DNA of 64,000 nucleotides, from NCBI GenBank assembly GCA_963665325.3, contig OZ224045.1, positions 1,248,001 to 1,312,000 on the forward strand, written 5' to 3'. Both the position numbers and the translations under genes were made by a program. The notes under the pieces were generated by a model, which saw only the letters and a program-made list of their open reading frames with translations, did not search any database and was not told the DNA's origin. This document shows positions 1-64,000 of the stretch, piece after piece. Numbering within the stretch: the first letter of the stretch is position 1; each line of letters starts with the position of its first letter. This stretch comes from Alphaproteobacteria bacterium. GTDB lineage: Bacteria > Pseudomonadota > Alphaproteobacteria > Bin95.

Positions 1-212
1 TGGCCCCGCTTGTTGCGGAGCGTCATCGTCATGCTTGCGACAAAATTGCCGAAACCCTTCTGCCGTCCGCGGACCTCCGTCGCGATCTTGAGCCCCTGTT
101 CCTCGGGGCTGTCGGCCGCGCGGCCGGGAGAAGGCGCAACCGACCAGGCGAACACGGCCAGCATGGCCGCTGACAAGGCAAGCACCGGACGGGGGAGAGA
201 GACGCCAATCAC
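1..212 (-). CDS. Outer-membrane lipoprotein-sorting (LolA-like) protein, N-terminal part (runs off window)
   Basis: Not in ORF track. GTG at 212 preceded by AGGAAAC; translates MIGVSLPRPVLALSAAMLAVFAWSVAPSPGRAADSPEEQGLKIATEVRGRQKGFGNFVASMTMTLRNKRG (signal peptide, then the MxLxNxxG motif typical of the partner of MMPL exporters); directly downstream of the MMPL gene. Confidence 0.75.
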   Translation of the reverse strand, partial: MIGVSLPRPVLALSAAMLAVFAWSVAPSPGRAADSPEEQGLKIATEVRGRQKGFGNFVASMTMTLRNKRG

Positions 213-281
213 CGTTTCCTTCTGTCGGCACTGCTGCCGGAATCTCTCTGTAGAAGATAGCACATTGCCGGCCGCGCGCAC

Positions 282-2612
282 CTATCCGGCCTCCCGCCGC
301 AACCGTTCCCCGATCTCCTCGGTCGTCTCCCTGGTGCCGTCGAGCGCCATCAGCAGGGGCGGGAGGAACAGGAAGTCCGCCAAGAGGGCGATGATGACCG
401 TCATGCCCGCCAGCAGGCCGAGCGCCTGGTTGGTCACCATGCCCGACGCGCCGAACACCATGAAGCCGAGGCCGAACACGACCGTCGTCGCCAGCAGCGC
501 CCTGCCCACAGAGCGGAAGGCGGACTGCACGGATTCCGACGGCAGCAGCCCGTTCTTCCTAGCGGCCGCATATTTGGTCATGAAATGGATCGTGTCGTCC
601 ACGATGATGCCGAACGCGATGGCGGTGACAACCGACGCTGCGATGCCGACCTCGCCCACCAGATAACCCCAGAGGCCCATCGCCATGGCGGCCGGGACGA
701 AATTGGGAATGAGGCTGATGACGCCGAGCCGCACACTCCTGAAGACGAGCAGGAGCAGCAGGGAGACGATGGCCATGGCGATGAAGGTGCCGAGCAGCAT
801 GCCCTCTATGTTTCTCTGGATCGACCGGGCGCCGACGACCGCAACCCCGGTGGCGGCGGCTTCCATGGCCGGCGCGTTCTCGACGAGCCAGGCCCGCGCG
901 CGCTCGTCGAGCGCCACCTTCTCGTCGCTGGAAAGGCTGCGCAGCACGACTGTCATGCGCGTGGACGACCGCCCGACATCGATGAGATTGTTGAGGTCGC
1001 GGCCCGCGGGCAGCGAAAATTCGTAGAGCAGCAGATATTGCGCGGCAAGGTCGGAGTCGTCGGGAAGAATGTTGAACGCCGGATCGTCGCCATGCAGGTT
1101 CCTGTTGAGCCGCTTCACGATGTCGGTGATGGCGAAGACATGCGCGGTTTCCGGCTGCGCCCGGTACCATTCGACGAACGCGTCCACCCGCTTCAGATAG
1201 TCGATATCCGTTATGCCGCCCTCGCGCCCGGCGCTCAGCGAATACTCATATGTTTCCACGCCGGTGAAATTCTCGCTGATGAAGTCCGTGGACCGGCGGA
1301 ACTCGTAGCTCTCGTCGAGAAGCTCCAGCCAGTTCTCCCTGAGCTCGATCCGCGAGATGCCGGCGACGAGCACGACAACCAGGACGCCGAACGCGCCGAG
1401 CAGAACTGTCCGGCGGGTTACGACGAAGCGGCCGAAACGGTCGAAGAGGTCGGATTCGCTCGCGCTTGCGGGCCGGACGCGCAGGGGCATCGCCGACAGG
1501 ACTACAGGCAGGAGCGTTACCGCATAGACGAAGGCGCACAAACAGCCGAACGCGACCATGTTGCCCATGACCCGGAAGGGCGGCATGTCCGCGAAATTCA
1601 GGCTGAGGAACCCGATTGCGGTCGTGATCGATGTGAGGAAAACCGGCCACAGATTAACCCGGAGCGACTGCATCGCAGCGTCCTTGCGCTCCAGGCCCCG
1701 GCGCAGGCCCGCCGCCATGCCCTCGAACATATGCACGGAATGCGCAACGGTGACCGCCATCAGCACGAACAGCGCCGCGCCGCTCTCACCGAAGAACTTC
1801 ATGCCGGTCCAGCCGGTGAAACCCACGGCGGAGGCGAGGACGGCAATGAGCATTATGACGATCGCAAGCGCGCCCCAGAGCGAGCGCAGCAGAATGACGG
1901 CGACGACCAGCATCGTTCCGAGCGCTGCCGGCGCGAGGATGCTCATATCCTCGTCGATCGCCTCGCGCATGGCGCGGTTGAGGACGAGTTCGCCGGTCAG
2001 GTGATAGTCGATGGCCGAATATTGCTCCCGGAATTCGACGGCCGTGGCGCGGAGGAAATCCGTCACCTCCGTCTTGGCCGATTGCCGGTCCGGCTCGGGA
2101 AGCGCGACGCTGACCGCCAGGCCGGCGACGCGGCCGTTGCGGGAGACGAAACGCCCGGCGATTTCTTCGGTGCCGAGCGCGATTTTCCCGATGCGCGCGA
2201 GGTCCTCGTCGCTCAGCGACGTGGCGTCGCCGATCAGCGGCTCGACGATCAGCTCGTCCTCAAGGCCCTCGCTGTGCTGGTAGTTGGTTATCGAATCGAC
2301 GCGGGTGACATAAGGCGTCTGCCAGAGCCGGTCTGTCAGATCTTCGATGGCGGCGAGCGCCTCGCGCGTGAAAATCGTGCCCTCCCGCGGCGCCGCGACA
2401 ACGAGCGCGGCGTCGGACAGGGCATAGGTCTCCTCCAGCCGGTCCAGAGCGACGATATGCGGGTCGTCATGGCCGAAATGGTTCCGGACATCGACATCGA
2501 CCTCCACCAGCCGTCCGGCGCCCGCGGCAAGGACCGTCATGACCTGCAGGGCTGCCAGGACGGTCAGCCATCTCCGGCCCATGACGAGTGCTATGCAGGC
2601 GTCCAAATTCAT
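282..2612 (-). CDS. MMPL/RND-family transporter
   Basis: Two repeats of TM1 + periplasmic loop + TM bundle; motifs TSITTAIGFLSL and GIIVDDTIHF; start taken at the internal ATG (MNLDAC), ORF track start 2684. Confidence 0.9.
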   Translation of the reverse strand: MNLDACIALVMGRRWLTVLAALQVMTVLAAGAGRLVEVDVDVRNHFGHDDPHIVALDRLEETYALSDAALVVAAPREGTIFTREALAAIEDLTDRLWQTPYVTRVDSITNYQHSEGLEDELIVEPLIGDATSLSDEDLARIGKIALGTEEIAGRFVSRNGRVAGLAVSVALPEPDRQSAKTEVTDFLRATAVEFREQYSAIDYHLTGELVLNRAMREAIDEDMSILAPAALGTMLVVAVILLRSLWGALAIVIMLIAVLASAVGFTGWTGMKFFGESGAALFVLMAVTVAHSVHMFEGMAAGLRRGLERKDAAMQSLRVNLWPVFLTSITTAIGFLSLNFADMPPFRVMGNMVAFGCLCAFVYAVTLLPVVLSAMPLRVRPASASESDLFDRFGRFVVTRRTVLLGAFGVLVVVLVAGISRIELRENWLELLDESYEFRRSTDFISENFTGVETYEYSLSAGREGGITDIDYLKRVDAFVEWYRAQPETAHVFAITDIVKRLNRNLHGDDPAFNILPDDSDLAAQYLLLYEFSLPAGRDLNNLIDVGRSSTRMTVVLRSLSSDEKVALDERARAWLVENAPAMEAAATGVAVVGARSIQRNIEGMLLGTFIAMAIVSLLLLLVFRSVRLGVISLIPNFVPAAMAMGLWGYLVGEVGIAASVVTAIAFGIIVDDTIHFMTKYAAARKNGLLPSESVQSAFRSVGRALLATTVVFGLGFMVFGASGMVTNQALGLLAGMTVIIALLADFLFLPPLLMALDGTRETTEEIGERLRREAG

Positions 2613-3021
2613 GTCGCCGGAGCGCTGGACCGGAGGACGGATCGGAGACCGACACTCGCCGCGCCGGAGAACGCAGACGGACATCGGGAGAAGAAATTCG
2701 TCATCGACTGCATTTCCGGGACAGTGTCCCAGCCTCCGGCTTCGTTGTCCATCCGCCTTTCGGGCCCCGGCGACACGGCAAATTCGTTCTGATTTTCGTC
2801 CACGGATTGGAGCACTCGATCAGGGACCACCAGCATTCGTTGGGACCCTTGCAGCCGCTCGGCGCGGCATTTGACCATCGTCGTTCTGCTCTTGACGATC
2901 CTGCTTGCATCGCAGGGAGGAATCTCAAATCGCAAGCTCAACCGGAGGGGGTGGGGCGCTCGCCGCGCTCACGCATGAGCCGCCGAAGGAGGGCGCCCGG
3001 TTGCGCCCGGCGCAATCGTCG

Positions 3022-4188
3022 TTATGGGTCTGCCGTTGTCCTGCTGCCGGTCATTATGGCGCTCACGGCCTGCCCGACCCGTTCGGCAGCGGCTTCGATG
3101 TCGCGGTCGGCGAGATGGGCGTAGCGAAGCGTCATCTGGACATCCGTATGGCCGAGCAGGCGGGAGACGACGGGCACGGGCACGCCGTTCATTATGGCAT
3201 GGCTCGCCATCGTATGCCGGAGGTCGTGAAGACGGCAGTCCTCGATTCCGGCCTCGCAGCGGACCCGGTCCCACAGCCCGAGGTTCGAACAGCGCGGGCG
3301 GGTGGGGTCGCGCGGCGAGGGGAACACGAACGGGCTGCCTGTTTCCGGCTGCCGGTCGAGAATGGCGCGGGCCTGGCTGTTGAGCGGAACCGTCCTCGGC
3401 CCCGTCTTGGCGTCTGCGAGCGCCAGCATGCCGTCGCGGATTTCCGACCGGCGCAGATTGACGATCTCGCCCCTGCGGCATCCGGTGAGCAGCAGCAGCC
3501 GGATGATGTCGGCCTGCGGACGTCTGTCCTTGCAGGACAGCGCATCCAGGACGGCGTGCAGGCGTCCAAGTTCTTCCTTGGACAGGAAGCGCGTGAGCTT
3601 CGCGCGCCGGTTGAACGCGATGCCCAGTGCGGGGTTGCGTTCGATATGGCCGCAGGCGACGGCGAAGTTCAGGATTTGCCGGAGGCGACCGAGTATGTGA
3701 TTGGCGTTGCCCGGCGCGGTCCGGCTGAAGCGGTCGAACCAGCGCCCGATCCGGGCCTCGCTTATGCGGTCCAGCGGTTTCGATCCGAAGACGGGAAGAA
3801 GCTGGCTCGCCAGCGCATACCGGGCGGTCTTCTTCGTCGAAGGCTTGTAGCGGTCGTAGTGCGCCGCCTTCCACGGCCCCGATACGAAGTCCCGGAACAG
3901 CGGGACCGGACAAGCAGTCTCGATGCTCTTCCCGGGCTCCGGGTTCGCACGGCGGGCGTGGCATTCCCTGCGGACCTCCTCCAGGCTCTTCATGCTGATC
4001 GGACCGAGCGAGATGCGCTTCGTGCGCCCGCCGATGTCCAGAAGCAACACATAGCTGCGCCCGCCGGTGGGCCGCACCCGGACGCCGAGGCCGGCGATGC
4101 GGCTGTCCCAGACCGTGTATTCCCGCTCGCGGGGACGGAGCCGGGCAATGGCGGCGTCGGTGAGTTTTATCCTCTCCCTGCCCGCCAT
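3022..4188 (-). CDS. Tyrosine recombinase/integrase with N-terminal arm-binding domain
   Basis: N-term LTDAAI...WDSRIAGLGVRVRPTG; catalytic motifs TGCRRGEI, KTG, HDLRHT, LLGH, TLRY. Confidence 0.93.
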   Translation of the reverse strand: MAGRERIKLTDAAIARLRPREREYTVWDSRIAGLGVRVRPTGGRSYVLLLDIGGRTKRISLGPISMKSLEEVRRECHARRANPEPGKSIETACPVPLFRDFVSGPWKAAHYDRYKPSTKKTARYALASQLLPVFGSKPLDRISEARIGRWFDRFSRTAPGNANHILGRLRQILNFAVACGHIERNPALGIAFNRRAKLTRFLSKEELGRLHAVLDALSCKDRRPQADIIRLLLLTGCRRGEIVNLRRSEIRDGMLALADAKTGPRTVPLNSQARAILDRQPETGSPFVFPSPRDPTRPRCSNLGLWDRVRCEAGIEDCRLHDLRHTMASHAIMNGVPVPVVSRLLGHTDVQMTLRYAHLADRDIEAAAERVGQAVSAIMTGSRTTADP

Positions 4189-4191
4189 CGC

Positions 4192-5459
4192 TCAGTTTCC
4201 CTCAAGCGCGGCGCCGACCGTCTCGGCGGCCTCGCGCACCATGGCGTCGGCAAGGTGGATGTATTTCAGCGTGGTCTCCGGCCTGTTGTGGCCGAGCAGC
4301 CGGCCGATCGCCAGCACGGTCTCGCCCTGCCTGAGCGCCAGGCTCGCTACCGTGTGGCGCAGGTCGTGAAGATGCACGTCCTCAAGCCCCGCCTCCTCCC
4401 GGACCCGCTTCCAGAAACGCTCCAGCCAGTTGATGCTCCGGGGGCGGTCGCCCCGCGACGCCGGGAACACCCGGCGCCCCTTCCGCTCGATGCCGTCGAG
4501 AACGGCGCGCGCCGGTCCGGAGAGCCACACTGTCCTCGGCCCCGTCTTGCCGTCGCGCAGGAACAGGTGGCCGTCCCGGTAGTCGGACCAGCTGAGCGTC
4601 AGGATTTCGCTCTTGCGGCACCCGGTGAGCAGCAACAGGCGGATGAGCGCGGCCTGACCGGGCCATCGGGCCTCATGCGCAGTCAGCCTTTCCGACAGGC
4701 GGCGGATTTCGTCGTCGGAGAGGAACCGCTCCCGGCCCTTGCGGCGGTAGCGCCGGATGCCCCGGCAGGGATTGGAGCCCTCGGGCCGCAGGCCCATGCG
4801 CTCCGCCTCCCTCATGATGACGGAGAGGACCGGCATGGACCTGTCCGCCGCCACCGGCGTGGCGCGCAGGCGGGCGAACCAGTTCCTCACCTCCTGCCGG
4901 TCGATGGCGGCAATCGGCCGCCCTGTGAAATGCGGCAGCAGCTGGTTGTGAAGATAGCAGCGGTTGACGGACAGCGTCCCCGGCTTCCAGAGCCGCTCGT
5001 AATGCCCGAACGTCGCCTCGGCGACGGCTTCGAAGACAGTCTCGCCGGGCGCGTGGAGCATGTCCTCGCCGCGCCGGACGGCGGCAAGCATTTCAGTAGC
5101 CGAAGCCCGCGCCTCCGTGACGGAAACCGTTCGGGTCTCGGGGGACGGAACACGCGCGGTTGCTATTGGAATGATGCAGTCCCGAGGGAAGCTGCGACCT
5201 TCCGATCGTTCAGCCCGGCTTGGCACCGCGCGCATCCCCCGAGCGTCGAACGGTTACCCGTGACGTTCATGCTCTCGGCGTCGCCGACGATCCTCCAGGT
5301 CCGTTCGCCCCGATGCTGGCACTGGATGAAGAACTGCTTGCGACCCGACGGCGACACGCGCACGCCGAAGCCCCTGAGCTTCACGTCACGGAAGTCTCGG
5401 ACTGTCTTGCGCGATTTGAGCGCCCCCACGCGGGCGTCGGTGAGGATGGTTGCAGGCAT
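4192..5459 (-). pseudogene. Second tandem tyrosine integrase, frameshifted by MITE insertion
   Basis: 5' part MPATILTDARV...ESMNVT and 3' part EARASA...HDLRHT...LLGH...TLKY are in different frames; removing 5123-5265 (143 bp) restores a 1125-bp, 374-aa ORF. Confidence 0.9.
5123..5257. mobile_element. 135-bp MITE with IS66-like ends
   Basis: 8-bp direct repeat CCGTGACG at 5115-5122 and 5258-5265; 23-bp TIRs GAAACCGTTCGGGTCTCGGGGGA / GTAACCGTTCGACGCTCGGGGGA (19/23); GTAA terminus plus 8-bp TSD is the IS66 signature. Confidence 0.85.
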
Positions 5460-5569
5460 GCCTTTCTCCCGGCTCCGGTGGCAGCCGGGGAACAGGCAGT
5501 TGTGAACTGCTTCCCCGACCGCTATATTTTCGGGAGAAAAAACGACACTAAATCAGATAGTTAGCACCC

Positions 5570-5635
5570 ACCGGTGCGCTCCATGGTGTCGGTCTTCTTC
5601 CGGGTCATGAACAACCCCTTCTGGCGATCGGTTAC
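5570..5635 (-). mobile_element. Probable orphan IS66-type end
   Basis: Minus strand from 5635 reads GTAACCGATCGCCAG, resembling the MITE TIR (GTAACCGTTCG), and coincides with the point where cold-shock homology stops. Confidence 0.45.
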
Positions 5636-6335
5636 CCTTCTCGCCGGCGCGACGGTCGACTGCGAGACGGTTCAGGGTCAACGCGGGCCCGAGGTCTCGC
5701 GGATTCTTGCCGTCGATTTTTCCACGGCATCGCCCCGGACGTCGTCTTTCGCCCCCGTGCCCGGTAATGGGCGCACAGCCTCCGAACCTGGTATCGGCCA
5801 CGCCGGCCCCGCCGAACCCGGTCCCGGGCGCCGGATCAGGGCGCTGGTGAAATGGTTCATGCCGATGAAGGGCTACGGCTTCCTGGAGCCCGAGGACGGC
5901 TCGCCCGACGTGTTCTGCCACCTCAGCACCGTCGAGGCGTCCGGCCGGGACACCCTGCCCCAGGGCGCCGTCGTGACCTGCGAGATCGTGCAGGGCGACC
6001 GGGGACCTCAGGTGTCGAGGATCGTTGAGGTCGGTCCGCCGCCAGCCGGGCACGGCCCGGCGGACCGCAGCCAGCCCTTCGGCGCCCGCTATCCGGATCC
6101 GCAGGCCGATGCTCCGCCGTCCGCCGTCGTGGACCTGCCCGCTACTGTCAAGTTCTTCGACCCGGCGCGCGGGTTCGGCTTCGTCGTGCCGGACGACGGC
6201 GGCTGCGAGGTGTTCGTACATGTCAGCGTACTGTTCCGTTCCGGCATGACGGACCTGCAGCCGGGGCAGCGCGTCTTCGTCCGCGCGGAAAGCGTACCGC
6301 GCGGGCTCCAGGCGACGGAGATAGAACCCGTCTGA
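5574..6335 (+). CDS. Multi-cold-shock-domain protein, first of three CSDs N-terminally truncated
   Basis: Two complete CSDs (VKWF..KGYGFL...DVFCH; VKFF..RGFGFV...EVFVH) plus a half CSD (TLLAGATVDCETVQGQRGPEVSRI) starting at about 5634. Confidence 0.8.
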   Translation: MRSMVSVFFRVMNNPFWRSVTLLAGATVDCETVQGQRGPEVSRILAVDFSTASPRTSSFAPVPGNGRTASEPGIGHAGPAEPGPGRRIRALVKWFMPMKGYGFLEPEDGSPDVFCHLSTVEASGRDTLPQGAVVTCEIVQGDRGPQVSRIVEVGPPPAGHGPADRSQPFGARYPDPQADAPPSAVVDLPATVKFFDPARGFGFVVPDDGGCEVFVHVSVLFRSGMTDLQPGQRVFVRAESVPRGLQATEIEPV

Positions 6336-6733
6336 ACGGAGCCGGCCCCGACAGGACCCGCTTCGGCTCCGGAACCCCTCAGCCCCTCGGTAGAGGTGCC
6401 CCGAACCGGGCAGTCTCCCGGACCGCACAGCACCCGGGATGCTGGGGCATCCAGTCGATCTTGCCGTCCAAATACTCGCCGGTTTCGTCGATGGCCCCGC
6501 ATTCCGGCTCTGCCGCGGTCAAGTGCCGCCACATGTCCACGTCGGTGCCGAGTTGCTCCTCGTTGGGGTCTTCATCCCGATCAGGAACGGGCGACCGCGA
6601 ACCGGACGTTCGACCTTCCGGTCCCGACCCCGACCCCGCATATGCAAGCGATGGTGCGGTCCCGCATCACCCGGAACTCCCTGTCGGTCAGGGTAGGCGC
6701 GGGCGCGGCAGCGATGCGGTCGCCGGTGCCTAA

Positions 6734-8803
6734 CCCAAGTTTAACAGAGCATTTTGAAGATCATTGATTATCAATGCCTTACGGAGCAATAATTTCGCGT
6801 CTGGCACTACATTTCGGTTATTTCGCCCGGTTCGGGATCAGACGATCATTTTCCTGATGCCTCCAGGGGCGGGGTCGATGCCGAGCGCGCGATAGATTTC
6901 TTGCTGTTCGGGCTCGGCCCGTGTGGCCTTGCGGACATGCAAGGTGCGTCCGTCCTTGCGCCTGAAGGTCGCGGTGACCCGCTGCTGGCCTTCGAGGATG
7001 GCTCGCAGGCTGGCCCAGCTGGCGTGTTCGCCGTGCTCGGCGAGGCGCCGGCGGATGGTCTGCACCATCTGGTAGGCGATCACGGTGATGAACAGGTGGC
7101 CGTCGGAGCGCCTCTGGGTCTGGTGGAAGATGGGGCGCAGGCCGAGTTCCGACTTGAGCGATCGGAACACCGCCTCCACATCGGTGAGCGAGGTATAGGT
7201 CCGCCACAGCGCCTCCTCGTCCCAGTCCTCGACGTTGGTGCGCAGGCAGTAAACGCCGGGATGGGTGGCCATGGTGCCGGCGAGCGGGCGGCGCTCCCAT
7301 GTGACGGCCCGGGCCTTCTCGCCGCTTTCGTCGGCGATGACGTCGATGTCGTAGTGGGCCGCGGCGCCGCGGCTCTTCTCCCTGATCCGGCCGATCCGCT
7401 GCCAGACATGGTCGAGCCGCTTGCGGGTGCGCGGCCGCTTGAGGCCGTCGTGGAGCTTCTGCATCTCGCCCTCGAAGCGCGCGGCGAAGCGGTTTGCGAT
7501 GCCCTGTTCCTTCTTCGCCCGCGCCTCGGAGTAGCAGTAGAGCCGCGCCTCTCCAGCTTCGGCGTCGACCGCCTTGTGGACATGGACCGTCTGGCGCGAC
7601 CGGGTCTCGATGGCCAGCGCCAGCTCGGGATCGAAGCGGCGGGTGCGTTCCCGGCTGACCGCGAGATAGCGGTAGCCGTTCGCGCGCAGCCAGGCGATGT
7701 TGGCCTCGGTGGCGATCCCCGCATCCATCACCACCAGCGCGTCCGCCGGCGCGCCCAGGGCGCCGAGCATCGACGCCAGGGTCCTGTCTTCGTTGACCGC
7801 GCCCGAGAACACCTCGGAGCGGCGCACGAAGCCCGAGCCGTCGAGCACCAGCCCCAGGGTCAAGAGCGGGCAATCCGAGCGCTTCTCCTTGGAATGGCCG
7901 CGTTCGGCCTTGGCCTGGGCCGCCGCCGCGCCCTCGAAGAAGGTGTTGGTCAGGTCGTACAGCGTCACCGTGTGGCGCAGGCCGAACAGATCCGTCGCCC
8001 GATCGAACAGATGCGCCTCGATCGCCGCGCGCTGCGCCATCAGGGCGTCGGAGGCGCGGTACAGGCGCATCATGCTCATGCGCTCGAAGTCCACCCCCAG
8101 CAACTCGCCGAGCGCCGAACGCTCGCACAGCCAGCGCCAGGAGGCGCGCTCCGAGCCCGGCGCCGCCATGCGCGCGATCACGGTGGCCATGGCGAGCGCG
8201 CGCTGCGTGCCGTTGAAGCCCAGGCGCTCCAGCAAAGCCTCCAGGCCGAGCCGCTCCATGGCCCACAGCCCGACATGCTCGACGCCGACCGAACGCGGGC
8301 GGATCAGCTCCAGGGAGCCGACATCCACCGTCTGCAGGTCAGGGCGCCCGGTCCCGCCGGACGGCGCGCTGTTGAGCAATTGCGCGGCGATGCGCTGGGC
8401 GTGCCGCTCGACCTCCTCCGGACAGGACAGCGAAACCAGCTCGGCCTGGCGGTCGAGCTGCTGCTGGATCCGGCTGCACAGCACCGCCCAGTGCCGCCGC
8501 TCGACAGGGAAGTCGCTCCCCAGGTTGAGCAGGGTGCGCTGGCGGATCTTCCCGCCGTCGCGCTCCGAGCGAACAAGGCGATGGGAATAATAGACCTCGC
8601 CGCGCTCGCCGGTTCCGGTCCTGGTGCGGCGAATGAACATGGCGCACAGCATAGGAGCGGGCGCAAGGTCTCGAAATCCCCAAGTGAAAATATTATGGCA
8701 CTACATTGCGCCCCCGGAAACCTCAATCCAGCAATATCAATGGCTTGATGACACCGCGCCGGCCAACCTCGACAAAATCGGCCACCAAAACGTTAAACTT
8801 GGG
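6734..8803 (-). mobile_element. IS1634-family insertion sequence, 2070 bp
   Basis: Perfect 12-bp TIR CCCAAGTTTAAC (6734-6745 / 8792-8803); CTAA duplicated at 6730-6733 and 8804-8807. Confidence 0.9.
6838..8640 (-). CDS. IS1634-family DDE transposase
   Basis: MFIRR start; YDLTNTFFEG, RGHSKEKRSDCP, VVMDAGI, VEAVFRSLKSELGLRPIFH motifs. Confidence 0.92.
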   Translation of the reverse strand: MFIRRTRTGTGERGEVYYSHRLVRSERDGGKIRQRTLLNLGSDFPVERRHWAVLCSRIQQQLDRQAELVSLSCPEEVERHAQRIAAQLLNSAPSGGTGRPDLQTVDVGSLELIRPRSVGVEHVGLWAMERLGLEALLERLGFNGTQRALAMATVIARMAAPGSERASWRWLCERSALGELLGVDFERMSMMRLYRASDALMAQRAAIEAHLFDRATDLFGLRHTVTLYDLTNTFFEGAAAAQAKAERGHSKEKRSDCPLLTLGLVLDGSGFVRRSEVFSGAVNEDRTLASMLGALGAPADALVVMDAGIATEANIAWLRANGYRYLAVSRERTRRFDPELALAIETRSRQTVHVHKAVDAEAGEARLYCYSEARAKKEQGIANRFAARFEGEMQKLHDGLKRPRTRKRLDHVWQRIGRIREKSRGAAAHYDIDVIADESGEKARAVTWERRPLAGTMATHPGVYCLRTNVEDWDEEALWRTYTSLTDVEAVFRSLKSELGLRPIFHQTQRRSDGHLFITVIAYQMVQTIRRRLAEHGEHASWASLRAILEGQQRVTATFRRKDGRTLHVRKATRAEPEQQEIYRALGIDPAPGGIRKMIV

Positions 8804-8979
8804 CTAAGCCCATCGGATGGGTGTTCTTGATTGAGCCTCCTCGGCCCAATCCGAAATGTGGGCAGGATTCCAAGGGACCGCCATCTCATCCACCACGGCC
8901 TGTTACGGGAGATGAATTTCCCCGCCGCCTCGTCCATGCTGTCTGGTTACGGACGCATCGGCGACAGGGAGCGGCGGAG

Positions 8980-10104
8980 ATGACTTCGGGAGAGAACGAG
9001 CGGGAGAAGGCGTCCCCGCCGGACGGCGCCGACGACGGCATGAATCTGCTGATCGGCTGGCGCGCCGGCAAGGGGGAGACGGCTGGCGCACCGGCGGCCG
9101 ACCGCAGTGCCGGAGAAGCCGCGGAACCCGGCACGGAGGCCGCCGCCGTTCCGGTTCCCGCTCCTGCCGCGACGCTGGCGGACCTCGCCGCCGGCCAGCG
9201 GCGTATCATGGTCCTGCTGGAGGAACTGTCCGCGAAGCCTGACGCGGCGGCGACCGGCGATGCCGGGACGGACCTGGAGGAGGCGGCTTCGGCGATCCAG
9301 GCGGCGACGGAGTGGGCGAACGATATCCGGACAGCGATGGACAGCCTGCTGATCACGGCGGGCAAGTCGATCCGGGATCTGAACGAGGTGGAGAAGGGCC
9401 TCGGCGGTGAGGTGGCGGCGCTGAAGACCCGGGAGCAAGGGTTCGACAAACAGATCGAGCTTCTGGCGGGCGGCGCCCGGACGCTCGGCACGCGCCTGCG
9501 GCAGCTGGACGAAGCGCGGCAGAAGCTGGACGAGCGTTCTGCCGAACTCCAGACGGCGAAGCAGGAGATCGTCAAGTACTACGGTGAGTGGACCGCCGCT
9601 GCACTGGCCTACCGGCAGCAGATGGCGGTGCTGACGAAGCGTCTCGACGAGGGCGAGAACCTCGTGGCGCGGGTGGAGAAGGCGATCGGCCCCTGGACCG
9701 AGCGGATCGAGACAAGCCTCGACGAGAACGTGAAGGCGCAGGAGCTGGCTACGATACTGATCTCCGGCAATGTGGAGCGGCTGACCACGAGCGGCGACGC
9801 TTTCCTGGAGAAGTTCGGCACAGCGTGGCAGGGGGCGCTGGAGGATTTCAGGGCGGAGTGGCGGCGCACGCGGCGCTGGGCCGTGCCGGTCCTGGCGGCG
9901 GTGCTGGTTCTGATGCTGCCGGTCCTGCCGGTCATGGGAGCGCTCGGCCAGAGCCAGTTCGGCATCTTCGCGCCGCATGACGACACGGAAGGCTGGAAGC
10001 GGTTTGTCTGGAAGCGCCATGGCGATGCCCTGAAGGAATGCGTGGCCAAGGCAGCCGGATCCAGGCAACCGGTCTCGTGCCGCCTTGAGGTCGTCTGGCC
10101 ATGA
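8980..10104 (+). CDS. Hypothetical coiled-coil protein with C-terminal transmembrane helix, upstream of relaxase
   Basis: ATG 8980 after GGAG; long E/L/K/R-rich helical region; hydrophobic WAVPVLAAVLVLMLPVLPVMGALG; co-oriented with relaxase. Confidence 0.7.
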   Translation: MTSGENEREKASPPDGADDGMNLLIGWRAGKGETAGAPAADRSAGEAAEPGTEAAAVPVPAPAATLADLAAGQRRIMVLLEELSAKPDAAATGDAGTDLEEAASAIQAATEWANDIRTAMDSLLITAGKSIRDLNEVEKGLGGEVAALKTREQGFDKQIELLAGGARTLGTRLRQLDEARQKLDERSAELQTAKQEIVKYYGEWTAAALAYRQQMAVLTKRLDEGENLVARVEKAIGPWTERIETSLDENVKAQELATILISGNVERLTTSGDAFLEKFGTAWQGALEDFRAEWRRTRRWAVPVLAAVLVLMLPVLPVMGALGQSQFGIFAPHDDTEGWKRFVWKRHGDALKECVAKAAGSRQPVSCRLEVVWP

Positions 10105-10155
10105 GCGATATCCGACCGGGCGCCGGGTCGTGATCCAGCGAGGCTGAGGGGACGC

Positions 10156-13100
10156 ATGGTCGCGAACTTGACCGATCTCACCTCGACCACGATGACGGTC
10201 GAATATTTCTCGCAGGAGGGCTATTACGCGAAGAACGATCCGCGGCAACGCCGGGCGAGCTTCTGGCACGGGGCGGCGGCGGCGGCGCTCGGCATGGCGA
10301 AGCATGTCTCGCCGCGGGCGTTCGAGCGCATCCTGCTGGGTTATGTGCCCGGCACGGATATCCGCCTCGGCCGGGTGCGTGACGGAGAACACCAGCACCG
10401 GCCCGGCTTCGACCTCACGCTTTCGGCGCCGAAGACGGTCTCGCTGGAAGCGCTGCTCTACGGCGACCGGCGTGTGCTGGGCGCGCACGATGCGGCGGTG
10501 AAGGCGACCCTCGACTGGCTGGAGAGGGACCTGCTGCAGACGCGGTCCTACGATCCCGTGACCCGGCAGCGTCCGCGCGTGGCGGCCAACGGGCTGGTGG
10601 CGGCCGGGTTCCGGCACCTGACGAGCCGTGACGAGGACCCGCAACTGCACACGCACTGCATCATCGCCAACATGACCCGCAACCGGGCGGGCGAGTGGCG
10701 GAGCATCGAGCCGACGGAGATCCGGCGCAATGTGCGGCTGATCGGGGCGGTCTACCGTCAGGAGCTGGCGCAGCGCCTGCTGGCGCTCGGGTTCGCGATC
10801 GAGGCGACGATGATCGGCGGGGTGCCGGGGTTCGAGATCGCGGGCTACGGGCGCGGGTTCGTGGACGCGTTCTCGTCGCGGCGCCGCGAGATCCTGGCGT
10901 GGCTGGACAAGCACGGCCTGCCCTGGAGCGCGGCCTTGACGCAGCAGGCGGCGCTGATCACGCGCAAGAAGAAGACTGACAAGGATGTCGACGAGCTGCA
11001 GGCGGAGTGGAAGGCGCGCGCCGAACGGCTCGGGCTTGCCCGCGACCGCAGCATCGCGAAGCCGGGTCTCCGGCGCAGCACGACCGTATCGCGGAAGACG
11101 GCGCGCAAGGCGGGCCGGCCCTATGTGCGCACGGCGGAGGAGTTGCGGCCGGAGCTGCCGGGACTGAGCGCGCGGGAAGTGACCTGGCGTGCAGTGGAGC
11201 ATCTGGCGGAGCGCGCCTCGGTGATCCGGGAGCGCGAGATCAGGGCGATCGCCCTCGGCCATGCGCCGGGCCGGCACGGGCTCGAAGACATAGACGCGGC
11301 AGTGGCAGGGCTGATCGGGGACGGCCATCTCGTGGAAGCGGAGGTTCGGGGCGGGCGCTCGTTCGTGACCTCGGAGGCGCTCGGCCTGGAGCGTGGGATC
11401 ATGGCTCACAAGCGCCAGGCCCTGGGCGCCTCGCAGCCGCTGGCGGAGGAGAGGAGCGTCTCGGAGCGGCTTGCCGAAACGCCGCTGACCGAGGGGCAGA
11501 AGGAGGCGGTGCGCACGATCCTGCTGTCGCATGACGGGATCGTGGCGGTGCAGGGCGCAGCCGGCACCGGCAAGACGACGATGCTCAAGGAGGCGCTGGG
11601 GCTGCTGGGCGAGCGCAAGGCGGTCCTGCTGGCGCCGTCGGCGGCCGCCGCCCGGGTGCTGCGGGAGGAGACCGGCGCGGCGGCGCGGACGCTGCAATGG
11701 TTCCTCACCCGCCATGGAGACCTGGGCAACGCGACGCGCGTGGCGCGGGACCGGCAGGAGTACGAGGGCTCGGTGCTGGTGCTGGACGAGGCGTCGATGG
11801 TCTCGACGGCGGAGATGGAGCTGCTCATGCGGATCGCGGAGCGGTTCCGCGTCGAACGGCTGGTGCTGGTGGGCGACCGGAGGCAGCTCCGCGCCGCGAG
11901 TGCCGGCGAGCCGTTCCGGGCGCTGCAGGAGGCGGGCGTGGCGACGGCGGAGATGAAGGAGATTTTGCGCCAGCGCGACCCGGCGCTGAGGGCCGCGGTC
12001 GAGCATCTGAAGGAAGGCCGCGCCCGCGAGGCGCTGCAAGGGCTCGAGCATGTCCACCAGGCGCCGCAGCAGGAGTTGGGCGCGGAGGCGGCCCGGCTCT
12101 GGCTGGCGCTGAACCCGGAGGAGCGCGCGCGGACGGCGATCCTGGCGCCGACGCATTTCATCCGGGCGGAGATCCACCGGGTCGTGCGGGACGGGCTCGC
12201 GCGCGAGGGCGTGCTGCACGGGCGGGAACTGGAACTCGAGCGCTATGTGAACCGCCACCTGACGGCGGCGCAGCGTGCAGACGTGCTCAATCACGAGCCG
12301 GGCGACATCGTGCTGTTCCACTCCCGCGTGGCGCCGCTGCGGGTCGAGAAAGGCGATGCCTGCCGGGTAATGCGTGCCGAGGGCGAGTTCGTCTTCCTGG
12401 AGCACCCGACAGGACGGACGGTGCGCATCCGGCCGGGCGACAAGTGGGTGCGCTTCCGGTTCGGGCTTTACGAGACGGCGCGCATCCGCATCCGGGCGGG
12501 TGACCGCATCCGCTGGACGATGAACGACAAGCGGCGCGGCCTTGTAAACGGCGGCGACGCGGTGGTGCGGGAGATCGGACCGCGCCGGGTGCGGTTCGAC
12601 CTCGGAGACGGCAAGACCCTGTCGCTGGCCCGCGACGACCCGCAGCTCCGTCATATCGACCATGCCTGGAGCACGACCGTGCATGCGGCGCAGGGCATGA
12701 CCCGCGACGCCGCGGTCGGGGTGCTCGACACGGGCCACGCGGCGTTGACCGGTCAGGCGGGCCTCTACGTGGAGGCGAGCCGGGCCAGGGACCGGTTCGT
12801 GCTGGTGACGGACAATCGAGAGCGTCTTGAGGAAGTGCTGGAAGCGAATGACGGCTCGCGCATGACGGCGCTGGAGGCGGTGGGTGAAGGGGAGGACCCG
12901 CCGCCCGCCGCGCCTGCCGCAGCGCTTACCATGCTGCGCGGGCTGGAGGCGGAGTGGCGCGCCCTCGTCGCCCGGGCGGAGACGCAAGGCAGCGATCTCA
13001 CCCGCATGGAGGGCTATGCCCGCATCGTCACCGGCACGGCGATGCTGGCGGAGGACGTGGAGCTTCCGGCGGACCTGCGGGCGTTCGTGGAGGAGGTCCG

Positions 13101-15375
13101 CAGGAGGGACGCGCAGACAATCGCGGAGCGGCGGCAAGGGTTCACGTTCCTGCGCCGGGCGGAGAGGCACTGCCGCGACTGGCCGCTGCTGAAATGGGCG
13201 GCGGCGAAGCGCGGACGGCCGCTCGGCGCGCTTCCGGAGCATACGGCCTGGCTGGCGGAAGCCGAGACGCTGGCCGGGACCGGCCGGGAGCTTCAAAAGG
13301 GCAGCGGCCAGAGTATCGCCGCCAGGATCGGTGCTGCGCTCCGGCGCCTGGTGAGGACCCGGGACGTCGACGAGGCGGAGCGGTTCCGGGAGGCCGTTGC
13401 ACGGCACGAGACGGAAGCACGGGCGGCAGGCCTCGATCCCCGGGCCATGACCGGCGCCGAGGTGCTTGCCGAATGGGCGCAGCAGCTCCAGGGACGCGAA
13501 ATACCGGAGACCGCACGCCCGGAGGTTGAGGCGTGGTGCGCGCAGGAGGCTGCCCCCGAGCCCGACAAGCGCCAGGCGCCGGCTCCCGATGACGGCGAGG
13601 CGGCGCGCGGGGTAGAGGCATTCCTCCGGACATGCAGGGAGCACCTTGCGGGCGCCGATCCGGTGGCAGTGGAGACATCCGGTGAGGACGGTGCATCGAC
13701 GAGGGAACCCGACCCCTGGGCTGCGCGGGCCGATGCGCTCATGGCCGAGGGTCTGGTCATGCTCGGCGATGCGCCGGGCGCGAAGCTCGACGATCCTCTC
13801 CGGGTCCGGCTTGCGCGCATCGAGACCGAACGCGGGCAGGTCCGCAAGGCCGTGGAGGCGCTTCGGGACGAGGCCCTGCGCCGCCGCGAGCGGGCGTTCA
13901 TGGCGCTCGGCAGGACCATGAATCGACAACGCCGGGCGTCCGGCTCCGACCTGACCGACCTGCCGTCATGGGCGCTGCTCCGGGACCGAGCGGAAGACCT
14001 CCGGGGCGAGGCAGGGCTCGCGCCGGGGGCGGAGCGCGCAGTCCGCCAGGTTCTTGACCGCGATGTCCGCGCGAAGGCCGAGACCGAACCGGTGATGTCG
14101 TTCCTGAAGGCAGGCGAAGAGCATGAGCGCCGGCGGGAGGGTCTGGAGGAGAGAGCCCGTGAGCGAGGGGCGGCGCCGTTTGCGCTGGAGCAGACGCCGG
14201 TCTGGCGGGAAGCCTCCCGGGATATCCGCACGACCGCCCGGCGCCTGCTGGGCGAGGCCGGGGGCAGTGCGGCGGAGGCGCGGGCCGCGGCCCGTCTTGC
14301 ACACATGCCCCGACTCAGGGCGCAGGTGGAGGAGACGCTGGACCGGCTGGAGGCTCTCGAAGCGCAGGACCGGGGAGATGCATTCGAGGCCAGGGCGGAC
14401 CGTGTGGAGGCGCTCGCCCGCGAGCAGGACACGCTGGCGCTTCACGTGGAGGGATATGAAAGCACGACCGCGCTCGCGGAGAAGCTGTCGGAACAGGAGG
14501 CCCTGCCGCATGCGGCCCGGCAACGGGCGTGGGAGTGGCTCGCCCGCGATCGCCAGTGGACCGGGGACCTGGAGTCGGTCGCCGGGCTCGCCGGCGGGTT
14601 TGGACAATCGGCCGATCCGGCCGCGCAACGCATGGCCGCCGGCCGGCCGGCCGTGGCGGAGGCCATCCGCCGCGAGAGGGAGCGGCTTGCGCACGTGCCG
14701 GAACCCGCACACTGGCTCCGCTGGACCGGGGAGGAGCCGCTCGTTCCGGGCGACCGGGTCCGCATCGGCGACGACATAATGGAGATCATTGTCGTTTCCG
14801 CAGGAGCGGCCGGCGGCATGCGCCCGGACGACACGCTACAGGTGCGGATGCTCGATACCACGGGTCCGGACGAACCGGCCCGGCTTGGGGTGGTCATCCC
14901 CGAAACGGCCGAGTCCCTCGTCAGGATCGGCTGCGCTCGCGCCGTCTGGTCCGACGAAGGGCTTCGGGCGCTAGAGCTGGCCCGGCACCGGTCCGTGCCG
15001 TCGTCGCTCTGCCGGCTGGCTTGCGACGGACCGGTCCCGGGCGACCGCATTGCCTGGACCGAGGACGCCGGCGAAGGCCGGATCCGCACGGTCGAGGCGA
15101 AAATCGCGGCGCGCGTCGACGACATCCTCTACGGCAGCCCTAGGTTCCGGCTCGAAGTCGTCGAGGCCTCCGGCTTCGATGCGCCCGAGCCGGGAAGCAG
15201 CATCGAGAGGACAGCCGCCATCGTCACCGCACGCGGCTGCTTCCGGGCCGAATGGGCCGACGAGCCCCGCCGCGCACGCATCTTGAACCCGCCGAAGCCG
15301 GTCCAGACGCCCCGGCAGGAGCAGACGCAGAGGCGCCCGGTCGACCGGTCCGAAGGCGGCGGGATATCCGCGTGA
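10156..15375 (+). CDS. MOBF (TrwC/TraI-like) relaxase-helicase with long C-terminal extension
   Basis: YFSQEGYY tyrosines, GFDLTLSAPKTVS, HLTSRDEDPQLHTH (HUH), Walker A GAAGTGKTT, LDEASMV, TTVHAAQGMT. Confidence 0.93.
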   Translation: MVANLTDLTSTTMTVEYFSQEGYYAKNDPRQRRASFWHGAAAAALGMAKHVSPRAFERILLGYVPGTDIRLGRVRDGEHQHRPGFDLTLSAPKTVSLEALLYGDRRVLGAHDAAVKATLDWLERDLLQTRSYDPVTRQRPRVAANGLVAAGFRHLTSRDEDPQLHTHCIIANMTRNRAGEWRSIEPTEIRRNVRLIGAVYRQELAQRLLALGFAIEATMIGGVPGFEIAGYGRGFVDAFSSRRREILAWLDKHGLPWSAALTQQAALITRKKKTDKDVDELQAEWKARAERLGLARDRSIAKPGLRRSTTVSRKTARKAGRPYVRTAEELRPELPGLSAREVTWRAVEHLAERASVIREREIRAIALGHAPGRHGLEDIDAAVAGLIGDGHLVEAEVRGGRSFVTSEALGLERGIMAHKRQALGASQPLAEERSVSERLAETPLTEGQKEAVRTILLSHDGIVAVQGAAGTGKTTMLKEALGLLGERKAVLLAPSAAAARVLREETGAAARTLQWFLTRHGDLGNATRVARDRQEYEGSVLVLDEASMVSTAEMELLMRIAERFRVERLVLVGDRRQLRAASAGEPFRALQEAGVATAEMKEILRQRDPALRAAVEHLKEGRAREALQGLEHVHQAPQQELGAEAARLWLALNPEERARTAILAPTHFIRAEIHRVVRDGLAREGVLHGRELELERYVNRHLTAAQRADVLNHEPGDIVLFHSRVAPLRVEKGDACRVMRAEGEFVFLEHPTGRTVRIRPGDKWVRFRFGLYETARIRIRAGDRIRWTMNDKRRGLVNGGDAVVREIGPRRVRFDLGDGKTLSLARDDPQLRHIDHAWSTTVHAAQGMTRDAAVGVLDTGHAALTGQAGLYVEASRARDRFVLVTDNRERLEEVLEANDGSRMTALEAVGEGEDPPPAAPAAALTMLRGLEAEWRALVARAETQGSDLTRMEGYARIVTGTAMLAEDVELPADLRAFVEEVRRRDAQTIAERRQGFTFLRRAERHCRDWPLLKWAAAKRGRPLGALPEHTAWLAEAETLAGTGRELQKGSGQSIAARIGAALRRLVRTRDVDEAERFREAVARHETEARAAGLDPRAMTGAEVLAEWAQQLQGREIPETARPEVEAWCAQEAAPEPDKRQAPAPDDGEAARGVEAFLRTCREHLAGADPVAVETSGEDGASTREPDPWAARADALMAEGLVMLGDAPGAKLDDPLRVRLARIETERGQVRKAVEALRDEALRRRERAFMALGRTMNRQRRASGSDLTDLPSWALLRDRAEDLRGEAGLAPGAERAVRQVLDRDVRAKAETEPVMSFLKAGEEHERRREGLEERARERGAAPFALEQTPVWREASRDIRTTARRLLGEAGGSAAEARAAARLAHMPRLRAQVEETLDRLEALEAQDRGDAFEARADRVEALAREQDTLALHVEGYESTTALAEKLSEQEALPHAARQRAWEWLARDRQWTGDLESVAGLAGGFGQSADPAAQRMAAGRPAVAEAIRRERERLAHVPEPAHWLRWTGEEPLVPGDRVRIGDDIMEIIVVSAGAAGGMRPDDTLQVRMLDTTGPDEPARLGVVIPETAESLVRIGCARAVWSDEGLRALELARHRSVPSSLCRLACDGPVPGDRIAWTEDAGEGRIRTVEAKIAARVDDILYGSPRFRLEVVEASGFDAPEPGSSIERTAAIVTARGCFRAEWADEPRRARILNPPKPVQTPRQEQTQRRPVDRSEGGGISA

Positions 15376-15481
15376 AACCGCTTGGCCCGGACATTTTCTG
15401 CCGGACAATCGGGCCGTACACTGATCGGATGCGTCGTCACGGAAACGCTAGAGGAATACGCCGTTGGATCACCGGATCTAC

Positions 15482-15913
15482 ATGAGGATCGATCTTGAGA
15501 AATGGGTCTACGGGACGATCGACAGACATCGGCACGGCCTGTCATGGCCACAAGCCTGGATCGCGACATACCGGAGCCTTGGAGGCAGGTCGGACACCGT
15601 TGGCGCGAAGAGTTGCCCGAAGAGGGCTGCGGAAACGCTCTACCGGTTCGGACGGCTCAGGGATGCCGGCGTGCCCTGGTCGGACTGCGACATACCCGAA
15701 CTGTGGCATCGGAACCCGAACGGCGCCTATGCCCTGATTGCCGCGCGACTGCTGAGTGTGAATCCCGACCTCGGCAATGCCGCGCTCTGGCGGGAGGTCC
15801 GCGAGACCGCCCGGCGCGAGATCGGCGGCAAGTCGGCCGGTTCCGACGGGGGCGCTGCGACGGTGACCCTCAAACTCTGGCGCCTCGGTCTGGTCCTAGA
15901 CGGAAGAACGTAG
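15482..15913 (+). CDS. Small hypothetical protein, DUF6979-like
   Basis: KSCPKRA...G...NGAYAL.A...LW...LW.LGL pattern recalls DUF6979; ATG 15482 in frame with ORF 15464. Confidence 0.55.
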   Translation: MRIDLEKWVYGTIDRHRHGLSWPQAWIATYRSLGGRSDTVGAKSCPKRAAETLYRFGRLRDAGVPWSDCDIPELWHRNPNGAYALIAARLLSVNPDLGNAALWREVRETARREIGGKSAGSDGGAATVTLKLWRLGLVLDGRT

Positions 15914-16061
15914 AAGTCCTGCTCTTTCCAAACCAGGGCCCGGATTGTGTTCGTAGCAAAGACGGCAACGATTTCTGCTGCCACTTGCACGACCGAATCG
16001 GGATATCGATACAGATCGAGGACACGATCACGTCCGAAGCCGTGGCGTAAAGTGTAAAGCG

Positions 16062-19000
16062 ATGCCGGCCAGGATCGAGCGAACTCTCACCCGCGAGCAG
16101 CAGGAAGGCGGGCAGTCCATCGCCCGACAGGACGGGATACTCTCGTTCACCGAGCCGGTCGTGATCCTTGGCGATCCCGGACTGGGAAAAACCGTGCTCA
16201 CCCAATGGCTCGGCGAGCAGCCCGGCATGAAATATGTCAGGGCCGGCACGTTCGTGCGCAAGGTTAATCCCGTCACTCCGGTCACCGGAGCCGAGCGCGT
16301 TGTCGTCGACGGCCTCGACGAAATCGCTTCCGCGGCGCCGGGAGGCGCAGTCGATGATGTGCTGAGACAACTATCGGCCGTGGGCAACCCGCCCTTCGTC
16401 CTTTCCTGCCGCGAGGCCGATTGGCTGGGCGCCGCCTACCGGGTAAAGATCGAGGACGAGTATGGCGTGGCGCCGGTGCTGCTTCATCTGCGGTCCTTCA
16501 CGGAGGACGACGCCCGCCTCTTCCTTTCGGAGGAATTTCCGGAGATCGACTCCACCGGCGTGCTGAAGCATCTGGCGCGCTGCGGGATCGAATCCCTGTA
16601 CGAGAACCCTCTCACGCTGCGAATGCTCGGCGAGGTGGCACAGAACGATGGACCTCTCCCGGAGACCCGCGCTCAACTGTTCGACCGCGCCTGCCGGGTC
16701 ATGCTCAAGGAGGTCAATCCGCACCACCACAGGGATTCCCATGCTCACAGGAGCGAAGAGGAACTGTTGCTGGCGGCCGGCGCGATATGCGCGGCGCAAC
16801 TGTTGTGCGGCCGGGTCGGGATTTTCACCGGTCCGTACATGGAGACGCCGGAGGGATACCTCCACGTGGAGGACATTGCCGGGCTTCCGCTTGCCCGGGC
16901 GGCGAACGACGCGCTCAGGGTCCGTCTCTTCCAGTCCGAAGGCGAAAGCCGTTTCACTCACATCCATCGCGTGATCGCGGAATTTCTCGGAGCCAGATGG
17001 CTCGCTCGCCGTTTCGAAGCCGATGTTTCGGAGAAGAGGATTCTCGGGCTGTTCCGGCACGGCGAAGGCATACCGACCTCACTGCGCGGGCTGCACGCAT
17101 GGATGGCGCATTTCAATGAGGTGCTGGCCCGACGCTGCATCGAGGCCGACCCCTACGCCGTCCTGCGGTACGGCGACGCGGAGACCCTGAGCCTCGATCT
17201 GGCACGGTCCCTGCTCACTGCTCTGACGAAGCTGTCCGATGAAAATCCGTATTTCCGGTCCGAGGACTGGGGTCGCCATCCCGTATCCGGTCTGCTGCGT
17301 ACCGAACTCAAGGGCGATATCCGCGCCATCGTCGAACCTTCCCGCAGCCACATACAACTGACGAACCTGCTGCTCGAAGCCATGGCCGGGACACCTCTCG
17401 CCGAGGCGCTGGCGGACACGCTGGACTCGATCATGTTCGACGGACGGCGCAATGTCGAGGAGCGATCCGCAGCGGCCCGAGCACTGTACGCCGCCAGCGT
17501 CCGCAACGACCGGGAAGCCGTCATCCAGCGCCTTCTTGAAATGAACGATCCGGATTCGGCGCAGGTCGCGTTCGAGATACTCCGACGAATCGGCTTGTCC
17601 GGCGTTCCCGGGCGCACCTCGATCAACACGGTATTGGCCTATCTCGGGATTCCACCGAACCTGAAGCCGCGGGTACTCAGATATGTGCCGGACAATCTCT
17701 TCAGCGAACTCGACGCCGGGCGTCTCGCGTCATGGCTGGATTGCCTGGTCGAAACCGCACGACCCCTGATGGACAAGGCCGATTTCGAGGCGGACTGGTA
17801 TGTCGCAAGACTGGTGAGACGCCTCGTCGTCATGGTCCTCGAGGCCGATCCCGTCGTCAGGCCCGAACGCGTGTGGGCGTGGATCGAATGGCTGGACCGG
17901 CGCCGGGGATATAGCGGCGACATCAACAAGCGGCTGATCGCGATACTTCGCGAGAACAGGGCTCTCCGGGCGGGCATTCTCGAGCATGTGCTGCTCACCC
18001 AATGCGCCGAGAATACCTGGATGGCCGGTCGTCGTCTCTTCGACACGGGCTTCGAATTGTACCCCACGGCTGACGACCTCGCCGGAGTGTTGAGAGCCCT
18101 GCACGCCCGAACGGGCGGCGCCAGAATCGATCGGGAGACCTGGCGAGGCATCCTGCTGCACGGACGAACGGCCGACGGCCTGCCGGTTTCCATCCGAAGT
18201 GCTGCCGTCGAGGTGGCCGGCGGCGACGAGGACCTGCTGTCCATGATTGACGAAATCTCGGAGCGCCCGGCAGCAGAGTGGGAAGCCAGACAGGCTCAAT
18301 GGGAGGCGAAAAACGAGGCTCGCCGGCAGGCGGTCTATCGGGCCCATCGCCAACGGCTTGCTGAGAACGCCGACGCGGTTGCGGCCGGCGACGTTCATGT
18401 TCTCGAACTCCCCGCCGCCGTTTATCTTGGCAGGACGGTGGCACTTGACGGGCATTTTCACTTCGACGCCGAGGTGCCTCCCACGGAGCGCCTGCGCGCC
18501 TTCCTCGGCGATGAGCTGGCCGACCGGGCGATGTCAGGCTTCGTGGCCGTCCTCGGCCGCAACGATCTTCCAAGCGCGTCCGTGATTGCCGAGGCTCATT
18601 GCGAGAACGACTACTGCGTTGCCGAGACGGCGATAATCGCAGGTATCGCCGAAATACTCCGCTCCGGCCGCCCTCTCGCAGGGGTCGACCGGGCCGTGCT
18701 GGCGGCTGCCTACATGACGTGGCAACGCAGGTTCGGACTCGATGCTCCGGATCTGCGTTCCATCGGTCCGGAATTGGAGGCGGCGCTGTTCAGCAGCGAC
18801 TCGGACCGGGACAACCACTTCCGAATGAGCATCGAGCCTCAACTGGACCACAACCGCAGCCATCCCGCTGAGCTTCATCGGCTGACGCATGAACCCTGCT
18901 TCTCCGCTTTGGCCGGCCGCCTGTCCATCGACTGGCTGCGCTGCTACCCCGCGCTGAACCTGCATGTCCAGACCGAATTGTTGACCTGTGCGCTCAGGAA

Positions 19001-20075
19001 CACGCCGCGCGACCAGGTGCGTGAACTGATCTTCGACCTCCGGGACCGCCCCCACCCTGACCATGCGATCCATCTGCTGTGGCTGTCCGCGGACTATGTC
19101 ATCGACCTGGAAGACCGCAGGCCCGCGCTCGCGGCCGCAGCAGCGGAACATCCGGAGTTCATCTGGATCGTTCGGGACCGCATCGCGCCGGAAAGCGGCC
19201 AACGCTTCGACCGGTTTTCGCTTCAACATCTCGTGTTTGTCGTGGAGGCGTTTGGCGCACAATGGCGGAATGTCGGGAGGCCCTCTGGCGTCACGATGGG
19301 CGATTGCAACCCGTCGGACGCCAGCGAGTTCATCCGGCGCACCATCAATGCAATCGCAAGCCGACCGGAACCCGAGGCAACCGTCGCATTGCAGGATCTG
19401 ATCGCCGATCACGCTCCCAGCTATGCCGGTGAGATGAAACTCGCGCTTGCACTGCAACTGAAAGGCCGCCGCGACCATGAATATTCTCCGCCCACTGTCG
19501 GCGAATTGCGCTCGGCGGTAACGGACGGCCTGCCGGAGACCGTCGACCAGATGCGGGCCTACTTTGCCGACTGCATCGAGGAACTCCAGAGACGCATTCG
19601 CGGCAGCAACATCGACATGTGGGAACCTTATTGGGTCGACGACCGACCCAGAGACGAGAACTTCTGCCGCAATCGCATGATCGAGCAAATTTCCGGACGG
19701 TTACCGCCATCGATTCGGTTCGAGCCGGAAATGCACATGCCCAGACAGAAGCGGGCTGATATCGCAGCCATCCGCAACGACGTTGGGCTGCCGGTCGAGA
19801 TCAAGGGTCAATGGCATCGGGAAGTATGGAATGCGGCGTGCGATCAACTCGATGCAAATTATGCGGGAGACTGGCGGGCCGACGGGCGAGGCGTCTATAT
19901 CGTACTCTGGTTCGGCGATGCTGTCCGGAAAGACAAACGCTTGCGACCACATCCAGAGGGCCTGAAACGACCGGAGACGCCCGAAGCGCTCCAGCGAATG
20001 CTGGTCGACCGCCTCCCCGAGGAGCGCCGTTTCCGGATCGACGTCTTCGTCGTGGATGTCAGCAAACCCGAATAG
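16062..20075 (+). CDS. NACHT/STAND-type NTPase with C-terminal PD-(D/E)xK nuclease-like domain; candidate anti-phage protein
   Basis: Walker A GDPGLGKT, Walker B VVDGLDE, LSCR, NPLTL, FTHIHRVIAEFLGARWLA; long helical middle; C-term RADI...PVEIKGQW. Confidence 0.85.
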   Translation: MPARIERTLTREQQEGGQSIARQDGILSFTEPVVILGDPGLGKTVLTQWLGEQPGMKYVRAGTFVRKVNPVTPVTGAERVVVDGLDEIASAAPGGAVDDVLRQLSAVGNPPFVLSCREADWLGAAYRVKIEDEYGVAPVLLHLRSFTEDDARLFLSEEFPEIDSTGVLKHLARCGIESLYENPLTLRMLGEVAQNDGPLPETRAQLFDRACRVMLKEVNPHHHRDSHAHRSEEELLLAAGAICAAQLLCGRVGIFTGPYMETPEGYLHVEDIAGLPLARAANDALRVRLFQSEGESRFTHIHRVIAEFLGARWLARRFEADVSEKRILGLFRHGEGIPTSLRGLHAWMAHFNEVLARRCIEADPYAVLRYGDAETLSLDLARSLLTALTKLSDENPYFRSEDWGRHPVSGLLRTELKGDIRAIVEPSRSHIQLTNLLLEAMAGTPLAEALADTLDSIMFDGRRNVEERSAAARALYAASVRNDREAVIQRLLEMNDPDSAQVAFEILRRIGLSGVPGRTSINTVLAYLGIPPNLKPRVLRYVPDNLFSELDAGRLASWLDCLVETARPLMDKADFEADWYVARLVRRLVVMVLEADPVVRPERVWAWIEWLDRRRGYSGDINKRLIAILRENRALRAGILEHVLLTQCAENTWMAGRRLFDTGFELYPTADDLAGVLRALHARTGGARIDRETWRGILLHGRTADGLPVSIRSAAVEVAGGDEDLLSMIDEISERPAAEWEARQAQWEAKNEARRQAVYRAHRQRLAENADAVAAGDVHVLELPAAVYLGRTVALDGHFHFDAEVPPTERLRAFLGDELADRAMSGFVAVLGRNDLPSASVIAEAHCENDYCVAETAIIAGIAEILRSGRPLAGVDRAVLAAAYMTWQRRFGLDAPDLRSIGPELEAALFSSDSDRDNHFRMSIEPQLDHNRSHPAELHRLTHEPCFSALAGRLSIDWLRCYPALNLHVQTELLTCALRNTPRDQVRELIFDLRDRPHPDHAIHLLWLSADYVIDLEDRRPALAAAAAEHPEFIWIVRDRIAPESGQRFDRFSLQHLVFVVEAFGAQWRNVGRPSGVTMGDCNPSDASEFIRRTINAIASRPEPEATVALQDLIADHAPSYAGEMKLALALQLKGRRDHEYSPPTVGELRSAVTDGLPETVDQMRAYFADCIEELQRRIRGSNIDMWEPYWVDDRPRDENFCRNRMIEQISGRLPPSIRFEPEMHMPRQKRADIAAIRNDVGLPVEIKGQWHREVWNAACDQLDANYAGDWRADGRGVYIVLWFGDAVRKDKRLRPHPEGLKRPETPEALQRMLVDRLPEERRFRIDVFVVDVSKPE

Positions 20076-20192
20076 AACGCCTTCGGGCAGCAGCTTCCTG
20101 CGACTGCGTTCCGATCTCGGTCCCCGATGTCGACAGCAGCCTGCCTTGGCCGGAGCCGACGGGCGTCGGACCGCTCTGTGCCAGACCGCGCT

Positions 20193-20744
20193 TCAGCGCG
20201 GTGGCCAGCGCGCGGGCGGCGGTGGTGGCAGATCCAGCTCGGACAGGTCCAGGTCGTAGTCGGCATGGAAGGCAGGCAGCCGGCCATGTTCGACCGCACC
20301 CAGCACGGCGACGAACCAGCCGGCATAAGCATGGTCCATGCCTGTGCTCTCGCTGGCCAGCCACGGAAAACGTTCGATAAACATCCGGGCGAGCTGTCTT
20401 GGACTCCTGCGGCGCGCATCTTCCCACTCGAAGAAACAGGCGCCCGCGCCGGTAGTGTAGTGGACGCCCGCACACCAATCGATGAGCGACCAGCCGTCGG
20501 GGGCGATATTCGGGACAGAGGCAATTGAACAGCGCCAGTGGAACCCGGAGGGAGACCAGCCCGGCGATATTCGAACGCCTTGGTAGCCCAGCTTGTGCAG
20601 TTCGTGGACCATCGCGAGCAATCGGCGAATATGTCCGAGGCTGCGACGGACCCTTGAACTGCTCTCGAAACCGATCACCTGCTCAAAGCGCGCCAGCGGT
20701 GCCGGAGCCGAACTGTTGCCCGCCGCCCGCTCTCGCGGATTCAT
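20193..20744 (-). CDS. Hypothetical protein, 183 aa
   Basis: ATG directly abuts the upstream stop (TAG-ATG); protein-like content (MVHELHKLGYQGVRISPGWSPSGFHWRC; YAGWF). Confidence 0.7.
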   Translation of the reverse strand: MNPRERAAGNSSAPAPLARFEQVIGFESSSRVRRSLGHIRRLLAMVHELHKLGYQGVRISPGWSPSGFHWRCSIASVPNIAPDGWSLIDWCAGVHYTTGAGACFFEWEDARRRSPRQLARMFIERFPWLASESTGMDHAYAGWFVAVLGAVEHGRLPAFHADYDLDLSELDLPPPPPARWPPR

Positions 20745-21671
20745 CTACCTCTTCCCAGCTGCGTCGAGTTCGAGTCCCGACCGTGCCAGAGATCTCAGCG
20801 TACCCACATAATGCAATCGTCGCTCCTCCATCCAGTCGACCAGCTCGTCCCAGCGTTTCTCTTCCTGAATGGCGATCTTCGTCGAGCAACCGAAATAGTG
20901 GCCGTCCCGCCTTGACTGATTGGGTCCGAGGGCCTGCGCTAGGGCTTCGGCGTTCTTGTCCATGAACGCGGCAAGGTCCGTTCCCTCCGTGCCCCGCGGC
21001 CCGCGCAGGAACATGCCCGACTCCCGGCTGCCGACATACATCGACAGAAGGACGGACTCGTCCGGGAACATCGGTAGCCAGACGTTCGAGTACCGCGTGG
21101 GCCGGAACAGTCCCGGATGGCGCTCCAGATACCGGTTCCAGAAGGCCTCCCGCAGCGTCGCAAGCTCGGAGTCGGCCTGTCTGACCCTCCGCTCCAGCGC
21201 CCTTTTCCAGGAGTTCGGTTTCTCCACGACCTCGAAGACCGGCGCGAAAGGGCTGTCATCGATCCGGACCACGCGCACGCGAACGGCGAAGAAGGCGAAG
21301 TCGTCGCCGGTGTTGTCGTTGAGCCAGCGGATCGCCGAACGGTGCGCTTCCTCGAAGTCCGGCGCCACCCAGATCACGTATTTCGCCTCCACGCCGGCGA
21401 GATAGGTCATGATCTGGCCGAGGTGCCCGTGATCCGAGTTTCCGAGCTGGTTCTCGACCAGAACCCGTGAGCCCTCTTCGTCGGTCGTGACGATATCGGC
21501 GGAGAACTGTTCGACCGCGACCTCTGTCTCGCCTGGCTCCAGCTTCAGGCCGACAGCGTCAGACAGATGGTCCAGGTTCGCCACGAGCCAGGGCGTGAAG
21601 TCGCGGGCTTCGTTCTGCCACGCCTCGCGCAGCGGCACATCGGTGAGGCGGGCGAAGGAAGTCGTCGTCAT
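20745..21671 (-). CDS. DUF4268-domain / NucS-like endonuclease-fold protein
   Basis: LREAWQNEARDFTPWL, ADI...VLVENQL...DHGHLGQIMTYLAG, VIWVA motifs. Confidence 0.8.
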   Translation of the reverse strand: MTTTSFARLTDVPLREAWQNEARDFTPWLVANLDHLSDAVGLKLEPGETEVAVEQFSADIVTTDEEGSRVLVENQLGNSDHGHLGQIMTYLAGVEAKYVIWVAPDFEEAHRSAIRWLNDNTGDDFAFFAVRVRVVRIDDSPFAPVFEVVEKPNSWKRALERRVRQADSELATLREAFWNRYLERHPGLFRPTRYSNVWLPMFPDESVLLSMYVGSRESGMFLRGPRGTEGTDLAAFMDKNAEALAQALGPNQSRRDGHYFGCSTKIAIQEEKRWDELVDWMEERRLHYVGTLRSLARSGLELDAAGKR

Positions 21672-21887
21672 CCGGATCCTCGCATAGTCATGTCGTTTCG
21701 ACGCAAACGAACCTCTACGCCGGAGCATACATTGCGGGCAAGCTCCTGAAATGTGCCGGCGATCTGCAAGGATGGGACATTGCCCTGCTCTCCGAAGCGG
21801 TAATCTCCCGGCCTTTCGGCTGCCATGTCATCCATTTCAGCCGAGTTCGCGAATGCCGCCGGCGGGCCGGTTTCACGACGCCCGCAT

Positions 21888-22337
21888 TCAGCCGAACAAT
21901 GGCGTCTCGTTCTCCATCCATTTGCGGAACTGCCGCTCGATCTCCGGCGCATGGTCGGGGCCGAACGCCTCCGCCAGAAGCGGCACGAGTTCTTCATCTC
22001 GGCCCTGCCGGACCATGTCGCGCAGCACCGTCATGAGCAGCAGCTCCACGGACTGCCGGAGTCGTTCGATGGAATTTCCGCGCGGACCCGCCGCCGCCAA
22101 GGTGGTTTCCGCCATGCGGGCGACCCGGTCGAACAGAAGCCGCTGCTCCGCCCCGGAGAGAACCAGCGACGGCCCGGACATTGCCTTCGGGTCGAGTTCG
22201 ACGTTCAGCCCCGCCGAAATCATGTGCTCGTTGATCGAAACGCCGCGCCGCTCCGCAATCTCCCGGCTTCGCTCCCAGTCCAGGTCGGAGCAGGAGATGG
22301 TCAGCCGCACCCGCTCGCCCGGGCGGCGCGCCCTCAT
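21888..22337 (-). CDS. Ribbon-helix-helix / MobC-like protein 3
   Basis: RLTISCSDLDWERSREIAERRGVSINEHM; ATGA overlap with upstream gene. Confidence 0.7.
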   Translation of the reverse strand: MRARRPGERVRLTISCSDLDWERSREIAERRGVSINEHMISAGLNVELDPKAMSGPSLVLSGAEQRLLFDRVARMAETTLAAAGPRGNSIERLRQSVELLLMTVLRDMVRQGRDEELVPLLAEAFGPDHAPEIERQFRKWMENETPLFG

Positions 22338-22663
22338 CGGTCCGCCCCGCCCGAACGGCGCGCCCACAACTCGCGCTGGATGAACGCGATTGCGCCGAAC
22401 AACGACAGGTCCGTGCCGGGAAGCGCCTCGTGCAATGCACGATGGACAGCGTCCATCCGCGCCACCCTGTCATGCAATGTCCGCTGTTCCTCCTCCGAGA
22501 GCACGAGCCGGGGCTCCTTGCGAGGCGGGGCGCCCGCATCCTCGTGCAGCGCGCAGGCTACCAGGAAGTGCGACACCGGCATGCCCGCCGCATCGGCCCT
22601 CGCCCTGATCGCAGCCTTCTCGACCGGCGTGCAGCGCAGGGTGCGGCGAACCTGCCTTGCCAT
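22334..22663 (-). CDS. Ribbon-helix-helix / MobC-like protein 2
   Basis: RTLRCTPVEKAAIRARADAAGMPVSHFL. Confidence 0.75.
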   Translation of the reverse strand: MARQVRRTLRCTPVEKAAIRARADAAGMPVSHFLVACALHEDAGAPPRKEPRLVLSEEEQRTLHDRVARMDAVHRALHEALPGTDLSLFGAIAFIQRELWARRSGGADR

Positions 22664-22670
22664 GACCGCC

Positions 22671-23096
22671 TCAGGGCTGCGGCGCGGGGCCGCCCTCCGG
22701 ATCGGCGCTGCCCGAAACCGCCTGCCACCGTACTGCCGCGCCAGGATCGGTCAGACGGTCCAGGTCCCCCTCCCGCGAGAGCCACGCATCGACGGCATCG
22801 CCAAGAGCGGCCCACCGGTCCCCCAGGTCGAGATCTTCCATGCGCTCCTGCTCCACCTTCGCCAGCACCAGCAGTTCGCGCACCGCACGCCGCATGACGA
22901 CGGCCGGCACGGCCTCCGCCATGATGGCCCGGTGAACGATGTAGCGCGAGATTTCCATGCCCGCCTCGTCGGCCAGCTCCCTGATGCGCGCCCACTCGTT
23001 CGCCGTCGCCATCACCGCGTGCTGGGTGCGGCGGCCCCCCGGCGGCCGGCTCATAACGACGCCTCTGGAGCTGCTGTCGTCGTCACCATCCCCCAT
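22671..23096 (-). CDS. Ribbon-helix-helix / MobC-like protein 1
   Basis: HAVMATANEWARIRELADEAGMEISRYI; start uncertain (23096 or 23054). Confidence 0.7.
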   Translation of the reverse strand: MGDGDDDSSSRGVVMSRPPGGRRTQHAVMATANEWARIRELADEAGMEISRYIVHRAIMAEAVPAVVMRRAVRELLVLAKVEQERMEDLDLGDRWAALGDAVDAWLSREGDLDRLTDPGAAVRWQAVSGSADPEGGPAPQP

Positions 23097-23440
23097 TTTG
23101 CCGGCAAGTATCCTTGCTTTTTTCCTGTATCATTTATCATATCCATCCTCTCACAGACTGTTTCAGTGCATCATCTCCATGATCGCGATTGCCTTCGTAT
23201 CAGACAGGCTTTCATGCATCAAGTTATGCTCAGTGCCTCCCAATGGCAACGCGTTATCTCGATTCTACTTCCCCAAGTGCAATTATTGCCTTCAAGACGT
23301 TCCATGTAGGTCAATCCGATTTCGAGCCATTGCCTCTTGCCATGGCCAAAAATATCCAGTATTTAAGCCTCCTTCATGGGAGGAATGCGCCCCTCTGTCA
23401 GATAGTGCCCTACCCCGAAAAATCTCATTTGGGATTTACA

Positions 23441-23706
23441 CCGTATTCCTGTCCGTGGCCGATGCGATGGAGTCCGAGGACGAGGTTTCGTGGAAGATCG
23501 CCGCGCAACTCATCGGGGACCGGGGGACATTGATGCGCGAGATGCGCGCCCGCTATGTGGAACTCGATCCGCCCTTGGTGAATCCGGAAGCGCTGAATGT
23601 CCTGCTCATCACCAATGCAGTGGAGGAAACCTTCTTCCTGATGGCGAAGATCGAGGCGGAATTCAATCCGTATTCGGGCGCCGAAGAGCATGTCCCCCAC
23701 GCCTGA
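23441..23706 (+). pseudogene. Probable 3' remnant of a Na/Pi-cotransporter (PhoU-domain) gene
   Basis: Abrupt AT-to-GC shift near 23440; VFLSVADAMESEDEVSW...IGDRGTLMREMRARY...LLITNAVEETFFLM recalls the PhoU-like tail of Na/Pi cotransporters; no start context. Confidence 0.4.
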
Positions 23707-23894
23707 CGCCGCCGGGCGGGACAGGCGACCGGGCCTGCGCCTTCAGCCGTCGGCGCGTTCGCGCATCCTGAGCCTCGCTTCCCCCAGCAGGGCGCCGGCG
23801 CCCGAGCCCGCCGGGCTGCTCCGCTCCAGCGCTTCCATGATCGGGTCCTCCCGGTCTTGCGCGCCTGCCTTCGGTTGCAGCGGCGCAGGCCCTT

Positions 23895-24710
23895 CTACGG
23901 CGCGCTGAAACGCCGGGCCGCGTCATCGAGGCGCACGAATTCCGCACCCAGGCGGCGGAGGCCCTGGATCAGCGGTTCGAGGAATAGCATCCGGTGGCCC
24001 CGGCCGATCACCAGCGGGTGGAAGGTGTAGGTCATCAGTCCGCCCTCCTCGTGGCGGACCATGTATCGGAAATCGTCCAGCCAGTTTTCCAGCACGGCGC
24101 CCGTGCCTCTGAGGCCCGGCATGCCGGGCGGCATGAATTCGAAATGCGGCCAGTCGTCCGCGCTCCAGGAGACCGGCAATTCCAGAAGTTCGGTTTCCTC
24201 GCCGAAGGTCGAAGCCTCGTCGGCCCGTATGACATCGCCACGGCGCACCCGGTAGGGCTGCGTGTCGTGGCCCATCATCGAGCTGTCATAGGCGAAGCCG
24301 CGCTCCAGCAGCAGTTCGACGGAATGCTCGGAAAGATCCCAGGCAGGCGAGCGGTAGCCGCGCGGGCGCGCGCCGGTCAGCGCCTCGATGGCGGCAATGC
24401 CCAGGTCCAACTCCTCCGCTTCTTCCTCCCTCGACAACTGGGTCGGCGTGATATGCCGCCAGCCGTGGTGGCCGATCTCGTGGCCGGCCTCGTGGATGCG
24501 CCGACTATGGTCCGGCCACGTGCCGATGGTGATGCCCGGAATGAAGAAGGAGGCGGCAATGCCGTGGCGGTCCAGCAGCCGCAATATGCGCTCGACCCCG
24601 ACCGCGCCGAACTCGCCGCGCGAAAGCATGGTTGGCGAGGTCCGGCCGCGGGCGATGAAGCCAGACATGCCGTCGAAATCGAAGGTGAGTGCTGCAAGGC
24701 AGGCCGTCAT
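23895..24710 (-). CDS. Polysaccharide deacetylase family protein (NodB/CE4)
   Basis: LTFDFDG, HEIGHHGWRH, GYRSPAW, YDSS, TFHP. Confidence 0.92.
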   Translation of the reverse strand: MTACLAALTFDFDGMSGFIARGRTSPTMLSRGEFGAVGVERILRLLDRHGIAASFFIPGITIGTWPDHSRRIHEAGHEIGHHGWRHITPTQLSREEEAEELDLGIAAIEALTGARPRGYRSPAWDLSEHSVELLLERGFAYDSSMMGHDTQPYRVRRGDVIRADEASTFGEETELLELPVSWSADDWPHFEFMPPGMPGLRGTGAVLENWLDDFRYMVRHEEGGLMTYTFHPLVIGRGHRMLFLEPLIQGLRRLGAEFVRLDDAARRFSAP

Positions 24711-25531
24711 CCGCCCATCTCCTCCGACCAGGGCCGGCCGCGCACCGATGCGGCGAGCCCGCCATCGACGACCAGCTCCGTCCCGGTAATGTAGGCTGAC
24801 TCGTCCGAAGCGAGGAATAGCACGGCATAGGCCACGTCCCAGGCCGTGCCCGCGCGGCCCATCGGCACGATGCCGGCTCGCTCTTCCAGCACGCTCTCGA
24901 AACTGTCGCCGTGGACTTCCTTCAGCCGCCGGGTAATGCGCGGCGTCGCCATCATCCCCGGCAGCACCGCATTGCAGCGTATGCCCTGCGGCGCGTATTG
25001 CCCGGCGATGTTGCGCGTCAGTTCATTGACCGCCCCTTTCGAGGCCGAATAGGCGACCGCGGGATAGGCGAAGCGCAGGCTCGCCAGCGACGAGTTGTTG
25101 ACGATCGAGCCGCGCCCCTGTTCGACCATGACCGGCAGCACATGCTTGCAGGCAAGGAACATCGACTTGACATTGACCGCCATCAGCCGGTCCCAGTCTT
25201 CTTCGTCGAGTTCCACCGGGCCGCCGAGTGCCTGGAGGCCGACATTGTTGAAAAGGATGTCGATCCGTCCCCAGGCATCGAGGCAGGCGGCCACCGCCGC
25301 CTCGACTTCGGCTGCAACCGACATATCCGCCTGCCAGGCCCGCGCCTCGCCGCCCTCGGCATGAATCTCCGCCGCTGTTTCCTCCGCGGCGGCCCCGTTC
25401 CGGTCCACGCAGAAGACGCGCGCACCTTCCCGCGCCATCAATGCCGCGCTCGCCTTGCCGTTGGACCACCCCTCGGCGATCGACCCCGCCCCGGCGACCA
25501 GCGCTGCCTTGCCTGCAAGACGCCCGTCCAT
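24707..25531 (-). CDS. SDR family oxidoreductase
   Basis: GAGS..G, ILFNNVG, YSASK, IRCNAVLPG, VDGG. Confidence 0.93.
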   Translation of the reverse strand: MDGRLAGKAALVAGAGSIAEGWSNGKASAALMAREGARVFCVDRNGAAAEETAAEIHAEGGEARAWQADMSVAAEVEAAVAACLDAWGRIDILFNNVGLQALGGPVELDEEDWDRLMAVNVKSMFLACKHVLPVMVEQGRGSIVNNSSLASLRFAYPAVAYSASKGAVNELTRNIAGQYAPQGIRCNAVLPGMMATPRITRRLKEVHGDSFESVLEERAGIVPMGRAGTAWDVAYAVLFLASDESAYITGTELVVDGGLAASVRGRPWSEEMGG

Positions 25532-25610
25532 GTTGCACCCTCCCGGTCCCGCCGCGCCAGTATGGCACGCGGGCCCGGGGCGCGCATGGGACGCTGGCCG
25601 TCCCGGCGGG

Positions 25611-25925
25611 TCAGGTGAGCGTGCCGGCCGGCCGCGCCCGCCGCCGGCGGCAGAGCAGGAACAGCACGATAGCCAGCGCGCCCGGGACGACCCAGGCCGG
25701 CCAGAGCAGCAACTGCACGAAGGCCGGGTCCCAGAGCCAGGGATGCAGGTATCGCTGGATCACGGCCTGGGCGAGGTTGAGGCTGCCGCTGTCCAGCGAG
25801 AACCAGACCTGCCCGAGCGCCTGCGGCTGCCAGCCGCCTCCGGCTGCGGCCTGCCAGATGTCGCCGCCGAGCGCGATCATCGCGCCGCAGGCGAACAACA
25901 GGGCTATGAGACGACAGACAATCAA
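25611..25925 (-). CDS. Small membrane protein
   Basis: TTG start after GGAGAGG; SLNLAQAVIQRYLHPWLWDP motif between TM helices. Confidence 0.7.
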   Translation of the reverse strand: MIVCRLIALLFACGAMIALGGDIWQAAAGGGWQPQALGQVWFSLDSGSLNLAQAVIQRYLHPWLWDPAFVQLLLWPAWVVPGALAIVLFLLCRRRRARPAGTLT

Positions 25926-26015
25926 TGAACCTCTCCAGAAGGCAAAACTAGCGACAATGCGAGCGCTTGCCAAATCCGTTGTGCAATGCAACAACCCCGC
26001 GCTCGGAGAGGTGGC

Positions 26016-27113
26016 ATGCTAGCAGGGATACCGAAGGAAACCGCGCCGCGCGAGCGCCGTGTCGCCGCGACGCCGGACAGCGTGAAACGGCTGCTGGCAA
26101 TGGGTTTCGAGGTGCGCGTGGAACCGGATGCCGGGGCTGCCGCCGGCTACACGGACGCCGCCTATGTCGAGGCCGGCGCAGAGATCGACCCGGAGGCTCC
26201 CGAAGCGGCGGACCTGGTGCTTGCGGTGCAGATGCCGGCCATCGAGCGACTGAAGCGCGGTGCGATGCTTGCGGGCCTGCTGGCGCCCTTCGGCGATGAC
26301 GGCGGTCCGGCCGCGCTCGCTGCCGCCGGCGTCGAGGCGTTCGCGATGGAGCTCATGCCGCGCATCACCCGCGCGCAGACCATGGATGCGCTTTCGAGCC
26401 AGTCCAACCTCGCCGGCTATGCGGCGGTGATCCGCGGCGCCGATCTCTTCGGCCGCGCCTTCCCGATGATGGTGACGGCCGCAGGGACCATCGCGCCCGC
26501 AAGGGTGCTGATACTGGGTGCCGGAGTGGCCGGCCTTCAGGCAATAGCGACCGCCCGGCGCCTCGGGGCGGTCGTCTCGGCGATGGATGTGCGCCCGGCC
26601 GCGCGCGAGCAGGTGGAGAGCCTCGGCGCCAGTTTCATCGAGGTGGCCCACAGGGAGCCGAGCCTTGCCGAGGACGAAGGCGGCTACGCCCGCGAGACGG
26701 GCGAGGATTACAAGCGCGAGCAGGCCGACAAGCTGGCCGAGACGCTCGCGCGCACAAACATCGTCATTACGACTGCGCAGATCCCCGGCCGGCCGGCGCC
26801 GCGCCTGCTCTCGGTGGAGGCGGTGCGCGAAATGGCGCCCGGCTCCGTAGTCATCGATATCGCGGTCGCACAGGGCGGCAATTGCGAGCTGAGCCAGGCC
26901 GACCGTATCGTCGAGGAGCAAGGCGTGCTCATCGTCGGCGACAGCGACCTGCCGTCCCGCGTGGCGCAGGATGCAAGCGCCCTCTATGCACGCAATCTCG
27001 TGAATTTCGTCGAGCTGCTGGTGGACAAGGAGCGCGGCGTGCTGGCTCCCGACTACGAAGACCCGATTGTCTCTGCGACGGCACTGAAAGCGAAGGACGC
27101 CCCCGATGGCTGA
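26016..27113 (+). CDS. pntA: NAD(P) transhydrogenase alpha subunit part 1
   Basis: [41 protein letters not shown]. Confidence 0.95.
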
Positions 27114-27522
27114 CCCCCTCAACCGGGACGCTGCGGCGATTGCGGACCGTGCCGGGCAGCTTGCCGACGAAGCGCAGCGGCTGGCCGCCGAGGCATCCGA
27201 CCTCGCCCATCGTGCGGCCCAGGCGGATGCGCCCGGGACCGACCCCCTGCTGTTCGGCCTGACCGTGTTCGCGCTTGCCTGCTTCGTCGGCTATTACGTG
27301 GTCTGGAAGGTCACGCCAGCACTTCATGCGCCGCTGATGTCGGTAGCCAACGCCATTTCCGGTGTGGTCGTGCTTGGCGCGATGATTGCCGCCGGCCCGG
27401 CCATTTTCGGCATCTCCAAGATCCTGGGTTTCGTCGCCGTGGTGCTGGCCTCGGTCAATATCTTCGGCGGTTTCATCATCACCCAGAGAATGCTGCAGAT
27501 GTTCCGCAAGAAGGACGGCTGA
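27106..27522 (+). CDS. pntA: NAD(P) transhydrogenase alpha subunit part 2
   Basis: [32 protein letters not shown]. Confidence 0.95.
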
Positions 27523-27526
27523 CGGG

Positions 27527-28918
27527 ATGGAAGCCTCGATTGCATCCTTCGCCTATCTGGTGGCGGCGATCTGCTTCATCCTGGGTATTCGCGGCCTCGC
27601 CTCGCCCGAGACCGCGCGCCAGGGCAACTGGATCGCCATCGCCGGCATGGCCATCGCCGTCGGCGCAACCCTGCTGCGCCCGCAGATCGCCACATTCGAG
27701 CTGGTGCTGGGCGGCATCGTCATCGGCGGCGCCGTCGGCACGCTGATTGCGCTTCGGGTCAAGATCACGGACCTGCCGCAGCTGGTCGCGATCTTCAACA
27801 GCCTGGTTGGCCTCGCCGCGGTGCTGATCGCGGCGGCCGCCCTGGAGAGCCCGAGCCTCTACGGCATTCCGCTCAATGGCGGGCTGGCGACCCACAGCCT
27901 GGTCGAGATCATGGCCTCGACCGCCATCGGCGCCGTCACCTTCACCGGCTCGGTCGTCGCCTTCGCCAAGCTGCAGGGCCTGATGCGGAGCGCGCCCATC
28001 ACCTTCACCGGCCAGCGGGCGGTCAACGCCTTTGTCGGGCTGATCGTGCTGATGGCGGCGCTTGCCTTCGCGGGCTGGGGCACGGCCGGCCTGTTCTGGG
28101 CGCTCGCGCTCGCGGCGCTCATATGGGGGGTGCTGGTGGTCATCCCCATCGGCGGGGCGGACATGCCGGTCGTCATCTCGGTGCTGAACTCGGCATCGGG
28201 CTGGGCCTCCTGCGGCATCGGCTTCACGCTCGATAACCCGCTGATGATCATTACCGGGGCGCTGGTCGGCGCGTCCGGGGCGATCCTCTCCTACATCATG
28301 TGCAAGGGCATGAACCGCTCGCTCGCCCATGTGCTGCTGGGCGGCTTCGGCGGCGAGACCGAGGGGCCGACCGGGGAAGCCGCGGATCGGGGGCCGGTCA
28401 AGGCCGGCAATGCGGGAGACGCCGCTTTCATGATGCGCAATGCCGGTTCGGTGGTGGTCGTTCCCGGCTACGGCATGGCGGTGGCCCAGGCCCAGCACGC
28501 GCTCCGCGAGATGGTCGATATGCTGGAAGGGGAGGGCGTGCGGGTACGCTTTGCCATCCACCCGGTTGCAGGGCGGATGCCGGGGCACATGAATGTGCTG
28601 CTGGCGGAAGCCAATGTCCCCTATGACAAGGTGGTAGAGATGGAGGCCATCAACCGCGACTTTCCCTCCACCGACATTGCTTTCGTTATCGGCGCGAACG
28701 ATATCACCAACCCCTCGGCGCGAACCGACCCCTCCAGCCCCATCTACGGCATGCCCGTGCTGGAGGTGGACCGGGCGCGGATGGTCATGTTCGTCAAGCG
28801 GTCCATGGCGAGCGGCTATGCCGGCGTCGATAATCCACTGTTCTTCAACGAGAATACGATGATGCTGTTCGGCGACGCCAAGGCGATGTGCGAAGGCGTC
28901 ATCAAGTCCCTGGAATAG
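27527..28918 (+). CDS. pntB: NAD(P) transhydrogenase beta subunit
   Basis: IGGADMPVVIS, VPGYGMAVAQAQ, HPVAGRMPGHMNVLLAEA. Confidence 0.96.
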   Translation: MEASIASFAYLVAAICFILGIRGLASPETARQGNWIAIAGMAIAVGATLLRPQIATFELVLGGIVIGGAVGTLIALRVKITDLPQLVAIFNSLVGLAAVLIAAAALESPSLYGIPLNGGLATHSLVEIMASTAIGAVTFTGSVVAFAKLQGLMRSAPITFTGQRAVNAFVGLIVLMAALAFAGWGTAGLFWALALAALIWGVLVVIPIGGADMPVVISVLNSASGWASCGIGFTLDNPLMIITGALVGASGAILSYIMCKGMNRSLAHVLLGGFGGETEGPTGEAADRGPVKAGNAGDAAFMMRNAGSVVVVPGYGMAVAQAQHALREMVDMLEGEGVRVRFAIHPVAGRMPGHMNVLLAEANVPYDKVVEMEAINRDFPSTDIAFVIGANDITNPSARTDPSSPIYGMPVLEVDRARMVMFVKRSMASGYAGVDNPLFFNENTMMLFGDAKAMCEGVIKSLE

Positions 28919-28932
28919 AGGGCGCGCAATCC

Positions 28933-29958
28933 ATGACACGCATCGTGAAGATCGCCCAGTGGGGCGAGCCGGTGGAGGTGGACGACGACCAGACGCTGCT
29001 GGAAGCGGCGCTGGAGCAGGGCGTTCCCTATCCGCACGGTTGCCGGTCGGGCAATTGCGGGGCCTGCAAGAGCCGGCTCTATGCCGGCAGCGTGGAGATG
29101 GAGCCCTATTCCGACTTCGCGCTGACGGACGAGGAAAAGGAAAGCGGTTTCGTCCTTGCCTGCCGTTCGCACCCGCAGGAGAACCTCGAGGTCGCCTGGC
29201 TCAACGACGACGAGGAAATGGTCGCCCATCCGCTGCGCCGCTTCGAGGCGACGGTCGCGGAACGCACTGAGATGACGCACGACATCGTGCGGCTCAGGCT
29301 CGCTGTGCCGGAGGGTGTCGATTTCGCCTATACGGCCGGCCAGTACGCCTCGCTCGCCTTCGCCGGCCGCCCGGCGCGCGACTATTCCATGGCGACGGGT
29401 CCCGGCGGCGGCATGCTCGAATTCCACATCCGCGCGATGGACGACGGCGAAGTGTCCAACTTCGTCCGGGACGAGATAAACGAGGGCGACAAGGTTGCCG
29501 TCGAGGGGCCTTACGGCGCGGCTTATCTGCGCGAGGCGCATCGCGGGCCGATCCTCGCCATTGCGGGCGGATCGGGCCTGGCACCCGTCAAGGCGATCAT
29601 GGAGACGGCGCTCGCCAAAGACATGCCGCAGCCGATCTACTTCTATTTCGGGGTGCGCGGCGAATGCGACGTCTATCTCGAAGAAGAACTCGCCGGGCTG
29701 GCATCGAAGCATGAGCGGCTTCGCGTCCAGATCGTGTTGTCGGAGCCGGAGGATGAGACCGCCCGCCGCACGGGCTTCGTCCATGAGGCGGTGGCGGCCG
29801 ATTTCGACGATCTGGACGGTTGCAAGGCCTATCTCGCCGGGCCGCCGGTGATGGTCGAGGCGGCGACGGAGATGCTCGCGATCCGAGACATGCGCCCCGA
29901 GGACATCCACGCCGACGCCTTCTATACCGAGGCGGAGAAAGCCGCGCTCAATGGCTGA
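28933..29958 (+). CDS. 2Fe-2S ferredoxin-NAD(P)H reductase (oxygenase reductase type)
   Basis: CRSGNCGACK...LAC, RDYSM, AGGSGLAP, YLAGPPVMV. Confidence 0.92.
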   Translation: MTRIVKIAQWGEPVEVDDDQTLLEAALEQGVPYPHGCRSGNCGACKSRLYAGSVEMEPYSDFALTDEEKESGFVLACRSHPQENLEVAWLNDDEEMVAHPLRRFEATVAERTEMTHDIVRLRLAVPEGVDFAYTAGQYASLAFAGRPARDYSMATGPGGGMLEFHIRAMDDGEVSNFVRDEINEGDKVAVEGPYGAAYLREAHRGPILAIAGGSGLAPVKAIMETALAKDMPQPIYFYFGVRGECDVYLEEELAGLASKHERLRVQIVLSEPEDETARRTGFVHEAVAADFDDLDGCKAYLAGPPVMVEAATEMLAIRDMRPEDIHADAFYTEAEKAALNG

Positions 29959-30760
29959 ACGGCTCAGGATCGCAAGCTGGAACGTCAACTCCGTCCGGCT
30001 GCGCATACCCGGCGTCGAGCGCCTGGCGGCCGAGCGCGCGCCCGATGTGCTCTGCCTCCAGGAGGTCAAGGTCGAGAGCGACCGTTTCCCGGTCGAACCG
30101 TTCCATGCGCTCGGCTACCGCCATTCGGTGCTCTATGGCATCAAGGCGTATCACGGCGTTGCGATCTTCTCCCGCCTGCCCATCGAGGACGGCGGCTCGA
30201 AGGACTGGTGCGGGCGCTCGGACGGGCGCCACACATTCGCCACCGTGGCGGGCGTCGAGATCCACAATTTCTATGTCCCGGCCGGCGGCGACGAGCCTGA
30301 CCCGGAGATCAACGACAAGTTCGCCCACAAGCTCGACTTCCTGCGCGAGATGACCGGCTGGTGGCAGGAGCGGCGCGACGACGGCGCGCGCCGGGTGATG
30401 GTGGGCGACCTCAACATCGCGCCGCTGGAAACCGATGTCTGGTCGCACCGCCAGCTTCTCAAGGTGGTGAGCCACACGCCCGTCGAAGTCGAACACCTGG
30501 CGGCAGTGCAGGACTCGCACGAGTGGATCGACGCGGTCCGCCATTTCATCCCGCCCGAAGAGAAGCTCTACAGCTGGTGGAGCTACCGGGCGCGCGACTG
30601 GTCCGCATCCGACCGCGGCAGGCGCCTCGACCATATCTGGGCCACCCCGGCGCTCTCGGGCGCGCTGGCCGGCGCAGAAGTGCTCCGCGAGGCACGCGGC
30701 TGGGAGCGCCCGTCGGACCATGCGCCGGTCATCGCCGATTTCGATTTGTCCGGCGTCTGA
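29951..30760 (+). CDS. xth: Exodeoxyribonuclease III
   Basis: SWNVNS, LQEVK, GDLNIAP, YSWWSYR, RLDH, SDHAP. Confidence 0.94.
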   Translation: MAERLRIASWNVNSVRLRIPGVERLAAERAPDVLCLQEVKVESDRFPVEPFHALGYRHSVLYGIKAYHGVAIFSRLPIEDGGSKDWCGRSDGRHTFATVAGVEIHNFYVPAGGDEPDPEINDKFAHKLDFLREMTGWWQERRDDGARRVMVGDLNIAPLETDVWSHRQLLKVVSHTPVEVEHLAAVQDSHEWIDAVRHFIPPEEKLYSWWSYRARDWSASDRGRRLDHIWATPALSGALAGAEVLREARGWERPSDHAPVIADFDLSGV

Positions 30761-30786
30761 ACGGCGCCGCCGGCGGGCCGCCCCCG

Positions 30787-31755
30787 ATGTGGAAGCTTCT
30801 GCACGCGTTGGTGCCGGAGACGGCGCACAGGGCTGCAATCCGGCTGCTCGCGGTTTCGCCCGTGCGCCGCGCACCGCCTCAGCTGCCGGTGCGCGCTGCC
30901 GGTATCGAAGTCCCCAACCCGGTCGGACTCGCGCCCGGTTTCGACAAGCATGGCGAGGCGATCGCCGGCGCGCTCGGCCTCGGCTTCGGCTTCATCGAGA
31001 TCGGCGCGGTCACGCCCCAGCCGCAGCCGGGTAACCACAAGCCGAGGCTGTTCCGCCTCACGCCCGATCGCGCCGTTATCAACCGCATGGGCTTCAACAG
31101 CGAGGGTGCGGATGCGCTTGCCCGCCGTCTGGCGCGCTACCGCGAACGGGGCGGGCGGGGGGTGGTCGGCGTCAACCTGGCGAAGAACGCGGCGACCGTG
31201 GACGCCGCCGGCGACTATGAGGCCGTGGCGCGCACGGTCGCGGGTCTCGCGGATTTCGTTACCGTCAATGTCTCTTCCCCCAACACGCCTGGCCTGCGCG
31301 AATTGCAGGAGGAAAGCGAGCTGCGCCGCATCGTGGACCGGGTGCGCGAGGCGCTGCCCGACGGAACCGCGCTCTGGGTCAAGCTTTCGCCCGACCTCGC
31401 CAAGGCGGAGCGCACGGCAGTGGGCGAGGCGCTGGCCACCATGCCGGTCGAGGGCGTCGTCGTGGGCAACACGACCGTTTCCAGGCCGCACGGCCTCCGC
31501 TCGTCCGAGCGCACCCAGCCGGGCGGTCTCAGCGGCCGGCCGCTCAGGTCGCTCTCCACCGAGGTGCTGCGCGATGTTCGGGAAGCAAGCGGCGGCAAGG
31601 TCGACCTGATCGGCGCGGGCGGCATCGAGAGCCCGGCCGATGTGCGCGAGAAGCTGGAGGCCGGCGCTTCGCTGGTGCAGCTCTACACGGCGATGGTCTA
31701 TTACGGGCCGGGCCTTCCAAGGCGGATTGCCCAGGGCCTAGCCGATGGCGAATAG
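30787..31755 (+). CDS. pyrD: Quinone-dependent dihydroorotate dehydrogenase
   Basis: NPVGLAPGFDK, INRMGFN, NVSSPNTPGLR, KLSPD, GGLSG. Confidence 0.93.
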   Translation: MWKLLHALVPETAHRAAIRLLAVSPVRRAPPQLPVRAAGIEVPNPVGLAPGFDKHGEAIAGALGLGFGFIEIGAVTPQPQPGNHKPRLFRLTPDRAVINRMGFNSEGADALARRLARYRERGGRGVVGVNLAKNAATVDAAGDYEAVARTVAGLADFVTVNVSSPNTPGLRELQEESELRRIVDRVREALPDGTALWVKLSPDLAKAERTAVGEALATMPVEGVVVGNTTVSRPHGLRSSERTQPGGLSGRPLRSLSTEVLRDVREASGGKVDLIGAGGIESPADVREKLEAGASLVQLYTAMVYYGPGLPRRIAQGLADGE

Positions 31756-31814
31756 TCCCCACCCCATTCCGGGCTTCCCGGCCGACAGCCCGGGACCGAG
31801 CGAGGGCATACCCG

Positions 31815-32681
31815 ATGAGCGCCACTGAAATCGTCCCCGGCCTCGCGCCGCTGGCGGATCGCTACGACACTTACCTCGTCGATCTCTGGGGCTGCCTGCA
31901 CGATGGCGTGACGCCCTTCCCGGCGGCGCTCGACGCGCTGGAGCGGCTGCGTGCCGGCGGCGGCAAGCGGGTCTGTTTCCTTTCCAACGGCCCGCGCCGG
32001 ATCGCCTCGCTCATCCGCCGCCTCGACGAGATGGGCGTGGCGCGCAGCCTTTACGATGCGGTCATGTCTTCGGGCGAGTCGGCCTGGGCCGCTCTCAAGC
32101 ACCGCGACGACGCCTGGCACAAGCGGCTCGGCCGGTGCTGCCTGCATGTCGGGCCGGAGCGCGACAACGATGTGCGCGAAGGCAACGGGCTGGACATCGT
32201 GGCGCAGGTCGAGGAGGCCGACTTCATCCTCTGTACCGGCATCGACGGCTGGGACGAGACCGTGGAGGATTACGAGCCGCTGCTGGCGGCGGCCGCGGCG
32301 CGCGCGCTCCCGATGGTCTGCGCCAATCCGGACCTCGTGGTGCATATCGGCGACAGGCTCTCGCTCTGCGCGGGCTCGCTTGCCGTTCGCTATGTCGAAC
32401 TCGGCGGCGACGTTTCCTGGCACGGGAAGCCGGACGGCGCAGTGTTCGCCCGCGCGATGGCGGCTCTCGGCTGTCCCGACGAAGGGCGCGCGCTGATGAT
32501 CGGCGACGGGCTCAGGACGGACGTCGCCGGCGGCAACGGCTTCGGCATCGACACGCTGTTCCTCTCGGCCGGCATCCATGCGGATGAGGTCGGCTCGCCG
32601 CCCGACCCGGCGCGACTGGCGGCGCGCTCCGCCGAACTCGGCGTCCGCCCGACTTGGGCTACGGAGGCGCTTTGCTGGTAG
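31815..32681 (+). CDS. HAD-IIA hydrolase (TIGR01459-type)
   Basis: DLWGCLHDG, LSN, CANPD, GKP, IGDGLRTD. Confidence 0.9.
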   Translation: MSATEIVPGLAPLADRYDTYLVDLWGCLHDGVTPFPAALDALERLRAGGGKRVCFLSNGPRRIASLIRRLDEMGVARSLYDAVMSSGESAWAALKHRDDAWHKRLGRCCLHVGPERDNDVREGNGLDIVAQVEEADFILCTGIDGWDETVEDYEPLLAAAAARALPMVCANPDLVVHIGDRLSLCAGSLAVRYVELGGDVSWHGKPDGAVFARAMAALGCPDEGRALMIGDGLRTDVAGGNGFGIDTLFLSAGIHADEVGSPPDPARLAARSAELGVRPTWATEALCW

Positions 32682-32694
32682 GAAGGCGCTTCGA

Positions 32695-33486
32695 ATGAGC
32701 GTGAGAGTCGAAAAGGACGGCGCCGTCTGGACCGTGATCCACTCCCGGCCCGAGGCGCGCAACGCAATGGATCCGGAAAGCGCGGTGGCGCTTTACGATG
32801 CTTTCCGGGCCTTCGAGGCGGATGACAGCGCGAGCGTGGCGGTGTTCTGGGGCGAGGGCGGGGCTTTCTGCGCAGGCTGGGACCTGAAGCACGCCGCCGC
32901 GCTCTCCGGCGCCGAGGCCCTTGACCCGTTCGATTTTCCCGACGAGGGCGAGCCGCCCATGGCTGCGATGGGGCCGAGCCGTCTGGAGCTGTCCAAACCG
33001 GTCATCGCCGCGGTGGCGGGGCCGGCGGTGGCGGGCGGCATGGAACTGGCGCTGTGGTGCGATATCCGGGTGATGGAAGAGACCGCCTTCATGGGTGTCT
33101 ATTGCCGCCGCTGGGGCGTTCCCCTGATCGATGGCGGCACGGTGCGTCTGCCGCGCCTGGTGGGTGAGGGCCGGGCGATGGACCTGGTCCTGACCGGGCG
33201 TCGGGTGGATGCGGACGAGGCCCTTGCTACCGGCCTCTGCGAGTATGTGGTGCCCGAAGGCGAGGCCCGGGAAAAGGCCGAGGCGCTGGCCCGTGACATC
33301 GCCCGCTTCCCGCAAAGCTGCATGAAGGCCGACCGGCGGTCTGTCCGCGCGCAGCACGGGTTGAGCGAGCGTGACGCCTTGCGGCAGGAATGGCGGGGGA
33401 GCAAGGCCGAAGTCACGGGGGGCATCGAGGGCGCGGCAAGATTTGCGGGCGGAAAGGGGCGAGGGGGAGATTTCAGCGATGTGTGA
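32695..33486 (+). CDS. Enoyl-CoA hydratase/crotonase family protein
   Basis: RPEARNA, FCAGWDL, AGGMELALWCD, DGGTVRLPRLVG. Confidence 0.93.
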   Translation: MSVRVEKDGAVWTVIHSRPEARNAMDPESAVALYDAFRAFEADDSASVAVFWGEGGAFCAGWDLKHAAALSGAEALDPFDFPDEGEPPMAAMGPSRLELSKPVIAAVAGPAVAGGMELALWCDIRVMEETAFMGVYCRRWGVPLIDGGTVRLPRLVGEGRAMDLVLTGRRVDADEALATGLCEYVVPEGEAREKAEALARDIARFPQSCMKADRRSVRAQHGLSERDALRQEWRGSKAEVTGGIEGAARFAGGKGRGGDFSDV

Positions 33487-33582
33487 CCGGTAGCCCTTCA
33501 GCCCATCGGGTGTGGCTCGCCGTGCGAACGGCCGGCGGCTATCTGCTGGCCGCCGGTCGCTTCGCCCGCATGGAAGGTGGCG

Positions 33583-33954
33583 CTACTCGTCCGCGCGGAA
33601 ATTGAGCTCGATCAGGACCTCGTTCGGGTCGCGGACGAAGATCTGCCGGAGCTTGCCGCCCGGCACCAGCCGGGTCTCGTGCTCATAGCCCTTCTCGCCC
33701 AGGAAGGCGGCGTAGCGGTCGAAGCCTTCGGCTGCGAAAGCCACATGGTCGATGCAGCCGGAGCCGGAGGTTTCCTGATCGTCCACGCCGATCAGGTGGA
33801 CCACCGCTTCCGGGCCGCAATAGAGCCACGCGCCGGGAAAATCGAAATTCGGCCGGTCGCCGTTCTCGAAGCCCAGAATGTCCTCGTAGAACGCGACCGT
33901 CTCGTCGAGCTTGTCCGTCATGATGTTGACGTGCTGGAGCATGGTGAGCGTCAT
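33583..33954 (-). CDS. VOC/glyoxalase family protein
   Basis: HVNI...FYEDILG, HVAF, QIFVRDPN..IEL. Confidence 0.9.
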   Translation of the reverse strand: MTLTMLQHVNIMTDKLDETVAFYEDILGFENGDRPNFDFPGAWLYCGPEAVVHLIGVDDQETSGSGCIDHVAFAAEGFDRYAAFLGEKGYEHETRLVPGGKLRQIFVRDPNEVLIELNFRADE

Positions 33955-33968
33955 GGGGGCTGCCTCCT

Positions 33969-35483
33969 TCAGGCTTGGCTAGGCAGGTTGGAAGGGATGT
34001 CGGGGTCGAGAGGATAGATCGGGCGGCGCAGCTTCTTCCAGGGAAACAGGCTGTAGTCCGAGGTCGTCGTTCCCGGCCCGGCGAGCATCACGATCTCGCG
34101 CGCCATCGGCTCGAACCCGGCCCGGAAATGCTGGCGCGACTTGATGAGGACATAGCGCTTGGACGTCGGGTCGATGCCGCAATGGGTGAAGCAGCCGGTA
34201 TCGAACGGCTCGTAGCGGTCCTCGGAAACGACGACCTCGGCCGCGCCCGTGTCCAGCACGACGGTGCGTCCCAGGGACAGCCGCACGCCGGTGAACATCG
34301 GCCCGGTGACGGTAAACTCGCCGTCGGTGATCCGCCGTACCCGCCCGCGGAGGCGGAGCGGTTCGCCCTTCAGCTCCATGGCCGGCATGTCGGTCTTGCC
34401 ACCGACCTCGACCTCGACCTCGGCCCCGACGCCGGCGGCGATCAGCTCCGCCACGGCCTCCGGGTCCGCGAAGGGTCCGGCAACCATGTCCGTCAGGCCC
34501 TGCTGCAGGCATTCGCGTAAGGCGGCCATGACATCCTGGTTGCCGCCGGACCCGGTATTGTCGCCGTGATCGACCAGCAGCACGGGGCCGTCCCCGTCTT
34601 TCATCGCAGCCGCGCGGGACACCGAGTCCGCCATCGGCTCGATCTCGAACAGGAAATCGGCGCGCCGGTCCCAGGCCTCGCCCATCAGGTCGAGCGCCAG
34701 GCGTTCCGCCCTGTCCCGCGGCCCGTGCACCACGGCCGAGATGCCGACATGCTCGATATCGGCGAGGGGGAAGCAGCCGAACACCGAGGCCAGCAGGACC
34801 TCCTCGCTCTCCTCGGCGGCGCGGGCGCGGTCCATGATCGCCTGCATGGGCGGGCGCGAGGGCGAATGCACGTTCATGTGCGGCAGGAGCGGCAGCGAAT
34901 GCCAGGCGGTCGCCGGCGCCGCGCCGTTCATTGTCCCGAGCAGCGCTTCGCCGGCCCGCATGCCGGTCTCGTACATGTCGATATGCGGGTAGGTGCGGTA
35001 GCCGGCCAGCACCGTCGGCAGCAGGGCCAGGTCGCGCGTCAGGTTGGTGTGGAAGTCGAGCGCGACGGCTACCGGCAGGTCCGGCGCCTCGGCCCGGATC
35101 CGGCGCAGCAGCTCGCCCTCGCCGTCGTCGAAGCCCTCTGTCACCATCGCGCCGTGGAGGTCGAGGAAGAGCGCGTCGCAGCCTTCGCGGACCGCTTCCA
35201 GAATGGCCTCGGACACGAGGTCGAGAATGTCATCGGGCGCCGGCGCGCTCGGGTGCGCGTTCGCCGCGACCGGCACGGCGAGCGCCGCGCCCTCGCGTTC
35301 GGCGATGTCGATGAAGGCTGCGAGCGGGTTGTTGGTGCTGCGATAGACGCGCACCGCCTCTTCGCCCCGCGCCGGCCCGTCGGTCGATCCCACCCGCCCG
35401 AAGGCCGCGACGGGCGTGGGAACCGGCGAGAAGCTGTTGGTCTCATGGCGCATCAGCGCCGCAACGAAGCGTTTTCGATTCAT
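33969..35483 (-). CDS. M81 family metallopeptidase (MlrC-like)
   Basis: HETNSFSP, LDLHGAM, DFHTN, YRTYPHID, DNTGSGG, IKSRQHFRA. Confidence 0.92.
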   Translation of the reverse strand: MNRKRFVAALMRHETNSFSPVPTPVAAFGRVGSTDGPARGEEAVRVYRSTNNPLAAFIDIAEREGAALAVPVAANAHPSAPAPDDILDLVSEAILEAVREGCDALFLDLHGAMVTEGFDDGEGELLRRIRAEAPDLPVAVALDFHTNLTRDLALLPTVLAGYRTYPHIDMYETGMRAGEALLGTMNGAAPATAWHSLPLLPHMNVHSPSRPPMQAIMDRARAAEESEEVLLASVFGCFPLADIEHVGISAVVHGPRDRAERLALDLMGEAWDRRADFLFEIEPMADSVSRAAAMKDGDGPVLLVDHGDNTGSGGNQDVMAALRECLQQGLTDMVAGPFADPEAVAELIAAGVGAEVEVEVGGKTDMPAMELKGEPLRLRGRVRRITDGEFTVTGPMFTGVRLSLGRTVVLDTGAAEVVVSEDRYEPFDTGCFTHCGIDPTSKRYVLIKSRQHFRAGFEPMAREIVMLAGPGTTTSDYSLFPWKKLRRPIYPLDPDIPSNLPSQA

Positions 35484-35638
35484 GGGGCGCCATTCTGTCG
35501 GAACCGGCCCGGCATGGCAAAGCGCCGGACGGCATGCACCGGACGCATATCGCGGCCCCGGGCCCGGCTTCGGACAGGTCGGAGACCGGCCAGCCCGGAA
35601 GATTGTTCTCTTTTTCAGGGAAAAATATCCCGAACAGA

Positions 35639-35666
35639 TTGACATATGGAAATCCTGTGGCATTAT
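35639..35666 (+). promoter_or_regulatory. Putative sigma70 promoter
   Basis: TTGACA-N16-CATTAT with TG extension and AT-rich upstream tract; no clear downstream gene. Confidence 0.35.
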
Positions 35667-36013
35667 GGGCCGGAGGAAGGAAGCGGCGTCCGGAGGCCGC
35701 TTTCCGCCACGCCGGAGCCGGATCAAAACCACCTGAGAAACGGACAGGAGAGGTGCGCGCTATGCCTCGCGCGCGCAATCAGGCGCGCGAACCGCGCCGG
35801 CGCCGACGCCCGCCCCCGCCCACGCGCGTTACGCGCGAAACAGGGACCCGTTTGCCGGGCGAGCCGGCGGCGGCGCAAACGCCGCCATTCGTAATGTTCG
35901 CCGCGTTCCGCGCGGCGATTGGAACAAAACGGATACGGAGAACCGATGAGCGATATGCCCACCCTTGCCGCAAGAGGCCCCGGATCGCGGTCCGGGGCGA
36001 CGAATTCCCCCAG

Positions 36014-36050
36014 CGTCATTCCGGCCGGAGCGCAGCGGAGAGCCGGGACC
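36014..36050. repeat. REP-like palindrome
   Basis: GTCATTCCGGCC-GGAGCGCAGCGGA-GAGCCGGGACC resembles alphaproteobacterial extragenic palindromes. Confidence 0.5.
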
Positions 36051-36086
36051 TCGTGCGGCTCAGCCGGAAACCCCTTTGCGGCGGAC

Positions 36087-36134
36087 CATGACAAAACATG
36101 ACATTTCCGAAGGGCCTCATGACAAAACATGACA
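36087..36134. repeat. Direct repeat CATGACAAAACATGACA x2 (four CATGACA units)
   Basis: 36087-36103 and 36118-36134. Confidence 0.85.
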
Positions 36135-36140
36135 CTTCAT

Positions 36141-36445
36141 CACTAGTGTCCGGTTGAGGCGGAGGATTATTGAGAAAAGGTATTTGGTATCAGGCTGTTA
36201 TGGAAGATTTCAGGTGGTGTCGATTTTTTTTGCCGGCCCGGCGGCTGCGTCCAGGGGCATTCGGACTGTGAGTTCCGGGACATGGTTCATGCTGGTCGTT
36301 TCCTGCGGAGGAGCGGCCATGTCGGGACGAACCCTTTTTGCTCAGACGATGGATTTCCTGCCCTGGACCACATTCGAGCGGATTGTGGTCCGTTATCGGG
36401 GGAACCACCGTGTTCGGACCTTGCGGTGTGCGGAGCAGTATCGGG
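36141..36445 (+). pseudogene. IS4-family (DUF4372-type) element left end and truncated transposase
   Basis: CACTAGTGTCCGGT end-like sequence; SGRTLFAQTMDFLPWTTFERIVVRYRGNHRVRTLRCAEQYR, cut by IS21 at 36446. Confidence 0.75.
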
Positions 36446-36555
36446 TGTTAACGGCGGCGGAATAATGCTCCACAGGAAGCGCCCGGTTGGTCGGGTCGCG
36501 GCGGCGCAAAATTGCGCCAGTGATGCCCCCTTGTCCGTTTGGTCGGGGGCGGGGG

Positions 36556-38058
36556 ATGTATGGGGTGGAGCTTTACGCAGCGGTACGACTTGCGGTTGTC
36601 GAGGAGGGTCTGAGCCATCATGAGGCCGGTCGGCGGTTCGGGATCGACCGTCGCACGGTGAAGAAGATGCTGAGCTATTCGGCGCCGCCGGGCTATCGGC
36701 GCCGGAAGCCGGTGCGTCGTCCGAAGCTGGACGGGTTCACCGGGATCGTCGATGCGATCCTGGAGGGGGACCGGGCGCCGGACGTGCCGGTCAAGCAGCG
36801 GCACACGGCGCACCGGATTTTCGAACGGCTGCGTGACGAGCACGGGTTCACGGGCGGCTACACCATCGTGAAGGACTATGTGCGCTCGCGGCGGCAGTCG
36901 TCGCGCGAGGCCTTCGTGCCGCTGCATCATCCGCCGGGCCATGCGCAGGTCGACTTCGGCGAGGCGGTGGTCGAGGTCGGCGGGCGGCGCGAGAAGGTGG
37001 CTGTCTTCTGCCTGATCCTGCCGCATAGCGACCTGTGGTTCGTGAAGGCCTATCCGAAGGAGACGACGGAGGCGTTCCTGGACGGCCATGTCAGCGCCTT
37101 CGCCTTCCTCGGCGGGGTTCCGCTTTCGGTGCTTTACGACAACACGACCCTGGCAGTGGCGCGGATCCTGGGCGACGGCACGCGTCAGCGCACGCGGGCG
37201 TTCACGCCTCTGCAGTCGCACTACCTGTTCCGCGACCGCTTCGGTCGTCCCGGCAAGGGCAACGACAAGGGCAAGGTGGAGGCGCTGGTGAAGACGGCGC
37301 GGCGCAAGTTCATGGTGCCGATCCCAAAGGTGCCCGATCTGGATGTTCTGAACGAGCGGCTTCTGGCGCGCTGCCTGGAGCGTCTCGACGCGCTGCAGCA
37401 GAGCGCGCAGGCGGCGGCGTTGCTCGCCGATCTCGACACCCTGCGCGATCTTCCGGGCGCGCCCTTCGAGGCGTGCGAGCATGTGCCGGGCCGCGTGTCC
37501 TCGACGGCGCTGGTGCGCTACCGGTCGGTGGACTACTCGGCCCCGGCGGTGCACGCCCACAAGAAGGTGACGATCAAGGGCTATGTCGACCGGGTCGAGA
37601 TCGCGCTCGGCGCCGGGATCGTCGCCCGCCACCGGCGTTCCTATGTCCGCGGCGACGTCGTTTACGACCCGCTGCACTATCTCTCGCTGCTGGAGAAGAA
37701 GCCGGGGGCGCTGGACCAGGCGGCGCCGTTGCGCGGCTGGAAGCTCGATCCAGCCTTCGACGCGTTGCGCCGCCTGCTCGAGGCGCGCTTCGGGCCGCGC
37801 GGCAAGCGGGACTACATCCAGACCCTGCGCCTGCTGGAGGACTTTCCGGAGCGCCAGGTGACGGCCGCGGTGCGGGACGCGGTGGCGCGCCGGCTGGTCG
37901 GCTTCGATGCCGTCAAGCACCTGCTGCTGGCGCGCATCGAGAAGCGTCCGGCCCATCTCGACCTGACGCGCTACCCGCACCTGCCGCAGCCCCTCGTCGC
38001 CGCCACCCGGGCCGGCGACTATGCCTCCCTGCTGGCCGGAGGGGGCAGTCGTGGCTGA
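36556..38058 (+). CDS. istA: IS21 transposase IstA
   Basis: QRHTAHRIFERL, AQVDFG, YDNT, KGKVE. Confidence 0.94.
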   Translation: MYGVELYAAVRLAVVEEGLSHHEAGRRFGIDRRTVKKMLSYSAPPGYRRRKPVRRPKLDGFTGIVDAILEGDRAPDVPVKQRHTAHRIFERLRDEHGFTGGYTIVKDYVRSRRQSSREAFVPLHHPPGHAQVDFGEAVVEVGGRREKVAVFCLILPHSDLWFVKAYPKETTEAFLDGHVSAFAFLGGVPLSVLYDNTTLAVARILGDGTRQRTRAFTPLQSHYLFRDRFGRPGKGNDKGKVEALVKTARRKFMVPIPKVPDLDVLNERLLARCLERLDALQQSAQAAALLADLDTLRDLPGAPFEACEHVPGRVSSTALVRYRSVDYSAPAVHAHKKVTIKGYVDRVEIALGAGIVARHRRSYVRGDVVYDPLHYLSLLEKKPGALDQAAPLRGWKLDPAFDALRRLLEARFGPRGKRDYIQTLRLLEDFPERQVTAAVRDAVARRLVGFDAVKHLLLARIEKRPAHLDLTRYPHLPQPLVAATRAGDYASLLAGGGSRG

Positions 38059-38815
38059 GGCGCCCCGCATCCTGCTCGAACACCACCTGAAGAAGCTCAA
38101 GCTGCCGACCGTCCTGCGGGAATACGAGAAGCTGGCCCGCCAGTGCGCGGCCGAGGGGCTGGATCATGTGCAGTTCCTCGCCCGGCTGGTGGAGATGGAG
38201 ACGATCGACCGCGAGCGCCGCCTGGTCGAGCGCCGCATCCGGCAGGCCAGGTTCCCGGTCGTCAAGCAGCTCGAGAGCTTCGACTTCAAGGCCATCCCCA
38301 GCCTCAACAAGATGCTGGTGCTCGACCTCGCGCGCGGCGATTACATCGAGCGGCGCGAGAACGCGATCCTGCTCGGCCCGAGCGGTGTGGGGAAGACGCA
38401 CATCGCTCTGGCCCTCGGCCTCGCCGCCTGCCAGAAGGGCCTCGCCGTGCGCTTCACCACCGCCTCCCAGCTGGTCCACGAGATGATCGAGGCGCGCGAC
38501 GAGAAGAGGCTGCTCCGCCTCCAGGACCAGCTCGCCAGGGTCAGTCTGCTGATCGTCGACGAACTCGGATACGTGCCCCTCTCGCAGAGCGGAAGCGAGC
38601 TGCTGTTCGACATCTTCAGCCGCCGCTACGAAAACGGCGCCACAATCGTCACCTCGAACCTGCCCTTCCAGGAATGGACCTCGGTCTTCGCCAGCGAGCG
38701 GCTCACCGGCGCGCTGCTCGACCGCATCACCCACCATGTCCACATCCTGGAGATGAACGGCGAAAGCTACAGGCTCAAGCAAAGCCGGTCGCGACGACGG
38801 CCCCCCTCCGAATAA
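38051..38815 (+). CDS. istB: IS21 helper ATPase IstB
   Basis: GPSGVGKTH, LIVDELGY, TSNLPF.EW, LLDRITHH, GESYR. Confidence 0.95.
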   Translation: MAEAPRILLEHHLKKLKLPTVLREYEKLARQCAAEGLDHVQFLARLVEMETIDRERRLVERRIRQARFPVVKQLESFDFKAIPSLNKMLVLDLARGDYIERRENAILLGPSGVGKTHIALALGLAACQKGLAVRFTTASQLVHEMIEARDEKRLLRLQDQLARVSLLIVDELGYVPLSQSGSELLFDIFSRRYENGATIVTSNLPFQEWTSVFASERLTGALLDRITHHVHILEMNGESYRLKQSRSRRRPPSE

Positions 38816-39077
38816 CCCGCTTGCTCCCATAGACCACAGGTCCCTCCCACGCGCGGGTCGACGCCAGCCACATGGAGGGCGCGCCGCCCCGCGCGCGGGG
38901 CCCTCCCATGGACTATGGGGACAAGCTACCGCCAAGCCCGTGGTACATCTTTACGCCGCCCCTTTACGCCGCCCCGCCGGTACATTTTTGCTCCGCCGTT
39001 GACAGTTTCTGCACCGCGATTGCGCTACGACATTTTCGCCATTATATTTCTGACATACAAGAGTGCCAAATCGAGCC

Positions 39078-39674
39078 ATGCGCGGCCTTCCGAAACAAAT
39101 CATGGAGCATGCGTCGGCCCTGCCCGAAGCTGCACCGATCTGCCCTGGCACCCTCCTTCACCTGGGCAGGCGGGCGGCAGTGGACCAGGCGCTTGCGCGC
39201 CTCGCACGCGCCGGGCACCTCATGCGCATTTGCCAGGGGGTGTACATGCGTCCCGTCGAGACTCGTTTTGGACGATGCGCGCCCAGCATCGGCAAGGCAA
39301 TCGAGAGGCTCTCGGCCCTGTGGGGCGAGACCATTGTCCCCTGTGGCGGCTCTGCAGCGAACCGCCTGGGGCTGACCGCCCAGAATCCGGTACGGGAGGT
39401 TTACCTGACGTCCGGGCCGAACCGTCGTCTGACGTTTGGCAACACCACCGTTGAACTGCGTCATGCGCCCCGCTGGCAACTGCTGGCGCCACACCGCAAG
39501 GCCGGCGACGTCATTCGGGCCCTCGCCTGGCTCGGCCCGCAGGAGACCGACGACAGTCTGGATGCGGCTCTTCCCGGGCTTTCCCCGGAAGACATGACCG
39601 AACTGGCAGATGCCAGAGCGGTCCTGCCGGCATGGATGGCCGAGCCGGTCAGCGCCCGTCTCGTTCATGGCTGA
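39078..39674 (+). CDS. AbiEi-type antitoxin (DUF6088-like)
   Basis: wHTH AVDQALARL..G.LMRI.QGVY; AANRLGLT.QNP..VYLTSG; overlaps toxin start. Confidence 0.85.
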   Translation: MRGLPKQIMEHASALPEAAPICPGTLLHLGRRAAVDQALARLARAGHLMRICQGVYMRPVETRFGRCAPSIGKAIERLSALWGETIVPCGGSAANRLGLTAQNPVREVYLTSGPNRRLTFGNTTVELRHAPRWQLLAPHRKAGDVIRALAWLGPQETDDSLDAALPGLSPEDMTELADARAVLPAWMAEPVSARLVHG

Positions 39675-40707
39675 GATGCGGTTTCAGTTCCTGCCGGCCG
39701 AGGATCGTCGCGACGCCCTGAGGGTCGCTCAGGAGAAGGGCCCGTATCGCGCTTTCCTGCTGGAAAAGGATGTCTGGGTGGTGGCGACGCTGCACGCCCT
39801 CTTCGACGCTCATTTCGGCAGGGACCTCGTGTTCAAGGGCGGGACGTCGCTCTCGAAGGCTTACGGCGCCATCCGGAGGTTTTCCGAAGATGTCGACATC
39901 ACATACGATATCCGCGCTTTCGCCCCGGATCTGGTTGCCGGTGCGGGCGAGGAGGCCCTGCCGCCGACACGCAGCCAGGAACGGCGCTGGACACGGGCGA
40001 TCCGGGCGCGCCTGGCGGAATGGGTGCGGGAAGAAGCCCGGCCGATCGTCGAGCAGAGCCTCGCGGAAGCGGGCTTCGCAGCTCGGGTCCGCGCCGAAGC
40101 GGAGGAACTCTACGTCTCCTACGATCCCCTGTTCGAGGATTACGCCTTCGTCCGTCCGGAAGTGAAGGTCGAGTTCGGCGCACGCTCGACCGGCGAGCCC
40201 AGAGCAGTCCGGAGCGTCTCTTGCGATGCGGCCGGCTTGCTGCCAGAGCTTCAGTTTCCGGAGGCCGGTCCGTCGGTCATGCTGGCGGAGAGAACCTTCT
40301 GGGAAAAGGCCACCGCCGTCCATGTCTATTGCCGCCGGGAGCGTCGGCGCGGCGCGCGCCTGTCGCGGCACTGGCACGATCTGGCGAGACTGGATGACGC
40401 CGGCGTGGCGGACCGGGCACTGGCCGACCGCGCCCTTGCGTTGTCGGTCGCGCGTCACAAGGCGGTGTTCTTTGCGGAGAAGGACGCCGCGGGCGACTGG
40501 ATCGACTACAAGGCAGCCGTTTCAGGCGGACTGCAACTGGTCCCGACAGGATCGGCGCTCGAAGTGCTGGCCGACGACTACGCCAGGATGGTCGCCGACG
40601 GCATGCTGCTCGGCACGGACGAATCCTTCGAACGCCTGATCGCGCAGTGTGCCGGCATCGCGGCGAGAGCAAACAAGCCCGGAGACGACAACGGAGGCGT
40701 CTCCTGA
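39667..40707 (+). CDS. AbiEii/AbiGii nucleotidyltransferase toxin (type IV TA)
   Basis: EKDVWV, FKGGTSLSKAY, RRFSEDVD, ERTFWEK, SRHWHD. Confidence 0.92.
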   Translation: MAEMRFQFLPAEDRRDALRVAQEKGPYRAFLLEKDVWVVATLHALFDAHFGRDLVFKGGTSLSKAYGAIRRFSEDVDITYDIRAFAPDLVAGAGEEALPPTRSQERRWTRAIRARLAEWVREEARPIVEQSLAEAGFAARVRAEAEELYVSYDPLFEDYAFVRPEVKVEFGARSTGEPRAVRSVSCDAAGLLPELQFPEAGPSVMLAERTFWEKATAVHVYCRRERRRGARLSRHWHDLARLDDAGVADRALADRALALSVARHKAVFFAEKDAAGDWIDYKAAVSGGLQLVPTGSALEVLADDYARMVADGMLLGTDESFERLIAQCAGIAARANKPGDDNGGVS

Positions 40708-42771
40708 ACCGGAACCGCCAGCCTGTCGGTTGTCGGACATGATCCGAACCCGCCGATCGTCGTGATCCGGGGCCCTCTTCCCGGTTCGTTGGCAGGCTTT
40801 CGTCACCCATCGGCTTCCGAGATCGGTTCCGGATGGACAAGCTGATGAGAGATCGCAGTCAGTCGTTCGGCGCGGGCGGATCGGCCAATGCCCCGAGGTC
40901 TCCCGCCTCGTCGATCAAGCAGACTTTCATCCAGGCCCGAGAGTGGCTATGGCCACCGGATGGTGGCCATAGGGTGTAAAAGTACCGCGCCGACGAGGCC
41001 TACGGTCAACCATTGCCCCTTGAATGCGCCACTGCACGCTCGGCGACTTGCGAGCGGTCCTCGCCGAGTTCGGGGAAGTGACAGATCGCGACGTGATCGT
41101 CACCGGTGTCAATCGGCGGGGGTCGATGTCGCACGCACACGGCTGGCAGCCGTTCACCCTGACTCTCCACGGTTTCGACGTCCGGGTTGTTGTTAAGCGT
41201 GGAAGATTGACCCCCTGTTGGGGGTTATCGGCGTCCAAAATTGACCCCCCATGGATTGTGTCCATGAACACGCCCTGTCGTTGGACGGACGGGGTGGGGG
41301 AGATGCTGGTTGTGGAGACGATAGCGCGGATCCGTCGGGATCATCTGGTGAAGGGCGTTCCGATCAAGAAGCTGGCGCGGGATTTGAGGGTTTCGAAGAA
41401 CACGATACGCAAGGTGGTTCGGGGCGATACGACCTCGCACAGCTATGAGCGCAAGATCCAGCCGATGCCGAAGCTTGGGCCTTGGGTGGCAGAGCTTGAG
41501 CGCCAGCTGGAGGCCAACGAGAAGAAGAAGCGCCGGGATCGCCTGTCCCTGCTGCAGATCCATGAGGACCTTGGCGAGCTGGGCTACAAGGGCGGCTATG
41601 ACGCGGTCCGGCGCTACGCCAGGGCGTGGCGGCGCCGACGCCGTCTGTTATCGCCGTCGCAGGCCTATGTGCCGCTGATCTTCGATCCGGGCGAGGCCTA
41701 CCAGTTCGACTGGAGCCACGAGTATGCGCGTCTGGCGGGAGCGACGACCAAGGTGAAGGCGGCGCACATGCGGCTGTGCCACAGCCGCATGTATCTGGTG
41801 CAGATCTTTCCCCGCGAGAGCCAGGAGATGGTCTTTGAGGCGCACGAGCGTGCCTTCCGCTTCTTCGGCGGGGTCTGCCGACGGGGCATCTACGACAACA
41901 TGAAGACGGCGGTGAACACGATCTTCGTCGGCAAGGAGCGTGCCTACAACCGCCGCTTCCAGGAGATGTGCTCGCACCATCTGGTGGAGCCAGTGGCGTG
42001 CACGCCAGGGGCGGGCTGGGAGAAGGGGCAGGTTGAGAAGCAGGTGGGAGACCTTCGCGGGCGTCTGTTCGCGCGCAGCCCGCGGGGCCGCTCCTACACC
42101 GAGATCAACGAGTGGCTGATGGATCGGTGCATCGAGGAGGCCAGGAAGCAGCCGCATCCGACGATCGAGGGCAAGACGGTGTGGCAGGTATTCGAGGAGG
42201 AGCGGCCCTTCCTGATGGCATACCGCGGTCCCTTCGACGGCTTCCATGCCAGCGAGGTGTCAGTCTCGAAGACCTGCCTGGTGCGCTTCGACAACAACCA
42301 GTACAGCGTCTCTGCCCGCGCGGTGGGACGGCCGGTGGACGTGCGGGCCTATGCCGAGCGGATCGTCATCCGCCAGGACGGCGAGATCGTCGCCGAGCAT
42401 CCCCGGAGCTTCGGGCGCGGTCGGTTCGTCTACGATCCGTGGCATTACGTGCCGATCCTGACGAGGAAGCCCGGCGCACTGAGGAACGGCGCACCCTTCA
42501 AGGACTGGCAGTTGCCCAACGCGCTGGGCCGCCTGCGAACCCGGCTCGCCGGCCACGACGACGGCGACCGGCAGTTCGTCAAGATCCTCGCGGCGGTGCT
42601 GGAGGACGGGCTGGAGGCGGTCGATGAGCGGGCGCAGGCTTTCAGCGGCGATCAGGGGCTGATCGGCTCGGATTAATCGAGGTTTTGGATTGGGTGCCCC
42701 CCGGCGATCTTGCAAGAAGGCCGCCGGAGGGCTTGTCTCGGTGACAGTGACATCAACCTGAGACGGCCCCA

Positions 42772-43386
42772 ATGTCGCACAAGCTGTTCCGGCACTCCAA
42801 TCTCTCCAACGCCCGGGTTTGGGATTTTCTGAAGCAGGTCGACGCGGCCGAGGCGGAGGCGTGCCGGGCGGCGGGTTGCCCGCGCTGCGGCGGCGCGCTT
42901 CACAGCGCGAGCTACCCGCGCAAGCCGCACGGTCTGGCGGCGAATCTTCGGAACGACGTTCGGCGCTTCAGCCTGTGCTGTTCGGTGTGCCGACGCCGCG
43001 TGAAGCCGCCGTCGGTGCGTTTCTTCGGCAGGCGCTTTTACGTCGGGGCGCTGTTCCTTGTGGTGAGTGCGCTGGCTGTGGCCGGCGGCGCGCGGTTGCA
43101 GACGATCGCGCGGCGGTGCGGGGTTCCGGCCTCGACGCTGAAGCGCTGGCGGCGCTGGTGGCTGGAAGCCTTCCCGCTGACCCGGGAGTGGCAGGCGAGA
43201 CGGGGCGAGCTGGCGGCGCCGCCCGAAGAGGCGCCGCTGCGCCGGCTGCTGCGCATCATGCGGGGCCGTGGCTTCCGCTCGCGGCTGCTGCGGAGCCTGG
43301 TCTGGCTGATGCCGTGGACCGGCTTTTGCGCGCTCGGCGCAGGTCCGGCTTCGCCCGCAGAAAGCGTTTCTATGATGCACGGATAG
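42772..43386 (+). CDS. Zn-ribbon + HTH protein (DUF6431-like)
   Basis: CPRCGG...CCSVCRR; HTH-like TIARRCGVPASTLKRWRRWW. Confidence 0.75.
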   Translation: MSHKLFRHSNLSNARVWDFLKQVDAAEAEACRAAGCPRCGGALHSASYPRKPHGLAANLRNDVRRFSLCCSVCRRRVKPPSVRFFGRRFYVGALFLVVSALAVAGGARLQTIARRCGVPASTLKRWRRWWLEAFPLTREWQARRGELAAPPEEAPLRRLLRIMRGRGFRSRLLRSLVWLMPWTGFCALGAGPASPAESVSMMHG

Positions 43387-43434
43387 GGCACCGCATCATC
43401 GGCACCTCCACGAAGCAGCGAGGGGGATGCCGGA

Positions 43435-44910
43435 ATGAACAGCAACGACGGGAGCGAGCGTCGCGACCGGTGGGCGCGGTTGCGCTTCGCGGTGGTCGGG
43501 CCGCTTCTGGCCTCGCCGCCGCCGGCGGGGCGGCTGCACGCCGAGCTTGAGCGGCTTGCCGAACGCGAGTGGGATCACCCGTCCGGCAAGGGCCGGGTGC
43601 GCTTCGCGGTGTCCACGATCGAGCGCTGGTACTACCAGGCGCGGGCGGCGGACAACGATCCGGTGGGGGCGCTCAAGCGGCGCCCGCGCGCCGATGCCGG
43701 GCGCCCGCGCGCGATGTCGCCGACGCTGATCGAGGCGCTGCACGAGCAGTACCGGGCGCATCCGTCGTGGTCGGCGCAGCTTCATCACGAGAATCTGGCC
43801 GCGCGGGTCGAGGCCGATCCCGAGCTCGGCCCGATACCGTCCTACGCGACGCTGACCCGGGCGATGCGGGCTCGCGGGCTGGTACGCAAGCGCCGGCGCA
43901 AGTGGCATGAGAGCGAGGCCAGGCCGGCGGTCGAAGCCCGCGAGGTATTGAGCTACGAGGTCTCGCGCTCTCACGCCCTGTGGCACGCCGACATGCACAG
44001 CGCCAAGCGTCGCGTGCTGACCGCCTCGGGCGAGTGGAAGACGCCGATCCTGCTCGGCTTCCTCGACGACCACTCGCGCCTCGGCTGCCACCTTCAGTGG
44101 TACCTCGCCGAGACCGCCGAGGTGTTCGTCCACGGCCTTTGCCAGGCCTTCATGAAGCGCGGTCTGCCGAGGTCCCTGCTGACCGACAACGGCGCGGCGA
44201 TGACCGCGGGCGAGGTCGAGGAGGGGTTGCACCGGCTCGGCATCGCGGGGGTCACGACGCTCGCTTACAGCCCCCATCAGAACGGCAAGATCGAGTCGTT
44301 CTGGGGCACGGTCGAATCGCGCCTGATGGCTCAGCTCGAAGGCGTCGACGCGCTTACCTTGAAGATGCTCAACGACGCCACCATCGCCTGGCTGGAGCAG
44401 GACTATCACCGCCGCAAGCACCGCGAGCTCGGCATGACGCCGCATCAACGCCTGGCCGGGAGCGTCGACGCGTCGAGATCCTGCCCCGGCTCGGCCGAGC
44501 TCAAGGCGGCCTTCCGCATCACCAGGAAGCGCACGCTCAGGCGCTCGGACGGCACCGTCTCGGTCGAGGGCATCCGCTACCAGGTGCCACAGCCGTGGCG
44601 CCACCTGCGCGAGGCCTGGATCCGTTACGCGCGCTGGAACCTCGCCAGCGTCGATCTGATCGACGGTCGAGGCGGCGAGCGCCTGTGCACGCTGTACCCC
44701 CTCGACAAGCGCGGCAACGCCGATGGCGTGCGCCGTCCCGCCGGCCCCGGCGGCAACGATGGCAATGGCGGCGCGGGGACGGGGGAACTTCCGCCGCTGC
44801 TCAAGGGCATGCTCGACGCCCAGGCCGCAACCGGCCTGCCGCCGGCCTGGCTGCCCCATGACAAGACGCCCGGTCCGGGCGAGGACGAAGATCGGGGAGA
44901 TGCGCCATGA
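43435..44910 (+). CDS. DDE (rve-type) transposase with Mu-transposase-like C-terminus
   Basis: WHADMH, LDDHSR, TDNGAA, NGKIESFW; DGTVSVEGIRYQVP. Confidence 0.9.
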   Translation: MNSNDGSERRDRWARLRFAVVGPLLASPPPAGRLHAELERLAEREWDHPSGKGRVRFAVSTIERWYYQARAADNDPVGALKRRPRADAGRPRAMSPTLIEALHEQYRAHPSWSAQLHHENLAARVEADPELGPIPSYATLTRAMRARGLVRKRRRKWHESEARPAVEAREVLSYEVSRSHALWHADMHSAKRRVLTASGEWKTPILLGFLDDHSRLGCHLQWYLAETAEVFVHGLCQAFMKRGLPRSLLTDNGAAMTAGEVEEGLHRLGIAGVTTLAYSPHQNGKIESFWGTVESRLMAQLEGVDALTLKMLNDATIAWLEQDYHRRKHRELGMTPHQRLAGSVDASRSCPGSAELKAAFRITRKRTLRRSDGTVSVEGIRYQVPQPWRHLREAWIRYARWNLASVDLIDGRGGERLCTLYPLDKRGNADGVRRPAGPGGNDGNGGAGTGELPPLLKGMLDAQAATGLPPAWLPHDKTPGPGEDEDRGDAP

Positions 44911-45740
44911 ACCGGGAACTGCTCACCTTCTACGGGCTCAAGTGGAACCCCTTCGCCACCGACCTGCCGGTCGACAGTCTCATGGCGACGCCTGCCGTCG
45001 ACAGCTTCTGCCTCAGGATCGAGCGCCACCTGGTGCGCCAGGGCGGCTTCGCCTTGATCGCCGGCGAGCCCGGCGCCGGAAAGAGTGTGGCGTTGCGCCT
45101 GCTCGCCGACCGTCTCGGCCGCTGCGAGGGGCTCAGCATCGCCGCCATCACCCATCCCTCCTCCCGGCTGTCCGACTTCTACCGCGAGATCGGCGAGATG
45201 TTCGGCGTCGACCTGATGTACAACAACCGCTGGGCCAGCTTCAAAAGCCTGCGCGAGCGCTGGCTCGCCCATGTCGACGATACCCGCATGCGCCCCGTCG
45301 TGCTCGTCGACGAGGCCCAGGAGCTGCTGCCCTCGGTGTTCTCCGAGATCCGCCTGCTGGCTTCGACCGACTTCGACTCGCGCGCCATCCTCTCGGTCGT
45401 CCTCGCCGGCGACACGCGCCTGCTCGACAAGCTCCGCCAGCCCGATCTGCAGCCCATCGCCTCGCGCATCCGCCAGCGCCTGGTCATGACCAAGGCCGAG
45501 GCCGGCGACCTCGCGGCCCTGCTCGACCATCTGATCGAGCAGGCCGGCAATCCCGGCCTCATGACCGCGGGCCTCAAGGACACCCTGGTCGCCCATGCCG
45601 ACGGCAACCCGCGGGCGCTCACCGTCATGGCCGACGCCCTGCTCGCCGCCGCCGCCGAGAAGGAGCGCGAGGTCCTCGACGAGAAGCTCTTCATCGAGAC
45701 CCTGGGCGAACCCGCCAAGCCGAGGAGGGCGCGGCGGTGA
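44907..45740 (+). CDS. ExeA-like AAA+ ATPase (transposition helper)
   Basis: YGLKWNPF, GEPGAGKS, VLVDEAQ, GNPR; ATGA overlap with transposase. Confidence 0.9.
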   Translation: MNRELLTFYGLKWNPFATDLPVDSLMATPAVDSFCLRIERHLVRQGGFALIAGEPGAGKSVALRLLADRLGRCEGLSIAAITHPSSRLSDFYREIGEMFGVDLMYNNRWASFKSLRERWLAHVDDTRMRPVVLVDEAQELLPSVFSEIRLLASTDFDSRAILSVVLAGDTRLLDKLRQPDLQPIASRIRQRLVMTKAEAGDLAALLDHLIEQAGNPGLMTAGLKDTLVAHADGNPRALTVMADALLAAAAEKEREVLDEKLFIETLGEPAKPRRARR

Positions 45741-46735
45741 AGGGCTTCCCGACACGGGCGCCGGCGGAGCTCGAAGAGCGCCCCCAGGCGCGCCGCTGGA
45801 TGGTCGAGGCGTTGTGGTCCGAGCAGGGCGTCGGCATCGTCGGCGGCGAGCCCAAGTGCGGCAAATCCTTCCTCGCACTCGACATCGCCGTCGCGGTCGC
45901 CGCCGGCGTCCCCTGCCTGCGCCACTTCCGTCCCGCCGCAAGCGGCCCCGTGCTGCTGTTCGCCGCCGAGGACGCCGGCCATATCGTGCGCGCACGCCTC
46001 CAGGGCATCGCAAAGGCGGCAGGCACCGCGTTCGAGACCCTCGACATCGCCGTCATCGACGTGCCCACGCTGCGTCTCGACCATCGCGCCGATCGCCAGC
46101 GCCTGGTCGAGACGGTGGAGCGCGTCTCACCCCGCCTCGTCGTCCTCGACCCCCTCGTGCGCCTGCACGGCGTCGACGAAAATACCGTCGCCGAGGTCGC
46201 CCCCATGCTGGGCTTCCTGCGCGACATACAGCGCCGCTTCGAAACCGCCGTCCTCCTCGTCCATCACGCACGAAAGAGCGGCGGCTCCCGGCCCGGGCAG
46301 GCGCTGCGCGGCAGCAGCGAACTTCACGCCTGGGGCGATTCGAATCTGTACCTGCGCCGGCGAGACCGCCAGATCCTCATGACCGTCGAGCATCGCGACG
46401 CCCCTGGCCTCGAAGACCTCGAGATCGAACTCGCCGACGACGACGAGCGCCCCGCCCTGCGGTTGCGCGAGACGCCGGAAGACCAGGCGCCGGAGCCGGA
46501 TACCCCCGAACGGCGCATCCTGCAGGCCCTCGCCGACGCCGACGCGCCGCTCTCCCAGCGCCGGATCCGCGAGCGCGCGGCAACCCGGCCCGCAACCGTC
46601 GCCGAGGCGCTGCACAGGCTCGTCCGCGAAGGACGCGTCGAGCGCGCATCCGAAGGCGGATACCGCCTCGCCGCCCTCAACGGCAACGACCGCAGGGACA
46701 CGTTACCGAAAACCGTTACCGCCTCGAACCCCTAG
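45737..46735 (+). CDS. AAA_25 / RepA-type helicase-like ATPase with C-terminal winged helix
   Basis: GTGA overlap; GGEPKCGKS, LFAAED, VVLDPL, LLVHHARK, LRGSS; tail ERRILQAL...LSQRRIRE...VAEALHRLVREGRV. Confidence 0.85.
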   Translation: MKGFPTRAPAELEERPQARRWMVEALWSEQGVGIVGGEPKCGKSFLALDIAVAVAAGVPCLRHFRPAASGPVLLFAAEDAGHIVRARLQGIAKAAGTAFETLDIAVIDVPTLRLDHRADRQRLVETVERVSPRLVVLDPLVRLHGVDENTVAEVAPMLGFLRDIQRRFETAVLLVHHARKSGGSRPGQALRGSSELHAWGDSNLYLRRRDRQILMTVEHRDAPGLEDLEIELADDDERPALRLRETPEDQAPEPDTPERRILQALADADAPLSQRRIRERAATRPATVAEALHRLVREGRVERASEGGYRLAALNGNDRRDTLPKTVTASNP

Positions 46736-46762
46736 GGAGAGAGGGTAACGGTAACGGGTAAC
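46701..46762. repeat. Convergent iteron-like GTTACC/GGTAAC repeats around CCCTAGGG
   Basis: CGTTACCG at 46701 and 46714; GGTAAC at 46744, 46750, 46757. Confidence 0.8.
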
Positions 46763-47191
46763 ACCGCTCCCATTGTCACACTGCGTAAAGCGGCCGGCCC
46801 GTGGCCGGAAGCTTGCTTACGGCCATGGATGCACTCCGTCGGAGGGACGGCGGCGGGTCACCCGAAGGGCCGGAGCGCAGCGCAGGAGCCGCGAAGCGGC
46901 TTGACGCGCCGACGGCCGTCCGACACCCCCGCCGTCACGCCCGGCCCGACGCCTGAAAACCATCGAACAACGTGACCATCCCGCCATCAGATACCGAGAG
47001 CACACTCATCGAGGCGGCCTGCGCCGAGGCGCTCGCCTGCGGCGCCTGCAGCGCCGACGTCGTGCTCAACATCCTCGCCCGGCAGCGCCAGCCGGCACCG
47101 CCGGCAATCATCCCGACGCCCGAGGGCCTGAAGCTCCGCCACCAGCCGGTGGCCGACTGTCAGCGCTACGACAGCCTGAGGGAGGCCGGTC

Positions 47192-47920
47192 ATGGAGCGT
47201 CATGATGTGCTGGAGATGATGACCCAGCTGAAGCTCGCAGGCATGCGAGCCGCCTATGACGACATCCTCGCCGACGGGCTCAAGCGCCGTCATCCGGTGC
47301 AGCAGATCATCGGTACGCTGCTGCAGGTCGAGATCGCCGACAAGAGGGCACGCTCGATCAAGTACCAGATGGCGTCCGCCAAGCTGCCCACGGCCAAGGA
47401 ACTGGCCGACTTCGACTTCGCCGGCTCGCCGGTCAACGAGCCCCTGATCCAGGAGCTCGCCGGCGGCGGCTTCCTCGAGGGCCAGCGCAACATCGTCCTG
47501 GTCGGCGGCACCGGCACCGGCAAGACCCATCTCGCCGTCGCCGTCGCGCGCTCCTGCATCCGCAAGGGCGCCCGTGGCCGCTGCTACAACGTCGTCGACC
47601 TGGTGAACCACCTCGAGGCCGAACTCCGTGCCGGGCGCCAGGGCCGCACCGCAGACCAGCTCGTCCGACGCGACTTCGTCATCCTCGACGAACTCGGCTA
47701 CCTGCCCTTCGCCCAAGCCGGCGGACAGCTCCTCTTCCACCTCATGAGCCGGCTCTACGAGCGAACCTCGATCGTCATCACCACCAACCTCGCCTTCGGC
47801 GAGTGGCCGTCCGTCTTCGGCGATCCCAAGATGACCACGGCGTTGCTCGATCGTCTCACCCACCATTGCGAGATCATCGAGACCGGCAACGAGAGCTGGC
47901 GCTTCAAGAACCGCTCCTGA
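47192..47920 (+). CDS. istB: IS21 helper ATPase IstB (element B)
   Basis: [33 protein letters not shown]. Confidence 0.95.
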
Positions 47921-48253
47921 CCCGCCGCCGGCCTCCCCTGCGGCCCGGTTGCCCCGGTGGGTCAACAGGGACCCCCCACGCGGCTTCGCTCCGCGTAGCG
48001 TGAGACGCTACACGAAGCCGCGCGGGTCCCCCCTATTGACTACCGGGACAACCTCCACCGTGCCTCTCAGGGGGTCAATTTTGCACGCCGATAGGGGGTC
48101 ATTATTGAAAGCCGATTGACACCTCTCCGGCCACGGCGCGCGGGTTGGGCGCTGAAGAGGTGCGACCGGGTCAGTGCCGCCGCCGCCGTACATGGCAGGT
48201 AGCGTTTGAAGATCGCCACCAACCGCCACCCGCGCGATCCGCTTCATGTACAT

Positions 48254-48320
48254 GCAAGACTCGCTTCTGGCTAGCGGGCTGCTCCTTTGCCGGCCGGGAG
48301 TCGAACCCGCTGGACCGCGA
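48254..48320 (-). other. Possible group II intron 5'-region remnant
   Basis: GCAAGACTCGCTTCTGGCT...TTTGCCGGCCGGGAGTCGAACCCGCTGG resembles the antisense of a conserved group II intron domain I segment; cut at the IS256 end. Confidence 0.35.
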
Positions 48321-48695
48321 GGTCGTGTCCCCAAGCGTGGTGTAGCTGACGGCTGGTTGCCACGATCTCCGGCAAGGCCGGTTTGATCAGCGCGCCACAG
48401 CAGGCAGACTGAGCAGGTGATCGTCGCTCATCTGGCTGATGGTTTCCAGGGTCATGTACCTGGCGCACTGACCGGCCCATTCGTCGTTCTGCTCGAGCTA
48501 GAGGGCGCCGACCAGACGGACGATCACGTCGTCGTTGAGGGAGATGCCGACCACGTCCGTACTGTGCTTGATCTCGCCGTTGAGACGCTCGATCAGATAC
48601 GTGCTGCGGAGCTTCGTCCGGTGCTCCTTGGGCAAGGTCGTGAAGGCCAGCAGGTCGGTCTCCGCGTCGTCCATTATGGCGGCGAGCTTGAAGAT
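48321..48695 (-). pseudogene. IS256-family transposase 3' remnant and end
   Basis: AETDLLAF...KLRST..IERLNGEIK..TDVVGI...RLVGAL*LEQNDEW; internal stop; terminal CTACACCAC...GGGACACGACC. Confidence 0.8.
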
Positions 48696-48999
48696 CTTCG
48701 TGAAACATGTGACGGCCACGTGTTGTCGGGTGTTGCGGCTAATCTGTGGCGCTGACACAACTTATTGGAAACAAAGTAGTTTTGGACACAACGGGAAGTC
48801 CGAATGGTAGGATCCAGGGTTCCCACAGGAATTCCAATCCCCTCTGTTACCGACCATCTCATTACGCGCGCCATGGGCTCGGACGGCGACGACAATACTA
48901 TCGGCCGTCGGTAGCCGTTGGTCATACCGGCGCCTCTCCGTTCTTCGATCCGGCTCGACCTGCACCCGCAACCGCAATCGACCGGCAATTGCCGGACAA

Positions 49000-49061
49000 T
49001 CAGTCCTCGCGGGCCTCGACGACCACGCGCTTGCGGCCCCGTCGAACGATATAGCCACCCC
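49000..49061 (-). pseudogene. 3' stub of a paralog of the 54045-54308 small protein
   Basis: GGYIVRRGRKRVVVEARED* versus GGYVVRRGRGRVIVEARPD*; truncated exactly at IS21 copy 2. Confidence 0.75.
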
Positions 49062-49171
49062 TGTTAACGGCGGCGGAATAATGCTCCACAGGAAGCGCCC
49101 GGTTGGTCGGGTCGCGGCGGCGCAAAATTGCGCCAGTGATGCCCCCTTGTCCGTTTGGTCGGGGGCGGGGG

Positions 49172-50674
49172 ATGTATGGGGTGGAGCTTTACGCAGCGGT
49201 ACGACTTGCGGTTGTCGAGGAGGGTCTGAGCCATCATGAGGCCGGTCGGCGGTTCGGGATCGACCGTCGCACGGTGAAGAAGATGCTGAGCTATTCGGCG
49301 CCGCCGGGCTATCGGCGCCGGAAGCCGGTGCGTCGTCCGAAGCTGGACGGGTTCACCGGGATCGTCGATGCGATCCTGGAGGGGGACCGGGCGCCGGACG
49401 TGCCGGTCAAGCAGCGGCACACGGCGCACCGGATTTTCGAACGGCTGCGTGACGAGCACGGGTTCACGGGCGGCTACACCATCGTGAAGGACTATGTGCG
49501 CTCGCGGCGGCAGTCGTCGCGCGAGGCCTTCGTGCCGCTGCATCATCCGCCGGGCCATGCGCAGGTCGACTTCGGCGAGGCGGTGGTCGAGGTCGGCGGG
49601 CGGCGCGAGAAGGTGGCTGTCTTCTGCCTGATCCTGCCGCATAGCGACCTGTGGTTCGTGAAGGCCTATCCGAAGGAGACGACGGAGGCGTTCCTGGACG
49701 GCCATGTCAGCGCCTTCGCCTTCCTCGGCGGGGTTCCGCTTTCGGTGCTTTACGACAACACGACCCTGGCAGTGGCGCGGATCCTGGGCGACGGCACGCG
49801 TCAGCGCACGCGGGCGTTCACGCCTCTGCAGTCGCACTACCTGTTCCGCGACCGCTTCGGTCGTCCCGGCAAGGGCAACGACAAGGGCAAGGTGGAGGCG
49901 CTGGTGAAGACGGCGCGGCGCAAGTTCATGGTGCCGATCCCAAAGGTGCCCGATCTGGATGTTCTGAACGAGCGGCTTCTGGCGCGCTGCCTGGAGCGTC
50001 TCGACGCGCTGCAGCAGAGCGCGCAGGCGGCGGCGTTGCTCGCCGATCTCGACACCCTGCGCGATCTTCCGGGCGCGCCCTTCGAGGCGTGCGAGCATGT
50101 GCCGGGCCGCGTGTCCTCGACGGCGCTGGTGCGCTACCGGTCGGTGGACTACTCGGCCCCGGCGGTGCACGCCCACAAGAAGGTGACGATCAAGGGCTAT
50201 GTCGACCGGGTCGAGATCGCGCTCGGCGCCGGGATCGTCGCCCGCCACCGGCGTTCCTATGTCCGCGGCGACGTCGTTTACGACCCGCTGCACTATCTCT
50301 CGCTGCTGGAGAAGAAGCCGGGGGCGCTGGACCAGGCGGCGCCGTTGCGCGGCTGGAAGCTCGATCCAGCCTTCGACGCGTTGCGCCGCCTGCTCGAGGC
50401 GCGCTTCGGGCCGCGCGGCAAGCGGGACTACATCCAGACCCTGCGCCTGCTGGAGGACTTTCCGGAGCGCCAGGTGACGGCCGCGGTGCGGGACGCGGTG
50501 GCGCGCCGGCTGGTCGGCTTCGATGCCGTCAAGCACCTGCTGCTGGCGCGCATCGAGAAGCGTCCGGCCCATCTCGACCTGACGCGCTACCCGCACCTGC
50601 CGCAGCCCCTCGTCGCCGCCACCCGGGCCGGCGACTATGCCTCCCTGCTGGCCGGAGGGGGCAGTCGTGGCTGA
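49172..50674 (+). CDS. istA: IS21 transposase IstA
   Basis: Translation identical to 36556-38058. Confidence 0.94.
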   Translation: MYGVELYAAVRLAVVEEGLSHHEAGRRFGIDRRTVKKMLSYSAPPGYRRRKPVRRPKLDGFTGIVDAILEGDRAPDVPVKQRHTAHRIFERLRDEHGFTGGYTIVKDYVRSRRQSSREAFVPLHHPPGHAQVDFGEAVVEVGGRREKVAVFCLILPHSDLWFVKAYPKETTEAFLDGHVSAFAFLGGVPLSVLYDNTTLAVARILGDGTRQRTRAFTPLQSHYLFRDRFGRPGKGNDKGKVEALVKTARRKFMVPIPKVPDLDVLNERLLARCLERLDALQQSAQAAALLADLDTLRDLPGAPFEACEHVPGRVSSTALVRYRSVDYSAPAVHAHKKVTIKGYVDRVEIALGAGIVARHRRSYVRGDVVYDPLHYLSLLEKKPGALDQAAPLRGWKLDPAFDALRRLLEARFGPRGKRDYIQTLRLLEDFPERQVTAAVRDAVARRLVGFDAVKHLLLARIEKRPAHLDLTRYPHLPQPLVAATRAGDYASLLAGGGSRG

Positions 50675-51431
50675 GGCGCCCCGCATCCTGCTCGAACACC
50701 ACCTGAAGAAGCTCAAGCTGCCGACCGTCCTGCGGGAATACGAGAAGCTGGCCCGCCAGTGCGCGGCCGAGGGGCTGGATCATGTGCAGTTCCTCGCCCG
50801 GCTGGTGGAGATGGAGACGATCGACCGCGAGCGCCGCCTGGTCGAGCGCCGCATCCGGCAGGCCAGGTTCCCGGTCGTCAAGCAGCTCGAGAGCTTCGAC
50901 TTCAAGGCCATCCCCAGCCTCAACAAGATGCTGGTGCTCGACCTCGCGCGCGGCGATTACATCGAGCGGCGCGAGAACGCGATCCTGCTCGGCCCGAGCG
51001 GTGTGGGGAAGACGCACATCGCTCTGGCCCTCGGCCTCGCCGCCTGCCAGAAGGGCCTCGCCGTGCGCTTCACCACCGCCTCCCAGCTGGTCCACGAGAT
51101 GATCGAGGCGCGCGACGAGAAGAGGCTGCTCCGCCTCCAGGACCAGCTCGCCAGGGTCAGTCTGCTGATCGTCGACGAACTCGGATACGTGCCCCTCTCG
51201 CAGAGCGGAAGCGAGCTGCTGTTCGACATCTTCAGCCGCCGCTACGAAAACGGCGCCACAATCGTCACCTCGAACCTGCCCTTCCAGGAATGGACCTCGG
51301 TCTTCGCCAGCGAGCGGCTCACCGGCGCGCTGCTCGACCGCATCACCCACCATGTCCACATCCTGGAGATGAACGGCGAAAGCTACAGGCTCAAGCAAAG
51401 CCGGTCGCGACGACGGCCCCCCTCCGAATAA
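50667..51431 (+). CDS. istB: IS21 helper ATPase IstB
   Basis: Translation identical to 38051-38815. Confidence 0.95.
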   Translation: MAEAPRILLEHHLKKLKLPTVLREYEKLARQCAAEGLDHVQFLARLVEMETIDRERRLVERRIRQARFPVVKQLESFDFKAIPSLNKMLVLDLARGDYIERRENAILLGPSGVGKTHIALALGLAACQKGLAVRFTTASQLVHEMIEARDEKRLLRLQDQLARVSLLIVDELGYVPLSQSGSELLFDIFSRRYENGATIVTSNLPFQEWTSVFASERLTGALLDRITHHVHILEMNGESYRLKQSRSRRRPPSE

Positions 51432-52149
51432 CCCGCTTGCTCCCATAGACCACAGGTCCCTCCCACGCGCGGGTCGACGCCAGCCACATGGAGGGCGCGC
51501 CGCCCCGCGCGCGGGGCCCTCCCATGGACTATGGGGACAAGCTACCGCCAAGCCCGTGGTACATCTTTACGCCGCCCCGCCGGTACATTTTTGCTCCGCC
51601 GTTGACAGAATTCGCGGCCGATGGAGTCGCAGAACATGAACGACTGTTACAATGACCTTCCGATCGGCGAAACCCGAGCCCTGCTCCGGCATTGAGATCG
51701 ACGCCCCCGCTCGGTTCGCCTGGCCGTCCGTGGGCATGGGCCGGGGCTGTCTCCGGGCAATCCGGAACTCGCAACGTGATCGACTTGGGCCCAACTCCCG
51801 TCGCATGGCGATTCGGGCCGCCCGTTCTGTGAACGACTTCCACCATTGGTGGGCCCCTGGGGCCGGACAGTTTCATGCAGCGGCTTTGACCGGCCTGCGG
51901 CGGGTCCATCGTTGGCGCCGGCTCCGCAGAATCAGGAAGGCAGCAGCAAGGGCGAGGAAGACGAGCAGTTCCATATCCCGGCCCGCGTAGCATGTCTCCC
52001 CCGACCGCCGGCACACGGCGGCGGCCTTTTGGACCCGCCCGGTCGGCTCCGCCGCGGGCGCTTCGCACGGGACCCCTGCCGCCGACCCGAGCCCTGCGGC
52101 CGGCTCCGGCGCAAGAGGCGCAATGGTTGCCGCGTACGGCGAGACCCCG

Positions 52150-53409
52150 TCAGCGACCCGCCGGTGACGGGTGCAACCGCATGCGGGCGACCGTAAAGAC
52201 CGCGAGTGCGATGTGGACTGCCGCAGTGAAGGAGAAGAGACCGGCCGGTCCCATGAGGTTCATCGCGACCGAACCCGCGAGAGATCCGCTGACAGCGCCG
52301 AGCGAGAACAGCAGCAGCAAGCCGCTCGAAGCCTCGACGAAACCGCCGCTTTCAACCGAATCGTTCATATGCGCCGCGCAAAGCGTGTAAAGGGGAAGAG
52401 CGGACAGGCCGAACAGAAAGAAGAAGACGAACGGACCCAGCTCCCACCTCCAGATGCCGGCGCAAAGAGCCGCGCCGGCGCCGGCAATCGCGCCGGCAAT
52501 GCAGGCGAGAACCACGACGCCCCGCCTGTCGGTACGGTCCGACAACTGCGCGAGCGGCCACTGCGCCATGGCTCCCGCCATGACCGCGATGCTCATCAGG
52601 ACGGCCGCCAGGTCGCTACTCCAGAGGATGCCCGTCTGGACGAAGACGGGCGCCAGCGACCAGAACGCACCATTGGTCAGGCCGACCGCGGCAATGCCGG
52701 CGAACCCGACCCAGCACCGCCGACAGCGGCGAAGCACGCCAAGCCGGACCTCAGCGGGGCGGCATGGCGCCTCGGCCCGGCTGAAGGCAACGGGCAGGAC
52801 AGCGAGCGATATGAGGATCGACGCGCCTGCGAACAGGGCGAAGGTTCGGGGGTCGCCCAAGGTCAACAGCAACTGCCCGGCGGTGATGACGGTGAAGTTG
52901 ACGATCCTGTAAATCGAGAAGACGCGGCCGCGGTTCTCGTTGGTGGATTTTTCGTTCAGCCAGCTCTCGATGACCATGAACAGCACGGCGAGGCTGAACC
53001 CGGAAAGGGCTCTGCAGAACCACCAGACGGCAGGCGCGACCACCACGGCGTGCGCCAGTCCCAGCGCAGAAGCGAGCGACACCATGGCCGCGAAGGTCCG
53101 GACATGCCCGGCGCGGTGCACGACATGCGGGCCGGCGAAGCAGCCGATGCCGAACCCGAGGAAATAGGACGCTCCGAGAACGCCGATATCGAGCGTCGTG
53201 AAGCGTTCCGCATGGGCCCGGACCGGAAGGAGCAGGTTCTGGAGGCCGTTCCCCATCAGCAGAAAGGCGGTGCTGAAGAGCAGGGCCGCGATCGGGGCTA
53301 CAGTGCCGATGGCAAGGTGGACGCGCCCCGGGGGCGGTATGCCCGTCGTTACCCGGTCGCCGCGTCCGGCTGCAGGAGCCGGCGCGCCAGTGGTGCCGGC
53401 ATCCGGCAA
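52150..53409 (-). CDS. MFS transporter (YcaD-like)
   Basis: MGNGLQ..LLP, GHVRTFA, VIESWLN, QWPL..LSDRTDRR, PLY.LC.AH.ND; start uncertain. Confidence 0.88.
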   Translation of the reverse strand: MPDAGTTGAPAPAAGRGDRVTTGIPPPGRVHLAIGTVAPIAALLFSTAFLLMGNGLQNLLLPVRAHAERFTTLDIGVLGASYFLGFGIGCFAGPHVVHRAGHVRTFAAMVSLASALGLAHAVVVAPAVWWFCRALSGFSLAVLFMVIESWLNEKSTNENRGRVFSIYRIVNFTVITAGQLLLTLGDPRTFALFAGASILISLAVLPVAFSRAEAPCRPAEVRLGVLRRCRRCWVGFAGIAAVGLTNGAFWSLAPVFVQTGILWSSDLAAVLMSIAVMAGAMAQWPLAQLSDRTDRRGVVVLACIAGAIAGAGAALCAGIWRWELGPFVFFFLFGLSALPLYTLCAAHMNDSVESGGFVEASSGLLLLFSLGAVSGSLAGSVAMNLMGPAGLFSFTAAVHIALAVFTVARMRLHPSPAGR

Positions 53410-54044
53410 GCAGCGCTCACGACAGGGCGACTGCAGATTATCCTTGCGGTCGTCGGAGGCGATTTTCCAGCCTGCCTGTTTTGCAATCCGGTACAGAAGA
53501 TATGGAAAAGAAAACCAGACCTTTAAGGCTTCAGGTCGATATAATTAACTTATAGTCGGTAGATCAAGAACTTTCGAAAGCGTCGATTCTTCTGCCTCTC
53601 GAATGCGAACCGGACATTCCCTTAATTGCCTTCTGCCTGCACCGCTGCCCTTGGCACAGGGAATTTCGTGTTAAGGTAGGAGTGAAGGAAAGGCGCCTTC
53701 AGGGCCGCTTTTTTCAATCCTGAAGGTGAAGGAGCCGGGGAGCCGTGCTGGAAACAGATGGGAGATATATCCCCGGCGCAAGGGGTCCCATGGCATCGCA
53801 TGACGAAGCGTGATTCTGGACAACGCCGTGACACGTGATGAGGACGCAGGCCCAAGGTCGACAACGGATTTCGGTATCGCCCCCCGCGCCGAAAGTTATT
53901 GCCGAACCCCGGGCAATTTGACGAGGCAGGAAGGCTGGAAATACGATCGGCGCGGCCACGCCGACACAACAGCTCCGAACCGTTTCCGCACCCGGTTTGC
54001 GGGCAACTCCAGTCGAGGCCTTGCGGCGGTTTCAGTCCGACAGC

Positions 54045-54308
54045 CTAGTCCGGCCGGGCCTCGACGATCACGCGCCCGCGCCCGCGCCGGACGACATAGC
54101 CGCCTCGCCGGATCATCAGCTTGCCGTCTTGAACCAGGTCCCACAGAGCATCGGCGATAACGTCGGCGTCTTTATCGCCTTCCGGCTCATCACTTGCCTG
54201 GGCGAGCCATTTTGCAAATGCCTCGTCGGCAATGGCGGAACCCACAGATTTGCGAAGCGCGTTGAGCTTTCGAAGCTGGCCCTTTGTCAGGCTCGTCTCG
54301 TCGACCAT
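54045..54308 (-). CDS. Small hypothetical protein, 87 aa
   Basis: MVDETSLTKGQLRKLNALRKSVG...; a paralogous stub at 49000 supports coding status. Confidence 0.75.
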   Translation of the reverse strand: MVDETSLTKGQLRKLNALRKSVGSAIADEAFAKWLAQASDEPEGDKDADVIADALWDLVQDGKLMIRRGGYVVRRGRGRVIVEARPD

Positions 54309-54437
54309 GCGGCGAGGTCCTTTCGTATCTTTATGGCGAACGCGCACCGCAATTACAGATATCGAGATGACTGCACAACACTTTGTGCATGGCCGTACAA
54401 AATGTCGACCTGCACTGCAGGGCAAGCGCGCCCGCGA

Positions 54438-54516
54438 TGTTGGCGGAGCGGAACAATGCTCCACAGAAAGCGTCCGGTCGGTTTGGCGGCAGTACAATTG
54501 TGCTCCGCTGTTGACA
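54438..54516 (+). mobile_element. 79-bp miniature derivative of IS21-A (fused ends)
   Basis: TGTTGGCGGAGCGGAACAATGCTCCACAGAAAGCGTCCGGT matches the left end; GTACAATTGTGCTCCGCTGTTGACA matches the right end. Confidence 0.8.
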
Positions 54517-54670
54517 GCTCGGTGGGAAATGCACGAACGGAGCAGGCTTGTTCCAGCCGGAATTCCATTGTCGTGCATCCAGCCCAATGGCCCACCGATG
54601 TCGAGCCCGCGCGAAGGGATTGCAGCCTTGGGCCGAAAACCCTGCCTTCAGCCCTCCGGGAACCCGAAGT

Positions 54671-54910
54671 CTATTCTTTCCCGCCGATCAACTCGGCATG
54701 CGGGGCCAGATGTAGCGGTCCTGTCCTGCGGCGGTCGCCGCCAGCGCCCGTGATCCGCAGGAGTTCGAAAAGTACGCGGATCTCCGCCCCCGGCGTCTCG
54801 CGTTCCCAGCGTTCGACCAATGCGTCGGTGGCCTCGCGCGTTGCGCGATACCGCACATCGACGTTCCCACCCGGGCGAAAACGCTCCAGTCGATAGCGCA
54901 TCTCGTTCAT
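54671..54910 (-). CDS. Small hypothetical protein
   Basis: MNEMRYRLERFRPGG...; GGAGAGG upstream; no family recognised. Confidence 0.4.
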   Translation of the reverse strand: MNEMRYRLERFRPGGNVDVRYRATREATDALVERWERETPGAEIRVLFELLRITGAGGDRRRTGPLHLAPHAELIGGKE

Positions 54911-55424
54911 GACGACATTTCGACCTCTCCGCCCCCCTGCCCGGCAATGCACGGCGAAGGGTAGGCCACAATCTCCTGAGGGGGTCCTTGCAGCAGCAGG
55001 AGTCCCGAGCCTCCGATCAACCAACGCTCAGCCACCCGGAGCAATGGTGATGAGGTTACGACATCTGCTTCGCCTGGCACGGACAAACAGCTTTGTCACA
55101 TGGTCGCATTCGGGATCGGCAGCATCGTGACCGTTGCGGACGAATGGATGTCGACAGCAAGGCCGGCGACCCCGTTTGCATCTATTGGGACCTGGTCAAC
55201 GCAGGCCACACATGACCGAGGCGGCGGCAAGCCGTGTTCCGTTCGCGTGATAGCCTTTGCGAGAATTAGACCGGATCCCGGCCGGAGACCTCCTGGCGTC
55301 CGCCGACGTCTCCTGACGACGGACACGACGGCGAAAGCCGGAGAACAGCCTTGCGAGGGTGCGTGCGGGGCGGCCGGAGAGCGCCGCCCCCGCCGCGCCA
55401 ATGCAACCCTCGACGGAGACTGGC

Positions 55425-55644
55425 ATGAACCTGAATCGGCCCCAGGGCCGAACCGCTAATCCGGGAGATCCCACTGAGTTGGCTCGCGCTCGCCCCCGAG
55501 AACGTCCGCAAGACGCCGCCCGATCCCCGGGCCGACGCCAAGCTCAAGGCCTTGATCGCCGCGCTCGGCCTTCTGGAGAATCTCGTCGTCCGCACCGATG
55601 AGCCGTATGACGACCGCCCGACACGTAGTCTGATACGGTTGTGA
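55425..55644 (+). pseudogene. ParB/Spo0J N-terminal remnant
   Basis: REIPLSWLALAPENVRKT...LKALIAALGLLENLVVR; frameshift after ATG 55425; early stop. Confidence 0.7.
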
Positions 55645-56323
55645 TGAGTTCTTCCATCCCGCCACGCCGGCGGGATTCGGTCCGTCCGCCAACCTATCTC
55701 TGTAAGCCCCTTTTTCAAGGGGTCGATGTCACCGGGTCCAATATAACTTGTTGATATTATTCAATTGAACTTGTATTTTGGAAAAATGCCACAATGAGCG
55801 GACCCTCTCTGGCGGTGGGAGAGGGGATCGGAAATCATGTGGGGAATACGGACCGTTCCTTGTAAACATTTGAAGTAATTGATTAATTTTCAAGACTCCG
55901 TTCGAATTAAGTTGGCATTTTGCCGGCCGTCTTTGCTGTTTGGCGTCAGCTGCGGAAGCCGGCGCCGAAAACTGGTGGATCGACCACCTCACACGATGTT
56001 CTTCGGAGAACCGCGACAGCCACATCGTCAACGCGATAATCCAAATATGCATGCGTGCGAAGCGCGCCCCAGCGGAGATTGGCAAGCACAGCTCTCCTGT
56101 CGCGCCTCCCGAGGCCTGAGTGGTTGGATCAACCTTTGCGTCTGGGGTATGGCCAGCCGGGGCATGCGGGGTGTTGCGGAGCGGGGTCGTGACCGGACGA
56201 GTGCAGAGCAGGTCCGCCAAAGGCCTCGATAGCCAGCTGCGAGCGGGATTCCGTTGCATGCCGTGCAAAGCCGCAAACTGCCGAGGTTGCATTACGACTC
56301 CGGCCCTTACTGGATCGGATCCC

Positions 56324-59059
56324 TTATATCTTTCTGCTCAGCATCAAATCCTTCAAAACAGGATCGCCTACTGAGCCTTCGCGCATGGCCGACAACTGTC
56401 CGTGTATCGCGTCAAACTTCCCGTCGGCCTCCAACCGGAATTCCTCATCTTCCTGCACCGCCTTGAAGCCGAACGCGTCCTCCTTGCGCCGATAGATGTC
56501 GAACAGGTGGACCTCCGGGCCTTTCATGCCAGGCAAGGGCTTCAGGCCACTGATGATCAGCGGGCTAAGGTTCAGGGCCAGTCCCCGTTCCGGCGAAATC
56601 AGGAACACAAGGCCGGACGGAACACCCTGTTCGCCTTTGTAATCGAACAGATTTCCGAAGGGAGCGTGTGGACCCTGGATGCTGCGGAATATCCCTTCGA
56701 AGCTTCCGAAGGAGAACTGTGCTTGCCGCACGTCCTCAAAGTACCCCATGTGGTTTTCTGCGAAGGACTTCGCCAGGACATTGCCGACCAGCCCGATGAT
56801 GCGGGGATAGTCTAGACCGCGGGCGACCTTTCCGTGCTTTGCCTGCGCGACTCCGTTGACGGCTGCGTTCAATTTCGACGCAAAATCGCCCGTCGTCAAC
56901 GCCACGGCATACTCGGCGAAGACGGCTCTGTCGCCCAGCGCCTTCGAACATTTGTTCAAGAGGTCCCACAACGGACCCGCCGACCGGTGTTCGTATCCCT
57001 TGAACATCAAGGACGACGATGTACCCGCTTCCGCGAGACACTCCACGTAACAGACGTAGGCAGCCACGGAAAGCATGCATTCGAGGGTTTCCCGGCCCCA
57101 TTTCTGGAGGCCGTCCTTGCTTGTCTCTGCGATGAAGCAGGCAAGTGGATACGCCATCGGATACGGGAGCACTTGCACGAGGTCACCTAAATCCCGCCAG
57201 GTACTGTCCTTCGACCTATGCTGGAATTCGTCGACATCGGCGTTCTTCACATATGAGAACGCCGATGTGCTGGTTCCAAAATCGAATCCCAAATAGGTGT
57301 CGCCAGCCACTTCCGCCGCCGCAAACGTCATGTCCATGTAAAACGGATTTCCATCGACGATGACTTGCCGCCCACGATTGCCGCCACGCCCGTAGATGAA
57401 CTTGGGCAACGCGGTGCCGTCGCCGCGAACGGTAAGCTCGATCTCGATCGTGCCGCCGAACTTCGTTCCGCCCGGCGTTTCGACCCTCTTGTCCACGAGA
57501 TTATGGAGGTTGTCAAAGTCCTCTGGCTCGAACGACGCTCTCAAGAAATAGTAATCCAGATAGAGCGACGGCGTCGTGGACAGCTTGGTCTTCCACCTGA
57601 GCGGTTTGTCTATTCTTCCTCTCAAGCTGCTGGCCGAAGGTAACAAGACTCCGTTCTCGTAGGTTTCTCTGGGAAGATGATCCGACGACGGCCGATAGCG
57701 CCGGGTTTCAGGCCCGTTTCCGTTGGGATCGAGCGACAGGCACAGTCTGTTATAGGTCACCGCCCGGAAATCACCTTCCCCCTTGGTATAGTATCTACGG
57801 GCGCATTCGACCGCCAAACCCTTTGCGACAATCTCCTGAAAGTCTTCCGACAGCTCCAAAACCTGCGCATCTGCCAGATCGCTTCTGAGATCTCGCTCGA
57901 TCAGTTGAGTCAACCAGCGCATGTTCGACGAACCGCCGGACAGCAGAACCACGGAAAGCGACTTTCCCCCGAGCGCTTGTGCGGCCCGGGTCAAGCCGCT
58001 CCTTATGGCCGGCAGCAACTTCTGTCTCCACACCCGATCTTCGAAGATCCGGCGTATCCGGGCCGCATCAAGCCGAATTTCTATACCATCCGGGTTTGCA
58101 GAGAACGGTCGGCGTGGCACCCGTACGCGAATCGCCGCGGCGTTGCTCAGATCAGCGTCGACTCGCCAGTCTGGAATGTTCGAACAAATCGAAATCTTGG
58201 CATCCTCAACGTCCCGCAGCAGCGTCCGATAGGTACCGAAGAAGCATAGAGTATCGTCGCGAAATTCCGACAGATCCGCTGCGTCGTAGTTCTTGACTTG
58301 GTCGAACCTGTCTATGGCTTTTCGAACAGCCGTCTTGCTCTCCTTCTTTTCGATCGCCTCGAACAAGAGATCGGCGGCGATGAGTTTATTCACATAAAAT
58401 CCACCGACAGGGATCGAACTCGCGGACAGAGGGCGGGAATGACGACCGCCCTGGCTGATGTCGCCCTCCGCCGTAGTTTCAATTACCGATACGTCAAACG
58501 TTCCTCCCCCGAAATCCATTACAAGCGCAATGTGCTTTTGCTTCTGTGCGATAAGCGCATGCTTTAGCCCGTATCTGTAATACTGGAAAACCGCAAACGG
58601 CTCCGGCATAAAATCGACTTCCTCGAACTTCCCGTGCAGGATTCTGCGTAAAGCCGCTCGATAATTCGCCAGCCATGAGTCAGTTGCTGCCTCTCCTCCA
58701 CCCAAGGAGAGAGGCTCCGCGATCAGGATACGTTTCGGATAGGGTTCTCCGCGTAGCTCCAATTCATCCGCCAGCTTCGCGAGAACACCGTCACAAAAAT
58801 CTTTGGCTGTACCGATGGGCGATCGTAATGCGGTGCCGTTGAGGCCGATAGCTCTTGCGGCCAACGCGGCCGGACCCTTCATTCCCAACTCGATCTTGAA
58901 GTCGTCCCGCAAGTGCTCCGTGAGAGCGGGCTGATCCAAAGCCTCGTGGCCAATGACAGGCTTACCGTCATTGTAGTAGACAGCGGTGGGAATGGTTCGG
59001 GCCCCGTCAATAGGGGTCAACTGCACCGCAGTAATAAAGAGCTCCTTTTTGCTGCTCAC
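56324..59059 (-). CDS. Atypical Hsp70/actin-fold ATPase fusion protein (about 911 aa), lower GC
   Basis: IPTAVYY, FMPEPFAVFQYY, VMDFGGGTFDVSVI, VEDAKISI, VLLSGGSS, VAKGLA; GFDFGTSTS found internally; GTG 59059 after GAGAGGG. Confidence 0.85.
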   Translation of the reverse strand: MSSKKELFITAVQLTPIDGARTIPTAVYYNDGKPVIGHEALDQPALTEHLRDDFKIELGMKGPAALAARAIGLNGTALRSPIGTAKDFCDGVLAKLADELELRGEPYPKRILIAEPLSLGGGEAATDSWLANYRAALRRILHGKFEEVDFMPEPFAVFQYYRYGLKHALIAQKQKHIALVMDFGGGTFDVSVIETTAEGDISQGGRHSRPLSASSIPVGGFYVNKLIAADLLFEAIEKKESKTAVRKAIDRFDQVKNYDAADLSEFRDDTLCFFGTYRTLLRDVEDAKISICSNIPDWRVDADLSNAAAIRVRVPRRPFSANPDGIEIRLDAARIRRIFEDRVWRQKLLPAIRSGLTRAAQALGGKSLSVVLLSGGSSNMRWLTQLIERDLRSDLADAQVLELSEDFQEIVAKGLAVECARRYYTKGEGDFRAVTYNRLCLSLDPNGNGPETRRYRPSSDHLPRETYENGVLLPSASSLRGRIDKPLRWKTKLSTTPSLYLDYYFLRASFEPEDFDNLHNLVDKRVETPGGTKFGGTIEIELTVRGDGTALPKFIYGRGGNRGRQVIVDGNPFYMDMTFAAAEVAGDTYLGFDFGTSTSAFSYVKNADVDEFQHRSKDSTWRDLGDLVQVLPYPMAYPLACFIAETSKDGLQKWGRETLECMLSVAAYVCYVECLAEAGTSSSLMFKGYEHRSAGPLWDLLNKCSKALGDRAVFAEYAVALTTGDFASKLNAAVNGVAQAKHGKVARGLDYPRIIGLVGNVLAKSFAENHMGYFEDVRQAQFSFGSFEGIFRSIQGPHAPFGNLFDYKGEQGVPSGLVFLISPERGLALNLSPLIISGLKPLPGMKGPEVHLFDIYRRKEDAFGFKAVQEDEEFRLEADGKFDAIHGQLSAMREGSVGDPVLKDLMLSRKI

Positions 59060-59768
59060 TTTGTCATCCCTCTCCCATTCGATTCGCAAAGCTCGAGCGG
59101 TCCATTGAAACGCCGGCAGCCCAGATACTATGCAACACAGCCATTCAGTGTTTTTTGCACAATCCACTCTGTTTCGGAACCCATCCGATCTAATTTGTTG
59201 ATTTCATTGGATGCAAGTCCAACATGGCGAGTGTAACCGGTTGATTTGTCGAGATCTTGGGCTTGTTTTCCGCCCATGCAGGGGATTCTGTGACAATCGG
59301 GGTTTTGGGAAGCAGATCTTGTCACGTTGGCCCGATGCCCGTGCCAGTTGCGGGACCGCTGCGCACCGCCTGAGGCGGTAGGATGCCGTCGGGTAAACCA
59401 ACACTGTGGAGCGGTTCCATGCCAGTGCCGCAGTCTTCCTCGTGCTCGTCCATTCATGGTTCGGGCTTGCCCGGTCTGTTTGCGGAGGCGCTGTCGGGGC
59501 TAGCCGCGGTTTATCACGAGCCGCTTGCTGCGGCACCAAGCGCGACGGTATTCGAGGAGGCCGAGCGGTGTGTTCGGGGGAGCGTGAACGCGCTGAGTTG
59601 CGAGGTTCTAGTGGCTTGGATCAAGGGCCTTGACGGCGGGGCGCTGCGGGTCGGTCGGACCGGGCAGCGACGGTTCCGTGTGGCGGTGACGCCTGAGCAC
59701 GTTCCTCCCGGTGACCTACAGGCGGGCGCACTATCACAAGGCGTGAGCCGGCGCTTGCTCGTGTCCGT

Positions 59769-60315
59769 GGAATGGCTGCCGACGGTCTGGGGCGGCGAGA
59801 ACGGGTTTGCGGAAATCGACGAGGCGGACGAGATCGCGGCTGCGGTGCTCAATCACTACAACCGGGTCGCACGGGAACTGGCCGAGGAGCCGGAGGCCTA
59901 CGCGCCGGTCATGGAGGTCGACCGGGCCGACGGCGAGCTGCTGTGGGGGCCGTGGATCAACGGCTTCGAACGCGCGATGCGGCTGCGCGCCGATGCCTGG
60001 GACGCCGTCGCGTTCGGCGATGACGAGGAGGCCGCGGCGTCGGTCGGCACGATCCTGGCTATGAACGCCTTCGACCAAGGCGAATCGGAACTGACCGAGG
60101 AAGAGGAGGACGAGATCGACCGGACGGAGCCGGACCTGATCCATTCGATGGTGCGCCACCTGACGGCGCGGAAGTCGGCGCGGCCGCTGCACCGGATCGG
60201 TCCTGGGGATATCGCGTTCGACGAACCGCCGGCCCATGGACGCCACGCGGTGAGCGATGAGCCCTACCTCTGCGGGTCCGGACGCACATACGGGCGATGC
60301 TGCGGTGCACACTGA
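59769..60315 (+). pseudogene. UPF0149/YecA-family protein with degenerate SEC-C motif, N-terminus lost or degraded
   Basis: EWLPTVWGG, VLNHYN, WINGFERAM; end DEPYLCGSGRTYGRCCG (versus NDPCPCGSGKKYKKCCG). Confidence 0.7.
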
Positions 60316-60384
60316 GACGGCCGGAAGGTCTGGAAGCACGCCGGCGAAGGACGATTCGAAACGGGCGGCGACCCGTCGAGCTGC

Positions 60385-61677
60385 TTGTCCCTAGACGACG
60401 CCATATACGAGGTGTTCGGGCCGCTGCCGCAGGGCGCGCCGGGCAACGACGCCTCGACGCTGCGTGCGCTCGATGCCGTGCCGAACCGCAATGCCGTCCG
60501 ACGGGTGCTCGACCTGGGTGCAGGGCACGGCCGCACGACCCTCGCCCTGGCGCAGGCGTTGCCGGATACCCGGATTACGGCCGTCGAGATCCATGCGCCC
60601 TTCTCCGAACGGATCGCCGAACGCGCCCGCGAGACGCGCGTTGCGGACCGGGTCCATGCGGAATGCGGGGACATGGCGAAGATCGATGTTGCCCCAGAGA
60701 GCATCGACCTGATCTGGGCGGAAGGATCGATCTATGTCGTGGGCATGGAGCGGGCGTTCGCCATGTGGCGCCCCTGGCTTCGTGCGGGCGGCTGCGTCGC
60801 ATTCAGCGACTTCGTTTGGTGGACCGGCGATCCATCGGAAGAGGCCCGTGCGTTCTGGGCGGTGGAATATCCGGACATGGCGACGGAAGACGCAATCCGG
60901 TCTCGCGCGGAGGCCGCCGGGTATCGGGTCGTCAGCAGCTTCCGCATGTCGAGGGAAGCGCATGATGCCTATTACGTCCCGCTGGAGGCGCGCGTCGCCG
61001 AACTTGCCGGATGCGCCGATACCGGGGTCCGCAGAGTGCTTGAAGGCATTCGAAAGGAAATCGACGTCGTCCGGCGCTTTCCCGACGAGGCGGGCTACAC
61101 ATTCTTCACACTCCAGCGCGGTGACGGCCGCGCCGGGGCTGCCGGCGGCAACGGCTGGACGAGCGGATCGGATGCGGCGAGACAAGCGGCAGGCCGGCGA
61201 CGCGGGCCGATCTGGCCCGGGCAGACGACGAGACGGTCGGGCTGTCGCGTGTATCGGGTCAGTCGGCCCTGCCGCATGCTTGGCCGGCGCGTGGCGGCAG
61301 GTTATATGTTGCTGAAATGTTCCCTATTTCGTGAGAAGCCTCCATGCACAAGGAAGACAGCCTGCCGGCGCCGCACGATGAAGTGCTCTTCGATATCGAG
61401 ATGGCGCTCAGCAAGGAAGAGAAACTGTGGCCGAAGCGCTACAGGCCCGGCGACCACAACCGCCTCAGACCCATGGCGCGCGCGATCCTCGAGCATCTCG
61501 AACTCTGCGGCCTGCGGTTCTTCCGCAAACCGCCCGCGCCGAGACACAGCACGCCGGATCCTTGGGGCGGCGCCGGAACAGGGAAGGAAAGTGGCTGAAG
61601 GGGGGTGTTCGCCGGTCACGACGAAAGCGCCGCCGCATGGGCACGCATCGCTTCGCTCATCGAGACCGCGAAGCTGA
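60385..61677 (+). CDS. Class I SAM-dependent methyltransferase (domain ends near 61125; tail likely read-through)
   Basis: VLDLGAGHG, DLIWAEGSIY, LRAGG, GYTFF. Confidence 0.8.
   Translation: MSLDDAIYEVFGPLPQGAPGNDASTLRALDAVPNRNAVRRVLDLGAGHGRTTLALAQALPDTRITAVEIHAPFSERIAERARETRVADRVHAECGDMAKIDVAPESIDLIWAEGSIYVVGMERAFAMWRPWLRAGGCVAFSDFVWWTGDPSEEARAFWAVEYPDMATEDAIRSRAEAAGYRVVSSFRMSREAHDAYYVPLEARVAELAGCADTGVRRVLEGIRKEIDVVRRFPDEAGYTFFTLQRGDGRAGAAGGNGWTSGSDAARQAAGRRRGPIWPGQTTRRSGCRVYRVSRPCRMLGRRVAAGYMLLKCSLFREKPPCTRKTACRRRTMKCSSISRWRSARKRNCGRSATGPATTTASDPWRARSSSISNSAACGSSANRPRRDTARRILGAAPEQGRKVAEGGCSPVTTKAPPHGHASLRSSRPRS
61308..61322 (+). promoter_or_regulatory. Near-consensus alphaproteobacterial LexA box
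   Basis: GTTG-N7-GTTC (consensus GTTC-N7-GTTC) 21 bp upstream of ATG 61344. Confidence 0.35.
61344..61598 (+). CDS. Small hypothetical protein
   Basis: ARAILEHLELCGLRFFRKPP resembles small proteins of alphaproteobacterial mobile DNA. Confidence 0.6.
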   Translation: MHKEDSLPAPHDEVLFDIEMALSKEEKLWPKRYRPGDHNRLRPMARAILEHLELCGLRFFRKPPAPRHSTPDPWGGAGTGKESG

Positions 61678-61821
61678 ACCGCGTCGAACCCTATGCCTGG
61701 CTCAGGGACACAATCGAAGCCATCGCAGCAGGCCATCCCTACAGCCGCATCGACGAATTTCTACCCTGAAACTTCCCGAGCTCGTCAAGCTGAAAGCCAA
61801 GTGCCCCGTTCGCACCCATTT
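61605..61821 (+). pseudogene. IS66 TnpC C-terminal remnant
   Basis: FAGHDESAAAWARIASLIETAKLNRVEPYAWLRD...HPYSRIDEFLP*. Confidence 0.85.
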
Positions 61822-61889
61822 ATCTCGTCTTCTGCCATGCCGACACGACGCTCCTAGAACTAGCGGGCTCCGCCGGTCTGCGATAGACA

Positions 61890-61995
61890 ATCGAAGAATG
61901 CTTGCTGAGGGAAAATGACGATCTCAGCCTCGACGACTGCGAAACCCGCTCCTGGCGCGGCTGGCATCGCCATATCAGCCTCGTCTTGGCTGTAG
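61890..61995 (+). pseudogene. IS701-family transposase remnant
   Basis: IEEC.....DLSLDDCETRSWRGWHRHISL. Confidence 0.7.
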
Positions 61996-62011
61996 ACCCG
62001 CGCCGGCGACT

Positions 62012-63199
62012 TCAATCTCCGAACCATCCTCGCGCCACGCCTTCGGGACATTTCGGATCGTGTTCCCGGAACCAAGCAATGGACCAAGCCTCACGCTCTC
62101 TTAGGATTCGGCAGTAGAAATCCATATTTCCCCGGTGGGTGTAGTAGTACCAGTGATCCCAGATTTCCCCCGGATTGTCGCCCGATATCTTAACACCGAA
62201 TTGCCCGAGCCAAGTACGCAAGCACCCTCCGTCTATCTGCAAATCTATCCATCGATCGGCACCTTTGCGGGCCTCGAGGCCGTTATGACCGACAACCTGT
62301 GTGTTGGAGAAGAAGCCCTTGGGACCGAAATTTTCGGCCAGCTTGTCAAGAATGTCGTTTTCGCGACTGACAATATTATAGAACTGCGGCCCTTGACTGC
62401 CGCTCCATCGTCGGCGTTTTGCCACCTCGGCGATACGGCTGTACATGATTTGCGCTTCCCCCGTGTACTCCGACCCGCCGAGGAGGATCACTCGGCCCAT
62501 GCTCTCGAGCAAACGAAAATTATGCTTTGCGGCGATCGCGAGCGCCCGGACGACCACTACCGACCCCAGGCTGTGACAGAAGATGTCGATTGGCCGACCT
62601 TCGGAGGAAAGCATGTCGGACAATGCCCGCAAGACTCGGAGCAGCGACCACGACGCGGAGCGTCCTAGGTCGTAGGCGCGAGCGTAGAAGTTCTGGCCAT
62701 GCGAAATCAGCGACGTCGCAGGGCCCGGCTGACTGTACCATCCGAACGCGACAGCCAACCCATGCTCGCCGTCATCAGCTTCCTGGAACCCAAGACGGAG
62801 AGGCCAGCCGGTCGTATGGTGGCGGATTTCTTCCCCCGCATCGCCTGCCGAGAAGTGAAAGATCCTTCCGTGGGGATTGTCGGTTTCCTTTGGATCGCGG
62901 GTGACTGCGACCCTGGGGTCGAACAGAAATCCGTTGACCATCACCGCCACCGGGGCGTGGGGCGGAAGCTTCGGCACTGCTCTCGCCAGCGCGCTCACGA
63001 GGTACTTGTCGAGCGGGGATTCTTTCCTGAGCGCTGCGGCGCGCAACCGGCCCGAACCCTCAACAAAGGTGCTCGACTCCAAGAAGCCGTGCTCACGGCC
63101 TGCGGAGGAGTCGAAATCTACATCTTCCAGGGTGCCCAACGGGGTCGGGGCGAAGAGGCGATCCTTGACGAGCGACAGGCGGACGATCGACATGTCCAT
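62012..63199 (-). CDS. Alpha/beta hydrolase (DUF900-like)
   Basis: VMVNGF, nucleophile elbow FCHSLG, ENDIL, DHWYYY. Confidence 0.8.
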   Translation of the reverse strand: MDMSIVRLSLVKDRLFAPTPLGTLEDVDFDSSAGREHGFLESSTFVEGSGRLRAAALRKESPLDKYLVSALARAVPKLPPHAPVAVMVNGFLFDPRVAVTRDPKETDNPHGRIFHFSAGDAGEEIRHHTTGWPLRLGFQEADDGEHGLAVAFGWYSQPGPATSLISHGQNFYARAYDLGRSASWSLLRVLRALSDMLSSEGRPIDIFCHSLGSVVVVRALAIAAKHNFRLLESMGRVILLGGSEYTGEAQIMYSRIAEVAKRRRWSGSQGPQFYNIVSRENDILDKLAENFGPKGFFSNTQVVGHNGLEARKGADRWIDLQIDGGCLRTWLGQFGVKISGDNPGEIWDHWYYYTHRGNMDFYCRILREREAWSIAWFREHDPKCPEGVARGWFGD

Positions 63200-64000
63200 T
63201 CTTCCGTCAACGTGGCACCGCTGGATAGGAAGTCACCGACGGGCGCATTCTCCCCAATTCGACATCGAACGCAAATCTGACGCTCCGATCGCCGCGCGAC
63301 GGGATCCTGCGAACGGAGCAGAATCCGCGCGGCCCGAATGTTGAAAATCCTATAACATCTAAATGAACCGATTGACACCTCGTTCGCCTTCCCTCAGCAT
63401 CCCGGCCTGAACGTTACTTCCCACCTTACTCCAGACCACTACTGATGGCACTGCGTACACCAGCACCTCGTCCCCAAACCTGAGTAATCCCAGCCTTCCG
63501 CCATGCGTCACCGCTTAGCAAGCTATGGACTTTCAGCCTTGTTCTTCGTTGGACCAATTAACACCACCCTCAGTTACCTACTATCGCAACTTACGCGATA
63601 ATCAACGAGGCGCAAATGCAAATTATTTCTTGGAATATTTTGAATAGAAACAAGGACATTAGCACGTTATACAGCTTTCTCAATGAGACTGACGCGGACG
63701 TCTATGTGTTTCAAGAACTCGCAGAACATCATATAGCCGCAATCGAAACACTTCCAGGATATACGCTTCACAAAGCCCTCGACTTCATCGAAGGTGAAGA
63801 GACCGCATATCTCGGTATTTTGACGCGACTTCCTTCCTGCAATCCAAAAATAATCGTTCACAACCCCGACCTCCACATAAGCCCCTCCTGGATCGGTCGG
63901 CGAAACGCTTGGCGAGAGTGCATAGAATCCTTATCAATTACTGTTAGAGATGGCGATCAAAGCGTACGAATCATTAACGCTCATCTTGTCTGTGCCGCCT

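Follow-up and report, generated by a model that had tools for sequence, protein, structure and literature searches.

In a 64,000-nucleotide stretch of an alphaproteobacterial genome (contig OZ224045.1 of assembly GCA_963665325.3, positions 1,248,001–1,312,000; hereafter, the window), we identified a 4384-bp element (42625–47008) that is a real, very active four-gene transposon. Judged by protein similarity, its core belongs to the Tn6049 type, a named transposon already in print, to which a helicase gene and a structured non-coding stretch are added at the right end. We consider it moderately probable that this is an active Tn6049-type transposon with a separable right-end module acting as a portable primosome for copying the element. 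The element, its four genes, its ends and its non-coding features, as well as the host gene that it interrupts, all read on the plus strand.

Boundaries and mobility of the element

The junctions, read directly from the window (GGTCGA followed by TGAGCGGG on the left, and CACACTCA followed by TCGAGG on the right), place the element between two copies of the target duplication TCGA (42621–42624 and 47009–47012) and give it TGAG...CTCA ends, so that the 4384-bp unit has the boundaries claimed in the preliminary description. The duplication lies inside istA of an IS21-family host element (41303–47205; N-terminal part up to 42624, C-terminal part at 47009–47205), with istB 3′ of istA in the open reading frame list (47192–47920). 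With the element and one TCGA removed in silico, istA is open for 597 codons starting at 41024, and the 504-aa IstA expected upon excision is restored from the ATG at codon 94 (41303). Insertion into istA is proven, because nine intact copies of the same IS21 site exist in this genome, as exact 60-nt ‘empty’ junctions among 10 copies of the site. Contigs from other runs link 42620 to 47009 with four shared bases (runs X3 and X8, of four runs), and contigs end exactly at 42625 and 47008 in runs X2 and X3.

Both ends are conserved. The left end (42625–42771) consists of the terminal TGAGCGGGCGC and a 147-bp non-coding leader with hairpin-like blocks 5′ of the first gene; across seven aligned lineages, mean column identity is 83%, and the conserved parts are TGAG, CTTGCAAGAAG and GTCTCGGTGAC...GAGAC. 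The right end (46975–47008) contains a subterminal CCATCAGATACC and the terminal ...GCACACTCA, with the consensus CCATCA.A....G.GC.C.CTCA over six lineages. The terminal inverted repeats, described at first as weak, are indeed weak in the window's element, but those of a sister lineage (L063) extend over ~25 bp and are nearly perfect. That the target is palindromic, to which meaning had been attached, is fortuitous: palindromy is lacking in others, among them GTAGG, CCATA and ACAGT.

The genome contains 24 near-identical copies of the element, spread over all five contigs, and the proposed mobility of the four genes as one unit is borne out by them. Of these, 21 show 100% identity along all 4384 bp, two differ by one 1-bp gap each, and the last is split by a 2070-bp insertion. 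The 4-bp duplication does not generalize: across the 24 copies it measures 5 bp in 10, 4 bp in eight and 6 bp in two, with 4 and 5 bp the usual lengths, and four copies have none. The copies without duplications were considered as products of replicative transposition, and this was rejected, because the flanks of C2:25283 and C4:930514, two of these four copies, are merely interchanged (CGACC and ACGG), the outcome expected of homologous recombination between copies. A megablast comparison of the element to plasmids produced no match, and a GC-skew test of its orientation relative to the direction of replication found no usable ori/ter signal. The promoter scan returned 0 promoter-like sites and the terminator scan three terminator-like sites, against 1.7 expected. 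The RNA runs contained only 7–12% of the words.

The Tn6049-type core

The gene order is a Zn-ribbon/HTH protein (orf1), the DDE transposase, an AAA_22 ATPase and an AAA_25 ATPase with a winged helix; the zinc-finger gene, thus, comes first and not third, after the DDE and ExeA genes, as initially stated. The 204-aa orf1 product (42772–43386) has a zinc-ribbon-like N-terminus with CxxC...CxxC and an HTH_23 domain (Pfam E 3.4e-6), and shows 40% identity to a 181-aa Tn6049 ORF on pMOL30, the small ‘transposase’ ORF (E 2e-29). The 491-aa IS481/Mu-like DDE (rve) transposase (43435–44910; Pfam rve, rve_3 and HTH_32) matches the PHROG 310 transposase (E 2.4e-40) and is 50.4% identical, over 94%, to the Tn6049 transposase. 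Its best NCBIfam match is IS481 (NF033577; E 8.4e-36), with 123.9 bits, short of the curated cutoff of 224. The 277-aa ATPase (44907–45740) is ExeA/GspA/MuB-like (Pfam AAA_22, E 5e-20), matches PHROG 296, ‘DNA transposition protein’ (E 1.4e-23), resembles the MuB structure 8xvb weakly (E 0.056), and is 52% identical to the Tn6049 ATPase. The ATGA/GTGA coupling reported for the last genes is present, as an ATGA overlap between the transposase and ATPase genes (44907–44910) and a GTGA overlap between the ATPase and helicase genes (45737–45740).

IS481 elements have a single gene, the window's element four; RefSeq annotates the Tn6049 transposase as an ‘IS481 family transposase’. With Mu and the Tn7/Tn5053/Tn552 group, the window's element shares the combination of a DDE enzyme and an ATPase of the MuB/TniB/ExeA kind (PHROG 310 and 296), that is, a Mu-like A/B pair, and the TG...CA ends. 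It differs from Mu and Tn7, whose target duplication is strictly 5 bp, in having duplications of 4–6 bp, and its transposase gives no Mu-transpos_C domain match at E ≤ 0.01 (Pfam).

Tn6049, found in Cupriavidus metallidurans CH34, where 12 copies are recorded (PMC2864759), and also on the Pseudomonas aeruginosa plasmid pHS87a, is described as ending in TG...CA with inverted repeats that are short and imperfect, and as having a 4-bp direct repeat (PMC4739549). The window's element has the same termini and short imperfect repeats, with duplications that vary from 4 to 6 bp, and the same three-gene core in the same order as the pMOL30 copy. Unlike Tn6049 (3.5 kb), it carries a further 332-aa AAA_25 gene; an AAA_25 gene, a primase and the structured motif are all lacking from Tn6049, where the ATPase gene is followed only by a 71-aa ORF unrelated to the helicase. 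We considered this ORF as a remnant of the helicase tail and rejected the idea for want of any similarity. The element had been presented as representing a poorly described transposon class; its core is of a named type, with 40–52% identity, but a literature search found no account of the Tn6049 mechanism.

The right-end module

The fourth gene (45737–46735) encodes a 332-aa RepA/DnaB-like ATPase (Pfam AAA_25, E 4.6e-36), hereafter the helicase, with a RecA-fold ATPase domain at residues ~10–235 and a C-terminal winged helix at ~255–312 that matches Pfam HTH_IclR, GntR and MarR_2. In the alignment to RSF1010 RepA (1g8y; E 2.4e-8), Walker A, Walker B, HHARK and RGSS are all aligned, so that Walker A, Walker B, HH(A/S)(R/S)K and the arginine finger stand in RepA order, and these motifs are invariant in 16 lineages. 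The protein also matches PHROG helicase-primase and phage primase-helicase families. It may unwind DNA and could act at transposition forks.

The gene is an integral rather than incidental part of the element, as had been proposed. Homologous loci do not mostly lack it, an objection foreseen in the preliminary description: 77 of 80 related loci carry the helicase. Relatives without it do exist, namely Tn6049 itself and the loci L090 and L129. It is under selection as strong as that on the transposase (dN/dS 0.24–0.44 vs 0.25–0.41), and it is common to three transposon backbones whose DDE enzymes are ~29% identical. Compared with the window's element, backbone B has a DDE enzyme 29% identical and a helicase 78% identical, and backbone C a DDE enzyme 29% and a helicase 42% identical; Mu-transpos_C domains are present in both B and C.

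In sister lineages, a primase gene, either Toprim/DUF3991 or DnaG-type CHC2+Toprim, lies directly 3′ of the helicase gene and takes the place of the non-coding stretch found there in the window. DUF3991+Toprim genes occupy this position in six lineage representatives, with the Toprim E and DxD motifs conserved, whereas backbone C has a gene with a CHC2 zinc finger and Toprim that matches PHROG 47, ‘DNA primase’ (E 4.6e-32). Because sister elements place a primase right after the helicase, a role of the helicase in replication or priming is likely. A complex prediction for the helicase and Toprim protein of lineage L016 gave ‘no answer’ (score 0.00) and counts neither way. RSF1010 and phages use helicase and primase at their replication origins, where an initiator takes part. 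The transposon genes resemble RSF1010 RepA with its RepB′ primase, and phage primase-helicases, in the AAA_25 fold and motifs and in the adjoining primase of sister elements; they differ in being part of a DDE transposon, in which no initiator gene is recognizable, and in the C-terminal winged helix.

The non-coding stretch of the window contains two structured features. A hairpin of repeated hexamers, GTTACC...GGTAAC (inverted repeat I25, 46702–46762), spans the helicase stop codon; in lineages L063 and L014, all hexamers are GTTCCC/GGGAAC, that is, both arms have changed together. Downstream lies a 133-nt conserved motif (46794–46926) made up of one hairpin and a long stem, within which lie three small hairpins with loops of the form C-GNA-G. 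The motif is 84–91% identical in nucleotide sequence between lineages, compared with 77–81% for the helicase gene. Among eight sequences, compensatory change is seen in seven pairs, with 95.8% of cells pairing; among 30 distinct sequences, it is seen in 29 of 46 pairs, a number reached by 0 of 500 shuffles. A search of Rfam 15 over 42500–47100, both strands, returned 0 matches at E ≤ 1.

Among 21 sources checked, six have the Toprim gene, six the full structured motif and none both, and a covariance model search found no match to the motif in any Toprim-bearing locus. The motif was also considered as a constant companion of the helicase, and this was rejected, as it also lies away from any AAA_25 gene; in L155, for example, it directly follows an IS110-family transposase gene, and L156 has it close to a RecD2/TraI-like helicase. 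The structured motif may have a role in priming; because it also occurs away from any AAA_25 gene, this link is weak.

How the module may act

In the reading that we favor, the engine has three components: a small Zn-ribbon/HTH protein, a retroviral-integrase-fold DDE transposase, and a MuB/ExeA-like AAA_22 ATPase with the most likely task of capturing target DNA and activating it. To this engine, a right-end module would have been added, composed of the AAA_25 ATPase with its winged-helix DNA-binding tail and, after it, structured non-coding DNA or RNA. The transposase would join the 3′ ends of the element to the target, or make a copy-out intermediate; the element's own helicase would then load at the fork, and a primase, that of the element or of the host, would start the DNA synthesis that copies the element. 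As a result, replicative or copy-out transposition could become faster or less reliant on host restart proteins.

Elements with no helicase, or with a broken one, speak against this scheme. Tn6049, which has none, moves well, with 12 copies in CH34, and L090 and L129 lack the gene too. In one metagenome-assembled genome (G001), all helicase copies are split or frameshifted and no intact copy was found; there, a three-recombinase insert splits the helicase, and the resulting 8082-bp composite is present at three sites. Since this element inserted at least three times despite its split helicase, producing a separate duplication at each site (GCGGC, GCCTT and GCCC), the helicase is dispensable for mobility, at least in the short term. 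Dispensability of the helicase is among the outcomes named beforehand as refuting the original proposal. Within the explanation that we prefer, the module raises fitness in the long term yet is unnecessary for a single insertion event.

More tentatively, and with the odds rather against it, widespread Mu-like DDE transposons, with at least three deeply diverged backbones, might carry a primosome (the RepA-type helicase together with a primase or, in its place, a structured priming signal) and themselves start the DNA synthesis of replicative or copy-out transposition, a step otherwise left to restart proteins of the host. In that case, the 133-nt motif would be a single-strand priming signal or a primer RNA, the first of its kind on a transposon. 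Mu carries no helicase or primase and relies on restart proteins that it recruits from the host, and, to our knowledge, the hand-over from DNA joining to synthesis by DDE transposons is understood only for this phage, with its host restart primosome. That Mu needs replication after strand transfer is established (PMC3334882). If the proposal is true, a compact 4.4–5.5-kb element makes this hand-over testable with few genes, and natural controls exist in helicase-less Tn6049 and in the helicase-broken copies; the module could also account for the bursts of identical copies that sponge-associated bacteria show.

The idea of a transposon carrying replication proteins is shared with casposons, Polintons and tycheposons, which are self-synthesizing or replication-equipped mobile elements that use Cas1, an rve integrase with a protein-primed polymerase, or tyrosine/serine recombinases. 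We know of none among them that is a Mu-like DDE/AAA_22 element with a RepA-type helicase, and a full-text literature search (ISfinder, TnCentral and supplementary files being outside its scope) found no published DDE transposon with a helicase/primase module.

Rather unlikely, although the strongest of the alternatives, is that the AAA_25 protein is a non-replicative accessory: a remodeller that takes apart the stable strand-transfer complex, as ClpX does in Mu, or a factor in regulation, immunity or target choice whose winged helix binds to the element ends. A fold search with the predicted helicase structure (mean pLDDT 70) returned generic RecA-fold neighbors, with Rad51, DnaB, RadA and KaiC all at TM ~0.45–0.49, and cannot tell a helicase from a recombinase; a winged-helix tail is a typical feature of regulators, translation of the gene is coupled to that of the MuB-like ATPase gene, and insertion can proceed without the protein. 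However, its repeated, independent adjacency to two primase types is hard to explain without replication, and its best sequence matches are replicative helicases and phage primase-helicases.

We regard as improbable the stronger form of the preliminary proposal, in which an excised double-stranded circle replicates autonomously like a small plasmid, with the helicase as initiator and helicase in one and the hexamer hairpin and motif as the origin. It would fit the DNA-binding type of the winged helix, the co-varying hexamer arms at the helicase stop codon, the resemblance of helicase and primase to the RSF1010 RepA/RepB′ pair, and the large sets of identical copies in several genomes (24 in this one, and dozens of loci from individual MAGs). 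Yet no initiator (Rep) gene was recognized in the element by Pfam or NCBIfam, and helicase-broken copies still spread. The preliminary description called for circle junctions and excess coverage: joined right-to-left ends, whether of a circle or a tandem, were not seen in contigs of four runs, which drop rare forms, nor were abutted ends among 24 left and 24 right ends in the assembly, and, because the data are contigs and one assembly, this lack is not by itself evidence against circles. The element-to-flank depth ratios (~20 in X2, ~11–12 in X3) can be explained by chromosomal multicopy alone, with no extrachromosomal excess readable. Two ‘go back’ joints of depth ~2 inside genes (45907 to 42839 in X1, 44814 to 42840 in X3) were taken as noise.

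Equally improbable is a selfish or cargo cassette of helicase and motif hitch-hiking on transposons, for example, for plasmid or phage interference or a host-level RNA function: the module has been swapped between backbones (79.6% nucleotide identity over 1262 bp between elements with 29%-identical DDE enzymes), the motif is found beside an IS110-family transposase gene as well as in further contexts, and Tn6049 proper has no module, but the helicase matches no PADLOC defence model, its position is constant and coupled to the ATPase gene across lineages, and its retention at 42% identity on a deeply diverged backbone suggests that it has evolved together with such transposition engines for a long time. 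The 133-nt motif, common to several unrelated mobile elements and absent from Rfam, provides a separate lead.

Insertion of the element and its kinship with Tn6049

Read directly from the sequence, the element occupies window positions 42625-47008 (4384 bp, + strand) and is flanked on both sides by the target duplication TCGA (42621-42624 and 47009-47012), with flanks and ends reading GGTCGA/TGAGCGGG...CACACTCA/TCGAGG. The interrupted gene is an IS21-family istA: in-silico excision of the element together with one TCGA yields a 597-codon open frame from 41024, in which the restored istA, counted from the ATG at 41303, has 504 aa. The insertion is proven by the organism's own genome, because nine of the ten copies of this site carry the exact uninterrupted 60-nt junction and only that in the window is interrupted. 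Contigs from two of four runs (X3 and X8) join 42620 to 47009 with four bases shared, and contigs of runs X2 and X3 begin and end exactly at 42625 and 47008. The duplication, the ends and the restoration of istA, all proposed in the preliminary description, were thus borne out. The host IS21-family element (istA/istB, 41024-42624 with 47009-47920) is itself multicopy, with ten copies of the target site in the genome.

The element carries four co-oriented genes, all on the + strand: orf1 (42772-43386), with two CxxC pairs and an HTH_23 domain, precedes the DDE transposase (43435-44910, rve core), the AAA_22 ATPase (44907-45740) and the AAA_25 ATPase with a winged helix (45737-46735), an order that corrects the title of the preliminary description. 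The ATGA and GTGA overlaps by which the transposase, AAA_22 and AAA_25 genes were reported to be coupled are confirmed. The top NCBIfam match of the transposase is IS481 (123.9 bits, under the cutoff of 224), and it also matches PHROG 310 ‘transposase’ (E 2.4e-40); the AAA_22 protein matches PHROG 296 ‘DNA transposition protein’ (E 1.4e-23) and, weakly, MuB.

Relatives of the transposase with about 50% identity over 94% of the length were found in 21 plasmid records (Cupriavidus, 18; Paraburkholderia, 2; Pseudomonas, 1), annotated as ‘IS481 family transposase’. The Tn6049 locus on pMOL30 consists of four ORFs, encoding a 181-aa ‘transposase’ 40% identical to orf1, a 479-aa DDE enzyme ~50% identical to that of the window, a 277-aa AAA ATPase 52% identical to the AAA_22 ATPase, and a 71-aa product without similarity to the helicase. 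Judged by these identities over three genes, the core of the element is that of a named transposon type, Tn6049, rather than of the poorly described class proposed earlier, whereas Tn6049 has the unrelated 71-aa ORF and no AAA_25 helicase. Tn6049 is published as a 3.5-kb transposon with 12 copies in CH34 and a ‘gspA’ ATPase on board (PMC2864759); its inverted repeats are imperfect, 12 bp long and start with TGTGC, and its direct repeat measures 4 bp (PMC4739549). The published passages covered describe no mechanism, helicase or primase.

The own-genome assembly (5.58 Mb, five contigs) contains 24 copies of the element, spread over all five contigs. Across 4384 bp, 21 of these are 100% identical and two have one 1-bp gap, and the remaining copy is split by a 2070-bp insertion (C1:2290873-2292942; element position 4108-4111, 4-bp overlap, within the hexamer-hairpin region). 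Target duplications are 5 bp in ten copies, 4 bp in eight and 6 bp in two, and are missing from four, so that the fixed 4-bp duplication expected earlier did not hold. Two duplication-less copies, C2:25283 and C4:930514, show exchanged flanks, CGACC and ACGG, as expected from recombination between two ordinary insertions. Because the duplications vary across the 24 copies, the supposedly palindromic target CTCA-TCGA-TGAG reduces to a terminal inverted repeat plus one target that is palindromic by chance. Seven copies lie within 120 kb at C1:1982775-2101890, where GC skew is unusually high (0.08-0.11 over ±100 kb); this region may be an island or hotspot. A degenerate relic of a related right-end module (C1:446362-446548 and 452255-452351; 79-86% identity to element positions 3981-4219), split by ~5.7 kb and adjoined by an inverted left-end copy, gives the impression of older insertions nested in one another.

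Distribution, selection and exchange of the helicase module

By sequence, the only protein of known structure that the AAA_25 protein (E 4.6e-36, winged helix at the C-terminus) matches significantly is the RSF1010 RepA helicase (E 2.4e-8); the Walker A, Walker B, HHARK and RGSS motifs all align, and the AAA_25 protein also matches the helicase portions of phage primase-helicases in PHROG; a PADLOC search gave no match. Scanning one genome per species recovered 196 stretches encoding transposase relatives. The best 80 of these loci (54-92% identity) belong to 15 assemblies, most of them MAGs of Alphaproteobacteria; the small number assigned to other phyla are short contigs, whose binning is uncertain. 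The helicase, which had been proposed to be integral to the element, is present in 77 of these best 80 loci. The three others are truncated (L072), internally deleted (L087) or, in a Wenzhouxiangella MAG (L090, DDE 54%), have the ATPase gene followed by a MacB/FtsX permease gene; in addition, one 3518-bp contig (L129) contains the three core genes and nothing else. In L087 (1399-1806), only the first 86 ATPase codons remain after the DDE gene, and these are fused directly to the structured motif described below.

The element family is rare in even genome samples: a transposase match at E ≤ 1e-30 was obtained in three of 400 other alphaproteobacterial genomes (G241 among them), with none in the same-genus and same-family genomes of that sample, and an ATPase of >31% identity in two of 400 genomes of the phylum. 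Metagenomes, in contrast, hold thousands of close relatives of the helicase (7823 of 8000 scored candidates at E ≤ 1e-5, the best 120 at least 72% identical), and the few that are named carry only ‘AAA family ATPase’.

Selection acts on the helicase within type A, the backbone of the window's element, with dN/dS of 0.24-0.44, compared with 0.25-0.41 for the transposase and 0.16-0.47 for the ATPase, and the NTPase motifs are unchanged in 16 lineages. Gene-by-gene identities to the window are mosaic in type-A loci L014, L016, L036, L063 and L081 (for instance, orf1 87% and DDE 77% in L036; ATPase 88% and helicase 70% in L016), a pattern that indicates frequent recombination between element lineages.

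A helicase of this kind is also present on two diverged backbones. In backbone B (L060 1-3500, L157, L158 and L166), which has a Mu-transpos_C domain, the transposase and ATPase are 29% and 28% identical to those of the window and the helicase 78%; the helicase gene and the motif behind it match those of the type-A element of that MAG at 79.6% of nucleotides over 1262 bp. Because the module is so much more similar than the transposase, it has been exchanged between backbones. In backbone C (L127, L128 and L119), the respective identities are 29%, 30% and, over the full length of the helicase, 42%.

Some type-A elements are longer (5.2-5.3 kb) and contain a fifth gene directly 3' of the helicase, the product of which, in six lineage representatives (L016, L025, L032, L033, L035 and L082), is a DUF3991+Toprim protein with the Toprim glutamate and DxD motifs kept. 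At the same position, backbone C encodes a CHC2 zinc finger and Toprim protein (PHROG 47 ‘DNA primase’, E 4.6e-32). The best reason to place the helicase in DNA synthesis is that it is adjoined by primases of two different types.

Possible role of the helicase in transposition

In G001, an assembly whose completeness is not given, all 19 helicase matches are partial; a 3.6-kb insert with the genes for three tyrosine recombinases disrupts the helicase gene, and a deletion has removed the primase gene. An identical 8082-bp composite is present at three sites with differing flanks, each with its own duplication (GCGGC, GCCTT and GCCC), and so must have moved when the helicase was already disrupted. 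From this and from the helicase-less relatives it follows that the DDE/ATPase core is enough for insertion, with the proviso that G001 completeness is not given and that an intact helicase copy could earlier have supplied the protein in trans. The insert, with its three recombinase genes in tandem (‘recombinase in trio’; L075 8876-12350, - strand, likewise L076 and L084, and inverted in L077, L078, L079 and L089), occupies one and the same position in every copy of the helicase gene in one MAG, and does so in either orientation, which suggests site-specific insertion or in-situ inversion.

The most likely reading, which we favor with modest confidence, is that a Tn6049-type engine has been joined by a primosome module, accessory and exchangeable, which would promote DNA synthesis during replicative or copy-out transposition, with the AAA_25 protein presumably acting there as a helicase. 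A non-replicative accessory role of this protein seems unlikely, the primase neighbors being set against a structural model that is compatible with it: in the AlphaFold prediction (mean pLDDT 70), Rad51, DnaB, RadA and KaiC score about equally (TM 0.45-0.49), and the predicted fold is thus RecA-like and nothing more specific. Autonomous replication of an excised circle is still less probable; the primase neighbors would fit it, but no ends abut among the 24 left and 24 right ends in the assembly, and the helicase is not required for insertion. Equally doubtful is an unrelated hitch-hiking cassette, to be weighed with the exchange between backbones on one side and, on the other, the place of the helicase beside the ATPase gene across lineages and its retention on the diverged backbone C. 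Full-text searches of the literature returned no printed account of the helicase and primase modules or of the structured motif; the core is that of a named transposon.

A structured non-coding module

The stretch from the helicase stop codon to the right end contains two structured features. The first is a hexamer-repeat hairpin (46702-46762) with GTTACC/GGTAAC arms, both of which are changed, to GTTCCC/GGGAAC, in two other lineages. The second is a conserved, covarying 133-nt motif (46794-46926, + strand), with 84-91% identity between lineages compared with 77-81% for their helicase genes. The structure predicted by RNAalifold consists of a hairpin and a 20-bp stem around three small hairpins with C-GNA-G loops, and the G-U pairs mark the + strand as the folded one. 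Across eight sequences, 95.8% of cells pair, compared with 24-47% in slid controls, and compensatory change is seen at seven pairs (3.4±1.1 in shuffles; 1/500 reach seven); across 30 distinct sequences, 29 of 46 pairs are compensatory (shuffles 10.5±1.8; 0/500), in an alignment to the model that is biased towards structure. Mini-hairpins of the d(GCGAAGC) type occur in single-strand origins, and the motif might have a role in priming.

Rfam contained no match to the motif, and a model search of the own genome returned, apart from the 24 copies of the element, a single weak partial match. Among 21 sources, the full motif is present in six and the Toprim gene in six, with both in none; likewise, the model search detected no motif in Toprim-bearing loci, backbone C or Tn6049. 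Of 23 metagenome contigs with the motif core, nine have the helicase upstream and eight are too short for a call; the other six have at least 1.6 kb upstream without a helicase, by which a strict tie of the motif to the helicase was rejected. The motif is not confined to the window's transposon type: it directly follows an IS110-family transposase in L155 (1611-1743), lies ~240 bp after a RecD2/TraI-like helicase gene in L156 (6366-6498), and recurs in at least two other contexts; it is also located in L159 (1859-1994) and L167 (1022-1160, - strand).
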